Virus record (IMG/VR): IMGVR_UViG_2630968558_000009
DNA: 10,820 bases
Strand: one strand, 5' to 3'
From: a virus
Taxonomy: Duplodnaviria; Heunggongvirae; Uroviricota; Caudoviricetes
Shown here: positions 1 through 10,820 of the stretch, in pieces
Layout: every line of letters begins with the position of its first letter
How positions within the stretch are numbered: position 1 is the first letter of the stretch
Made by a program: the position numbers and the translations under genes
Notes under the pieces: generated by a model
What the model was told of the DNA's origin: nothing
Databases searched by the model: none
Seen by the model: only the letters and a program-made list of their open reading frames with translations

Positions 1-19
1 CACAGGAGTCAAAATTGCC
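1..19. repeat. Partial direct repeat of the tRNA-Sec 3' portion; candidate distal attachment-site (att) repeat marking the left island boundary
   Basis: Positions 1-10 (cacaggagtc) are identical to 10397-10406 inside the tRNA-Sec gene; over 1-19 the match to 10397-10415 is 16/19. The window starts inside the repeat, so it may extend further left. Confidence 0.45.
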
Positions 20-67
20 ATATAACTATTTGATTCAAATCGTTTATATTTTTCTATTCTAATTCAT

Positions 68-90
68 TTATACACATCCTTATACATATA
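68..90. repeat. TATACACAT-N2-TATACATAT motif near the left end; a similar copy lies at 10254-10277 near int; candidate integrase arm-type binding site
   Basis: Left copy ttatacacatccttatacatata (68-90); right copy ctatacacattactatacatattt (10254-10277), same orientation, each within about 100-150 bp of an element end. Confidence 0.35.
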
Positions 91-135
91 ATATCTATCG
101 ATTAATTGTTACACGTATCTTCACGCACGTTAACT

Positions 136-436
136 CAGGAAAAAAATTTTTTTTCGAAAGAACTGTTCACACTGTTCACCTTTCTTTTTTCTCCTTTTAT
201 TTCAGTATGATAGGTGGTGAATAATGGGTGAAGGGTGAACATTCGATTCTTCACCTCCGGCATTCTGCCGGTGTGACTCATACCGGTGATTAATCCCCCG
301 TACTGAAATCACACAGGGAGAAAAAAAGTTTTTTTTGATTTGATTGTTCACACTGTTCACCTTTCGTTTTTCTCTTTTAATTTCAGTGTGATAACGGGTG
401 AATATACGGTGAAGGGTGAACAGTGGATTGTTCACC
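136..436. repeat. crr-like cis replication region: two direct repeats of about 105 bp carrying TGTTCACC/GGTGAACA iterons
   Basis: Near-identical units at about 136-241 and 316-422, period about 180 bp. Iterons at 164-171, 173-180, 234-241, 345-352, 354-361, 415-422 and 429-436. P4 crr is recalled as two ~120-bp direct repeats with type I octamers bound by alpha. Confidence 0.7.
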
Positions 437-454
437 TTCGGGGAGTTCAGGGAT

Positions 455-480
455 AAAAAAAGACCGGCAGATGCCGGTCA
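455..480 (-). terminator. Rho-independent terminator of the leftward operon, just past the alpha stop
   Basis: Plus strand aaaaaaa-gaccggc-agat-gccggtc; on the minus strand this is a 7-bp GC-rich stem with a 4-nt loop followed by a run of 7 U, directly after the alpha stop codon at 487-489. Confidence 0.55.
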
Positions 481-486
481 GGTGGG

Positions 487-2820
487 TCAGGTTGTTGCAG
501 GGTCGTCACATTTTGGCAGCCAGTCGCCGTAGCTTTCCTCTTTCAGCGTCAGGTTGGTCTGTATCCCCTGTTTGGTATGGCGCTTCTCGTAATTCAGTCC
601 GTATTCCTTCAGCATCACCGGCAGCCCCAGCCCGAACATTTTCAGACTGAGTACATTCCGGTAGCCGTTTGCCTCCATGTAGGCCAGATAGGCGTGATAG
701 AGGTATTTACGGTAATTGCGCGGGATGATACTGGCGTTCCCCATATACATGCCGCTGGTCTGCGGCAGGGTTTCCAGATAGCCGATAAAATCAAACGTCG
801 GGTCGGCATCCCGTTTGATGTTCAGCGCCTCGTCTGAGTTTTGCTGGGACTGAAGCAGTGACCGGGCGAGCATCGGGTCGCTGAACTTCTGCATCAGGTG
901 ACGCACGATGACCGCCAGCTCGCGGGTGATTTTGTCCTTAAGCTGCGGGTCGCGCTCCTGCGGGGCTATCTGTTCCGGGAAGTGAATAATCACCCGCCGG
1001 CGTGACACGCCGCCGCTGCGGTCGGTGAAGCGCATCGGGTTATTGTTCACGGCCAGAATCACCGCCGGGATATGCGTGGAGTATGCATCCCGGTATTTCG
1101 GGTCAACGGACACCGCATCGCCGCCGGTGATGGCCTTGAGTCCGGCACCGTCGCCGCTCCATTTTTCCTGGTCCGGCAGGCGTATCAGTGAGAAGCCAGT
1201 TAACGCGGCACGTTCACGCGGGGATTCCAGCGTCTCAATGGTGGCCGATGTGGCGTTATCCTCCCCGGCCAGCAGGGTGGCGATTTCGGCCATGATACTT
1301 TTGCCGCTGCCGCCGGGACCGGTCACCTCCAGAAAGAGCTGCCAGTCGTAGCGGTTTGCCAGCACCATAAACAGTGCGGCCAGAATCACGTCGCGTTTTT
1401 CCGCACGGCCACCGGCGGCACGGTCAAGCCAGCGCCAGAACGCGGGGGCGTGGGTTTCCAGCGTTTCCCCTTCCACCGGCGGGGTGAAATCCACATCACA
1501 CAGGGTGCGCATCCAGTGTGACGGACTGTGCGGGTGGAACGTGCCGTTCTGCGTGTCGAGCACGCCGTTACGAAAGCCAATCAGGCGGCGGGAGGGGGCT
1601 TCCTGCTGCGGAATAATCAGCTTCAGGGTGTCCACCACGGAGGCCACTTTCCCGGAGGAGAACGGCGCGCGCAGACGCTGAAACAGCCCGGCCACATCCC
1701 GGGCAAAGTCCTGTGGTGGCAGCACCTTCCAGACACCATTTTCATAGCGGGACAGAAGCTGGCCGTTGGCATCGACCGCGAGCGCCTCGCCGTAATGCTC
1801 ATAGATACGCATGGCCTTTTCGCTGGTACTCATGGCGGAAAACTCCGCTTCGCTCATGGTGTCGAACGGGCTTTCAGCCGGTGGCCGGATGGCATCATAA
1901 ATGGCCTTACGGGTGGCTTCCCCGCCGTACTGCGTGAAGGCATCATTCCAGTCACCGAAGACCGGCGGCAGGGCAACAACACCTTCACACGCATCTGCGG
2001 CTGCGGCGGCTTTTTTCTGGCCGTCACCGCTGAGGTCACGGTCAGCGGCAAGGACAATCTGACAGGCGGGATGCTTCTGCCGGGCAAGGCTGGCCAGAGA
2101 AAGGAGGTTCACGGAAGAAAGCGCCACCATCACCGTTTCACCGGTCAGGTGATGCACGGTTAGTGCGGTCGCGTATCCCTCCGCTATCCACAGACGTTTT
2201 CCGGCCTGATTCTGTCCTTCAAGGGTGTGACAGGTGCCCCTGACCTGTCCGCCTTTCAGGGTGCGCTTACGGCCGTCAGCGCTGATTAACTGAAGGTTAA
2301 CCAGTTCGCCGCTGTCGTCATACAGTGGCACCACAAGGTCACCGGCGCGCCAGCTCACGCCACCGGCTCTGTGTGTGCCGGTCAGCATCCGGCATTCCCG
2401 GCCGGGAAAGCCCTTGCGGGTCAGGTAGGCGTTACCGGTTCCGGGACGGGTTTTCGCCATCAGGGTTTGTGCCAGTGCGGCGGCGTTCTTCCGGGCAGCG
2501 TCTGTTTCAGCACCGGCGGCGGTCGTCACTGCCGGGTCAGCCGGGGGCAGGCTGCCGGTCACGGCAGCCACCTTTGTGGCCGCGTCGGACGGGGAAACAC
2601 CAAACACCTTTTCAACCAGTTTCAGGCCGTCACCGGCACCACACTGATTGCAGTACCAGGTGCCGCGCCCCTCCCTGTCATCAAAACGGAAGCGGTCACT
2701 CCCGCCACAGACCGGACAGGGCTGATGATGGTTCTTCAGCACCTGAATCCCCAGCGCCGGGAGAATACGCGGCCAGTGACCGAGCGCATGGCTGACGGTG
2801 GCGGTTACGTTCATTTTCAT
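487..2820 (-). CDS. alpha: P4 alpha-type primase-helicase (replication protein)
   Basis: 777-aa ORF, the length I recall for P4 alpha. N-terminal zinc-binding CPVCGGSD...YCNQCG, primase-type acidic motifs (EGYATA, LAADRDLSGDG), Walker A GPGGSGKS. AAGGAG Shine-Dalgarno 7 nt upstream of the ATG at 2820. Flanked by crr as in P4. Confidence 0.93.
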   Translation of the reverse strand: MKMNVTATVSHALGHWPRILPALGIQVLKNHHQPCPVCGGSDRFRFDDREGRGTWYCNQCGAGDGLKLVEKVFGVSPSDAATKVAAVTGSLPPADPAVTTAAGAETDAARKNAAALAQTLMAKTRPGTGNAYLTRKGFPGRECRMLTGTHRAGGVSWRAGDLVVPLYDDSGELVNLQLISADGRKRTLKGGQVRGTCHTLEGQNQAGKRLWIAEGYATALTVHHLTGETVMVALSSVNLLSLASLARQKHPACQIVLAADRDLSGDGQKKAAAAADACEGVVALPPVFGDWNDAFTQYGGEATRKAIYDAIRPPAESPFDTMSEAEFSAMSTSEKAMRIYEHYGEALAVDANGQLLSRYENGVWKVLPPQDFARDVAGLFQRLRAPFSSGKVASVVDTLKLIIPQQEAPSRRLIGFRNGVLDTQNGTFHPHSPSHWMRTLCDVDFTPPVEGETLETHAPAFWRWLDRAAGGRAEKRDVILAALFMVLANRYDWQLFLEVTGPGGSGKSIMAEIATLLAGEDNATSATIETLESPRERAALTGFSLIRLPDQEKWSGDGAGLKAITGGDAVSVDPKYRDAYSTHIPAVILAVNNNPMRFTDRSGGVSRRRVIIHFPEQIAPQERDPQLKDKITRELAVIVRHLMQKFSDPMLARSLLQSQQNSDEALNIKRDADPTFDFIGYLETLPQTSGMYMGNASIIPRNYRKYLYHAYLAYMEANGYRNVLSLKMFGLGLPVMLKEYGLNYEKRHTKQGIQTNLTLKEESYGDWLPKCDDPATT

Positions 2821-2834
2821 GGTGTTGTTCTCCT

Positions 2835-3155
2835 TCAGTGCAGTACCGGCGCTTTTATGTGACGGGCACAGAGTTCATCCATCACAACCAGCCCGAGAAA
2901 GGACAGCGACGGCGCGGCCTTCAGGGGGCCGGATTCCATTAAATCTTCCAGCAGGGCACAGGCTATCTGACGCCCTTTTTCCTCACCGTGCTGGCGCAGA
3001 TAAAAGCCTTCCAGCTCAGCGGCGATGGCCGCCTCCAGTGACTCAAGGGTGAGATGCGGGTAGCGGTGCTGACGTTCGCACACGGTCAGCCAGGCACAGG
3101 CGACAGCACGACGGTAAAGGGCTGCGCGTAAGACGGGCGGTAAGGGTGTTTTCAT
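2835..3155 (-). CDS. P4 orf106-like hypothetical protein
   Basis: 106-aa ORF immediately upstream of alpha (14-bp gap), preceded by GGGAGG Shine-Dalgarno. Size and position match the orf106 of P4 as I recall it. Confidence 0.7.
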
Positions 3156-3290
3156 TTGTTTTCCTCCCTGTGACAGATGACTGCATTCCGTGCCGGTTGC
3201 ATTAACTGATAAGGCATATCTGCGTCTCCTGAAGACGTGCGTATCCCTGCGCGAATACGCACATTTAATTTTTCGGGTGTCGTTTTTTAA

Positions 3291-3746
3291 TTACAGATAA
3301 TTGCGGTAACTGTTATCCGGGGTGATTTCCGGGTCAGGCTCCGTGCAGGGAATTTCCCGCCATTCCCGCGCCACCGGTGCCGCCCGGCTGGCCGGAACAG
3401 TGTCCTGCGGGTAAATATCCAGATATTTCTCCCGCCATTTCTGTAATTCCGGGTCTCCGGCCATTTCTTTCAGTACCGCATGCCGGTTTACGGGGCTGCG
3501 TTTAAACAGGTCAGGACGGTCACAGGTAAATTCCCGCAGAAAACGCCCCAGCGGGATGTCTGTGGTGCGCCCGTCGGCGAGGATACGCACAAGGATACTG
3601 AATTTACGGCGGTACGGGTTCCAGACAATGTCCGGGCAGCGGTACGGCATTTCCCACGGAATACCGTCTTCCAGAATGCCGACCACGGTCACATCGGGAA
3701 AACCGGCAGAACGGTAAATCTCACCGGGCTGGGGAAAATCAAACAT
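3291..3746 (-). CDS. P4 orf151-like hypothetical protein
   Basis: 151-aa ORF in the P4 left-operon position between the epsilon-like gene and orf106; its start overlaps the end of the upstream ORF by 8 nt (3739-3746). Confidence 0.7.
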   Translation of the reverse strand: MFDFPQPGEIYRSAGFPDVTVVGILEDGIPWEMPYRCPDIVWNPYRRKFSILVRILADGRTTDIPLGRFLREFTCDRPDLFKRSPVNRHAVLKEMAGDPELQKWREKYLDIYPQDTVPASRAAPVAREWREIPCTEPDPEITPDNSYRNYL

Positions 3747-4026
3747 GCGTCCTGTCTCCCCGGTCTTTCTGCTGGGCGAGAAAATCGCGGCACAGGCCTT
3801 TGGCTTTCAGCTCATTCAGCACAAAATCAATATCCTCATTCAGGTAGCTGAAAATATGCGGAATGTAGAGCTGATGCAGGCCGGAGAGTTCACGGTGAAT
3901 CAAATCACCCCCAACAAACTGGGATACGGCGCTGGCGCGGTTGAGCTTATGGTAAGCCTCAATGCTGAGGTGTTCACGGGCGTCATGACGCGCTGAGACG
4001 GTCTGAGGGGCTTTTTTATTACGCAC
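3739..4026 (-). CDS. eps: Epsilon-like protein (in P4, the anti-repressor that derepresses the P2 helper prophage)
   Basis: 95-aa ORF directly upstream of and overlapping orf151. Assigned from size and synteny with the P4 left operon; I did not recognise the sequence itself. Confidence 0.55.
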
Positions 4027-4423
4027 GGGACACCTCCATCACCGGCAGACGGGCCGCAAGGGAGAGCACATAGTCACGGACAAGGGAACGGCGGGCACTG
4101 CGTTCATCACCGGCGACGGTGCGAAGCATGCAGATACGGGGATGACGGTCTGCGCGACGGACAGCCGCAAACACAAAGACAAATTCAGGGTGTGAAGGGG
4201 TAAGGGTCGTAGCCATAAGGCAACCTCCGATAACAGCGTAAATGACGCTATCGCCGGAGTTCTCACGCTCGATGGCGATAGCCCAGACGGGGGTGAGAAT
4301 ACCGGCGTTATCGGAAACCGGCCAGCCCGGAGGCTGCCCCGCCTGAGCTACCATTGACTCAGAGGCATAACATGCGATTGCGAACAGGATCATACCTGCA
4401 CGGCAAACCACACGCCACACCAT
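4019..4423 (-). CDS. Candidate kil/eta-position protein; start codon uncertain
   Basis: The 211-aa track ORF (4019-4654) overlaps vis in its 5' part, so only the 3' portion can be real. In-frame ATGs at 4423 (MVWRVV...) and 4393 (MILFAIACY...) sit downstream of the leader terminator. The stop at 4019-4021 overlaps the epsilon start (4026), suggesting translational coupling. Confidence 0.3.
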
Positions 4424-4455
4424 AATTTGGTGCTCTGTGGCGTTGATTGCGACAC

Positions 4456-4477
4456 AAAAAAAGACGCATGGCGCGTC
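4456..4477 (-). terminator. Candidate intrinsic terminator in the leader between the putative early promoter and the first ORF
   Basis: Minus strand reads gacgc-gccat-gcgtc followed by 7 U (plus-strand A-run 4456-4462, stem 4463-4477). The stem is only 5 bp, so this is tentative. Confidence 0.35.
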
Positions 4478-4540
4478 ATATGTCGCCGATAACATACTCG
4501 GGTTCTCACGCCCGGCTGCCGATTTTGCGACAGCGGAAAA

Positions 4541-4570
4541 ACTATATCCGCAAATGCCGGAAAAAGGCAA
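4541..4570 (-). promoter_or_regulatory. Candidate PLE-like early promoter of the leftward operon
   Basis: On the minus strand, TTGCCT (plus 4565-4570) then an 18-nt spacer then TATAGT (plus 4541-4546), downstream of the vis stop and about 110 nt upstream of the first ORF start. Sequence match only. Confidence 0.3.
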
Positions 4571-4605
4571 GCCAGAAAAAGGGAGTTTTTGCAGAACAGG
4601 CATCA

Positions 4606-4872
4606 TCATGCGTCGTACCCCCGTTTGCGTCCGGCAATGCGCCCGGCCATCCATGCGGTGACTTCAGAGTGCAGCCAGGCCACATTTTTACCGCCAAGAC
4701 TCACCTGCGGCGGAAATTCCCCCTTACGGATGAGTTCATAGATGGTCGAGCGTGACAGGCCGCACAGGTGCATCACTTCCGGCAGACGTAAAAAACGCTC
4801 CTGCGTGATGTCCGGCAGCGGCATCAGTGGCGTCACAGGGGAGGGAGACGGGGAAGAAAAAACAGCTTGCAT
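4606..4872 (-). CDS. vis: Vis-like AlpA-family helix-turn-helix regulator/excisionase
   Basis: 88-aa ORF with an AlpA-type HTH ([16 protein letters not shown]), GAGGT Shine-Dalgarno upstream of the ATG at 4872. It lies between the ori/late-promoter region and the early promoter, as P4 vis (orf88) does. Confidence 0.75.
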
Positions 4873-5122
4873 CGGGCTACCTCGTTAATGTCCATACAGC
4901 ACCGGATAAGTCCGTCCGGCTTCGGGTAGCGCTTTATTTTGTGAATATTTTCAGCAGACGCAACAGGGGGGATTTGTTCCGGCAGCCTTACGATGGCTGT
5001 ATGTTTTTTATCCATCCGGACTGGAAGGGTCTCAAAGGGTTCTGAAGGACCTGGAATTTTTTATAGTGAAATACAAATTGTTTTTTCTTATTTATTTCAG
5101 TGAATTAATAAAAATAAAAAGT

Positions 5123-5254
5123 AATGAACAGCACAAAAAGCCCATCAACGGGTGAACAGTGGTGAACAGACGGTGAACAGTCATTACTGCGATTGTTCAC
5201 CCTTTAACTTACTGTATTACCTATCTTTTTTCTTATGGTGAACAGAGGTGAACA
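5123..5254. repeat. ori-like iteron cluster (replication origin)
   Basis: Six TGTTCACC/GGTGAACA octamers at 5151-5158, 5161-5168, 5172-5179, 5194-5201 (opposite orientation), 5237-5244 and 5247-5254, in AT-rich surroundings between vis and sid. The same octamer as in crr, about 4.7 kb away, matching the P4 ori-crr arrangement. Confidence 0.7.
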
Positions 5255-5333
5255 GTAAAATATAAAAAAATAAACAGTAAGCCGGTTTTTCCAGCGACCT
5301 TTTCCTGGCTTGCCGGTCTGAGGATGAGTCTCC

Positions 5334-5400
5334 TGTGTCAGGGCTGGCACATCTGCAATGCGTCGTGTTGTTGTCCGGTGTACGTCACAATTTTCTCAAC
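5334..5400 (+). promoter_or_regulatory. Psid-like late promoter with two TGT-N12-ACA dyads (candidate Delta/Ogr binding sites)
   Basis: TGT-N12-ACA at 5334-5351 and 5372-5389, centres 38 bp apart, upstream of the sid ATG at 5424. The TGT-N12-ACA dyad is the known activator site of P2/P4 late promoters. Confidence 0.55.
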
Positions 5401-5423
5401 CTGAAGTGACGAGGAGCCGGAAA

Positions 5424-6158
5424 ATGTCTGACAACACCATCCCTGAATATCTGCAACCCGCACTGGCACAACTGGAAAAGGCCAGAGCCGCCCACCTTGA
5501 GAACGCCCGACTGATGGATGAGACCGTCACGGCCATTGAACGGGCAGAGCAGGAAAAAAATGCGCTGGCGCAGGCCGACGGAAACGACGCTGAAGACTGG
5601 CGCACGGCCTTTCGTGCAGCCGGTGGTGTCCTGAGCGACGAGCTGAAACAGCGCCACATTGAGCGCGTGGCACGCCGGGAGCTGGTACAGGAATATGACA
5701 ATCTGGCCGTGGTGCTGAATTTTGAACGTGAACGCCTGAAAGGGGCGTGTGACAGCACGGCCACCGCCTACCGGAAGGCACATCATCACCTTCTGAGTCT
5801 GTATGCAGAGCATGAGCTGGAACACGCCCTGAATGAAACCTGTGAGGCGCTTGTCCGGGCAATGCATCTGAGTATCCTGGTACAGGAAAATCCGCTCGCC
5901 AACACCACCGGCCATCAGGGCTACGTCGCACCCGATAAAGCTGTCATGCAGCAGGTGAAATCATCGCTGGAACAGAAAATTAAACAGATGCAAATCAGCC
6001 TCACCGGCGAGCCGGTTCTCCGGCTGACCGGACTGTCAGCGGCAACACTCCCGCACATGGATTATGAGGTGGCAGGCACACCGGCACAGCGCAAGGTGTG
6101 GCAGGACAAAATAGACCAGCAGGGAGCAGAGCTTAAGGCCAGAGGACTGCTGTCATGA
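5424..6158 (+). CDS. sid: Sid-like capsid size-determination (external scaffold) protein
   Basis: The track ORF starts at 5358, but that ATG lies inside the promoter dyads. The ATG at 5424 has a GAGGAG Shine-Dalgarno 8 nt upstream and gives 244 aa, the size I recall for P4 Sid. First gene of the sid-delta-psu order. Confidence 0.8.
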   Translation: MSDNTIPEYLQPALAQLEKARAAHLENARLMDETVTAIERAEQEKNALAQADGNDAEDWRTAFRAAGGVLSDELKQRHIERVARRELVQEYDNLAVVLNFERERLKGACDSTATAYRKAHHHLLSLYAEHELEHALNETCEALVRAMHLSILVQENPLANTTGHQGYVAPDKAVMQQVKSSLEQKIKQMQISLTGEPVLRLTGLSAATLPHMDYEVAGTPAQRKVWQDKIDQQGAELKARGLLS

Positions 6159-6400
6159 TGCGCTGCCCTTTCTGTCGTCATTCAGCGCATACCCGCACCA
6201 GCCGGTATGTGAGTGACAATGTCAAAGAAAGTTATCTGCAGTGCCAGAATATTTACTGTTCGGCGACATTTAAAACGCATGAGTCAATTTGTGCCGTGAT
6301 TCGTTCTCCGGTCACGGAGGAAAAACCAGCACCGGCAAGCACAGCACCGGCTGTTGTCCGAAAAGTTAAAGGCTGTTACAGCTCACCATTCAACCATTAA
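6155..6400 (+). CDS. delta: Delta/Ogr-family zinc-finger late transcription activator (single-domain form)
   Basis: 81-aa ORF with an Ogr-like Cys4 arrangement (CPFC ... CQNIYC). Its ATG overlaps the sid stop (ATGA at 6155-6158). Confidence 0.8.
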   Translation: MMRCPFCRHSAHTRTSRYVSDNVKESYLQCQNIYCSATFKTHESICAVIRSPVTEEKPAPASTAPAVVRKVKGCYSSPFNH

Positions 6401-6414
6401 TCAGGAGACGGGGT

Positions 6415-6987
6415 GTGACCACAATGTCATTACAGCAGGCTTTTGAGGTCTGCCAGAATAACAAAGCAGCATGGCTGCAACGCAAAAATGAGCTGGCTGC
6501 GGCCGAACAGGAATATCTGCGGCTTCTGTCAGGAGAAGGCAGAAACGTCAGCCGCCTGGACGAATTACGCAATATTATCGAAGTCAGAAAATGGCAGGTG
6601 AATCAGGCCGCCGGTCGTTATATTCGTTCGCATGAAGCCGTTCAGCACATCAGCATCCGCGAGCGGCTGAATGATTTTATGCAGCAGCACGGCACAGCAC
6701 TGGCGGCCGCACTGGCACCGGAGCTGATGGGCTACAGTGAGCTGACGGCCATTGCCCGAAACTGTGCCATACAGCGTGCCACAGATGCCCTGCGTGAAGC
6801 CCTTCTGTCCTGGCTTGCGAAGGGGGAAAAAATTAATTATTCCGCACAGGATAGCGACATTTTAACGACCATCGGATTCAGGCCTGACGCGGCTTCGGTG
6901 GATGACAGCCGTGAAAAATTCACCCCTGCGCAGAACATGATTTTTTCGCGTAAAAGTGCAGAACTGGCATCACGTCAGTCTGTGTAA
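6415..6987 (+). CDS. psu: Psu-like polarity suppression protein (in P4, capsid decoration and Rho antagonist)
   Basis: 190-aa ORF, the size I recall for P4 Psu. GTG start at 6415 with AGGAG Shine-Dalgarno at 6403-6407; the first ATG is at 6424. Third gene of the late operon, followed by a hairpin and cos. Confidence 0.8.
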   Translation: MTTMSLQQAFEVCQNNKAAWLQRKNELAAAEQEYLRLLSGEGRNVSRLDELRNIIEVRKWQVNQAAGRYIRSHEAVQHISIRERLNDFMQQHGTALAAALAPELMGYSELTAIARNCAIQRATDALREALLSWLAKGEKINYSAQDSDILTTIGFRPDAASVDDSREKFTPAQNMIFSRKSAELASRQSV

Positions 6988-7022
6988 AACTCCCCGAAAA
7001 TCCGCCTGTTTTTACTGAAAAA

Positions 7023-7065
7023 AGCCATGCATCGATAAGGTGCATGGCTTTGCATGCGTTTTCCT
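7023..7065 (+). terminator. Candidate terminator downstream of psu
   Basis: Inverted repeat agccatgca (7023-7031), 9-nt loop, tgcatggct (7041-7049), followed by tt and then gcgtttt. The T-tract is interrupted, so confidence is moderate. Confidence 0.4.
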
Positions 7066-7151
7066 GCCTCATTTCCTGCAGATCACGCCGCGCCCGACGC
7101 GGCGTGAGCGTGTCAGTGCAACTGCATTAAAACCGCCCCGCAAAGCGGGCG

Positions 7152-7170
7152 GGCGAGGCGGGGAAAGCAC
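7152..7170. other. P2/P4-type cos site (19-nt cohesive-end sequence)
   Basis: Exact match to the recalled P2/P4 cohesive-end sequence GGCGAGGCGGGGAAAGCAC. A perfect 10-bp-stem hairpin lies just upstream (tcacgccgcg-cccga-cgcggcgtga, 7083-7107). Position between psu and the int-proximal cargo matches P4. Confidence 0.8.
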
Positions 7171-7259
7171 CGCGCGCATGTATGCAGGAAATAACTTGGT
7201 TCTCCAGCCAGAGAAAGAAACTTAACTGGAGAGTTTTGTGTTTTGTTACATGGATGTGT

Positions 7260-9020
7260 TCAGGTTTTATTTATTAATGAAATACTTTTCTCTAGTGACT
7301 CCTTAACTTTTTTTACGCTATTTTTTAATTCAATAATGGCTCCACGACGAAAAGAAATTTTAATTTCATCCAGGTATGAATTTAAAAACTCATCTAGTTT
7401 TTTTAGATGAGGTAGCTCGTTGGATAGAAAGTCACAAAGATTTGAGAAGTTATATACAGACAATAGATGGTTTGAAAATAATTGAATATCATAAATGGAC
7501 CAGCTATTTTGTATGGCATTTATGATTAAATCTACATCTAAGGTTTCCAGGGCTTTATACTTGAAATCTGAATGGTATATATCCATGTCGATAGCGGTCC
7601 AACCATCGTTAACCATCTTGTTTCTTAATTCTTGTATTTTTTCTTTTTCCGTTATTTCAATATATTTTTCAACGAAAAAATTATAAAGGTCGTCCCCATC
7701 ATGTTTTAGAATGTGGAGTGGTATGCTATTAATATTTGGAACAGTTTCATGAAAATATGATTTTATTTCATGGTCACTAAAGCTAAACATATTTTGTTTG
7801 ATGGTGTTTTCATCCAAGGCATCTACACGTGGTATATATTCAGATTCTGAGAGTCTAATATAGTTATTCGTGGCAGTTAGCCATGTGGATAGATTTGGAG
7901 AATTTGATTTTAAGATTGTTTTTGTTATTTCTTCCTGATAGTCATCTTCAGATATGCTATATAGTTCGGGCCTTGCTAATCCAGCATAATCATCTTTCTT
8001 GGGAGGAGTGTTGTAAGTAAAAACATATGGAAGAATATCTTTATGCGAAATTTCATTAAAACAATATGGAGCCATTTTATTATTGTAGTTTTTATATGCA
8101 ATAATGCTTAATAAATTGTTTTCCTCTTCACTTATTTTATTTTGTTCACTTTCTGGAGTGGTTGAAATTGTTCTATATGATGATGAAACAATATTTTCAT
8201 GGAATTCATTTTCCTTATAGTTGAATTTTTCCTTAAGTATTATATGTGCACACAATGAGCTTACTAAATTTTTAATATCTATATCAGAGATATCTCTGTC
8301 TTGAGTTGTTTGTTCAAAAAATGGTAGGAGTTTTACAATGACTCTATTAATAATCCGGATATTGGTTTCTTCGAAACCTATAATTACTTGCTTAATGATG
8401 TCTCTATAATTTCCTTGTGTCTTCTCAAGCTTTTTGTCTAAAATCTCAGAAAGATTGTTTATAGAAAAATATATCTCATCGCTAATAACCTTTTCTTTAT
8501 GATTCAATGCATTATTGCTTTGCTTTGAAAAGTTACCCACTAAAATATAATCTAGCATCTTGTTATTTTGATAATTTTGTAAGCAAAAGGTTGCTATTTC
8601 ATCTCGTAAAGTTTGAGGTATACGTTCTAGATCATCAATGATAAAAACTCCGGAAAGATCTTTTAATACATAATGTTGCATTGCTCCAGCAAATGTTGAG
8701 ATTATTTTTCCAGCCAACCTCCCAGTGTTTTCTTCTTTAGTAATAGCTGTGGTTACATTTGATGCTAACTCTGTAATTATTTCGATATCAGGTGGATTTT
8801 CTAAATAAGTTACACTCAACATCTTGTCTTTAAAATCTTGTAAACTGTTTAATCCAAGCACAGATATATAAAATTGGTTCTTGTGAGAATAATATTTTTT
8901 AAATTCATGTTGAAGGAAGAATGTTTTACCAACTCCCCACTCACCATTTAACAAAATTAGACCTTCACGTTTTTCACTTAGTAATCTAATTAAAACAGAT
9001 ATTATTGCGCTTTTATCCAC
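7260..9020 (-). CDS. KAP-like P-loop NTPase with an uncharacterised C-terminal region of about 400 aa; cargo gene of the cos-int hotspot; candidate anti-phage defence protein
   Basis: 586-aa uninterrupted ORF. GTG start at 9020 with AAGGAG Shine-Dalgarno 6 nt upstream. Walker A GEWGVGKT (residues 26-33, nt 8922-8945) and Walker B-like VFIIDDLER (residues 125-133), resembling the KAP-family GxWGxGKS/T and hhhhDDLDR signatures. No hydrophobic stretch of transmembrane length and no nuclease/PLD/HEPN motif that I can identify by eye. Strongly AT-rich relative to the P4 core. Confidence 0.85.
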   Translation of the reverse strand: MDKSAIISVLIRLLSEKREGLILLNGEWGVGKTFFLQHEFKKYYSHKNQFYISVLGLNSLQDFKDKMLSVTYLENPPDIEIITELASNVTTAITKEENTGRLAGKIISTFAGAMQHYVLKDLSGVFIIDDLERIPQTLRDEIATFCLQNYQNNKMLDYILVGNFSKQSNNALNHKEKVISDEIYFSINNLSEILDKKLEKTQGNYRDIIKQVIIGFEETNIRIINRVIVKLLPFFEQTTQDRDISDIDIKNLVSSLCAHIILKEKFNYKENEFHENIVSSSYRTISTTPESEQNKISEEENNLLSIIAYKNYNNKMAPYCFNEISHKDILPYVFTYNTPPKKDDYAGLARPELYSISEDDYQEEITKTILKSNSPNLSTWLTATNNYIRLSESEYIPRVDALDENTIKQNMFSFSDHEIKSYFHETVPNINSIPLHILKHDGDDLYNFFVEKYIEITEKEKIQELRNKMVNDGWTAIDMDIYHSDFKYKALETLDVDLIINAIQNSWSIYDIQLFSNHLLSVYNFSNLCDFLSNELPHLKKLDEFLNSYLDEIKISFRRGAIIELKNSVKKVKESLEKSISLINKT

Positions 9021-9032
9021 AAAATACTCCTT

Positions 9033-10223
9033 TTAGTAATCATAATTAACGCAACCGGCTGGATAAATAAAATCGCTATACCATTGTAACATTTTTAATC
9101 TTTTCTCTAAGTATTGAGCATGATTATATGTTCCCCTAATGCTATTTTTATCAACATGAGCTAGTTGCATTTCAATCCATTTACTATCAAAACCTTGTTC
9201 ATGTAGTATTGTCGACATTGTATGTCTAAATCCGTGGCCTGTTGCACGTCCCTTATAACCAAGTAATTCGATCACTTGTGATATACTTTCTTTAGAAATT
9301 GGTTTAGTACGATTGTTACGTCCAATAAATATATAAGGATAATGGCTAGAGAGCGGTTTTAATTGATTAAAGAGGGTAATAACTTGAGATGATAAAGGTA
9401 CAAGGTGAGGACGACGCATTTTCATGCGTTCTGCTGGTATTTCCCATATTCCTTTTTCTAAATTGACTTCTTCCCATGTGGCAAAACGCAGTTCTTGTGT
9501 TCTTACCCCGGTAAGCATCACAATCTTGGTTGCATTTTTAGTGATTATGCTGCCAGTATAAGCCTCAAGATCTTTGACAAAATGAGGGAGTTCTTCTGCT
9601 GATAGAAAAGGATGATGTTTTTGCTTCGGTACAGCTAATGCGATAGCTAAATCAGGTGCTGGATTGTATTCAGCGCGGCCAGTGATGATCGCGTAGCGAA
9701 ACACCTCTCCGCATCGTTGACGTACTTTTCTGGTTTTCTCCAACGCTCCACGTTTTTCTATGCGTTTAAGTACTTCAAGCAGTTCTAGGGGTTTTATTTC
9801 AGCTATTGGCCGTTTACCAATGAAAGGAAAAACATCCTGTTCAAATGTTTTAATAATTTCTTCGCGATAAGCTAAAGTCCAGCGATCTGCTTTTGCTGCA
9901 TGCCATTCTCTGCTAACGGCCTCAAAAGAGTTTTCAGATGATAATTTCTGAGCAATTTTCTGAGCCTTACGTTCTTCTACTGGATCAATGCCATTTGCAA
10001 CCTGTTTACGTGCCGTATCGCGTTTCTCACGTGCTTCCGCGAGGCTTACAAGGTCGTAACTACCAAATGACATTAACCGCGCTTTCCCTGCAAACCGGAA
10101 ACGGAAACGCCAGCCTTTCGAGCCATCGGGATTGATAAGCAATGACAGACCTTGTCCATCGTTCAATGTGTATGGTTTGTCTTGTGGTTTTGCACGTTTG
10201 ATCTGTATATCGGTTAGGGCCAT
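9033..10223 (-). CDS. int: P4-family tyrosine recombinase (integrase)
   Basis: 396-aa ORF starting MALTD..., as P4-type integrases do, with a C-terminal catalytic region containing HGFRHT and RGTYNHAQY (catalytic Tyr). Adjacent to the 3' end of the tRNA-Sec gene. Confidence 0.92.
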   Translation of the reverse strand: MALTDIQIKRAKPQDKPYTLNDGQGLSLLINPDGSKGWRFRFRFAGKARLMSFGSYDLVSLAEAREKRDTARKQVANGIDPVEERKAQKIAQKLSSENSFEAVSREWHAAKADRWTLAYREEIIKTFEQDVFPFIGKRPIAEIKPLELLEVLKRIEKRGALEKTRKVRQRCGEVFRYAIITGRAEYNPAPDLAIALAVPKQKHHPFLSAEELPHFVKDLEAYTGSIITKNATKIVMLTGVRTQELRFATWEEVNLEKGIWEIPAERMKMRRPHLVPLSSQVITLFNQLKPLSSHYPYIFIGRNNRTKPISKESISQVIELLGYKGRATGHGFRHTMSTILHEQGFDSKWIEMQLAHVDKNSIRGTYNHAQYLEKRLKMLQWYSDFIYPAGCVNYDY

Positions 10224-10385
10224 GTGTATAACTGAAAACTACGTATAAAAAATCTATACACATTACTATACATATTTTTCGCGGATTCAGGGAGATGATC
10301 TCGGACTATTACGGACAAGCTGATTATTCATCGCATTGAATATAAATGATTTTATGGAGTGTCTCGGAACTGGCTGGATGAGGTT

Positions 10386-10480
10386 TGGCGGAAGATCACA
10401 GGAGTCGAACCTGCCCGGGACCGCTGGCGGCCCCAACTGGATTTGAAGTCCAGCCGCCTCACCGGAGACGACGATCTTCC
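10386..10480 (-). tRNA. selC: tRNA-Sec (selenocysteine tRNA, anticodon UCA)
   Basis: Reverse complement of 10386-10480 reads GGAAGATCGTCGTCTCCGGTGAGGCGGCTGGACTTCAAATCCAGTTGGGGCCGCCAGCGGTCCCGGGCAGGTTCGACTCCTGTGATCTTCCGCCA: 95 nt, long variable arm, TCA anticodon, CCA end. It matches the E. coli selC sequence as I remember it. Confidence 0.9.
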
Positions 10481-10820
10481 GCGCCTCGATTGCTACATGG
10501 AGGCGGGGCGCATTATAGCTACTTCCTTGAGTTTCTACATCCCCTGGTTCATTTTTTTCCGGGCAATATGCGCAAAGCTTTATCACTAACCCATTATAAT
10601 TAACATAAATATCATATATTCCAATGATATATGGGTAGGTTTATCGCTACCACGATCACATAAAACAAGAATCATAAATTAATAACCAGATATCGGAATA
10701 TTCACTCTGGCAGGGATGGTTTACAAAACTCTTTATCGGTCTCAGCACCCCCATAGCAGTAAGCGGCTCGTCAGAACCGTATTGATATTTACTGAGAGCT
10801 CAGATCAACTTTCCAGGGCA

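Follow-up and report, generated by a model that had tools for sequence, protein, structure and literature searches.

A P4-family satellite prophage, probably intact, in the tRNA-Sec gene of Escherichia marmotae

Does the DNA inserted at the tRNA-Sec gene (selC) of Escherichia marmotae form an intact satellite of the P4 family, or does it merely resemble one? We examined a window of 10,820 bases, which is an entire draft contig, and used the complete E. marmotae genome CP025979.1, identical to it over the whole window (100%), to place the left boundary. The evidence favors an intact, 'Type A'-complete satellite prophage of the P4 family in the tRNA-Sec gene, a reading to which we assign a probability of about 0.88. 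The element is a mosaic, in which a P4-like core for replication, immunity and helper exploitation (~97% identical) is joined to three non-P4 modules: delta, the cargo beside cos, and an integrase with its own att arms targeting tRNA-Sec. The initial annotation had listed the features of such an element in order, and ORF analysis, P4 alignment and feature mapping recovered every one of them in that order.

The anatomy of the element is apparent from alignment with P4 (NC_001609 / X51522), with which positions 141-7178 are collinear, in the prophage permutation, at 96-97% DNA identity. Positions 141-6277 correspond to P4 4291-10436 (96.2%), 6430-7151 to P4 10903-11624 (96.5%), and 7152-7178 to P4 1-27 (100%). 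Except for those first 27 bases, P4 1-4290 has no counterpart in the window in this DNA alignment. A complete 'Type A' P4-like satellite has int, psu, delta, sid, alpA/vis, epsilon and alpha (Moura de Sousa & Rocha 2021, PMC8628076). Here each of the seven ORFs is full length and either has the Pfam domains expected of it or is 96-100% identical to P4, the gene order is that of P4 (int, hotspot, psu, delta, sid, alpA, epsilon, alpha), and a P2-type cos lies between psu and the hotspot, as in P4-like satellites. Moreover, the protein identities of alpha, sid and psu to P4 (96-99%) uphold the earlier reading of a P4-like element.

The replication functions are close to those of P4. The cis-required replication region crr (141-441, plus strand) is identical to P4 4291-4590 at 292 of 300 positions and comprises two 120-bp direct repeats (141-260 and 322-441) and ten type-1 alpha-binding octamers, each matching P4 at 8/8 positions. 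Six further type-1 octamers, also 8/8, are found at 5151-5254 in the ori region (4928-5650, plus strand; 673/724 identical to P4 ori), so that all 16 octamers in crr and ori are the same as in P4; divergence from the P4 type-2 repeats is seen in three tandem 10-mers at 5018-5047 (4-6/10). On the minus strand lie the Rho-independent terminator of alpha (455-479; 25/25 match to P4 4604-4628) and alpha itself (487-2820), a primase-helicase replication protein of 777 residues that is 99.1% identical to P4 alpha, has Zn_Ribbon_Prim, Toprim_3, D5_N, DUF5906 and Pox_D5 Pfam domains, and carries a Walker A motif at residue 501. These are followed on the same strand by orf106 (2835-3155; DUF5375, 100% to P4 ORF106), orf151 (3291-3746; 97.4% to P4 ORF151), and the gene for the helper-prophage derepression protein epsilon (3739-4026; 95 aa). 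The last had been called epsilon-like; its presence and place are correct, but the qualifier is too weak for a protein that is 98.9% identical to P4 epsilon and matches Pfam Derepression at 7.7e-51. The left operon also includes an Ash/Icd-like frame (4019-4609, minus strand; Phage_ASH 6.3e-22, Icd-like domain 2.7e-20), which overlaps the immunity RNA region and, at ~85% P4 identity, is the most diverged core segment. Beyond it is vis/alpA (4606-4872, minus strand), which encodes an 88-residue regulator and presumed excision factor (97.7% to P4 ORF88; Phage_AlpA 7.3e-21).

The immunity circuit is coherent. The CI immunity RNA (4271-4358, minus strand) scores 76.2 bits against the Rfam C4 family, for which the gathering score is 45, and has the specificity loop TTTCCGATAAC at 4307-4317, whereas the P4 loop is ATCCTGTGAA. 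Exact complements of the loop are located ~166 nt upstream and ~93 nt downstream. The upstream target, equivalent to seqA, is GTTATCGG at 4486-4493, inside a leader segment (4457-4534, minus strand) that matches Rfam isrK with 68.3 bits; the downstream target, equivalent to seqC, is GTTATCGGA at 4226-4234 (minus strand), and the homologous place in P4 reads TTCACAGGA. P4 and relatives from E. coli, Serratia and Mangrovibacter show the same match of one loop to two targets, the loop itself occurring in five different versions. The RNA-based immunity architecture is like that of P4, whereas the loop and both targets differ in sequence. Because all three have co-varied away from their P4 counterparts, we predict heteroimmunity to P4, and the co-variation itself indicates continued selection on the circuit.

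The late genes are on the plus strand. The sid late promoter has two TGT-N12-ACA activator dyads (5334-5351 and 5372-5389, plus strand), which are 38 bp apart and sit directly upstream of the sid start. The sid gene (5424-6158, plus strand) encodes a capsid size determination (external scaffold) protein of 244 residues, 98.8% identical to P4 Sid; its presence had been recognized, but the listed ORF of 266 residues, from 5358, opens 22 codons before the start used in P4. The late-gene activator delta (6155-6400, plus strand; Ogr_Delta 1.4e-18) has 81 residues and a single Ogr-type zinc finger (CxxC...CxxxxC), whereas P4 delta has 166 residues and is tandem-duplicated. Delta is present as annotated, but it is half as long as its P4 counterpart, and an alignment of 45 residues with the first half of the latter gives only 51% identity. 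This exact delta sequence occurs on at least 1000 contigs. The psu gene (6415-6987, plus strand) specifies a polarity suppression and capsid decoration protein of 190 residues (95.7% to P4 Psu; Pfam Psu 1e-88). Downstream, at 7152-7170 (plus strand), the 19-nt cohesive-end sequence common to P2 and P4, GGCGAGGCGGGGAAAGCAC, is exact, as had been claimed, with no match in 200 shuffles, and agreement with the P4 left end extends to 27 of 27 bases. This cos site suggests that the element would be packaged by a P2-like helper.

Both att sites are present. The integration target selC (10386-10480, minus strand) was identified by ARAGORN and by Rfam (83.8 bits), and int (9033-10223, minus strand) encodes a tyrosine integrase of the P4 family with 396 residues and selC specificity. 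This protein has Arm-DNA-bind_3, Phage_int_M and Phage_integrase domains, and the catalytic motifs R239, H330-x-x-R333, H356 and Y366 are present. The proposal of a selC-specific integrase thus holds for a full-length recombinase that is 37% identical to P4 Int and adjoins tRNA-Sec. The right att repeat is the 21-bp tRNA-Sec 3' end at 10386-10406. Positions 1-10 are the right half of the left repeat, the full copy of which, TGGCGGAAGATCACAGGAGTC, spans positions -10 to 10 in CP025979.1; the bases to the left of position 1 in that genome, TGGCGGAAGAT, complete an exact 21-bp direct repeat of the tRNA-Sec 3' end. In the window itself, positions 1-19 match 10397-10415 at 16 of 19 bases, and none of 200 shuffles gives two matches. 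The partial repeat at 1-19 is therefore real, the anticipated full copy of the tRNA 3' end lies across the window start, and the suggested boundary at or just left of that point, for an element of about 10.4 kb, agrees with a repeat-to-repeat unit of 10,396 bp in CP025979.1. Candidate integrase arm-type sites, TATACACAT and TATACATAT in tandem with a 12-bp period, occur on the crr side (69-89, plus strand) and, with the same spacing, on the int side (10254-10274, plus strand), in a layout resembling the annotated tandem 12-bp attP arm repeats of P4. The annotated attP core of P4, which ends in GGCACCA, overlaps annotated tRNA-Leu genes in E. coli genomes; the earlier statement that P4 itself uses a leucine tRNA gene thus holds, and the att core of P4 is the tRNA-Leu 3' end whereas that of this element is the tRNA-Sec 3' end. 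Whereas Vis is of the P4 type, Int and the two att arms belong to a different one. Copies of an IS66-family element lie ~105 bp outside the left att site and between selC and yicJ, and the satellite is uninterrupted.

Parts that look complete could nevertheless belong to a cryptic, domesticated P4-like remnant that cannot excise or mobilize and is kept only for its cargo, for example because a P4-type Vis fails to cooperate with a foreign Int/att module. The int and att-arm module has indeed been swapped relative to the P4 core, given that P4 homology begins at position 141 and Int is 37% identical; E. coli relatives hold decayed tandem remnants at this site, namely a pseudogene of rhuM and a partial third copy of att; and phiR73 was first described as a 'cryptic prophage', according to a title cited in PMC6174562. 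However, none of the core ORFs is shortened, the two 21-bp copies of att are exact, and neither cos nor the alpha-binding sites differ from those of P4. In addition, the co-variation of the loop with both targets is a sign of ongoing selection on the immunity circuit, and the pairing of Vis with a selC-type Int recurs across genera, which sits poorly with the idea of a dead end. We consider a remnant, including one disabled in the manner suggested, to be unlikely. It is far less probable still that selC and the satellite move together as a composite IS66 transposon, or as an IS-bounded segment, bracketed by two direct IS66 copies. In CP025979.1 the region is indeed flanked by a pair of IS66-family copies that share one orientation and are 99.96% identical over 2,625 bp, and the draft contig ends at them. 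Copy 1, however, is accompanied by a separate 8-bp target duplication, CCATAGCA, a sign of a simple insertion that occurred independently; E. coli relatives have the selC satellite without any IS66; and such a segment would take in an essential-site tRNA together with chromosomal flanks.

For the intact satellite prophage that we favor, we infer excision, helper dependence, packaging and a function for the cargo, and the steps of the life cycle follow what is established for P4 (Lindqvist, Deho & Calendar 1993). Pairing of the CI RNA with the two complementary sites in the leftward leader transcript would end transcription early in the lysogen, so that alpha and epsilon stay silent. With a P2-like helper present or infecting, helper Cox/Ogr and satellite delta would switch on the late promoters through the TGT-N12-ACA dyads, and a resident P2 would be derepressed by epsilon. 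Int, probably together with Vis, would recombine the 21-bp repeats to excise a 10.4-kb circle, which alpha would replicate from ori and crr. A genome of this size would probably be within the packageable range, judging by viable P4 deletion mutants. Sid would make the helper capsid protein form small capsids, to be decorated by Psu, and the helper terminase would cut the shared cos, allowing the satellite to be packaged.

The sole ORF between cos and int, in the psu/cos-int hotspot (7260-9020, minus strand), encodes an AAA+/KAP-like P-loop NTPase of 586 residues (AAA_22/KAP) in a region of low G+C content (27-32%). No match to P4 gop, beta or cII was found among the element proteins in the protein comparison with P4, which carries gop-beta-cII where this element has one NTPase. 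The gene occupies a known defense hotspot of P4-like elements, and its product matches PADLOC PDC-S49 (E = 6.5e-11) within the ATPase half only; a role as a putative anti-phage gene benefiting the lysogen is plausible. Cargo alleles are 63% identical in protein sequence between satellites with 99% identical cores, and no structural match was obtained for the C-terminal helical domain. A broader interpretation, which we hold tentatively and at slightly less than even odds, is that the cargo belongs to a family of ~587-residue proteins restricted to Enterobacterales, in which an AAA+ core resembling ORC/Cdc6 is followed by a helical C-terminal domain of ~300 residues, and that this family would be an uncharacterized single-gene anti-phage system with fast-turnover alleles that travels linked with the selC-type integrase across genera. 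The family may or may not be Reve, a system named recently; compared by description only, each is a single P4-hotspot gene with ATPase and KAP P-loop content.

Set against known systems, the element is of an ordinary, previously catalogued type in which the cargo ATPase gene is the sole uncharacterized part, and 115 of 5,426 complete E. coli genomes have the same element type at selC covering at least 80% of the window. It is not P4 itself, given the 37% identity of Int, the tRNA-Sec rather than tRNA-Leu att core and the 81-residue rather than 166-residue delta, and at 10.4 kb it is smaller than P4 (11.6 kb). Like phiR73, it is P4-like and located at selC/tRNA-Sec, an integration site of the phiR73 type. 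phiR73, too, has a monomer-size delta; it is packaged by P2 and carries retron Ec73 (reverse transcriptase plus msr/msd) as cargo. The cargo described here has no reverse transcriptase but an AAA_22/KAP NTPase instead, and an Rfam scan found no retron RNA in the window; the integration site thus fits phiR73, whereas retron Ec73 is absent. phiR73 is a retronphage that resides as a P4-like prophage in the gene for selenocystyl-tRNA (Sun, Inouye & Inouye 1991, as cited in PMC6174562 and PMC8628076; Inouye et al. 1991). The combination of a P4-like core with selC is not novel, since phiR73 has been known since 1991 and the same architecture, found in E. coli ATCC 8739 (NC_010468), is catalogued as 'AAA_22 WP_000160301' among P4-like satellites at selC (Rousset et al. 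2022, Table S1A). The ATCC 8739 satellite has the same site and gene order, core proteins that are 98-100% identical, identical delta, vis and immunity loop, and a cargo of the same family, whereas the cargo proteins are 63% and the integrases 90% identical, and a rhuM remnant and setC lie beyond its left end where IS66 is found in E. marmotae.

Alignment of the window to the genome of phage P4 (NC_001609) using BLASTN gives three blocks, in which positions 141-6277 match P4 4291-10436 at 96.2% identity, positions 6430-7151 match P4 10903-11624 at 96.5% identity, and positions 7152-7178 match P4 1-27 at 100% identity. These blocks are collinear; between them they cover the entire P4 sequence that extends from crr to the right end and over cos, with the sole break lying inside delta. 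The crr region (141-441), mapped from the P4 annotation, is identical at 292 of 300 positions, and the type-1 octamers that serve as alpha protein binding sites, ten in crr and six in ori, all agree with P4 at 8/8 positions, as does the alpha terminator at 25/25. Protein identity to P4 is 99.1% for alpha, 100% for orf106, 97.4% for orf151, 98.9% for epsilon, 97.7% for vis, 98.8% for sid, and 95.7% for psu, with Pfam domains in agreement; an NCBIfam search returns no family for sid, orf151 or the cargo gene. The initial annotation, which had placed the hallmarks of a P4-type satellite here in prophage order and had proposed aligning alpha, sid and psu with their P4 counterparts, is therefore borne out by the collinear DNA blocks, the mapped P4 features, and protein identities of 95.7-100%. 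A generic selC pathogenicity island carrying merely a P4-type integrase was also considered, and is rejected given that the full P4 core is present.

The 19-nt cohesive-end sequence of P2 and P4, GGCGAGGCGGGGAAAGCAC, which had likewise been reported as exact, is present in a single copy at 7152-7170 and is matched in 0 of 200 shuffled sequences. Two TGT-N12-ACA dyads (5334-5351 and 5372-5389), spaced 38 bp apart, lie a short distance upstream of the sid start (5424). The count of such dyads in the whole window (5 observed versus 2.5 expected) is not significant alone, and these two are meaningful because of their placement within a stretch collinear with P4 rather than because of the number of motifs. 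Within ori, the three tandem 10-bp type 2 repeats of P4 (CCACTTAAAG TCATTTAAAG CCACTTAAAG) are replaced at 5018-5047 by three different tandem 10-mers (GGACTGGAAG GGTCTCAAAG GGTTCTGAAG); the repeat structure is preserved relative to P4, the sequence is not, and the nearby type-1 repeats are all unchanged. Gene calls on the source contigs include a 61-residue ORF at 7040-7225 on the plus strand (11796-11981 in L003, the chromosomal stretch carrying the window), which covers both cos and the conserved right end of P4; no Pfam hit is recorded for it, and the call is probably spurious. In a collection of species-representative genomes, the exact cos 19-mer occurs at 38 loci, mostly in Enterobacterales; no E. 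marmotae record is among them, so they do not bear on a helper in the source genome. A few metagenome-assembled genomes from unrelated phyla (Bacillota, Phycisphaerales, Chloroflexales and Verrucomicrobiia; loci L011, L012, L013, L027, L032, L036 and L042) also contain it. Their number fits the ~4 matches that chance would give for a 19-mer over both strands of 596 Gb, and they are for this reason probably due to chance or contamination.

The reverse complement of JNBP01000174.1, an entire draft contig of 10,820 bp from assembly GCA_000807695.3, is the window, and the identical 10,820 bases are found at 100% in the complete chromosome CP025979.1 (GCA_002900365.1), with window position x corresponding to L003 position 19021 - x. 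NCBI records the exact sequence of the cargo protein (WP_038354828.1 / AUT28674.1) under Escherichia marmotae, and it is because the window derives from this species that even the closest complete E. coli genome is no more than 98.1% identical to it. The tRNA gene at the right end is selC, as had been proposed, since both ARAGORN and Rfam (tRNA-Sec, 83.8 bits) identify tRNA-Sec at 10386-10480 on the minus strand. Window positions 1-19 equal 10397-10415 at 16 of 19 positions, and two such matches are seen in 0 of 200 shuffles. In CP025979.1, the sequence directly left of window position 1 reads ...GGCAAAT TGGCGGAAGAT, and the exact 21-mer TGGCGGAAGATCACAGGAGTC is present twice, at window positions -10 to 10 and at 10386-10406, the latter being the 3' end of tRNA-Sec. 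The full tRNA 3'-end repeat expected left of the window is thus found, and the prediction of a far boundary at or just left of the window start, in an element of about 10.4 kb, agrees with a repeat-to-repeat unit of 10,396 bp. The same full att repeat is present in an E. coli APEC relative (98% identical). We also considered an element truncated by the window start; this reading is rejected, the att repeat being short of only 11 bases.

The final 62 bases of the window, 10759-10820, come from one end of an IS66-family element (terminus GTAAGCGGCTC...) located between selC and yicJ, where this copy (L003 5564-8262) is flanked by an 8-bp target duplication, CCATAGCA. A second IS66 copy (L003 19137-21761), with 99.96% identity and the same orientation, begins approximately 105 bp outside the left att repeat. 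As a result, selC and the satellite are bracketed by direct IS66 repeats, and it is because these repeats bound it that the draft contig consists of little more than the satellite. Beyond the left att, E. coli relatives carry rhuM, as a gene or a pseudogene, together with a partial third copy of the tRNA-Sec 3' end (GATCACAGGAGTC), at 2769-2790, 2900-3937 and 3990-4010 in one relative (L001) and at 1254-1415 in another (L049). Taken together, these resemble the decayed remains of a further element that had inserted in tandem at selC.

The leader/immunity region is the most diverged part of the core (370/417 identical to P4). It contains, on the minus strand, a CI RNA at 4271-4358 (76.2 bits in Rfam; C4 family, which includes the P4-type CI RNA) and a leader segment at 4457-4534 assigned by Rfam to the isrK family. 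When this region is aligned to P4, the differences cluster in three short places, these being the loop of the second CI RNA hairpin, which reads TTTCCGATAAC in the window and TATCCTGTGAA in P4, and two sites upstream and downstream in the same transcript, which read GTTATCGG and GTTATCGGA in the window and TTCACAGG and TTCACAGGA in P4. The loop lies at 4307-4317 and its two targets at 4226-4234 and 4486-4493, all on the minus strand; loop and targets in P4 occupy 8377-8384, 8456-8465 and 8644-8651. In both elements the outer sites are the exact complement of the element's own loop, an arrangement known in P4 immunity as seqA-seqB-seqC. Loop and target co-vary, the pair being CCGATAAC/GTTATCGG in the window and in the selC satellite of E. 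coli ATCC 8739, and CCTGTGAA/TTCACAGG in P4. Moreover, three further elements keep the three-way match with sequences of their own: the E. coli APEC relative has loop TTCTTCGAGG and targets CTCGAAG, Serratia has CCAATAAG / CTTATTGG, and Mangrovibacter has CCTTGAAG / CTTCAAGG. At one locus from Klebsiella (L046), an exact target of at least 7 bases was not found. These compensatory changes in loop and targets argue that the immunity circuit is under selection and that the element would be heteroimmune to P4. In addition, the immunity type differs in the overall closest genome (98.1%) and is the same in ATCC 8739 (91.8% overall), and this failure to track overall identity is further evidence for module shuffling.

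Because its parts are near-identical to those of P4, we take the P4 mechanism, reportedly reviewed by Lindqvist, Deho and Calendar in 1993 (a reference of PMC9122126), as the default for this element. In the prophage, the leftward operon would be blocked by the CI RNA. A P2-like helper would provide Cox and Ogr together with all structural genes, delta and Ogr would act on the late promoters at their dyads, and a resident P2 would be derepressed by epsilon. Int would recombine the 21-bp cores, alpha would replicate the excised circle from ori and crr, Sid would divert capsid assembly to a small shell decorated by Psu, and the helper terminase would cut the shared cos. The parts for this life cycle are present, intact and mutually consistent, and by analogy with P4 we infer excision, helper use and packaging. 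The combination of a P4-type Vis with a selC-type Int/att module recurs in other genera, which suggests that the Vis protein here (97.7% identical to that of P4) may act with a foreign Int/att module.

The 586-residue cargo protein matches AAA_22 (27.9 bits) and, over residues 5-53 only, KAP_NTPase (23.8 bits), and its ATPase half matches the PADLOC candidate PDC-S49 (6.5e-11). No match was found for the helical C-terminal half, the family profile gives no hit at E <= 1 among PDB sequences, and no recognisable effector domain is present in the protein. Its homologues form only 48 clusters, all from Enterobacterales, which are 52-99% identical and very constant in length (~587 aa), with Walker A (G26-T33), Walker B (D129-D130) and R133 invariant across the family. 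Members from Serratia, Klebsiella and Mangrovibacter (52-66%) occupy the same slot in the order int, NTPase, (psu,) delta, sid ... alpha, and the Klebsiella and Mangrovibacter loci adjoin yicJ/yicI homologues, which is the selC neighbourhood. Across genera, int is 86-90% identical, the cargo 52-66%, and the satellite core 30-82%. In Escherichia, Klebsiella, Mangrovibacter and Serratia (loci L044-L048), the family member always follows immediately downstream of a selC-type integrase gene. Within E. coli the gene is rare, being present in 38 of 5,426 complete genomes as one copy each and in three allele classes. In a scan of 6900-10500 for sigma-70 promoters and terminators, the number of sites does not exceed that in shuffled sequence. 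At 7133-7152 on the minus strand, within the ~96.5% P4-like stretch (6430-7151), a G+C-rich hairpin with a T run after it abuts cos downstream of the int-cargo pair and could be a candidate terminator of their transcript.

The interval between psu/cos and int in P4-like satellites is a hotspot for anti-phage systems (Rousset et al. 2022, PMC9122126), and Table S1A of that study lists 'NC_010468 / AAA_22 / WP_000160301', which is exactly the ATCC 8739 cargo. A 2026 study (PMC13586616) reports phage protection for 6 of 8 unannotated P4 hotspot loci picked at random, and names one single-gene ATPase + KAP P-loop system 'Reve', to which the cargo can be likened by description only, both being single genes of the P4 hotspot with ATPase and KAP P-loop matches, the KAP match of the cargo being confined to residues 5-53. 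Given this position and this literature, a putative role in anti-phage defence is the best inference for the cargo. If the NTPase does protect against phages, the repertoire of the P4 hotspot would gain a compact system that consists of one gene and has a novel C-terminal domain.

Under the definition by seven components that Moura de Sousa and Rocha gave (PMC8628076), the element is a complete 'Type A' P4-like satellite; the same paper finds the P4-like family in about half of E. coli genomes. Of 5,426 complete E. coli genomes, 115 contain an element that covers at least 80% of the window. P4-like integration at selC has reportedly been known since 1991. The discovery value is thus small, since P4-like satellites are common, the selC site is long known, and the architecture has already been catalogued in print; the element is nonetheless a clean case of modular exchange in satellites, every part of which can be annotated. 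The retron-carrying prophage phiR73, absent from the listed phage-collection matches, resembles this element in being P4-like and integrated at selC, but the present element has no retron. Compared with ATCC 8739, the core is 98-100% identical, whereas the cargo is only 63% identical.

The element is distinct from P4 itself, from which it differs in integration site, delta and accessory genes. The delta protein here has 81 residues and one Ogr-type CxxC...CxxxxC zinc finger (Pfam Ogr_Delta, 1.4e-18), whereas that of P4 has 166 residues and looks like two such units, to the first of which the window protein is 51% and to the second 37% identical. This short form is not rare, the exact 81-residue protein being found on at least 1000 contigs. 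At 396 aa the integrase is full length; it has the arm-binding, central and catalytic domains as well as the R...HxxR...H...Y motifs, but is only 37% identical to P4 Int. The repeat core is the tRNA-Sec 3' end, whereas the P4 core is the tRNA-Leu 3' end, which upholds both the statement in the initial annotation that P4 uses a leucine tRNA gene and its view of a P4-like element with a selC-specific integrase. P4 homology starts only at 141, so both att arms have been exchanged along with int. In the reconstructed attP, the pair TATACACAT / TATACATAT, with a period of 12 bp, flanks the core on either side (69-89 and 10254-10274), mirroring in layout, although not in sequence, the annotated tandem 12-bp arm repeats of P4 attP. 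Between cos and int, P4 carries gop, beta and cII, whereas a single low-G+C gene (7260-9020, minus strand) is found here. A near-P4 core with swapped delta, immunity specificity, cargo and integrase/att module is modular exchange relative to P4.

Follow-up and report, generated by a model that had tools for sequence, protein, structure and literature searches.

The YTATACAYAT boxes near both ends of the window (the whole 10,820-nucleotide stretch of DNA analysed here) are very probably arm-type sites for the N-terminal domain, residues about 3–88, of the heterobivalent integrase encoded by the element itself, a P4-like satellite prophage. The original prediction had proposed that they are integrase arm sites, and this reading is supported by the presence of an arm-binding domain in Int, by the P4-like layout of the att region, by the conservation of the boxes among relatives and by their co-variation with the Int N-domain. 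As far as the searchable literature shows, the arm recognition sequence of this integrase had not been mapped previously.

Both att arms of the window carry copies of one motif

Two strings in the same orientation, ttatacacatccttatacatata at positions 68–90 and ctatacacattactatacatattt at positions 10254–10277, had originally been singled out as matching, with a spacer of 2–3 nt in each. Both strings are found at these positions and share their orientation, and 3-nt spacers can be read in both pairs, giving a period of 12 bp. The composite TATACACAT-N3-TATACATAT is present at 69–89 and at 10255–10275. The window contains five exact matches to TATACAYAT, every one of which lies inside the two att arms. 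Four of them are on the plus strand (69–77, 81–89, 10255–10263 and 10267–10275), and the fifth is on the minus strand (10222–10230).

The int-distal arm contains site 1 (TTATACACAT, 68–77, plus strand), an exact match that starts 58 bp after CACAGGAGT, and site 2 (TTATACATAT, 80–89, plus strand), which is positioned 12 bp from site 1. The int-proximal arm contains a tandem pair, CTATACACAT (10254–10263, plus strand) and, 12 bp from it, CTATACATAT (10266–10275, plus strand), both of which are exact and conserved. Two further copies in the int-proximal arm were overlooked by the original prediction. One is an inverted site (TTATACACAT, 10222–10231, minus strand), the last three bases of which are the int ATG and which is a candidate operator. 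The other, a fourth int-proximal site, is degenerate (TTATACGTA, 10240–10248, minus strand), and a perfect copy exists at the same position in relatives. The box motif is unrelated to the core sequence CACAGGAGTC, and the core is flanked on either side by sites less than about 200 bp away, the 68–89 pair at a distance of 58 bp and the 10222–10275 sites at distances of 110–165 bp. Outside the boxes, a by-eye check found no likeness of the two ends that could be attributed to duplication or recombination scars.

The int gene itself contains two copies with one mismatch, TATACAGAT at 10201–10209 and CATACACAT at 10166–10174, which resemble an in-gene repeat annotated in P4. In 30 relatives they show free variation at synonymous positions, and they were rejected as sites.

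The original prediction had also raised the worry that the boxes reflect a chance resemblance in AT-rich DNA. The arms have a GC content of only 30%, and the shorter YTATACA core alone is not significant in this window (five copies, against an expectation of 1.8, and five or more in 13 of 200 shuffles). For TATACAYAT, however, five copies are observed against 0.11 expected and none of 200 whole-window shuffles reaches five, while the composite 21-mer has two matches in the window against 0.01 expected. Dinucleotide shuffles restricted to the two arms (272 bp, 30% GC) give a mean of 0.064 copies and a maximum of two, with 0 of 5000 reaching five, and an AT-rich control from the cargo region (7201–9300, 2.1 kb, 30% GC) contains no TATACAYAT at all. 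The arm-only shuffles and the empty control rule out the worry as it was raised. Furthermore, the position, orientation and spacing of the boxes are conserved across genera, in loci that are not recent copies of one sequence (Int identity 58 to 98%, flanks unrelated), and the probability left to chance is virtually nil.

The element encodes an integrase with an arm-binding domain

The int gene (9033–10223, minus strand) encodes a tyrosine integrase of 396 aa with the Pfam domains Arm-DNA-bind_3, Phage_int_M and Phage_integrase. The arm-binding domain (PF13356, E = 1.3e-27) comprises residues 3–88 (nt 9960–10217), and the protein further carries PF22022 and PF00589, the core-binding and catalytic domains. 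The N-terminus of Int matches the solved arm-binding domains of PDB entries 3JU0 (E = 2e-24) and 3JTZ (E = 2e-18), which we take to be those of the HPI/HAI7 integrases. The N-terminal domains of these proteins are homologous and have the DUF4102/Arm-DNA-bind_3 fold, whereas the islands, the tRNA targets and the arm sequences differ. A domain of this kind is the arm-binding domain of genomic-island integrases (PMC8138268).

The vis gene (4606–4872, minus strand; Pfam Phage_AlpA) encodes an AlpA-family excisionase with 98% identity to P4 ORF88, which is annotated as 'excisionase and transcriptional regulator', and by this homology Vis would be the expected excision partner.

The core region is the 3′ end of tRNA-Sec (TGGCGGAAGATCACAGGAGTC, 10386–10406, minus strand), which is regenerated by the element and repeated at the distal end of relatives. 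The tRNA-Sec gene (10386–10480, minus strand) and int are on the same strand, 162 bp apart, and int reads away from the tRNA. At the other end, the int-distal att junction (CACAGGAGTC, 1–10) comprises the last 10 bp of the duplicated selC 3′ end and is identical to 10397–10406. The window starts within the att repeat, the full form of which, TGGCGG(A)AGATCACAGGAGTC, is located in relatives just left of position 1. Because the selC 3′ end is repeated at positions 1–10 and relatives have the full repeat, we infer that the element spans about 1–10406. The bases past the 10-bp repeat, 11–20 and 10407–10416, match at 6 of 10 positions (aaaattgcca vs gaacctgccc), which may be a vestige of an ancestral attP core that was longer and tRNA-like.

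A candidate IHF bending site (TAACTATTTGATT, the reverse complement of WATCAANNNNTTR; 23–35, minus strand) lies between the core and the distal pair. It matches the consensus perfectly and is nearly invariant among E. coli relatives, and similar boxes, AATCAATAAATT(G/C), occupy the same place in a tRNA-Thr locus (L159) and in E. coli W. On the proximal side, a consensus scan found no IHF site, the window having TTGAAT where the perfect aligned site of P4 has TTGATT. The DNA between the proximal pair and the core contains GGATTC and CTCGGAC..TACGGAC boxes (10283–10316), which form conserved islands in class A loci, and a conserved TCTCGGA box near the core (10362–10368), which is common to P4. 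All of these boxes resemble those aligned in P4 (L001) at 3966–4070, despite the different arm motif and core, and they are candidate Vis (RDF) sites.

Adjacent to int, 12 bp downstream and on the same strand, there is an ORF of 586 aa (7260–9020, minus strand, 30% GC), which may be co-transcribed with int. Its product contains a P-loop (AAA_22/KAP NTPase) and weakly matches the PADLOC candidate defence family PDC-S49 (E = 6.5e-11), and the ORF is probably a cargo gene of the P4 hotspot with an anti-phage function.

Comparison with phage P4

Positions 141–7178 of the window, from crr to cos, are collinear with P4 4291–11624 plus 1–27 at 96% identity. The replaced block comprises 7179–10406 plus 1–140 and contains the AT-rich cargo gene, int, both arms and the core, while the P4 segment that was swapped out is 28–4290 (gop, beta, cII, int, att). 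Both breakpoints are exact, one at cos (window 7178 = P4 27) and one at the crr edge (window 141 = P4 4291). With this block replaced and the rest 96% identical, the alignment indicates that the window is P4 carrying another cargo/int/att module, which targets selC.

Within the collinear part, the window is shorter than P4 by 314 bp between two collinear BLAST blocks. The Delta transactivator of the window (6155–6400, plus strand) has 81 aa and a single Ogr/Delta zinc finger, and that of P4 (10314–10814) has 166 aa. Positions 139–441 contain two direct repeats of 122 nt, 181 bp apart and 83% identical, which carry TGTTCACC/GGTGAACA iterons. These repeats are P4 crr (cis-required replication region) and are collinear with P4 4291–4590.

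The attP of bacteriophage P4 and its arm repeats were reportedly described by Pierson and Kahn in 1987. For comparison, we used the P4 arm repeats of GenBank record NC_001609 (features 'attP arm sequence repeat'). According to the GenBank annotation, one P4 repeat ends on the int start codon (3915–3926), a tandem pair with a 12-bp period follows at 3942–3953 and 3954–3965, the core is at 4078–4097, the distal tandem pair is at 4151–4162 and 4163–4174, and crr begins at 4291. The elements of the window are arranged in the same way, at 10222–10231, 10254–10275, 10386–10406 and 68–89, with crr from 139. In both attP regions, an inverted copy lies on the int ATG and a 12-bp tandem pair lies upstream of int, about 110 bp then lead to the core, and another tandem pair is located 54–58 bp beyond, adjoining crr. 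The two integrases also share their domain architecture, and both elements integrate at a tRNA gene 3′ end, that of leuX in P4 and that of selC in the window.

The arm motifs are different. That of P4 is ATGCCCCC, (A/T)NATGCCCCCAA, whereas that of the window is YTATACAYAT; the P4 arm consensus RTGCCCCC is absent from the whole window, and YTATACA is absent from the whole of P4. P4 also has an extra repeat annotated inside int, whereas the in-gene look-alikes of the window are not conserved. The P4 int gene has two in-frame ATGs (MCPQMKL...), the first of which is within its arm repeat. By this comparison, the att region of the window is a P4-type attP architecture with a different arm specificity. 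Identity to the P4 counterpart is 99% for the alpha primase and 98% for Vis, but only 37% for Int. Because Vis and alpha are nearly unchanged and the two motifs are mutually absent, Int is the P4 DNA-binding protein that changed alongside the motif.

The same comparison bears on whether the boxes bind an accessory protein (the Vis/AlpA excisionase, IHF, Fis or the alpha replication protein) instead of Int. PMC7498355 describes RDF sites as typically being direct repeats with a spacing of about one helical turn, which the 12-bp period of the boxes resembles, and the boxes adjoin crr. However, P4, with almost the same Vis and alpha, has ATGCCCCC and not YTATACA at the equivalent positions. The iterons of alpha are TGTTCACC, the box motif does not fit the IHF consensus, and the motif follows the class of the Int N-domain across about 90 loci. 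Recognition of the boxes by an accessory protein is very unlikely on this evidence, and we favour recognition by Int.

The boxes are conserved in related loci

A motif search in the att regions of related selC P4-like elements, which the original prediction had proposed as a check, shows that the boxes are conserved in 30 class A loci and in E. coli variants. Among 5426 complete E. coli genomes, the int–selC junction is present in 476 and the distal end in 484. Across nine E. coli variants (83–99.7% identity), a single spacer base is all that varies in the proximal tandem pair, and the copy overlapping the ATG differs solely by C to T at the Y position. Likewise, the substitutions within the motifs of seven E. 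coli distal ends are confined to the Y position (C/T).

A scan of one genome per species yielded 80 loci with Int proteins of 58–98% identity. In the 30 unique class A selC loci, which come from many genera, GTATAG of both tandem sites is invariant, as is TATACACAT at −7 relative to the int ATG, whereas the 100-bp spacer towards the core has an average identity of 69%. Furthermore, the distance from CACAGGAGT to the start of the distal pair is exactly 58 bp in the window and in three other loci (L111, L151 and L153), although the intervening DNA is unrelated. Such fixed spacing in unrelated DNA, together with invariant boxes in diverged spacers, argues for selection on the boxes themselves. 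As judged from these alignments, the evolutionarily constrained core is YTATAC(A), or GTATAG on the opposite strand, and the YAT tail is looser in distant relatives.

The degenerate site of the window has better-preserved counterparts. A perfect TTATACACAT occurs at this position, −24, in seven loci (L018, L019 and L021–L025), and two divergent E. coli strains likewise have a perfect copy. In class B loci, the place of the 10240–10248 site is taken by a degenerate P4-type box.

Scanning the viral-contig collection with the 21-mer returned mostly unrelated AT-rich matches (giant-virus repeats), with an Int homologue at only 8 loci. Three genome contigs, L016, L020 and L069, encode the same enterobacterial integrase as the window (88–98% identity) but bear the names of Streptococcus, Clostridiales or Vagococcus MAGs or assemblies; these labels are probably binning or contamination errors.

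The motif follows the N-domain of the integrase

In a comparison of about 90 related loci, the motif tracks the N-terminal arm-binding domain of the integrase and not the tRNA target. At least three YTATAC boxes are found between −100 and +3 in 48 of 50 loci with a YTL.DG.GLSLL-type N-terminus, compared with 0 of 34 others (Fisher test, with loci counted regardless of phylogeny). Window-like N-domains at tRNA-Gly, Thr, Ser or Arg have kept the TATAC boxes. Specifically, L159 (tRNA-Thr) and L174, which has a different core, both contain perfect CTATACACAT-N2-CTATACACAT distal pairs, 59–60 bp from their own cores.

The class B selC integrases are natural chimeras. Their N-terminus, MKLT.RQ..YKLSDGGGLYLEV, is P4-like, and their N-domain is 67–75% identical to that of P4 but 47–53% identical to that of the window, while the rest of the protein is 72–75% identical to the window and about 41% identical to P4. 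The corresponding loci carry two copies of TGGGGGCAT plus ATGCCCCCA abutting the ATG, with the same geometry as the boxes of the window. Two scans of viral contigs found no class B distal arms, and E. coli W was examined instead. In this strain, the distal end of the class B island is 16 kb away from int and contains two copies of GGGGGCAT, at a distance of 59 bp from the selC repeat.

Class D integrases (IntI-like) are about 60% identical to the window in the N-domain and 73–76% identical in the C-terminal part, and their loci contain GGGGTAT/TACCCCC-type boxes and no TATAC. At least three arm 'dialects' are found at selC (TATAC, GGGGGCAT and GGGGTAT-like). One IMG/VR contig, L135, contains a class D int and arm region that end at a selC core (reverse strand, about 1266–1670), and an A-type TATACACAT-N3-TATACATAT pair is located 58 bp past this class D selC core. 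From its sequence, L135 appears to be two selC elements of differing arm specificity arranged in tandem.

The circular form brings the N-domain coding sequence and the two arms to within about 350 bp of one another. Because the N-domain coding sequence is physically linked to the arms, co-inheritance of one block could explain part of the co-variation. It is conceivable, but in our estimate doubtful, that the N-domain and both sets of arm sites are swapped as one cassette between integrases with a common selC core, giving mutually orthogonal selC systems. In a low-confidence single-sequence AlphaFold model of the N-domain (pLDDT 62.8), the class-specific residues T19, S27 and L29/I30 are positioned on the first two beta-strands, which is suggestive only.

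The int-proximal sites and proposed autoregulation of int

The original prediction had placed the right-hand copy upstream of int and suggested that it could mediate autoregulation. The proximal boxes are indeed located at −52 to +2 of int, with one of them on the ATG. A Shine–Dalgarno sequence is not obvious, and these copies might be taken for mere promoter or translation-initiation signals of int, the likeness to the distal pair being incidental. In the prophage, however, int expression cannot depend on the distal pair, which nevertheless keeps its 58-bp distance from the core in unrelated sequence contexts and, in class B islands, switches to GGGGGCAT jointly with the proximal sites. A sigma-70 consensus, moreover, was not found: a scan of 10150–10500 revealed no sigma-70 promoter upstream of int, and manual inspection for −35 and −10 elements was unconvincing. 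We give very little credence to a role as expression signals alone, and regard the proximal boxes as part of the set of Int arm sites.

In class A int genes generally, no Shine–Dalgarno sequence is recognisable and an arm box sits directly before the ATG (window leader 10224–10240). Class D relatives have GGAGG where the class A int leader has the arm box.

Int bound to the int-proximal sites would occupy −52 to +2 and should thereby also act as a repressor of int transcription. An overlap of the proximal sites with the int promoter is an assumption here. The proposed autoregulation fits published data on IntL, with the operator as a candidate only. Specifically, a selC-intL promoter fragment of EDL933 (−273 to +70) shows 4-fold repression by IntL in trans (Panis et al. 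2010, PMC2951348), and this fragment contains all proximal boxes. IntL is the integrase of 933L, the selC-adjacent P4-like prophage of O157:H7 EDL933, and the study left its operator and arm sites unmapped (PMC2951348). The selC-intL pair is classed as STI, with the int promoter inside the att arm (PMC2951348). The likeness to EDL933 IntL was judged from another O157:H7 strain, FRIK2069, whose selC Int is 89% identical to the window Int overall and identical to it at residues 1–69, and whose upstream region is 98% identical to that of the window, with all boxes present.

Related observations exist for other systems. P4 Int and Vis are stated in PMC7286903 to repress Pint, and IntI of PAI I536 represses its own promoter, PintI, which has an IHF site (PMC7286903). 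In PAI I536, the selC island of UPEC 536, primer MC11 includes the tRNA-Sec 3′ end, which fits the selC target, and primer MC124 resembles, but does not exactly match, class D upstream regions. As judged from primer MC124, IntI of PAI I536 apparently falls into another N-domain class, MALTD[IV]KVKTAKPKEKPYKLADG.GMYLLI. In the IntS-TorI system of KplE1/HK620, attL and the int promoter overlap, the promoter is also overlapped by arm-type (P′) sites, and repression is exerted by Int as well as by the RDF. This system differs in the conserved TAAA of the IntS P′ sites, in its argW target and in its RDF, TorI, which is not of the AlpA/Vis type. The Int proteins of HK620 and Sf6 are about 46–47% identical to the window Int.

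Discussion

On our reading of the boxes as Int arm sites, the attP of the excised circle would comprise int, the inverted site on the ATG, the degenerate inverted site and the tandem pair with its 12-bp period, followed by about 110 bp with the candidate Vis boxes, the selC core, the IHF-like site, the second tandem pair and crr. The core-binding and catalytic domains of Int would hold the core, while the N-domains would reach the arm sites across bent DNA. An intasome assembled in this way would carry out integration into selC and, with Vis, excision. The arrangement is analogous to that of lambda Int (P1, P2, P′1–3), a heterobivalent integrase with arm sites on both sides that are distinct from the core and with IHF bends between them (background on the lambda-type arm-site mechanism in PMC2951348). 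Lambda Int differs in that its N-domain belongs to another Pfam family, in the motif and number of its sites, and in that int is not transcribed from within attL.

The boxes are an ordinary feature of a P4/lambda-type attP, and textbook behaviour is confirmed with nothing overturned. What is gained, for a selC integrase that is very common, is its likely recognition sequence (YTATACAYAT, repeating every 12 bp) and a complete map of attP. About 480 of the 5426 complete E. coli genomes encode this integrase, and the element adjoining the LEE island in O157:H7 is among those that carry it. The published but unmapped autorepression of IntL is now directly testable by point mutation, and the boxes are an aid in finding where selC islands and P4-like satellites begin and end in genomes. 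The N-domain swaps that occur naturally, in which the core and the spacing are kept and the arm motif is changed at both ends, provide a comparative dataset for the specificity code of DUF4102 and are useful for designing orthogonal integrases. If cassette exchange were true, elements that compete for one tRNA site would be mutually orthogonal in intasome assembly, and tandem selC islands (cf. L135) could excise independently, without cross-mobilisation.

Follow-up and report, generated by a model that had tools for sequence, protein, structure and literature searches.

In the satellite phage P4, the terminator t1 between the early promoter PLE and cI is said, from work of Briani in 2000, to be Rho-independent and to need both CI and seqA for its efficiency. 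The P4 circuit has been summarized in an account that places the promoter inside eta, describes termination through seqA and CI together with the logic of kil and eta, and has Kil translated on read-through and eta translated only from transcripts of the upstream late promoter (PMC10111431). Papers on P4 use the names seqA and CI RNA for the structural homologs of the IsrK and C4 RNAs (PMC3632133, PMC4825925).

The IsrK RNA of Gifsy-1 in Salmonella (RF01394) has two 5' hairpins, a linker that is the target of the C4 loop and a Rho-independent terminator, and partial read-through past it reaches a C4-like RNA and a gene that is translated (PMC4825925); the locus described here shares this architecture. 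In Gifsy-1, hairpin 1 reads GCACCUCAUAAAGCGGGUGC, the spacing to the C4 RNA amounts to about 25 nt (about 100 nt at our locus), and the antirepressor gene anrP lies downstream, where our locus has kil/eta and replication genes. The function demonstrated in Gifsy-1 is the activation of translation in trans, whereas the work on P4 stresses the control of termination in cis. Besides, processed antisense RNAs of the C4 family with target repeats on either side are found in immI of P1/P7 (c4-icd-ant) and in N15/phiKO2 (CA RNA-icd-antA/B), where they govern an icd-like gene and the genes downstream of it, and where antirepressor synthesis is controlled and not a replication operon. The specificity classes of these loci differ from the one described here. 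For instance, phiKO2 (N15-like) gave isrK and C4 matches followed by icd/antA/antB homologs, and its upstream target region also matches c4-a1b1 (RF03163), a family that is not among the gathering-score matches of our sequence.

The element and its left operon

We analysed a stretch of 10,820 nucleotides from a Caudoviricetes record (IMGVR_UViG_2630968558_000009), which is called the window here, and above all its positions 4440-4580, where a reading of the letters without database searches (the sequence-only reading) had noticed a promoter, a short terminated transcript and a repeated octamer, and had suggested a CI-like immunity RNA. Judged by its gene content and homology, the window represents a satellite prophage of the P4 kind, which has integrated at the gene for the selenocysteine tRNA. 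Its minus strand from 4900 to 4150 shares 91.9% identity with phage P4 over 751 nt (100% coverage; X51522 8299-9058). In P4 this span runs from ORF88 (vis) into the region formerly annotated as “cI gene product”, and the mismatches in the alignment are concentrated in seqA, the CI loop and seqC. We scanned the whole window with Rfam at the curated gathering scores, and it turned out that there were three matches, one of which is the tRNA-Sec at 10480-10390. Besides this tRNA gene, the satellite has an integrase, a P-loop cargo gene of 586 aa, psu, a delta of 81 aa, an ORF in the position of sid, vis, the leader, kil/eta, an epsilon homolog, two small ORFs and a homolog of the alpha primase-helicase. 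The cargo gene matches Pfam AAA_22 and KAP_NTPase, as well as PADLOC PDC-S49 at 6.5e-11, and the epsilon homolog downstream of the immunity region matches Pfam “Derepression”. E. coli ATCC 8739 carries the same element, at selC. Leader-like sequences exist in about a quarter of the complete E. coli genomes (1239 of 5426), and 102 of these have at least 99% identity.

The region from PLE through seqA, t1, cI and seqC to kil/eta keeps the synteny and homology of P4 (Table 1), and the leader that separates vis from the first early gene indeed belongs to a P4-type RNA-immunity operon, as the sequence-only reading had supposed. Its gene order is that of the P4 left operon. The promoter, hairpin 2 and the GGCGACA motif are identical to those of P4, while 1-3 bases are changed in each of hairpin 1 and t1. 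Both elements have a 65-aa kil nested in eta, and in both the ATGATGATG start of eta overlaps the stop codon of vis (4608-4606 in the window). The window differs from P4 in an in-frame deletion of 9 nt that lies between t1 and cI, in its integration at tRNA-Sec and in its cargo. The longer frame of eta has its start upstream of the promoter; open between 4609 and 4019, it traverses the promoter, the leader RNA, t1, CI and seqC. As listed by the ORF program, the frame begins at an ATG at 4654, which is 45 nt upstream of the ATGATGATG start.

Table 1. Coordinates of the features in the immunity region of the window
Feature	Position	Strand	Basis or remark
vis (P4 ORF88 homolog, AlpA-type HTH, 88 aa)	4606..4872	-	ORF list; Pfam Phage_AlpA 7.3e-21; aligns with P4 ORF88
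eta homolog, 196 aa	4019..4609	-	counted from the first codon of ATGATGATG at 4609-4601
sigma-70 promoter, PLE equivalent	4541..4570	-	-35 TTGCCT 4570-4565, 18-nt spacer, -10 TATAGT 4546-4541
IsrK-family leader RNA (“seqA RNA” of P4), about 79 nt	4456..4534	-	from predicted start 4534 to end of U-tract
hairpin 1, GCUGUCG-CAAAAU-CGGCAGC	4515..4534	-	99.5% of cells paired (57 sequences)
hairpin 2, CGGG-CGUGAGAA-CCCG	4499..4514	-	83.9% paired (57 sequences)
seqA core GUUAUCGG, upstream CI target	4486..4493	-	perfect 8-nt complement of the CI loop
t1-equivalent intrinsic terminator	4456..4477	-	stem-loop GACGCGCCATGCGTC 4477-4463, U7 4462-4456; 98.2% paired (57 sequences)
3' strand of clamp helix, (G)UGUCGC, candidate	4447..4455	-	holds octamer copy 2
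CI RNA (C4 antisense RNA family)	4271..4358	-	Rfam C4 RF01695, 76.2 bits vs gathering score 45, full-length match
CI seqB loop core CCGAUAAC	4314-4307	-	inside the CI RNA
seqC GUUAUCGGAGG, downstream CI target	4224..4234	-	9-11 nt complementary to the CI loop
kil homolog, 65 aa	4019..4216	-	ATG at 4216; first gene translated from the PLE transcript; 3' part of eta

Promoter, leader RNA and terminator

The interval 4440-4580 very probably holds, on the minus strand, a constitutive early promoter, the start of an untranslated leader of 79 nt and an equivalent of the terminator t1, all serving immunity of the P4 type. The observations behind this reading are the P4 homology, the matches to RNA families, the structures, a three-way complementarity with co-variation and a conserved open frame. 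Such a system is already known from P4, with its early promoter, seqA leader and t1, and it is detected by curated RNA families.

Each on its own, the motifs in the interval hardly exceed chance. In a consensus scan, 1 promoter-like site was found where 1.2 were expected and 5 terminator-like sites where 1.7 were expected; the scan recovered the promoter and the terminator that had been proposed before, this promoter being the only one. Both are regarded as real because they are conserved across relatives, not because of motif statistics. We fetched 122 related loci with Vis as the anchor, which gave 94 unique leaders with 51 distinct seqA/loop/seqC triplets. In the 94 leaders, TTGC of the -35 and TA(T/C)AGT of the -10 are kept in an invariant span of 30 nt, while the spacer sequence comes in 24 variants, and this is the pattern expected of a real promoter. 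Besides, X02534 annotates a “consensus -10” at the position aligned with TATAGT. The hexamers and their 18-nt spacing had been read correctly, and so had the GC hairpin followed by seven U, which is kept in relatives.

The start near 4534, predicted from the letters, equals position 1 of the isrK match, whose other end falls within the U-tract. The isrK model (RF01394) matched 4534-4457 of the minus strand with 68.3 bits (gathering score 50) over model positions 1-77 of 77. Phage P4 scored 60.8 bits at the aligned place and also gave the isrK and C4 pair. Folded as a single sequence, the 79-nt RNA forms hairpin 1, hairpin 2 and the terminator. We counted base pairs in a gap-free alignment of 57 distinct leader sequences, and it turned out that pair 5:16 of hairpin 1 is U-G in 30, C-G in 22 and U-A in 5 of them, that pair 24:33 of hairpin 2 shows a double change (G-C in 50, A-U in 7), and that pair 58:72 of t1 shows a compensatory double change (G-C in 49, C-G in 8). 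The locus has the isrK structure of two 5' hairpins and a Rho-independent terminator, with compensatory changes at these three pairs, and its linker carries GUUAUCGG, which is complementary to the loop of the C4-family RNA just downstream. Across genera, hairpins 1 and 2 hardly vary. As in P4, an intrinsic terminator lies between the promoter and cI; its hairpin, folded alone, has an energy of -6.2 kcal/mol.

The octamer TGTCGCAA does occur twice in direct orientation on the minus strand, at 4532-4525 and 4454-4447, as had been noticed. Where 0.47 occurrences were expected there are two, a number also reached in 14 of 200 shuffles. Copy 1 forms the 5' arm and the loop start of hairpin 1 and reads TGCCGCAA in 49 of the 94 leaders, P4 included. 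The polymorphic partner in pair 5:16 is the third base of this copy, so what is selected is the pairing, not the octamer. Copy 2 is present in 52 leaders, which belong to the E. coli clade only, and both copies are present in just 13. The copies are polymorphic and rarely found together, so the direct repeat is coincidental. Neither copy is complementary to the CI loop. A role of TGTCGCAA as functional direct repeat or as CI target was rejected, since it is barely above chance, polymorphic and seldom doubled in relatives.

The GGCGACA motif was also found where it had been reported (4487-4481, minus strand), and GGCGA directly follows seqA in all 94 leaders. Its complementarity to the octamer, which had been claimed too, holds for copy 2, with which it could form a helix around t1; copy 1 is engaged in hairpin 1. 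In the 335-nt read-through leader folded to minimum free energy, GCGACAUA (4486-4479) and UGUGUCGC (4456-4449) form a helix that clamps t1, and seqA pairs with the CI loop in cis. Within the P4 clade (57-sequence alignment), no double change was found in this clamp, whose invariant core is only 3 bp. In the wider isrK family, a clamp of 5-8 bp is possible in 41 of 41 distinct variants, such as GCGACAAC/GUUGUCGC, GCGAUAC/GUGUCGC and GCGCACA/UGUGUGU. The mean clamp energy is -8.74 kcal/mol for own partners versus -8.32 kcal/mol for swapped ones, and 4 of 2000 permutations reach the observed value. From these folds, it is plausible that the clamp is a conserved feature of the read-through RNA.

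We also considered how the pairing of seqA could act on the terminator. With seqA unblocked, the t1 stem forms with a probability of 0.97 in the window and of 0.78 on average over the 57 leaders; with seqA blocked, the average is 0.93. An equilibrium anti-terminator that CI would relieve was rejected, as the t1 stem is already probable with seqA unblocked. Since the hairpin forms at equilibrium without CI, thermodynamics does not explain how the pairing boosts termination. When the RNA is cut at position 66, GGCG (48-51) pairs with CGCC (62-65), which belongs to the 5' arm and loop of t1, with a mean probability of 0.58 (0.04 in the window). A kinetic anti-terminator of GGCG and CGCC that CI would displace is a possibility to which these truncated folds give weak support, and covariation cannot judge it because both strands are invariant.

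CI RNA, its targets and the frame of eta

The only C4 match in the window lies outside the interval, about 100 nt downstream of it, in a region that aligns with P4 cI. The family that the sequence-only reading had proposed to scan for is present, though not in the place it had pointed to. It had tentatively taken the interval itself as the source of the CI-like RNA, a view in which the TGTCGCAA copies would be the seqA/seqC targets and GGCGACA the antisense core. Such a reading names the right operon and the right class of position, a short terminated transcript is present there, and GGCGACA is partly complementary to TGTCGC. The covariance-model scan of Rfam nevertheless refutes a CI RNA within the interval, as C4 maps to 4358-4271 while the interval matches isrK. 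Besides, the octamers are the wrong sites by their lack of complementarity to the CI loop and their joint presence in so few leaders; the sites that co-vary with the loop are GUUAUCGG and GUUAUCGGAGG. GGCGACA is in fact the invariant 3' flank of seqA (GGCGAC, 4487-4482, minus strand). We consider a CI-like RNA encoded by the interval itself extremely improbable. Overall, what had been observed in the letters was confirmed and its interpretation was partly supported, with the correct system and the wrong assignment of elements.

Complements of the CI loop are found both before cI and over the ribosome-binding site of the first gene, where seqC overlaps the Shine-Dalgarno sequence of kil. In the 94 unique leaders, seqA, loop and seqC co-vary and fall into about 11 specificity classes. 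Most of the targets have 7-9 perfect bases to their own CI loop (86 of 94 for seqA; 92 of 94 for seqC). Over the 51 triplets, the mean longest match to the own loop is 7.2 nt for seqA and 8.4 nt for seqC, versus 3.4 and 4.2 nt to foreign loops. Four apparent exceptions still pair through G-U. Two leaders (L108 and L063) combine seqA of one class with seqB/seqC of another, so that seqA is mismatched to their own CI loop; from the sequences, either seqA control would be dispensable in at least some elements, or these elements would be defective. Two further leaders (L070 and L062) look degenerate.

Compared with P4 cI, seqA, seqB and seqC, the window shows the same arrangement with a switched specificity, as the comparison suggested by the sequence-only reading has now revealed. 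The P4 triplet seqA/seqB/seqC is UUCACAGG/CCUGUGAA/UUCACAGGAGG, while that of the window is GUUAUCGG/CCGAUAAC/GUUAUCGGAGG, which is a different class. The duplex of the window's seqA has -14.7 kcal/mol with its own loop versus -7.9 kcal/mol with the P4 loop, and that of seqC has -18.4 versus -15.0 kcal/mol. The window's CI loop reaches -6.3 kcal/mol with seqA and -8.9 kcal/mol with seqC of P4. Because both the triplets and the duplex energies differ, the element is predicted to be heteroimmune to P4.

An alternative explanation is that the 79-nt transcript is a stable trans-acting sRNA like IsrK, which would titrate the CI/C4 RNA or open the read-through mRNA, counter immunity and activate kil and the genes downstream. 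It shares its Rfam family with IsrK, and in Gifsy-1 the short IsrK activates in trans the translation of the read-through isoform, with the processed C4-like RNA STnc1160 encoded downstream (PMC4825925). As seqA has the sequence of seqC, the short RNA would compete for the CI loop. Hairpins 1 and 2, for all their conservation, have no role in the pairing model, and TraDIS pointed to a requirement for IsrK-like elements of P4-like prophages in S. Typhi (PMC3632133). However, P4 work cited in the same paper reports that seqA is required in cis to establish immunity, and not for anti-immunity (PMC3632133), and the conservation of the two hairpins could equally be due to constraints from the eta frame, to RNA stability or to polymerase pausing. 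We regard this alternative as unlikely, and the cis-acting leader of the P4 type is preferred.

It could also be asked whether the interval is simply protein-coding, as the N-terminal part of Eta (“Icd-like”, Pfam Ash family), with the RNA motifs being incidental. PGAP annotated a 196-aa “Icd-like” CDS over the leader in ATCC 8739 and neither of the two RNAs, and Pfam Phage_ASH matches at 6.3e-22, with residues 37-158 (counted from the ATG at 4654) being the leader itself. Moreover, the eta frame is open from the start site to the ATG of kil in 91 of the 94 leaders, and in these same 91 the leader length is a multiple of three, with eight different lengths and indels that are multiples of 3, while hardly any leader has either of the other two frames open. 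Against such a view, the diversity at the three codon positions is flat in the leader (0.216/0.226/0.218), whereas kil shows a third-position bias (0.054/0.029/0.251). Ordinary protein-coding sequence was rejected for the leader on this result, and the flat diversity means that selection keeps the leader translatable but does not act on its amino-acid sequence. Two RNA covariance models score above threshold here, the paired positions change in a compensatory way, and three sites co-vary. In addition, eta of P4 is translated solely from the late-promoter transcripts (PMC10111431). The purely coding explanation is accordingly very improbable, and an eta that is kept translatable without amino-acid constraint agrees with the P4 account of this gene.

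For the P4-type leader, the following course of events is proposed. The PLE equivalent would fire constitutively and give a leader with two 5' hairpins, a single-stranded linker with seqA (GUUAUCGG) and then the terminator. Read-through past t1 would produce a transcript that contains the CI RNA, which might be cut out as a stable small RNA, as in P4. The CI loop (CCGAUAAC) made from earlier read-through would pair with seqA just upstream of t1 and also with seqC over the ribosome-binding site of kil. As in P4, this pairing may lead to efficient termination at t1 and further downstream and may block the translation of kil, so the replication operon would be off in the lysogen and CI would limit its own synthesis. 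Transcripts from the late promoter would be translated through the whole leader as eta, and termination would be overridden; because ribosomes traverse the leader on these transcripts, late transcription would ignore t1. We infer the CI-enhanced termination, the processing of CI and the prevention of termination by eta translation by analogy with P4, and CI-dependent premature termination and superinfection immunity are likewise carried over from what has been described for such systems (PMC10111431, PMC4825925).

Specificity shared with lambdoid prophages

The isrK and C4 pair also exists in the lambdoid phages 118970_sal3 and 2H10. Their seqA, loop and seqC are identical to those of the window, but their hairpin 1 differs. 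We searched the window's exact 21-nt CI loop, and it turned out that 112 viral contigs contain it. Among the 80 of these that were fetched, 10 are of the P4 type, 53 have a hairpin 1 of the lambdoid type, and 17 carry other isrK variants. The 53 lambdoid-type contigs contain no homolog of Vis, alpha, Psu, Kil or epsilon.

As action goes through short pairing between loop and target and the triplets are identical, cross-reaction between satellite and prophage is predicted. On these sequences, it is possible, though we hold it only tentatively, that the leader RNA and the CI RNA of the satellite belong to one pool of trans-acting RNAs together with the isrK-C4 modules of unrelated lambdoid prophages. 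The general idea of cross-reaction was proposed by Barquist et al. (PMC3632133), while we found no report of identical specificities in the literature on immunity classes or cross-talk.

For annotation, the public record has one CDS at this place and neither RNA, which can now be corrected, and the catalogue of about 11 co-varying immunity specificities is modest new material. The shared specificity is the only part that might repay experiments, since an identical specificity in the satellite and in lambdoid modules makes the cross-talk directly testable. If the shared pool is real and the RNAs act in trans, as they do in P4 and Gifsy-1, the satellite would meet an immunity imposed by a resident lambdoid prophage, while the CI RNA of the satellite would repress the antirepressor operon of the prophage, and the short leader RNA would be a decoy. 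Satellites and phages that are not their helpers would then be connected in a network of cross-immunity at the RNA level.

The eta frame and the protein labels of the leader

The long eta frame, which runs through the promoter, leader RNA, t1 terminator, CI RNA and seqC and whose 3' part is kil, is open across the non-coding leader in 91 of the 94 unique relatives, and every leader indel in the frame in these 91 is a multiple of 3. The substitutions in the leader part of eta show no codon-position bias, unlike those in the downstream kil, and selection here seems to act on translatability but not on protein sequence. A Phage_ASH match (Pfam PF10554) corresponds approximately to the translated RNA leader, covering isrK (the P4 'seqA' leader RNA family), CI and seqC, while in the E. 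coli ATCC 8739 copy RefSeq/PGAP places a single 196-aa 'Icd-like' CDS over the leader (L125 6492-7082) and leaves both small RNAs unannotated. What these two protein labels capture is largely conserved RNA sequence.

Features of the window
Feature	Position	Strand	Remark
eta frame	4019-4609	-
Phage_ASH match	4181-4546	-
seqC (target over kil ribosome-binding site)	4224-4234		GUUAUCGGAGG
CI loop (seqB)	4307-4314		CCGAUAAC
Potential clamp helix	4479-4486 with 4449-4456	-	bases 5' of t1 with bases 3' of its U-tract
seqA (leader target)	4486-4493		GUUAUCGG
Conserved block	4567-4595	-	CTGCAAAAACTCCCTTTTTCTGGCTTGC; directly upstream of -35 hexamer, extends into it
P-loop protein, 586 aa	7260-9020	-	between psu and integrase
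Tyrosine integrase and adjoining full-length tRNA-Sec gene (83.8 bits)	9033-10480	-

Conserved block at the promoter and potential clamp helix at t1

Genera hardly differ in the block at the -35 hexamer, in contrast to the highly variable -35/-10 spacer; an UP element, a binding site for a regulator or a constraint from the N-terminus of eta could account for it. Around t1, the potential clamp helix needs read-through RNA to form, and each of the 41 sequence variants from the wider isrK family would allow it.

Cargo gene, integration site and delta

The 586-aa P-loop protein occupies the position where P4-like satellites have their variable cargo/defence hotspot, matches Pfam AAA_22 and KAP_NTPase and, weakly, the PADLOC candidate PDC-S49 (6.5e-11), and its gene is also found in E. 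coli ATCC 8739. Since the tyrosine integrase adjoins a full-length tRNA-Sec gene, the element is integrated at selC, the site also used by retronphage phiR73. The delta protein consists of one Ogr/Delta domain (81 aa).

Immunity specificities in satellites and lambdoid phages

Within the leader, about 260-700 nt past the vis match, two relatives (L108 and L063) have a CI loop and seqC that belong together in specificity class and a seqA that belongs to a different class, and in two others (L070 and L062) the loop is no longer matched by the targets. These four leaders have the look of decaying elements or of recombinants whose breakpoint falls between t1 and cI. In phiKO2, Rfam c4-a1b1 (RF03163) also passed, with 49.1 bits, in a region (L126 610-662) that coincides in part with the 5' portion of the isrK match; this family is not among the gathering-score matches of the window or of P4.

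In the isrK-C4 modules of the lambdoid phages 118970_sal3 (L127 700-900) and 2H10 (L128 700-905), seqA, CI loop and seqC are all identical to those of the window, and 53 of 80 viral contigs that have the exact 21-nt loop (L129-L208) lack any P4 marker gene. Because satellite and lambdoid modules share one specificity, their sequences predict that RNA cross-talk would occur between the window's satellite and unrelated prophages.

Follow-up and report, generated by a model that had tools for sequence, protein, structure and literature searches.

A P4-like phage satellite at selC built of a GC-rich core, a very AT-rich hotspot gene and an integrase module of intermediate composition

Results

A P4-like satellite at the 3′ end of selC

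The window, that is, the whole stretch of 10,820 nucleotides analysed here, is identified from its sequence as a P4-like phage satellite that is complete and has inserted at the selC 3′ end. Over positions 141-7178 it shares 96-97% nucleotide identity with P4 (NC_001609/X51522; P4 4291-11624 plus 1-27), and all P4 core genes were matched by Pfam search. The seven P4-like core components (int, psu, delta, sid, alpA/vis, epsilon/ash and alpha) are present in the P4 order, and the arrangement crr, alpha, orf106, orf151, eps, CI RNA, vis, sid, delta, psu, cos is identical in the two elements.

The core opens with the cis replication region crr (141-441), which aligns to P4 crr 4291-4590 and contains two direct repeats of ~120 bp (D1, 139-260 and 320-441). 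The minus strand then carries the alpha primase-helicase (487-2820; 777 amino acids; Pfam Zn_Ribbon_Prim, Toprim_3, D5_N, DUF5906 and Pox_D5), 99% identical to P4 alpha at the amino acid level, followed by orf106 (DUF5375), orf151 and the helper derepression gene epsilon (2835-4026; Pfam DUF5375 and Derepression, together with the P4 annotation), a C4 antisense RNA corresponding to the P4 CI immunity RNA (4271-4358; Rfam RF01695, 76 bits) and vis/orf88, an AlpA-family regulator/excisionase (4606-4872; Pfam Phage_AlpA, 7e-21). An isrK match (Rfam RF01394, 68 bits) lies at 4457-4534. Both the CI (C4-type) immunity RNA and the crr by which a P4-like satellite is recognised were found, the former through Rfam C4 and the latter through the repeats at 139-441. 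On the plus strand are sid (5424-6158), whose product is 99% identical to P4 Sid, delta (6155-6400; Pfam Ogr_Delta) and psu (6415-6987; Pfam Psu, 1e-88). Homology to P4 is interrupted at 6277-6430 because delta, a single 81-aa form in the window, is a duplicated 166-aa form in P4. The cos region (7105-7177) is a block common to P2-like helper phages, which align from 7105, 7110 or 7113 to 7177 at 89-94% identity, as expected of a P2-type cos; it contains the 19-nt cohesive end GGCGAGGCGGGGAAAGCAC (7152-7170) in the exact P4 sequence.

The ends of the element are marked by a 21-nt direct repeat. selC itself (tRNA-Sec; 10386-10480, minus strand) was called by ARAGORN and by Rfam (tRNA-Sec, 84 bits), and its 3′ 21 nt (10386-10406) are assigned as the att core on the basis of the repeat. 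The window begins inside the distal copy, so that positions 1-10 hold the last 10 nt of the core TGGCGGAAGATCACAGGAGTC; these ten letters (CACAGGAGTC) recur at 10397-10406 within selC, and the repeat is complete at 3989-4009 in a near-identical E. coli locus, L002. Next to the distal copy is an AT-rich att arm (11-140; 26.6% G+C over 13-140) without homology to P4, whose alignment begins only at 141; the arm is part of the int/att module. The tyrosine integrase gene int (9033-10223, minus strand; 396 amino acids; Pfam Arm-DNA-bind_3, Phage_int_M and Phage_integrase) belongs to a selC-specific family. A distance of 163 bp separates its start from the selC 3′ end, and orthologues with 80-90% amino acid identity adjoin selC in Serratia, Yersinia, Klebsiella and Mangrovibacter. 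An integrase gene beside tRNA-Sec and a duplicated tRNA 3′ end serving as att, the two marks of a selC-targeting integrase module, are thus both present. P4 differs on this side of cos: its Int, which targets leuX, is only 37% identical to that of the window, and its hotspot holds gop-beta-cII instead of the single P-loop NTPase gene (7260-9020, minus strand) found here and referred to below as the cargo.

Three tiers of base composition

A first-pass annotation, sampling a few 60-nt lines by eye, had contrasted an AT-rich int and cargo with a GC-rich core and placed the switch just right of cos. Computed over whole features, the contrast is real: the core (487-7151) has 56.3% G+C, the cargo ORF 29.8% (GC1/2/3 = 39/26/24%) and int 40.2% (GC3 29%), with 34.1% for the AT-rich block at 7179-10385 overall. 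The position of the switch is equally confirmed, since it falls at 7178-7214, next to the cohesive end. The maximum-likelihood change point in G+C is at 7214, and together with the ends of homology at 7177-7181 it delimits the left junction of the variable hotspot (7177-7214). An artefact of the by-eye sampling, or local noise, could be suspected because the earlier figures were approximate, alpha having been underestimated and int overstated as AT-rich. However, contingency tests separate both cargo (χ2=392, p=3e-87) and int (χ2=105, p=1e-24) from the core, and G+C remains at 27-33% in all 300-nt windows between 7201 and 9300. This explanation is refuted by these results, and its probability is practically nil.

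Several details of the first description needed correction. Alpha, put at 55-57% G+C, has 60.9% (GC3 71%), and the AT-rich block, said to end at 10260, extends up to selC (10386) and, once the element is circular, runs on into the other att arm (13-140). Nor is int as AT-rich as the cargo: it lies 10 G+C points higher (χ2=34, p=5e-9, cargo versus int), although its third positions are nearly as AT-rich. Its G+C drops toward the cargo end, GC3 falling from 0.3-0.5 at the start of the gene to 0.13-0.27 over the last ~150 codons. The cargo has an AT skew at all three codon positions and in its amino acids (FYMINK 39%, versus 20% in alpha), and 84 per 1000 of its codons are the rare ATA, AGA, AGG or CTA. 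The 'GC-rich core' also includes AT-rich cis elements, namely crr (141-441, 38.9%) and the ori region (~4900-5400, 41.9%).

Tetranucleotide signatures had been proposed as a check in the first-pass annotation. They split the core from int and from the cargo, with correlations of 0.64-0.71 among 1.2-kb core chunks, 0.28-0.32 between int and core and 0.04-0.23 between cargo and core. They have no power to compare int with cargo, because even between the two halves of the cargo the correlation is only 0.29, and they were dropped as a test of a shared origin of these two genes. Altogether, there are three compositional and evolutionary tiers rather than two: a GC-rich core, a very AT-rich cargo and an intermediate int/att module.

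The cargo is a candidate defence-type NTPase

The cargo encodes a P-loop NTPase of 586 amino acids, possibly AAA+/STAND-like, whose C-terminal region is all helical. Its best Pfam match, AAA_22 (27.9 bits, cutoff 27), covers the Walker A region only, and KAP_NTPase (PF07693; 23.8 bits, cutoff 20) matches residues 5-53 only, corresponding to profile positions 3-54 of 293; an NCBIfam search returned nothing meaningful. The AlphaFold model (pLDDT 78) has a P-loop alpha/beta domain (approximately residues 20-185) followed by all-helical regions, and Foldseek against the PDB retrieved only generic ORC/Cdc6/DnaA/TnsC AAA+ folds with TM-scores of 0.2-0.3. In PADLOC, whose PDC families are candidates and not validated systems, residues 22-286 align to positions 27-304 of the 624 in PDC-S49 (E=6.5e-11); the length is similar and the N-terminal NTPase region is aligned, but the match is weak and partial and leaves the C-terminal 300 cargo residues unmatched. 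With one weak PADLOC candidate and generic folds of low TM-score, a functional assignment was set aside.

A homologue of the same size is WP_000160301 (588 versus 586 amino acids), 63% identical to the cargo product along its whole length. It was cloned as 'NOD-1' from E. coli ATCC 8739 (plasmid pFR82), with about 150 bp of int sequence upstream, and is a diverged allele of the cargo (69% nucleotide identity) that occupies the same slot downstream of a selC-type int and has a G+C content of 31%. NOD-1 appears in Table S2B among the 'additional tested systems', outside the validated list, and the family appears in Table S1A as 'AAA_22' loci (WP_000160301 and WP_000360276; Rousset 2022, PMC9122126). 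The cargo may be regarded as a candidate defence-type NTPase.

The gene starts 12 bp after the int stop codon and is preceded by AAGGAG; it would be transcribed either together with int or from a promoter within the 3′ end of int. A consensus promoter scan of the minus strand over 9020-9300 found none, and was uninformative, its total matches being below shuffle expectation.

The cargo family comprises 48 clusters, and every cluster with a named source is from Enterobacterales. In the homologue search no member was found outside this order; the matches extend to 52% identity and are followed by a single one at 25%. All five non-E. coli members whose context was examined lie in P4-like hotspots, and all four contexts that were looked up (4/4) place the gene immediately downstream of int, within a P4-like element. 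The family has 29.8-32.9% G+C beside host flanks of 46-59%, these flanks being a few kb long and possibly including other islands. Because its G+C is 30-33% whatever the composition of the host, the low value does not point to an AT-rich donor, and such a donor was rejected, as the homologue search yielded Enterobacterales only, down to 52% identity.

This constancy, which holds across 35-48% amino acid divergence while GC3 of alpha and int shifts with the host, raises the question of whether the low G+C results mainly from selection on hotspot DNA, for example through H-NS-type silencing recruited against a potentially toxic NTPase. The AT skew at all codon positions, the FYMINK excess and the rare codons described above would fit, and the abstract of a 2026 preprint describes H-NS silencing of immunity genes on AT-rich MGEs. 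On the other hand, AT-richness is general in mobile-element accessory genes, and mutation bias under weak selection would suffice to produce it. Selection is also compatible with assembly by recombination, and would account for the upkeep of the mosaic, not for how it was put together. From these sequence comparisons, we consider selection as the main cause possible but rather unlikely. The low G+C is more safely read as a maintained property of hotspot genes, probably reflecting an AT-biased MGE gene pool and possibly H-NS-type silencing, than as a sign of recent import.

int, cargo and alpha have separate histories

Between P4 and the window alpha is 99% and int 37% identical at the amino acid level; between the Serratia element L078 and the window the values are 59% and 85%. 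Across 49 elements, five loci with frame breaks in int having been left out of the distance analysis, pairwise alpha and int distances show a Spearman correlation of 0.137, so that the comparison of the two genes proposed in the first-pass annotation gives incongruent histories. The control values were 0.415 for alpha-sid and 0.018 for sid-int. Four int clusters were found, in each of which alpha identities span 52-100%, and in 11 pairs alpha is at least 95% yet int at most 40% identical. The alpha-int coefficients obtained here, 0.137-0.165, reproduce the published lack of correlation between patristic distances of P4-like integrases and those of other components (rho 0.01-0.16; de Sousa and Rocha 2021, PMC8628076).

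The same comparisons bear on the idea that int and cargo are one module, received as a unit from an AT-rich donor lineage and attached to a P4 core where cos meets int. The genes stand side by side in the same orientation, 12 bp apart with a Shine-Dalgarno sequence, and possibly share one transcript; both have low GC3, and the int of the window has the lowest G+C among the 54 sampled. Within E. coli they do behave as one linked block at short range: among the listed E. coli matches, an int allele of at least 99% identity occurs in 12 genomes and a cargo of at least 99% in 12, the two sets overlapping, and a 96% int allele pairs with a 90% cargo variant. An int of the selC type is present in roughly 480 E. 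coli genomes. At longer range the coupling disappears. The identities of int, cargo and alpha to those of the window vary independently (89/63/99% in L086, 85/66/60% in L087). The selC-type int is found with misBC, with a helicase plus a hypothetical gene and with others, many cargos thus being associated with one integrase family, and the cargo family also has a member that follows an int of the thrW type, with an identity of only 62%. The 10-point difference in G+C and the detection of cargo homologues, at ~30% G+C in every host, only in Enterobacterales argue further against a common AT-rich source. We infer that int and cargo have had separate histories.

Breakpoints beside cos and within int

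Homology of the window to P4, E. coli E6 and O157 Z563 ends at 7178, 7177 and 7181, respectively, that is, 7-11 bp beyond the 19-nt cohesive end, which bears out the earlier proposal of an exchange junction at the right edge of cos. Past these positions it resumes at 9067 or 9108. Comparison with relatives in 100-bp windows gives 96-98% identity for the core and no relationship for the cargo, and divides int into a C-terminal half at 73-78% and an N-terminal half at 94-97.5%. From these windows and a profile by 30 codons, a recombination breakpoint is placed at ~9500-9600 (codons ~210-240); against L003, for example, nucleotide identity is 97.5% in the N-terminal and 73% in the C-terminal half.

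Only the 3′ (catalytic) half of int therefore co-varies with the cargo. That the divergence of the C-terminal half follows that of the cargo could be expected of a single int-cargo module, but the N-terminal half is 97.5-99% identical to alleles bearing unrelated cargos. L003, L085 and L090 largely refute the single-module model, which we regard as very improbable. Integrase exchange was described by de Sousa and Rocha (2021); the window adds the sub-gene scale, in the form of a chimeric int with its break near codon 210-240.

The mosaic is a property of the satellite family

P4 itself has the same mosaic, with 39.5% G+C in its cos-to-att segment (1-4290) and 55.4% elsewhere. In the 27 elements in which psu could be detected (the window, P4 and a further 25 loci), the hotspot has 31.3-39.6% G+C (median 35.3%) versus 50.4-59.6% for the core, and int is lower in G+C than alpha in 54 of 54 elements. 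The compositional mosaic is ordinary for the P4-like satellite family. Hotspot G+C correlates with that of the host flanks (r=0.41 over 22 loci); alpha gives the same value, and with flanks this short the correlation was considered indecisive.

Gene content at the hotspot varies widely, with misBC in L003, a helicase and a hypothetical gene in L085, a 63% cargo homologue in L086 and gop-beta-cII in P4, on cores that are 96-98% identical to the window. As previously reported, the hotspot lies between psu and int, adjoining cos, and has more than 300 gene arrangements (Rousset 2022, PMC9122126), its defence genes showing no linkage to those of the core (rho not above 0.2; PMC13586616). The locus described here has the identical position beside cos and an unrelated gene set, with no difference in kind from this antiviral hotspot. 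The hotspot and the integrase incongruence have thus both been described before (Rousset 2022; de Sousa and Rocha 2021). Neither PMC9122126 nor PMC13586616 discusses base composition or reports an int-internal breakpoint, and 'GC content' does not occur in any of three papers searched for it.

Discussion

Taken together, the results make it highly probable that the window is a P4-like selC satellite of three layers, whose mosaic arose by recombinational replacement of the hotspot and by int/att exchange. The first layer is the GC-rich core (141-7177), nearly the same DNA as in P4 and other E. coli satellites; the second, the known accessory/defence hotspot that begins at the right edge of cos and here holds one very AT-rich P-loop NTPase gene; and the third, an int/att module of intermediate G+C that sets the chromosomal target. 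Homologous recombination between related satellites would replace the hotspot, with one crossover on the conserved cos/psu side and the other either within int or in the tRNA/host flank that the elements share. Crossovers at cos/psu and inside int would explain why each swap takes the 3′ half of int along with the cargo and leaves the core and the 5′ half of int near-identical. The positions of the breakpoints suggest that this recombination proceeds through flanking homology. On a longer timescale, whole int/att modules are probably exchanged among at least four integrase families.

The interpretation offered at first is thus partly supported. As had been proposed, the cos-to-att segment and the core with its replication, regulation and capsid-hijack functions do have different histories, but int and cargo are not one module within it. 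The AT-rich block fits a known frame, a swappable accessory/defence hotspot next to cos combined with an exchangeable integrase, and in P4-like satellites base composition alone is not to be taken as evidence of a foreign donor. The single-gene P-loop NTPase is flagged as a defence candidate. Three details may be useful in studies of cassette movement, namely the break 7-11 bp past the cohesive end, the break inside int and the host-independent G+C of the cargo; they refine known biology and do not change it.

A more specific scheme, speculative and unlikely to hold in full, would make the 3′ half of int plus the cargo the unit of exchange, with the expression signals of the cargo embedded in the 3′ coding sequence of int. 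The cos end freed by terminase would stimulate recombination at the left edge of the hotspot, and the ~30% G+C would be actively kept in every host because H-NS-type silencing is what makes the NTPase tolerable. If so, cargo swaps would keep making chimeric integrases, in which the arm-binding half is conserved and the catalytic half is new. The core, for its part, does not have a single congruent history either, as seen in the alpha-sid coefficient of 0.415.

Gene map and composition of the element

The window holds a complete phage satellite of the P4 type, inserted at the 3' end of selC. The tRNA-Sec gene lies at 10386-10480 (minus strand), and its last 21 nt, TGGCGGAAGATCACAGGAGTC (10386-10406), form the att core, which recurs at the opposite end of the satellite; position 1 of the window falls within this distal repeat (1-10, CACAGGAGTC), of which the full 21-nt copy is present in the 98%-identical locus of E. 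coli APEC E16002. Between these ends lie crr (141-441), alpha (487-2820, minus), orf106, orf151 and epsilon, the C4/CI immunity RNA (4271-4358, minus), vis/AlpA (4606-4872, minus), sid, delta and psu (5424-6987, plus), cos with the 19-nt P4 cohesive end at 7152-7170, a gene for a 586-aa P-loop NTPase (the cargo; 7260-9020, minus) and the tyrosine integrase gene int (9033-10223, minus). Positions 141-7178 are 96-97% identical to P4 4291-11624 plus 1-27, the sole gap being 6277-6430, where P4 carries a duplicated delta, and RefSeq E. coli genomes carry the same element at 98% identity.

The delta gene of the window (6155-6400) encodes a single 81-aa Ogr/Delta zinc-finger protein and that of P4 a 166-aa tandem duplication. 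E. coli elements at selC have either form: the 501-bp (166-aa) form in O157:H7 Z563 and a further locus (L084), the 246-bp form in APEC E16002, E6 and ATCC 8739. The P4 immunity region also includes, at 4457-4534 (minus) and upstream of the C4/CI RNA, an Rfam match to isrK, an Hfq-binding sRNA (68 bits).

The core (487-7151) has 56.3% G+C, with alpha reaching 60.9% (GC3 71%), against 29.8% in the cargo (GC3 24%) and 40.2% in int (GC3 29%). Both differ from the core by far more than chance would allow (contingency tests, chi2=392 and 105, respectively), and the likelihood change point falls at 7214. The first-pass annotation, which had placed the compositional switch just right of cos, was therefore accurate on this point. 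Its division into two parts captured the contrast between AT-rich and GC-rich DNA, but there are three compositional tiers rather than two, since the cargo also differs from int (chi2=34, p=5e-9). The G+C content of int drops towards its cargo end, and the "GC-rich core" itself contains AT-rich cis elements, namely crr and ori (~4900-5400). Composition-normalised tetranucleotide usage sets the core apart from int and from the cargo and has no power to judge the likeness of the latter two.

P4 shows the same mosaic: its cos-to-att segment has 39.5% G+C and the remainder 55.4%, with gop, beta and cII at 34-37% and int at 46%. We sampled 80 loci encoding alpha relatives, one genome per species, in 52 of which both alpha and an upstream int were usable. 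Together with P4 and the window, int was lower in G+C than alpha in 54/54 elements (medians 46.7% versus 59.1%), and where psu could be detected (27 elements) the variable psu-to-int hotspot had 31.3-39.6% G+C and the core 50.4-59.6%. The compositional mosaic is thus family-wide. Four short contigs (L004, L005, L006 and L040; 4-6 kb) with alpha 98-100% identical come from MAGs labelled Clostridiales, Ferruginibacter, Ruminococcus and "bacterium"; they most likely represent satellite DNA of E. coli that was binned wrongly.

Junctions and separate histories

E. coli selC satellites have cores 96-98% identical to that of the window and differ in hotspot contents: misBC in strain E6, a helicase and a hypothetical gene in O157:H7 Z563, an NTPase 63% identical to the cargo in ATCC 8739 and a 90% (nt) cargo variant in EC19. 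On the left, homology ends at 7177 (E6), 7178 (P4) or 7181 (Z563), 7-11 bp beyond the cohesive end, and homology to P2-like helper phages (7105-7177) stops exactly at the same edge. On the right, homology between the satellites restarts at 9067 or 9108, within the last 11-25 codons of int. The catalytic half of int (9033-9590) shows 73-78% identity, and the arm-binding and central half 94-97.5%. As differences in protein constraint cannot yield the contrast of 99% versus 64-80% nucleotide identity seen within this one gene in a codon-window profile, there must be a recombination breakpoint inside int, near codons 210-240.

Protein distances of alpha and int are barely correlated (Spearman 0.137, 49 elements). 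The integrases form four families at 75% identity, within each of which alpha identities span ~52-100%, and 11 pairs, P4 and the window among them, combine alpha of at least 95% with int of at most 40% identity. The control correlations were 0.415 for alpha-sid and 0.018 for sid-int, the former indicating that the core itself is not one congruent block. Among the sampled loci, Sid also falls into two divergent types (~58-65% and 24-31% identical to that of the window) paired with alphas of similar identity (81-85%), which likewise makes the core a mosaic.

The identities of int, cargo and alpha to the window vary independently of one another: 89, 63 and 99% in ATCC 8739, 89, 63 and 82% in a Klebsiella locus, 85, 66 and 60% in Serratia, and 62, 56 and 85% in Citrobacter. 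Some linkage is seen at short range: of 5,426 E. coli genomes, 12 have an int allele at least 99% identical, and 12 likewise have the cargo at this level. The proposal of one int-plus-cargo module of different origin therefore holds as regards a history distinct from the core; however, the identity triplets and the int breakpoint separate int from the cargo, and a model of three layers, with int itself broken, should take the place of the single module.

The cargo family and its low G+C content

The cargo family comprises 48 protein clusters, and every one with a named source belongs to Enterobacterales. P4-like elements of Serratia, Yersinia, Klebsiella and Citrobacter carry the homologue downstream of int, at a distance of 10-40 bp. 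Three of these elements are at selC and one, with int only 62% identical, is near proBA at a tRNA-Thr gene that is presumably thrW. The family has 29.8-32.9% G+C in E. coli, Klebsiella, Citrobacter, Serratia, Yersinia and Mangrovibacter, where local host flanks have 46-59%; unlike cargo G+C, the GC3 of alpha and int shifts with the host. The AT bias of the cargo extends to all codon positions and to amino-acid composition. Low G+C is therefore best read as a long-standing property of the family in its hotspot niche, and not as a mark left by recent import from an AT-rich genome. Weakly opposed mutation bias could maintain it, or else selection, one candidate being H-NS-type silencing of a possibly toxic NTPase; the abstract of a 2026 preprint states that H-NS silences immunity genes on AT-rich mobile elements.

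Walker A (G26-T33) and D129/D130 are invariant throughout the family. The predicted structure (pLDDT 78) combines an N-terminal domain of AAA+/STAND-like fold with an all-helical C-terminal half; structure comparison brought up generic ORC/Cdc6-type AAA+ proteins with low TM-scores, and PADLOC gave only a weak match (candidate PDC-S49). Rousset et al. tabulated the family among P4 hotspot loci and cloned the ATCC 8739 homologue as "NOD-1" (pFR82), placed under "additional tested systems" and absent from the validated ones (PMC9122126). The cargo starts 12 bp past the int stop codon, preceded by AAGGAG, and because this layout is conserved in homologues, its expression may depend on int transcription or on signals within the 3' end of int. 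Such signals could account for the 3' half of int travelling with the cargo, and the same dependence could account for the inactivity of the short native-promoter clone. Inside cos, a perfect 6-bp G+C hairpin followed by TTTT (7133-7152, minus) lies downstream of the cargo, its complement being downstream of psu on the plus strand; it could be a putative terminator of the int-cargo transcript.

Relation to published work and flanking DNA

The observation of the first-pass annotation is correct and the architecture already known. Our independent tests reproduce the published cos-adjacent hotspot between psu and int (PMC9122126), the incongruent and often exchanged integrase (PMC8628076) and the lack of linkage between defence and core genes (PMC13586616). 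A few small details that were not found in the literature compared are added here: the compositional tiers are set out explicitly, the left junction is placed to the base pair with respect to the cohesive end, a breakpoint is located within the int gene, and cargo-family G+C is seen not to depend on the host.

Outside the element, the last 62 bases (10759-10820) no longer match the E. coli selC-yicJ intergenic region; they match several phage and prophage records at 97-100%. In phage GER2 the matching sequence borders a set of IS66-family transposase genes (523-aa TnpC-like and 115-aa TnpB-like ORFs), and the source genome therefore probably carries an IS66-family insertion just right of selC. 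In the selC-yicJ flank (10501-10700), identity to each of the five E. coli loci compared reaches only 83-88%, against 96-100% in selC and the satellite; the DNA may come from an unusual lineage of Escherichia or from a different species. Directly outside the distal att of E. coli selC loci lies a rhuM-family gene, intact in APEC E16002 (L002 2900-3937) and a pseudogene fragment in E6 (L003 3750-3911), L084 (1-66) and ATCC 8739 (L086 179-340), suggesting that an earlier island at this tRNA gene left a remnant.

Follow-up and report, generated by a model that had tools for sequence, protein, structure and literature searches.

Genetic context of the 586-aa gene

The window (the whole 10,820-nt stretch of viral DNA analysed here) holds a P4-like satellite integrated at tRNA-Sec (Table 1). 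In a near-identical annotated record the gene order is alpha, DUF5375, Icd-like, AlpA-like, sid, delta, psu, the 586-aa gene, int, and tRNA-Sec, and the cos sequence GGCGAGGCGGGGAAAGCAC is matched exactly at positions 7152-7170 of the window (chance expectation 0). The cos-int interval contains no second credible gene, the other open reading frames (ORFs) there being antisense and encoding 55 aa and 63 aa. At the composition of this sequence, the probability of 586 codons without a stop is ~5e-23, and 500 shuffles gave a longest stop-free run of 146 codons. The gene has a GC content of ~30% (0.28-0.32 across it) versus 0.53-0.65 in the P4 core. The first-pass annotation, made from the letters of the DNA, had described an AT-rich, single-gene cargo in the cos-int hotspot of a P4-like element, and this description holds in all its parts. 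RefSeq labels the gene product either 'P-loop NTPase fold protein' or 'AAA family ATPase'.

The ORF begins with a GTG codon; this start is supported because the N-termini of homologues lie at the same position (MNKETIISVLIR...). The stop codon of int lies 12 nt upstream of the GTG, and the spacing between int and the gene is also tight (10-37 nt) at the homologous loci L002-L006. A sigma-70 consensus scan upstream of the gene gave nothing beyond shuffle expectation; therefore, read-through from int is favoured for its expression, and int and the 586-aa gene are probably co-transcribed as parts of the same transcription unit.

Table 1. Features of the P4-like satellite and of the 586-aa gene product, with coordinates in the window.
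Feature	Coordinates	Strand	Remarks
psu (polarity suppression protein)	6415..6987	+	last P4 core gene before cos
Putative terminator, GC hairpin and T-run	7133..7152	-	~108 nt 3' of the gene stop, abuts cos; consensus match
P2/P4 cos cohesive-end sequence	7152..7170	+	left boundary of hotspot; exact match
Reve-family gene, 586 aa and stop	7260..9020	-	sole cargo of cos-int hotspot; ORF call
C-terminal all-alpha solenoid (residues ~339-586), predicted	7263..8006	-	carries conserved Y523-x-F-x-N527...E535
KAP/AAA+-like NTPase module with helical lid (residues 1 to ~240)	8301..9020	-	
N220-I-R222-I-I-N-R226 motif, start of lid helix	8343..8363	-	putative sensor-2-type arginine
Walker B with KAP-type extension, VFIIDDLER (residues 125-133)	8622..8648	-	aligns to PifA VVMDDLDRL
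Walker A, GEWGVGKT (residues 26-33)	8922..8945	-	conserved in alignments
Shine-Dalgarno AAGGAG, 6 nt 5' of GTG start	9027..9032	-	read from sequence
P4-type tyrosine integrase (int)	9033..10223	-	directly upstream; right boundary of hotspot; RefSeq annotation
tRNA-Sec (selC), integration target of satellite	10386..10480	-	ARAGORN and RefSeq annotation

Predicted architecture of the protein

The signatures of KAP NTPases are a Walker A motif GxWGxGKT and a Walker B motif hhhhDDL(D)R, a definition taken from Pfam, PifA and secondary citations. Both are present in the window protein, where GEWGVGKT and FIIDDLER align with GAWGSGKT and VVMDDLDRL of PifA. Its score against the Pfam KAP_NTPase profile (PF07693) is 23.8 bits (cut-off 20), with residues 5-53 only being aligned; KAP is matched by 38 of 40 wider-family members, and one relative (P0213) reaches 40.8 bits over profile positions 3-254 of 293. 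The Walker A and VFIIDDLER motifs are invariant in 27 homologues. Residues G26, W28, G29, G31, K32, and T33 of Walker A do not vary in the homologue alignment A1, and W28, G29, G31, and K32, together with D129, D130, and R133 of Walker B, are retained by all 40 distant members of the wide family. The same is true in both close and wide family alignments for N220 and R222 of the NxR motif, which lies in the lid region where the predicted structure has a helix (residues 221-236), and whose arginine is putatively of the sensor-2 type.

In the model, a strand spans residues 21-26; the P-loop starts at residue 20, with no N-terminal domain before it, and the insert at residues 61-123 is predicted to be helical and soluble. 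A Foldseek search with the NTPase module returned ORC as the top match among generic AAA+ proteins (E ~1e-3, TM 0.2-0.4), and the structural match was better to ORC/Cdc6 than to STAND proteins. Run against PDB chains, the family profile gave no match at E<=1. On the modelled structure, the N-terminal module is predicted to be an AAA+ domain of the ORC/Cdc6/TnsC/RdrA type.

KAP NTPase domains are typically accompanied by two to four transmembrane (TM) helices. No TM segment was found in the window protein (maximum 19-residue Kyte-Doolittle mean 1.22), and for most members of its family the maximum 19-residue hydropathy lies below 1.6. Such helices are a typical rather than an obligatory KAP feature, because the founding member PifA also lacks them.

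In the model, the lid is followed by an all-helical region, and the C-terminal ~250 aa are confidently predicted to form a HEAT-like alpha-solenoid, in which no enzyme-like fold was recognised. Domain searches of the whole protein for nuclease, TIR, Sir2, HEPN, PLD, or membrane domains were negative, and no winged-helix or other DNA-binding domain was seen. Y523, N527, and E535 of the solenoid form a polar motif that is conserved family-wide. Within the Enterobacterales clade, identity is 60% in the solenoid/C-half versus 65% in the NTPase/N-half, and on these values a hypervariable-sensor signature in the C-half was rejected. The polar motif and the conserved solenoid are thus no less compatible with a conserved effector or interface than with a sensor that evolves fast. 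The earlier picture of a soluble, KAP-like P-loop NTPase with the two Walker motifs at these residues, and with neither a recognisable effector domain nor a TM segment, is borne out by these analyses.

Identity with Reve

Positions 6988-9183 of the window match a cloned fragment of 2196 bp, Syst.19_UnknownSys7 (Dataset E1 of bioRxiv 10.64898/2026.02.27.708500), at 99.68% nucleotide identity (2189/2196, 7 mismatches). The correspondence of Unknown7 with pFD425 and Reve was made by order and elimination. At the protein level, 582 of the 586 aa are identical to Reve (99.3%), and the four differences (V278F, K310R, L514I, and H538Y) are conservative and fall in variable columns, with the alternative residue seen in homologues. 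According to the preprint (bioRxiv 10.64898/2026.02.27.708500), Reve is encoded by one gene, its product has an AAA (PF13401) and a KAP (PF07693) domain, and its best Foldseek match is ORC; the window protein shares both Pfam families and the ORC-like top matches, and the two genes have common flanks, namely the 3' end of int, cos, and the 3' end of psu.

In E. coli MG1655, pFD425 was protective against each of the seven tested Drexlerviridae (T1-like phages), with efficiencies of plating of 2.5e-6 to 2.5e-2 on Bas01, 02, 04, 09, 11, 12, and 13 in both replicates, i.e., a 40-fold to 4x10^5-fold decrease (bioRxiv 10.64898/2026.02.27.708500, File S4). It had no effect on lambda, T5, T4, T7, and others, and all phages against which it protects showed an unusual plaque morphology (bioRxiv 10.64898/2026.02.27.708500). 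This phenotype was recorded in two replicates with a plasmid-borne, aTc-induced pTet construct, on the 99.3%-identical allele. The locus was called by neither PADLOC nor DefenseFinder (same preprint).

The window ORF is almost certainly an allele of Reve with an anti-phage defence function. In this respect the first-pass annotation, which had nominated the gene as an anti-phage candidate, was right, since the near-identical protein protects against Drexlerviridae (bioRxiv 10.64898/2026.02.27.708500). Its qualification 'novel' fails because near-identical Reve had already been assayed and named in that preprint of March 2026; neither the defence role nor the name is a new finding here.

Family and distribution

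Within a large family of soluble KAP NTPases of ~580 aa, Reve forms a divergent branch from Enterobacterales. This wider family comprises 655 representative clusters at E<1e-10 and corresponds to PDC-S49, a candidate single-gene system present in PADLOC-DB v2.0.0 since 2023 and flagged as defence-island-associated. Of 40 diverse relatives compared over their full length, 39 matched PDC-S49 models (best 5e-63), and the model, at 624 positions, is of the same length class as the window protein. The window protein itself matches at E=6.5e-11 over residues 22-286 (model 27-304/624), in a comparison run without PADLOC coverage and score cut-offs. A literature search for 'PDC-S49' found no experimental paper by that name. 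The suggestion of an 'uncharacterised family' was therefore too strong, as Reve has been assayed, PDC-S49 has been listed since 2023, and KAP NTPases with uncharacterised C-terminal regions were reported to defend in a Walker-B-dependent manner in a preprint of October 2025 (PMC12632615).

PHROG 4740 (function not known) matches the window protein over its full length, and a tblastn search against deposited phage genomes gave no match. A second protein search, using a word index and a diverse alignment, recovered mostly the same clade again. Membership in a housekeeping or other named family was rejected, NCBIfam giving only a sub-threshold match to Hda at 17.9 bits versus a cut-off of 194.8.

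Recurrence in the cos-int slot, proposed earlier as a check, was observed: P4-like elements of Serratia, Citrobacter, and Mangrovibacter, which occupy different chromosomal sites, carry homologues with 52-66% identity as their only cargo between int and psu/delta. The 586-aa gene occurs in 38 of 5426 E. coli genomes and its flanks in 2239. One subclade of Reve relatives resides in the hotspots of P2-like helper phages, and other homologues lie beside AbiEii/RhuM/DUF4145. No partner gene for Reve was found in six independent contexts.

Proposed mechanism and rival explanations

Taken as a whole, the identity with Reve combined with a sensor switch and direct interference offers the best explanation, with a probability of about 0.55. 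For its parts, an NTP-dependent sensor-switch architecture is reasonably probable, and the effector-less 'direct interference' step is put forward tentatively. In the proposed sequence, the solenoid would bind a component conserved among T1-like phages, and this binding would release the ATPase. The freed ATPase could then assemble into oligomers, probably ring-shaped, like those described for RdrA and QatA. These two are ring-forming KAP/ORC-like defence ATPases, and QatA, a KAP protein, forms 7-8-mers. ATP-driven assembly may itself stop the infection, in that the phage target would be trapped or remodelled, with no dedicated enzymatic effector being needed.

The signatures GxWGxGKT and hhhDDL(D/E)R are also common to PifA, the founding prokaryotic KAP member, which stands alone, is devoid of TM helices, and excludes T7 by depolarising the membrane and causing nucleotides to leak. 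Reve might accordingly act by a PifA-like abortive infection, in which a phage protein is sensed, the KAP ATPase joins the inner membrane, and leakage and cell death occur before progeny are made; the unusual plaques formed by all phages against which Reve protects count in its favour. However, Reve and PifA resemble each other in the Walker regions only (BLASTP E=0.15; 46 columns aligned by hhalign), the window protein is not matched by the PifA model of PADLOC, and no hydrophobic or amphipathic membrane segment is present in Reve. Moreover, EF_KAP, the sole tested protein with a KAP domain and an unknown C-terminus, does not behave as an abortive infection system and is equally protective at MOI 1 and 10 (PMC12632615). 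This route is considered improbable.

A similarly low probability is given to NTP depletion, by which a trigger would set off futile ATP/GTP hydrolysis by the oligomerised NTPase until energy collapse stalls the phage, comparable to the ATP drop with Tmn. Reve has no recognisable effector apart from the NTPase itself, its catalytic motifs are all invariant, and Tmn, another effector-less P-loop defence NTPase, increases its ATP turnover upon sensing RIIB. Yet Tmn belongs to a different, transmembrane family (YobI) and couples hydrolysis to Mg2+ export, and AAA+/ORC-like switches are typically slow hydrolases, which counts against depletion as the active principle.

Lower still stands action on DNA, with an AAA+ filament or ring (compare ORC/Cdc6, TnsC, MuB, and QatA) that would load on phage DNA or on a replication or packaging intermediate and sterically block replication or the terminase. 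Against it, the protein is acidic overall (pI 5.3) and in each of its segments (5.8, 5.7, and 5.1), no winged-helix or other DNA-binding domain is seen in its all-helical post-lid region or its HEAT-like C-terminal solenoid, and its strict Drexlerviridae specificity suggests recognition of a protein rather than of DNA.

It is very improbable that the protection is an over-expression by-product, with the gene serving the satellite life cycle (e.g., helper exploitation) or being neutral cargo: the assays did use aTc-induced pTet on a plasmid in two replicates, several unrelated constructs also brought Bas01, Bas11, and Bas12 down to the detection limit, and the region upstream of the gene yielded no sigma-70 consensus promoter, but other constructs in the vector of pFD425 gave different spectra (Hailong, pFD426, left six of the seven Drexlerviridae unaffected and acted only ~11-fold, on Bas01), the gene sits in a variable defence hotspot and not in the P4 core, being far rarer in E. 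coli than its flanks, homologues occur in P2 hotspots and beside AbiEii/RhuM/DUF4145 as well, and the family was separately flagged by PADLOC as defence-island-associated.

A more far-reaching version of the sensor switch with direct interference is considered unlikely. In it, PDC-S49/Reve immunity would proceed without an enzymatic effector or host killing, through a soluble KAP ring that captures a conserved T1-like phage protein via the solenoid and sequesters or remodels it using ATP, with Y523-x-F-x-N527...E535 as a coupling or catalytic site. The family would also have moved between satellite (P4) and helper (P2) hotspots, although recent P4-P2 exchange has been reported as lacking.

Significance

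The reasoning that a lone AT-rich gene in the cos-int slot of P4 is a defence gene works from the sequence, though the literature came first. New here are the placement of Reve in the PDC-S49/soluble-KAP family, the assignment of its predicted AAA+ type, the predicted solenoid, and the P2-hotspot subclade. Through Reve, PDC-S49 would gain its first experimentally supported member. The mechanism of Reve is worth having, as this compact protein of 586 aa stands alone, acts strongly and specifically on T1-like phages, and has no recognisable effector; given its place within PDC-S49/soluble KAP, a solved mechanism would annotate thousands of 'P-loop NTPase fold protein' entries. A diverged allele of ~71% identity in the widely used laboratory strain E. 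coli ATCC 8739 provides a native-context test bed for the Reve family.

Comparison with known systems

STAND/Avs-type sensors combine an N-terminal effector, a NACHT or NB-ARC domain, and C-terminal repeats, whereas Reve has only the C-terminal repeat-like domain in common with them; in Pfam, NACHT (E=0.026) and NB-ARC both stay below threshold. RdrA (RADAR) and QatA (QatABCD) belong to multi-gene systems with enzymatic partners (the RdrB deaminase and QatBCD, respectively), in contrast to the partnerless Reve. No RdrB adenosine deaminase gene lies beside the 586-aa gene, which is the single gene between int and cos, and the link with RADAR consists of a structural resemblance to RdrA only. 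The PADLOC models of RdrA, QatA, and Tmn gave no match to the window protein.

Tmn is, like Reve, an effector-less P-loop NTPase defence protein. The first-pass annotation had wrongly classed it as a KAP-type NTPase. It is a member of a separate family, YobI, in which a pair of TM helices interrupts the P-loop domain, and it forms a decameric membrane complex; Reve has no TM segment. Tmn/YobI membership was rejected for this reason and because the 61-123 insert is predicted to be helical and soluble.

PifA of plasmid F (741 aa) resembles Reve in standing alone, in lacking TM helices, and in its GxWGxGKT and DDL(D/E)R motifs. It differs in possessing a full KAP domain (148.5 bits versus 23.8 bits for Reve) and in acting on T7 gp1.2/gp10, T7 being a phage against which Reve does not protect. 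PifA orthology was rejected on the BLASTP and hhalign results given above, the 46 aligned columns lying around Walker A.

EF_KAP can be likened to Reve by layout, as a single protein in which a KAP P-loop domain is followed by ~300 aa without a recognisable domain. It comes from Firmicutes and carries two N-terminal TM helices, whereas Reve is soluble, and it needs its NTPase (Walker B) for defence (PMC12632615).

Identity with Reve and measured protection

The cargo gene of the window is a near-identical allele of Reve, an anti-phage gene from a preprint on P2/P4 defence hotspots (bioRxiv 10.64898/2026.02.27.708500, v3, 19 March 2026), in which eight unannotated P4 hotspot cargos, picked at random, were cloned and six of the eight were protective. 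Its Dataset E1 fragment Syst.19_UnknownSys7 (2196 bp) gives an ungapped alignment with window 6988-9183 (minus strand) at 99.68% identity (7 mismatches). Unknown7 is assigned to pFD425, i.e., the Reve construct, by order and elimination in File S3 (Unknown3 = pFD421 up to Unknown6 = pFD424, and Unknown8 = pFD426), and the description agrees. File S3 lists PF13401 and PF07693 for Reve, with the human ORC ATPase motor module as top Foldseek matches (bioRxiv 10.64898/2026.02.27.708500). The window protein departs from the tested one by four substitutions (V278F, K310R, L514I, and H538Y), each at an alignment column that varies and naturally includes the alternative residue.

With pFD425, the efficiency of plating (EOP) was 2.5e-6 to 2.5e-2 in both replicates on 7/7 Drexlerviridae (Bas01, 02, 04, 09, 11, 12, and 13), all with unusual plaque morphology (File S4, bioRxiv 10.64898/2026.02.27.708500). 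The effect was weaker on Bas58 (EOP 0.012 / 0.004) and Bas63, and the construct did not protect against lambda, Bas18-24, T5-like phages, P1, T4, T7, and others (bioRxiv 10.64898/2026.02.27.708500). The first-pass annotation had proposed a novel anti-phage system: the defence function thus has experimental support for a 99.3%-identical protein, but the novelty does not stand, as the gene had been tested and named and its family catalogued as the PADLOC candidate PDC-S49. The defence finding is already known, not new.

Satellite layout and cargo expression

The window holds a complete P4-like satellite arm, from alpha through tRNA-Sec, and the single 586-aa ORF reported between cos and int was fully confirmed, as was the exact cos position given in the first-pass annotation. 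The GTG start of the ORF is preceded, at 6 nt, by a strong AAGGAG, and homologue N-termini begin at the equivalent residue. The gene is as AT-rich as described (~30% GC vs 53-65% in the P4 core); the chance probability of an ORF of this length at its composition is ~5e-23, and the longest stop-free run among 500 shuffles was 146 codons. Both Walker motifs, GEWGVGKT (26-33) and VFIIDDLER (125-133), were found and are invariant in homologues, and no transmembrane segment is predicted (maximum 19-residue hydropathy window, 1.22). In the related P4-like element L001, the gene in the P4 sid position (L001:7425-8159, window ~5424-6158) has the RefSeq label 'glycoprotein 3', a misleading name for a P4-like gene of capsid-size determination.

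Features of the window and Reve-family loci elsewhere
Feature	Location	Strand	Remark
alpha primase-helicase	487-2820	-	P4-like arm
DUF5375, Icd-like, AlpA-like genes, sid, delta			P4-like arm
psu	ends 6987	+	P4-like arm
cos	7152-7170		P2/P4 cohesive-end sequence, 19 nt
Reve-family cargo ORF	7260-9020	-	586 aa, GTG start; only gene between cos and int
int	9033-10223	-	P4-like arm
tRNA-Sec	10386-10480	-	
Diverged Reve-family allele	NZ_CP022959.1:52380-54074; NZ_CP033020.1:52333-54027		E. coli ATCC 8739
P2-borne Reve-family genes	L007:8001-9734; L013:3024-4799; L014:723-2498		

The cargo starts 12 nt past the int stop codon (window 9021-9035), four other P4-like loci have the two genes 10-37 nt apart, and a scan upstream of the gene for a sigma-70 consensus promoter found none, which together suggests that read-through from int drives expression of the hotspot cargo. 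A GC-rich hairpin with a trailing T-run (window 7133-7152, minus strand) touches cos, about 108 nt beyond the Reve stop codon, and is also conserved in the other P4 constructs of Dataset E1 (bioRxiv 10.64898/2026.02.27.708500); it could be the terminator of the int-cargo transcript or belong to the cos region.

Past the alpha 3' end there is a second variable, AT-rich locus, of which window 1-486 (GC 0.345) is only the edge. Its content varies among related P4-like elements, e.g., RhuM-family (L001), BrxR/WYL (L002), STM3845 plus reverse transcriptase (L003), or unknown 244-aa and 440-aa proteins (L004-L006).

Distribution in P4-like and P2-like hotspots

Among 5426 complete E. coli genomes, the conserved flanks occur in 2239 and the window allele group across the whole query in only 14; a more sensitive search found a Reve-family gene in 38. 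The gene is full length in 33 of these, in allele groups of >=99%, ~90%, ~71% (including ATCC 8739), and ~67% DNA identity. The ATCC 8739 allele (70.8%), annotated 'AAA family ATPase', has the same chromosomal neighbourhood, and this common laboratory strain offers a convenient native context for Reve-family work. The remaining 5/38 genomes have only a 355-nt 5' remnant, ~80% identical and unannotated (L015:5001-5355 in E. coli XJ5.2, and four others, H66-H69 and similar). It sits in a decayed island adjoining the sgc operon, flanked by HerA-like, DUF1062, and IS200 pseudogenes, and probably stems from an element that has decayed or from a cargo that was replaced.

Members of the close protein family (52-99% identity, ~587 aa) occur in Escherichia, Klebsiella, Serratia, Yersinia, Citrobacter, Hafnia, Kosakonia, Pectobacterium, Shimwellia, and Mangrovibacter. 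Recurrence in the P4-like slot was borne out: P4-like elements of Serratia, Citrobacter, and Mangrovibacter, at different chromosomal sites, likewise hold the homologue as their only int-psu/delta cargo, 10-37 nt after int.

One subclade, 52-54% identical to the window protein, is found not in P4 but in P2-like helper-phage hotspots by the portal gene: P0041 is placed between gpA / DNA methylase / HEPN + GmrSD_N and portal-terminase genes, and P0042 adjoins a portal fragment. In a neighbour-joining tree without bootstrap, it is sister to a P4-borne Citrobacter protein and nested in P4-borne diversity. Given that almost no defence genes are common to P4 and P2 at >85% identity (bioRxiv 10.64898/2026.02.27.708500), this identity and nesting look like an older satellite-helper exchange. 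These P2-like hotspots also carry a DNA methylase and a HEPN + GmrSD_N pair (L007:4211-7086) or an Hcp + Tlde1-domain pair of T6SS-effector type (L013:1162-2022).

Wider family and predicted structure

In Pfam, the window protein matches AAA_22 (3e-6) and, over residues 5-53 only, KAP_NTPase (3e-5; 23.8 bits, cut-off 20); PADLOC gives PDC-S49 (6.5e-11, residues 22-286), PHROG 4740, of unknown function, matches over full length (1e-16), and the NCBIfam profile search gave no meaningful match. A clade profile, run by HMMER in a full scan of 1.84 billion representative proteins, had 3738 matches at E<1e-3, 655 at E<1e-10, and 84 at E<1e-30, mostly full length (570-610 aa). In an alignment of 40 diverse members, 16-33% identical to the window protein, W28, G29, G31, K32, S53, D129, D130, R133, K177, N220, and R222 are invariant, and G26, T33, G56, E132, E176, Y523, and E535 nearly so. 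Since 38/40 match KAP_NTPase (best 2.8e-13; one member spans model positions 3-254 of 293) and 39/40 match PDC-S49 (best 5e-63), Reve falls within a large family of soluble KAP NTPases, already a PADLOC candidate, as a divergent branch from Enterobacterales. The KAP assignment of the first-pass annotation is upheld above cut-off; its suggestion of an 'uncharacterised family' is not, the family being the PDC-S49 candidate and Reve tested. No paper that names PDC-S49 came up in a literature search. The named members belong to Yersinia intermedia, the Enterobacter cloacae complex, Klebsiella aerogenes, Raoultella, and Shewanella; one distant member neighbours DUF4145, RhuM, and AbiEii genes, and another has housekeeping-gene surroundings.

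The full-length AlphaFold2 model (pLDDT 76.7, pTM 0.45) shows a P-loop core of five strands (21-26, 48-53, 124-129, 156-161, and 179-185) together with a helical insert (60-120), a helical lid, and a C-terminal half that is all-alpha; with a pI of 5.3, the protein is acidic. Foldseek searches of the NTPase module against the PDB gave weak ORC/Cdc6/DnaA/NLR matches (best E=8e-4). By analogy with AAA+ proteins, the invariant N163 (strand 4 end) and R222 (lid helix start) are likely the sensor-1 and sensor-2 residues. A separate model of 295-586 is confident from about residue 339 on (pLDDT 85, pTM 0.73). This C-terminal alpha-solenoid is nearly as conserved within the clade as the NTPase (60% vs 65% identity), which speaks against viewing it simply as a 'variable sensor', and its polar motif Y523/N527/E535, kept family-wide, may mark a coupling or active site.

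Mechanism and comparison with known systems

The best-supported reading is that Reve acts as an effector-less, NTP-dependent sensor switch. Specificity at the family level across seven Drexlerviridae points to a conserved intracellular target: the solenoid would recognise a component conserved in T1-like phages, the ATPase would then oligomerise, and the assembly itself would interfere with the phage. Support for the sensor-switch architecture is moderate, and the final step is speculative. Rival explanations are PifA-like membrane abortive infection, depletion of NTPs, DNA-directed AAA+ loading, and protection as an over-expression artefact. The remaining interest lies in the mechanism, the Reve/PDC-S49 link, the solenoid domain, and the P2-borne subclade.

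PifA is likewise a KAP protein without transmembrane helices and causes abortive infection with membrane leakage; compared directly, it shares only Walker-region signatures with Reve. The first-pass annotation was right on function and architecture, but wrong on novelty and in taking Tmn for a KAP NTPase: Tmn belongs to the YobI family, responds to RIIB with higher ATP turnover, and exports Mg2+. QatA, a KAP NTPase, assembles into 7-8-mers and binds DNA. In EF_KAP and its relatives, a KAP NTPase is joined to an uncharacterised C-terminus; EF_KAP needs Walker B and protects equally at MOI 1 and 10 (PMC12632615).

Follow-up and report, generated by a model that had tools for sequence, protein, structure and literature searches.

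How is a gene transcribed that starts 12 nt behind an integrase gene, on the same strand and with no intergenic room for a promoter between the two? This question is raised by positions 9020-9100 of the DNA analysed here (10,820 nt, called the window), where the cargo gene of a P4-like satellite follows int. Catalogues already list both the element and the cargo family, and the junction is an ordinary one for P4-like satellites. On balance, we favour reading 9020-9100 as the point where the two genes of an int-cargo transcription unit meet, the cargo gene of which would be carried on the int transcript and expressed at a low level.

The satellite, its hotspot and its cargo

The window is a complete P4-like satellite prophage integrated at the E. 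coli selC tRNA gene. The P4 core genes and immunity RNA are present in canonical order (Pfam and Rfam on the window), with Pfam matches to integrase domains, Psu, Ogr_Delta, Derepression (epsilon), Phage_ASH and primase (Zn_Ribbon_Prim/Toprim/D5_N), and an Rfam match to the C4 antisense RNA at 4271-4358. On the attL side is tRNA-Sec (selC; 10386..10480, minus strand; ARAGORN; Rfam RF01852, 83.8 bits), which is annotated as tRNA-Sec in homologous E. coli loci, and the core from its 3' end, GACTCCTGTG, is found again at window positions 1-12 as the duplicated att core. The interval between selC and int (10224..10385, minus strand) is highly conserved across selC-type P4-like elements (alignment of 13 loci) and is presumed to be the Pint, Int-arm and IHF region, its promoter function being taken from P4 and PAI I536 (PMC7286903). 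The int gene (10223..9033, minus strand, ATG start) encodes a P4-type tyrosine integrase of 396 aa with Pfam matches to Arm-DNA-bind_3, Phage_int_M and Phage_integrase. The order tRNA, int, cargo is co-directional on the minus strand, so that both genes do read away from the tRNA, as an earlier note on this DNA had said. The other border of the hotspot is psu (6415..6987, plus strand; Pfam Psu, 1e-88), which is convergent with the cargo gene. A GC-rich hairpin with a T-run inside the P4 cos region (7133..7152, minus strand; fold z = -1.97) is a terminator-like site and likely the terminator of the int-cargo transcript; the cos sequence of the window, hairpin included, is identical to the cos segment in the P4 sequence cloned by Rousset et al.

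This arrangement matches the P4 psu-int hotspot (PMC9122126; PMC13586616), which shares with the window int, psu, delta, a sid-like gene, epsilon, alpha, the C4/CI RNA and cos, and which likewise lies between cos/psu and int, with a cargo that varies among otherwise homologous elements. Among E. coli selC loci, eight cargo types were found at this one locus, between psu and int and next to cos. Hotspot cargo has been described as "found in either orientation" (PMC9122126; PMC13586616). In canonical P4, gop-beta-cII, with an upstream region of its own, points from cos toward int, whereas the cargo of the window reads away from int and has no intergenic space.

The cargo gene (7260..9020, minus strand, GTG start) encodes a 586-aa P-loop NTPase (Pfam AAA_22 and KAP_NTPase; PADLOC PDC-S49, 6.5e-11), which homology places in the 'NOD-1' / AAA_22-NB-ARC family of the P4 hotspot. 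This family is system 11, "AAA_22/NB-ARC", with 110 occurrences, and the EC19 and ATCC 8739 proteins are listed there by accession (Rousset et al. 2022, PMC9122126, Table S1). The protein has a Walker A (GEWGVGKT) and a Walker B (FIIDDLE) motif, and GEWGVGKT and VFIIDDLER are invariant among 24 homologues. Its AlphaFold model (pLDDT 75.5) consists of the NTPase and a helical C-terminal half, and nothing further. No effector domain (nuclease, TIR, SIR2 etc.) outside the NTPase was matched in Pfam, NCBIfam or PDB, and a PDB sequence search with the protein gave no matches. A fold search gave weak ORC/Cdc6-type AAA+ matches (best E = 1.3e-3, TM ~0.2-0.3), which would support an assignment no narrower than AAA+/STAND-like NTPase. 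The earlier note called this a defence gene. It does sit in the P4 defence hotspot and is a PADLOC candidate, but defence is an assumption: PDC-S49 is a candidate family only, a literature search for "PDC-S49" found no papers, and NOD-1, the only homologue for which a published protection test was found, was inactive (PMC9122126). Of int, the NOD-1 clone (pFR82, E. coli ATCC 8739) carried only 123 nt from the 3' end, and no protection was seen against 8 coliphages or P2-like phages (PMC9122126 Table S2B).

The int-cargo junction

The int stop codon is a TAA at 9035-9033, and the Shine-Dalgarno sequence AAGGAG of the cargo gene (9027..9032, minus strand) abuts it, with a 6-nt spacer to the GTG at 9020-9018. 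The distance from stop to start is exactly 12 nt (9032-9021). These positions, given in the earlier note, were confirmed by reading the minus strand and from the ORF list. The Shine-Dalgarno sequence is strong and optimally spaced. Folding against shuffles found no stable RNA structure at the junction, and a structure masking the Shine-Dalgarno sequence, which would require coupling, was ruled out (MFE -12.7 kcal/mol, z = +1.1).

The "tight coupling" of the earlier note stands as a real gap of 12 nt, but it is qualified by the sister allele EC19, in which int stops 18 nt earlier and the cargo gene starts with ATG. The window int has six extra codons (Cys-Val-Asn-Tyr-Asp-Tyr; 9036..9053, minus strand; alignment with EC19 and junction table), because the codon at 9053-9051 is TGC here and the stop codon TGA in EC19. 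The 12-nt gap may therefore reflect a single stop-codon change. The GTG start is probably derived from ATG, since outgroup alleles all use ATG.

The general layout is much wider than this allele. Wherever this cargo family was found in a P4 context (16 loci, from at least 11 named genera plus metagenomes; the genera sampled include Escherichia, Mangrovibacter, Serratia, Yersinia, Klebsiella, Citrobacter, Kosakonia, Hafnia, Pectobacterium and Shimwellia), the cargo gene lies downstream of int on the same strand, with a gap of 10-40 nt and its own Shine-Dalgarno sequence. Sister alleles of the window cargo have 29-40 nt between stop and start, half of the loci (8/16) have GTG or TTG cargo starts, and cargo proteins across the family are 52-99% identical to that of the window. 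In contrast, one homologue lies outside a P4 element, in a P2-like hotspot (L107), and is preceded by ~400 nt of non-coding DNA with a consensus TATAAT. At E. coli selC, six other cargo types (HEPN; DEAD-helicase pairs; hypothetical protein + kinase; GapS4ab; helicase+DUF2290; SIR2) begin at -11 to +19 nt from int; overlaps with int are 4-11 nt, and the Shine-Dalgarno sequence or start codon is often within the last int codons. Only one of the eight cargo types there has the opposite orientation. In a survey of int relatives, 8/9 co-oriented cargos in psu-positive loci start <=34 nt from int; the counts of this 80-locus survey are approximate, the automatic ORF picker having mis-set some starts (in L023, +271 nt was reported and the true value is +13 nt). 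Taken across loci, the tight int-cargo spacing is a recurrent, conserved layout, beyond chance.

The int gene itself changes along its length. Its GC content drops from 0.45 to 0.34, and the AT-rich 3' third co-varies with the cargo, the correlation between the GC of this third and that of the cargo being weak (r = 0.28). Identity profiles of the HEPN and DEAD loci against the window int give 98-100% in 5' segments and ~70-78% toward the 3' end. These comparisons indicate that int genes are mosaic, with recombination breakpoints inside int, and that the C-terminal tail of the integrase is specific to each cargo. Cargo is swapped by recombination within int, and the 3' part of int and the C-terminal tail therefore travel along. 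Neither these breakpoints and cargo-specific tails nor the int-abutting layout is described in the P4 hotspot literature (PMC9122126, PMC13586616), and no statement of an int-cargo operon was found in PMC8628076, PMC13586616 or PMC9122126.

Transcription from upstream of int or from within it

The earlier note suggested that the cargo gene could be co-transcribed with int, and comparison across loci supports this. We infer co-transcription from gene layout: the two genes are on the same strand with a short gap in 16/16 loci, no terminator was found between them, the order is kept across distant genomes, and the six other cargo types are as tight or overlapping. In the window, no intrinsic terminator was found from int to cargo, and the search from the tRNA to the cargo start gave one weak match, inside the int 5' end (10160-10144). 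The cargo gene would be transcribed from one or more promoters upstream of int, with the transcript ending at the cos hairpin (7152-7133), and would be translated independently from AAGGAG-N6-GTG.

The closest experimental parallel is the selC-associated P4-type integrase IntI of PAI I536, which shares the C-terminal motif QWY(S/A)D (primer MC138). A reporter placed directly after intI was barely expressed, because IntI represses its own promoter, and when intI was replaced by the reporter, expression was readily detectable (PMC7286903). Directly behind int, a gene there thus behaves like the last cistron of an operon under autorepression. PAI I536 differs from the window in being another island, in the sequence after the tRNA (primer MC11) and in that the reporter had no strong Shine-Dalgarno sequence. 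Since P4-type integrases repress their own promoter, the cargo would be strongly expressed just after cell entry, and at a low steady state in the lysogen. A low level would suit a sensor of the STAND-like type and agree with how often the family uses GTG or TTG starts. A second parallel is provided by serine recombinase-defence operons (E. faecalis EF_B0058/EF_B0059; PMC13552941), in which the defence gene lies <100 nt after the recombinase on the same strand; in the founding small serine recombinase-defence case both genes are on one mRNA. That system has a serine recombinase and is found in Bacillota, on plasmids and islands, whereas the window has the P4-type tyrosine integrase of a phage satellite, and its co-transcription is predicted.

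Several points weigh against the operon. If Pint is autorepressed as tightly as in PAI I536, an operon would leave the cargo almost unexpressed in most lysogens, which one would not expect of a defence gene that acts constitutively, and the negative results of Rousset et al. may be due to the choice of phages tested and not to missing expression. The Shimwellia int appears truncated at a contig end, and its cargo gene is intact. In addition, the highest-ranked sigma-70-like site of the sense strand from tRNA to cargo lies within int (by PWM), and a promoter hidden in the 3' part of int would be co-inherited, as this part travels with the cargo.

This site is an extended -10-like element, TGTTACAAT (TG-T-TACAAT; 9083..9091, minus strand), inside the int codons Met-Leu-Gln-Trp (ATG-TTA-CAA-TGG). 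The earlier note proposed it as an internal promoter, and it is indeed present, 62 nt upstream of the cargo GTG. In form, it resembles extended -10 sigma-70 promoters, having TG one base before a hexamer whose second and sixth positions are the critical A and T, in DNA of 31-34% GC. AT-rich, horizontally acquired DNA often carries active intragenic promoters. A promoter here (CTTAGA-17-TG-T-TACAAT, start near 9076) would drive the cargo independently of int, and the autorepression of Int argues for the need of one; we regard this as unlikely. It would give constitutive cargo expression in the lysogen while int is repressed.

The evidence for this promoter is its rank and its relatives. With a crude PWM built from consensus frequencies, a rough ranking tool only, TGTTACAAT comes first of the 1585 positions on that strand. 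A sigma-70 scan of the sense strand from 9021 up to the tRNA found no promoter-like site in the window, and accepted the homologous site, with its TG extension, in EC19 and Klebsiella; in EC19 it is the sole match in 1.55 kb. Of the 16 orthologous junctions, 7 keep TGnTACAAT intact, and the cargos of these 7 are 60-86% identical to that of the window where measured.

However, the motif occurs at the level of chance. The pattern TGNTANAAT has 1 match in the window against 1.66 expected, and at least one match in 160/200 shuffles; when the 200 nt before the cargo start are shuffled, 37% of the sequences reach the PWM score of the site, and so do 86% of int tails with their synonymous codons permuted. 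The earlier note had itself warned that AT-rich DNA gives spurious -10 matches, and the motif here is a by-product of the codons ATG-TTA-CAA-TGG. It is weakened to TACAGT in 2 of the 16 junctions and destroyed in 7, through ATG-ATG, CAG, TTG or CTC codons, and its synonymous sites appear to vary freely. The choice of CAA against CAG for Gln, grouped by the presence or absence of TA at the end of the codon before it, is 7:3 against 2:4 (one-sided p ~0.18, a small sample), giving no significant synonymous constraint. The -35-like hexamer CTTAGA (9106..9111, minus strand; 17 nt upstream of TACAAT) has 3/6 consensus positions, while sister alleles have TTTAGA (4/6), the difference being a synonymous Tyr codon, TAC here and TAT there; the window's own -35 is thus the degraded one. 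When int tails of 13 loci were compared with their synonymous-codon permutations, promoter-like motifs stood out only for GapS4ab (P = 0.02) and SIR2 (P = 0.08), and the test combined over 12 co-oriented loci was not significant (Fisher combination by hand, p ~0.3). NOD-1 of ATCC 8739, a homologous protein of 588 aa, ~63% identical, lies directly after a selC-type int, with an ATG start, a 29-nt gap and TGATGCAGT in place of TGTTACAAT, and the clone with this region gave no defence. The element thus differs from extended -10 promoters in its chance frequency and its patchy retention in orthologous junctions. A TATAAT at 9128-9123 (Tyr-Asn) was also considered as an alternative -10 and rejected, the nearest TTGATA being 20 nt off and synonymous variation among alleles giving TATAAC, TACAAT and TACAAC.

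Translational coupling, in which ribosomes ending int would re-initiate at the GTG 12 nt on and cargo output would track Int translation, is improbable. The short gap, the 4-11 nt overlaps and Shine-Dalgarno sequences embedded in the last int codons of other cargo types, and the GTG/TTG starts in 8/16 loci, which would weaken de novo initiation, speak for it. Against this, the strong, well-spaced and unstructured Shine-Dalgarno sequence needs no unmasking by an upstream ribosome, sister alleles have gaps of 29-40 nt, such that tight stop-start proximity is not conserved for this cargo, and a single TGA/TGC change separates the 12-nt gap from that of EC19.

Least probable is read-through from the constitutive selC promoter, with the tRNA cut from a long transcript running through int into the cargo. 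In this reading, insertion of the satellite would have moved the native selC terminator beyond reach, to the attR side: the att core copy at positions 1-12 implies that the sequence following selC in the empty site is now beyond attR. The tRNA, int and cargo are co-directional, 10224-10385 has no terminator-like site and a fold no stabler than shuffles (z = +0.69), and E. coli has tRNA-mRNA co-transcripts, such as the tufB operon. Against it, substantial read-through would make Int constitutive and the element unstable, and chromosomal intI-yfp behind selC in PAI I536 was no brighter than the plasmid copy (PMC7286903), which speaks against a large contribution of selC, assuming a plasmid without the selC promoter.

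Consequences for hotspot defence genes

The transcription mode of int-abutting hotspot genes decides whether short "native" fragments suffice for assays. At least three such systems (NOD-1, NOD-2 and SIR2) were negative when cloned with a short int 3' end, ~90-140 nt serving as the "native promoter" (PMC9122126 Table S2B). PARIS-1, which has an intergenic region of ~130 nt, showed no activity when expressed in its native context (PMC9122126). Mapping the helicase+DUF2290 primer of Rousset et al. onto the fetched loci, for the int portion in the active clone, gave no match. If the int-cargo operon reading is true, the NOD-1, NOD-2 and SIR2 negatives in published screens may be false negatives, and expression in the NOD-1 family would be reduced further by its weak GTG/TTG starts.

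Breakpoints inside int explain both the movement of cassettes and the mosaic P4-type integrases with variable C-termini. More tentatively, in many P4-like satellites the hotspot cargo may be the distal cistron of an integrase operon (in nearly all co-oriented cases), with the cargo ribosome binding site written in a cargo-specific int tail and cassettes swapped inside int. Satellite defence expression would then be tied to the autoregulatory circuit of the integrase, with a burst on arrival followed by low expression in lysogens.

The satellite and its int-cargo junction

The window carries genes for a P4-type integrase, Psu, Ogr/Delta, the epsilon derepression protein, Ash and the alpha primase (all recognised by Pfam), together with the P4 immunity RNA C4 at 4271-4358 and isrK at 4457-4534, both on the minus strand (Rfam). 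The tRNA-Sec gene (10386-10480; Rfam) lies on the same strand as int, the core of the selC 3' end is repeated at 1-12 and marks attR, and the P4 cos sequence sits between psu and the cargo gene. Together, the P4 gene set, C4, the attR core and cos show the window to be a complete P4-like satellite in selC, with its cargo in the psu-int hotspot of Rousset et al. 2022 (PMC9122126). Element, hotspot and cargo family had all been catalogued before. The 3.9-kb right end is matched over at least 80% of its length by 26 complete E. coli genomes, the best being 98.8% identical, and related int genes of the selC type are present in 482 of 5426 genomes. The allele of the window is found in strains APEC E16002 and 602354. 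The last ~60 nt (10759-10820) do not align with the best E. coli matches, whose alignments end at nt 3859 of the 3921-nt query; on the side of yicJ the window and those genomes thus have different flanks.

Several further features of the element were noted. The longest-ORF call with an Ash domain (4019-4654) encloses both the C4 antisense RNA (P4 CI immunity RNA) and isrK, and its true start is probably further downstream. Downstream of the alpha primase gene, at 139-260 and 320-441, is a pair of 122-nt direct repeats with 83% identity; they carry GTGAACA/TGTTCACC-type iterons and have a likeness to the P4 crr replication region. An ORF of 61 aa between psu and the cargo gene (7040-7225, plus strand) overlaps the cos region. 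RefSeq genomes differ on it: some list a hypothetical protein (as at 441-626 of comparison locus L013) and others annotate none.

The int gene (10223..9033, minus strand, 396 aa) ends with a TAA stop at 9035-9033, directly followed on the same strand by the AAGGAG Shine-Dalgarno of the cargo (9032-9027) and, after a 6-nt spacer, by the GTG at 9020 that opens the 586-aa cargo ORF, running to 7260 on the minus strand. The -10-like element TGTTACAAT (9091-9083, minus strand) lies within int codons ATG-TTA-CAA-TGG. All coordinates given in the earlier note are right; the 9020-9100 region is correctly described there but is an ordinary operon-type junction. In EC19, the nearest sister allele, whose int is 96% identical in DNA, int ends 18 nt earlier at a TGA, a codon that reads TGC in the window and TGT in two other strains, and the cargo starts with ATG after a gap of 30 nt. 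A single stop-codon change thus separates the window from EC19 in both the 12-nt spacing and the contact of Shine-Dalgarno and stop. Two E. coli alleles further removed, ATCC 8739 (gap 29 nt) and WP5 (gap 33 nt), also start the cargo with ATG; the outgroup int tails are non-homologous. Because all three outgroup alleles start with ATG, the GTG of the window is probably derived.

Layout across cargos and mosaicism of int

The comparison covered 16 P4-context junctions of this cargo family, from E. coli (4 alleles), Mangrovibacter, Serratia, Yersinia, Klebsiella, Citrobacter, Kosakonia, Hafnia, Pectobacterium, Shimwellia and three metagenomic contigs. All 16 have the cargo after int on the same strand, with a gap of 10-40 nt and a recognisable Shine-Dalgarno. 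Half of these loci (8/16) use a non-ATG cargo start, GTG in six and TTG in two (the window at 9018-9020; comparison loci L023 and L098-L109). Non-ATG starts make up about 17% of E. coli genes, and an excess so far above this suggests selection for low translation. The single homologue found outside a P4 element (L107) is preceded by ~400 nt of non-coding DNA that includes a consensus TATAAT; its start appears to be a TTG, again preceded by AAGGAG, that lies 39 nt ahead of the called one. In Shimwellia pseudoproteus (L104, 1-260) an intact cargo gene is preceded by only the last ~55 int codons; the 90 nt upstream of this remnant are unrelated, the contig breaks off at that point, perhaps at an IS, and a transposase gene lies beyond psu.

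Six further cargo types at E. coli selC adjoin or overlap int. Relative to the int stop they start at -11 nt (HEPN), -8 nt (helicase+DUF2290), -4 nt (hypothetical + kinase), +4 nt (GapS4ab), +9 and +19 nt (DEAD-helicase pairs) and +12 nt (SIR2), the Shine-Dalgarno or start codon often falling within the last int codons. One cargo type there, TrlF, is convergent with int. When 80 int relatives, one per species, were surveyed roughly (with L023 corrected), eight of nine co-oriented cargos in psu-positive loci started no more than 34 nt from int; a co-oriented cargo thus almost never has room for its own promoter. The cargo has the opposite orientation in seven other psu-positive loci.

When codon-aligned, the int of the HEPN locus is 98-100% identical to that of the window over codons 60-180, and the int of one DEAD-helicase locus is 90-98% identical until about codon 240; downstream of these blocks identity falls to ~70-78%. 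The int tail after the conserved M-x-Q-W-Y-S-D motif (QWYSD) differs by cargo type among loci L006-L017, and the GC content of int declines along the gene from 0.45 to 0.34 as the cargo (GC 0.29) is approached. These alignments indicate that selC-type P4 integrase genes are recombination mosaics. The switch of identity within int and the cargo-specific tails thus point to cassettes exchanged by recombination inside int, the 3' part of int travelling with the cargo. The int-abutting layout, the cargo-specific tails and the breakpoints inside int, which were not found described in the P4 papers PMC9122126, PMC8628076 and PMC13586616, are incremental observations.

The cargo protein

The cargo is a P-loop NTPase, with Pfam AAA_22 and KAP_NTPase matches barely over threshold and a PADLOC match to candidate family PDC-S49 (6.5e-11). 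Its homologues form a narrow family of 577-592 aa in Enterobacterales. In the AlphaFold model (pLDDT 75.5) an NTPase occupies the N-terminal part and the C-terminal half is helical; a fold search gave weak matches, to ORC/Cdc6-type AAA+ proteins, and the sequence searches gave no PDB match and no effector domain. Table S1 of Rousset et al. (PMC9122126) lists the family as system 11, "AAA_22/NB-ARC", with 110 occurrences, and gives accessions for the proteins of ATCC 8739 and EC19 among its entries. In ATCC 8739, selC, int and NOD-1 lie together at 52,323-55,551 of NC_010468. This gene was cloned in the same study as "NOD-1" (pFR82), with 123 nt of int 3' end and the 29-nt spacer, and is listed with the systems that showed no defence (PMC9122126). 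The "defence gene" of the earlier note is therefore a reasonable guess from the hotspot location, not an established fact. A 54%-identical homologue lies within 1040-3234 of L107 in a P2-like phage hotspot, adjoining portal, terminase and GmrSD_N genes, so that the family is mobile between the hotspots of P4 and of P2.

Expression of the cargo gene

Co-transcription with int, as first proposed from the sequence, is the best-supported reading, and we consider it moderately probable: the shared strand and short gap hold at every junction compared, and no terminator-like site or stable hairpin was found between selC and int or at the int-cargo junction. The cargo Shine-Dalgarno is unstructured in the RNA, and transcription could plausibly terminate at 7152-7133, where the cos hairpin precedes a T-run. 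Among 13 loci, conservation is high in the 162 nt upstream of int, as expected of a putative Int/IHF-bound promoter region. The int leader (10232-10275, minus strand) contains repeated GTATAG/TATAC motifs (GTATAGTAATGTGTATAGA...TTATAC...TTATACAC), nearly invariant in the 13 loci, which probably represent arm-type sites of Int or regulatory sites that overlap Pint.

The proposal that a promoter inside the int 3' end (9083-9091) drives the cargo is unsupported and rather unlikely. With a crude PWM and a TG bonus the -10-like site does rank first of 1585 positions, and the homologous site in EC19 and Klebsiella, TTTAGA-17-TG-T-TACAAT, passes the promoter scan, in EC19 as the sole match in 1.55 kb. 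However, the motif is at chance level: 1.66 matches to TGNTANAAT are expected in the window and 1 is present, and the PWM score is equalled or exceeded in 37% of shuffled versions of the 200 nt before the cargo start and, when the codons of the int tail are permuted synonymously, in 86% of permutations. For the 12 co-oriented loci taken together this permutation test was not significant. In the window the -35 is only CTTAGA, through a synonymous TAT->TAC change, and the scan found no sense-strand promoter-like site between 9021 and the tRNA. Of the 16 junctions, seven have an intact -10, two have it weakened to TACAGT and seven have it destroyed by ATG-ATG, TTG, CTC or CAG-GTA codons, and the choice of CAA or CAG for the Gln codon within it shows no significant constraint. 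We conclude that the motif is a codon by-product in AT-rich DNA that might still fire, with no sign of being maintained. A neighbouring TATAAT, from the catalytic Tyr-Asn codons, was rejected: it varies synonymously and is without a usable -35.

Co-transcription has a parallel in small serine recombinase-defence pairs, for which bicistronic mRNAs are documented (PMC13552941), whereas the int of the window is a P4-type integrase. IntI of PAI I536 is selC-associated and P4-type and has a C-terminal motif in common with the window's int. There, yfp in place of intI was readily expressed, and yfp right after intI gave almost no expression, at the native chromosomal site and on a plasmid alike, because IntI represses its own promoter (PMC7286903). 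The agreement between site and plasmid argues against a large contribution of read-through from selC. The Rousset clones of NOD-1, NOD-2 and SIR2, which had only ~90-140 nt of int 3' end, showed no activity (PMC9122126); this is consistent with, though no proof of, a promoterless int 3' fragment. PARIS-1, with a longer spacer, likewise needed Ptet (PMC9122126). If, by analogy with PAI I536, the cargo is transcribed with an autorepressed int, the int-cargo operon would be expressed strongly upon entry into a naive cell and weakly afterwards; such low output fits the frequent GTG and TTG starts of the NOD-1 family.
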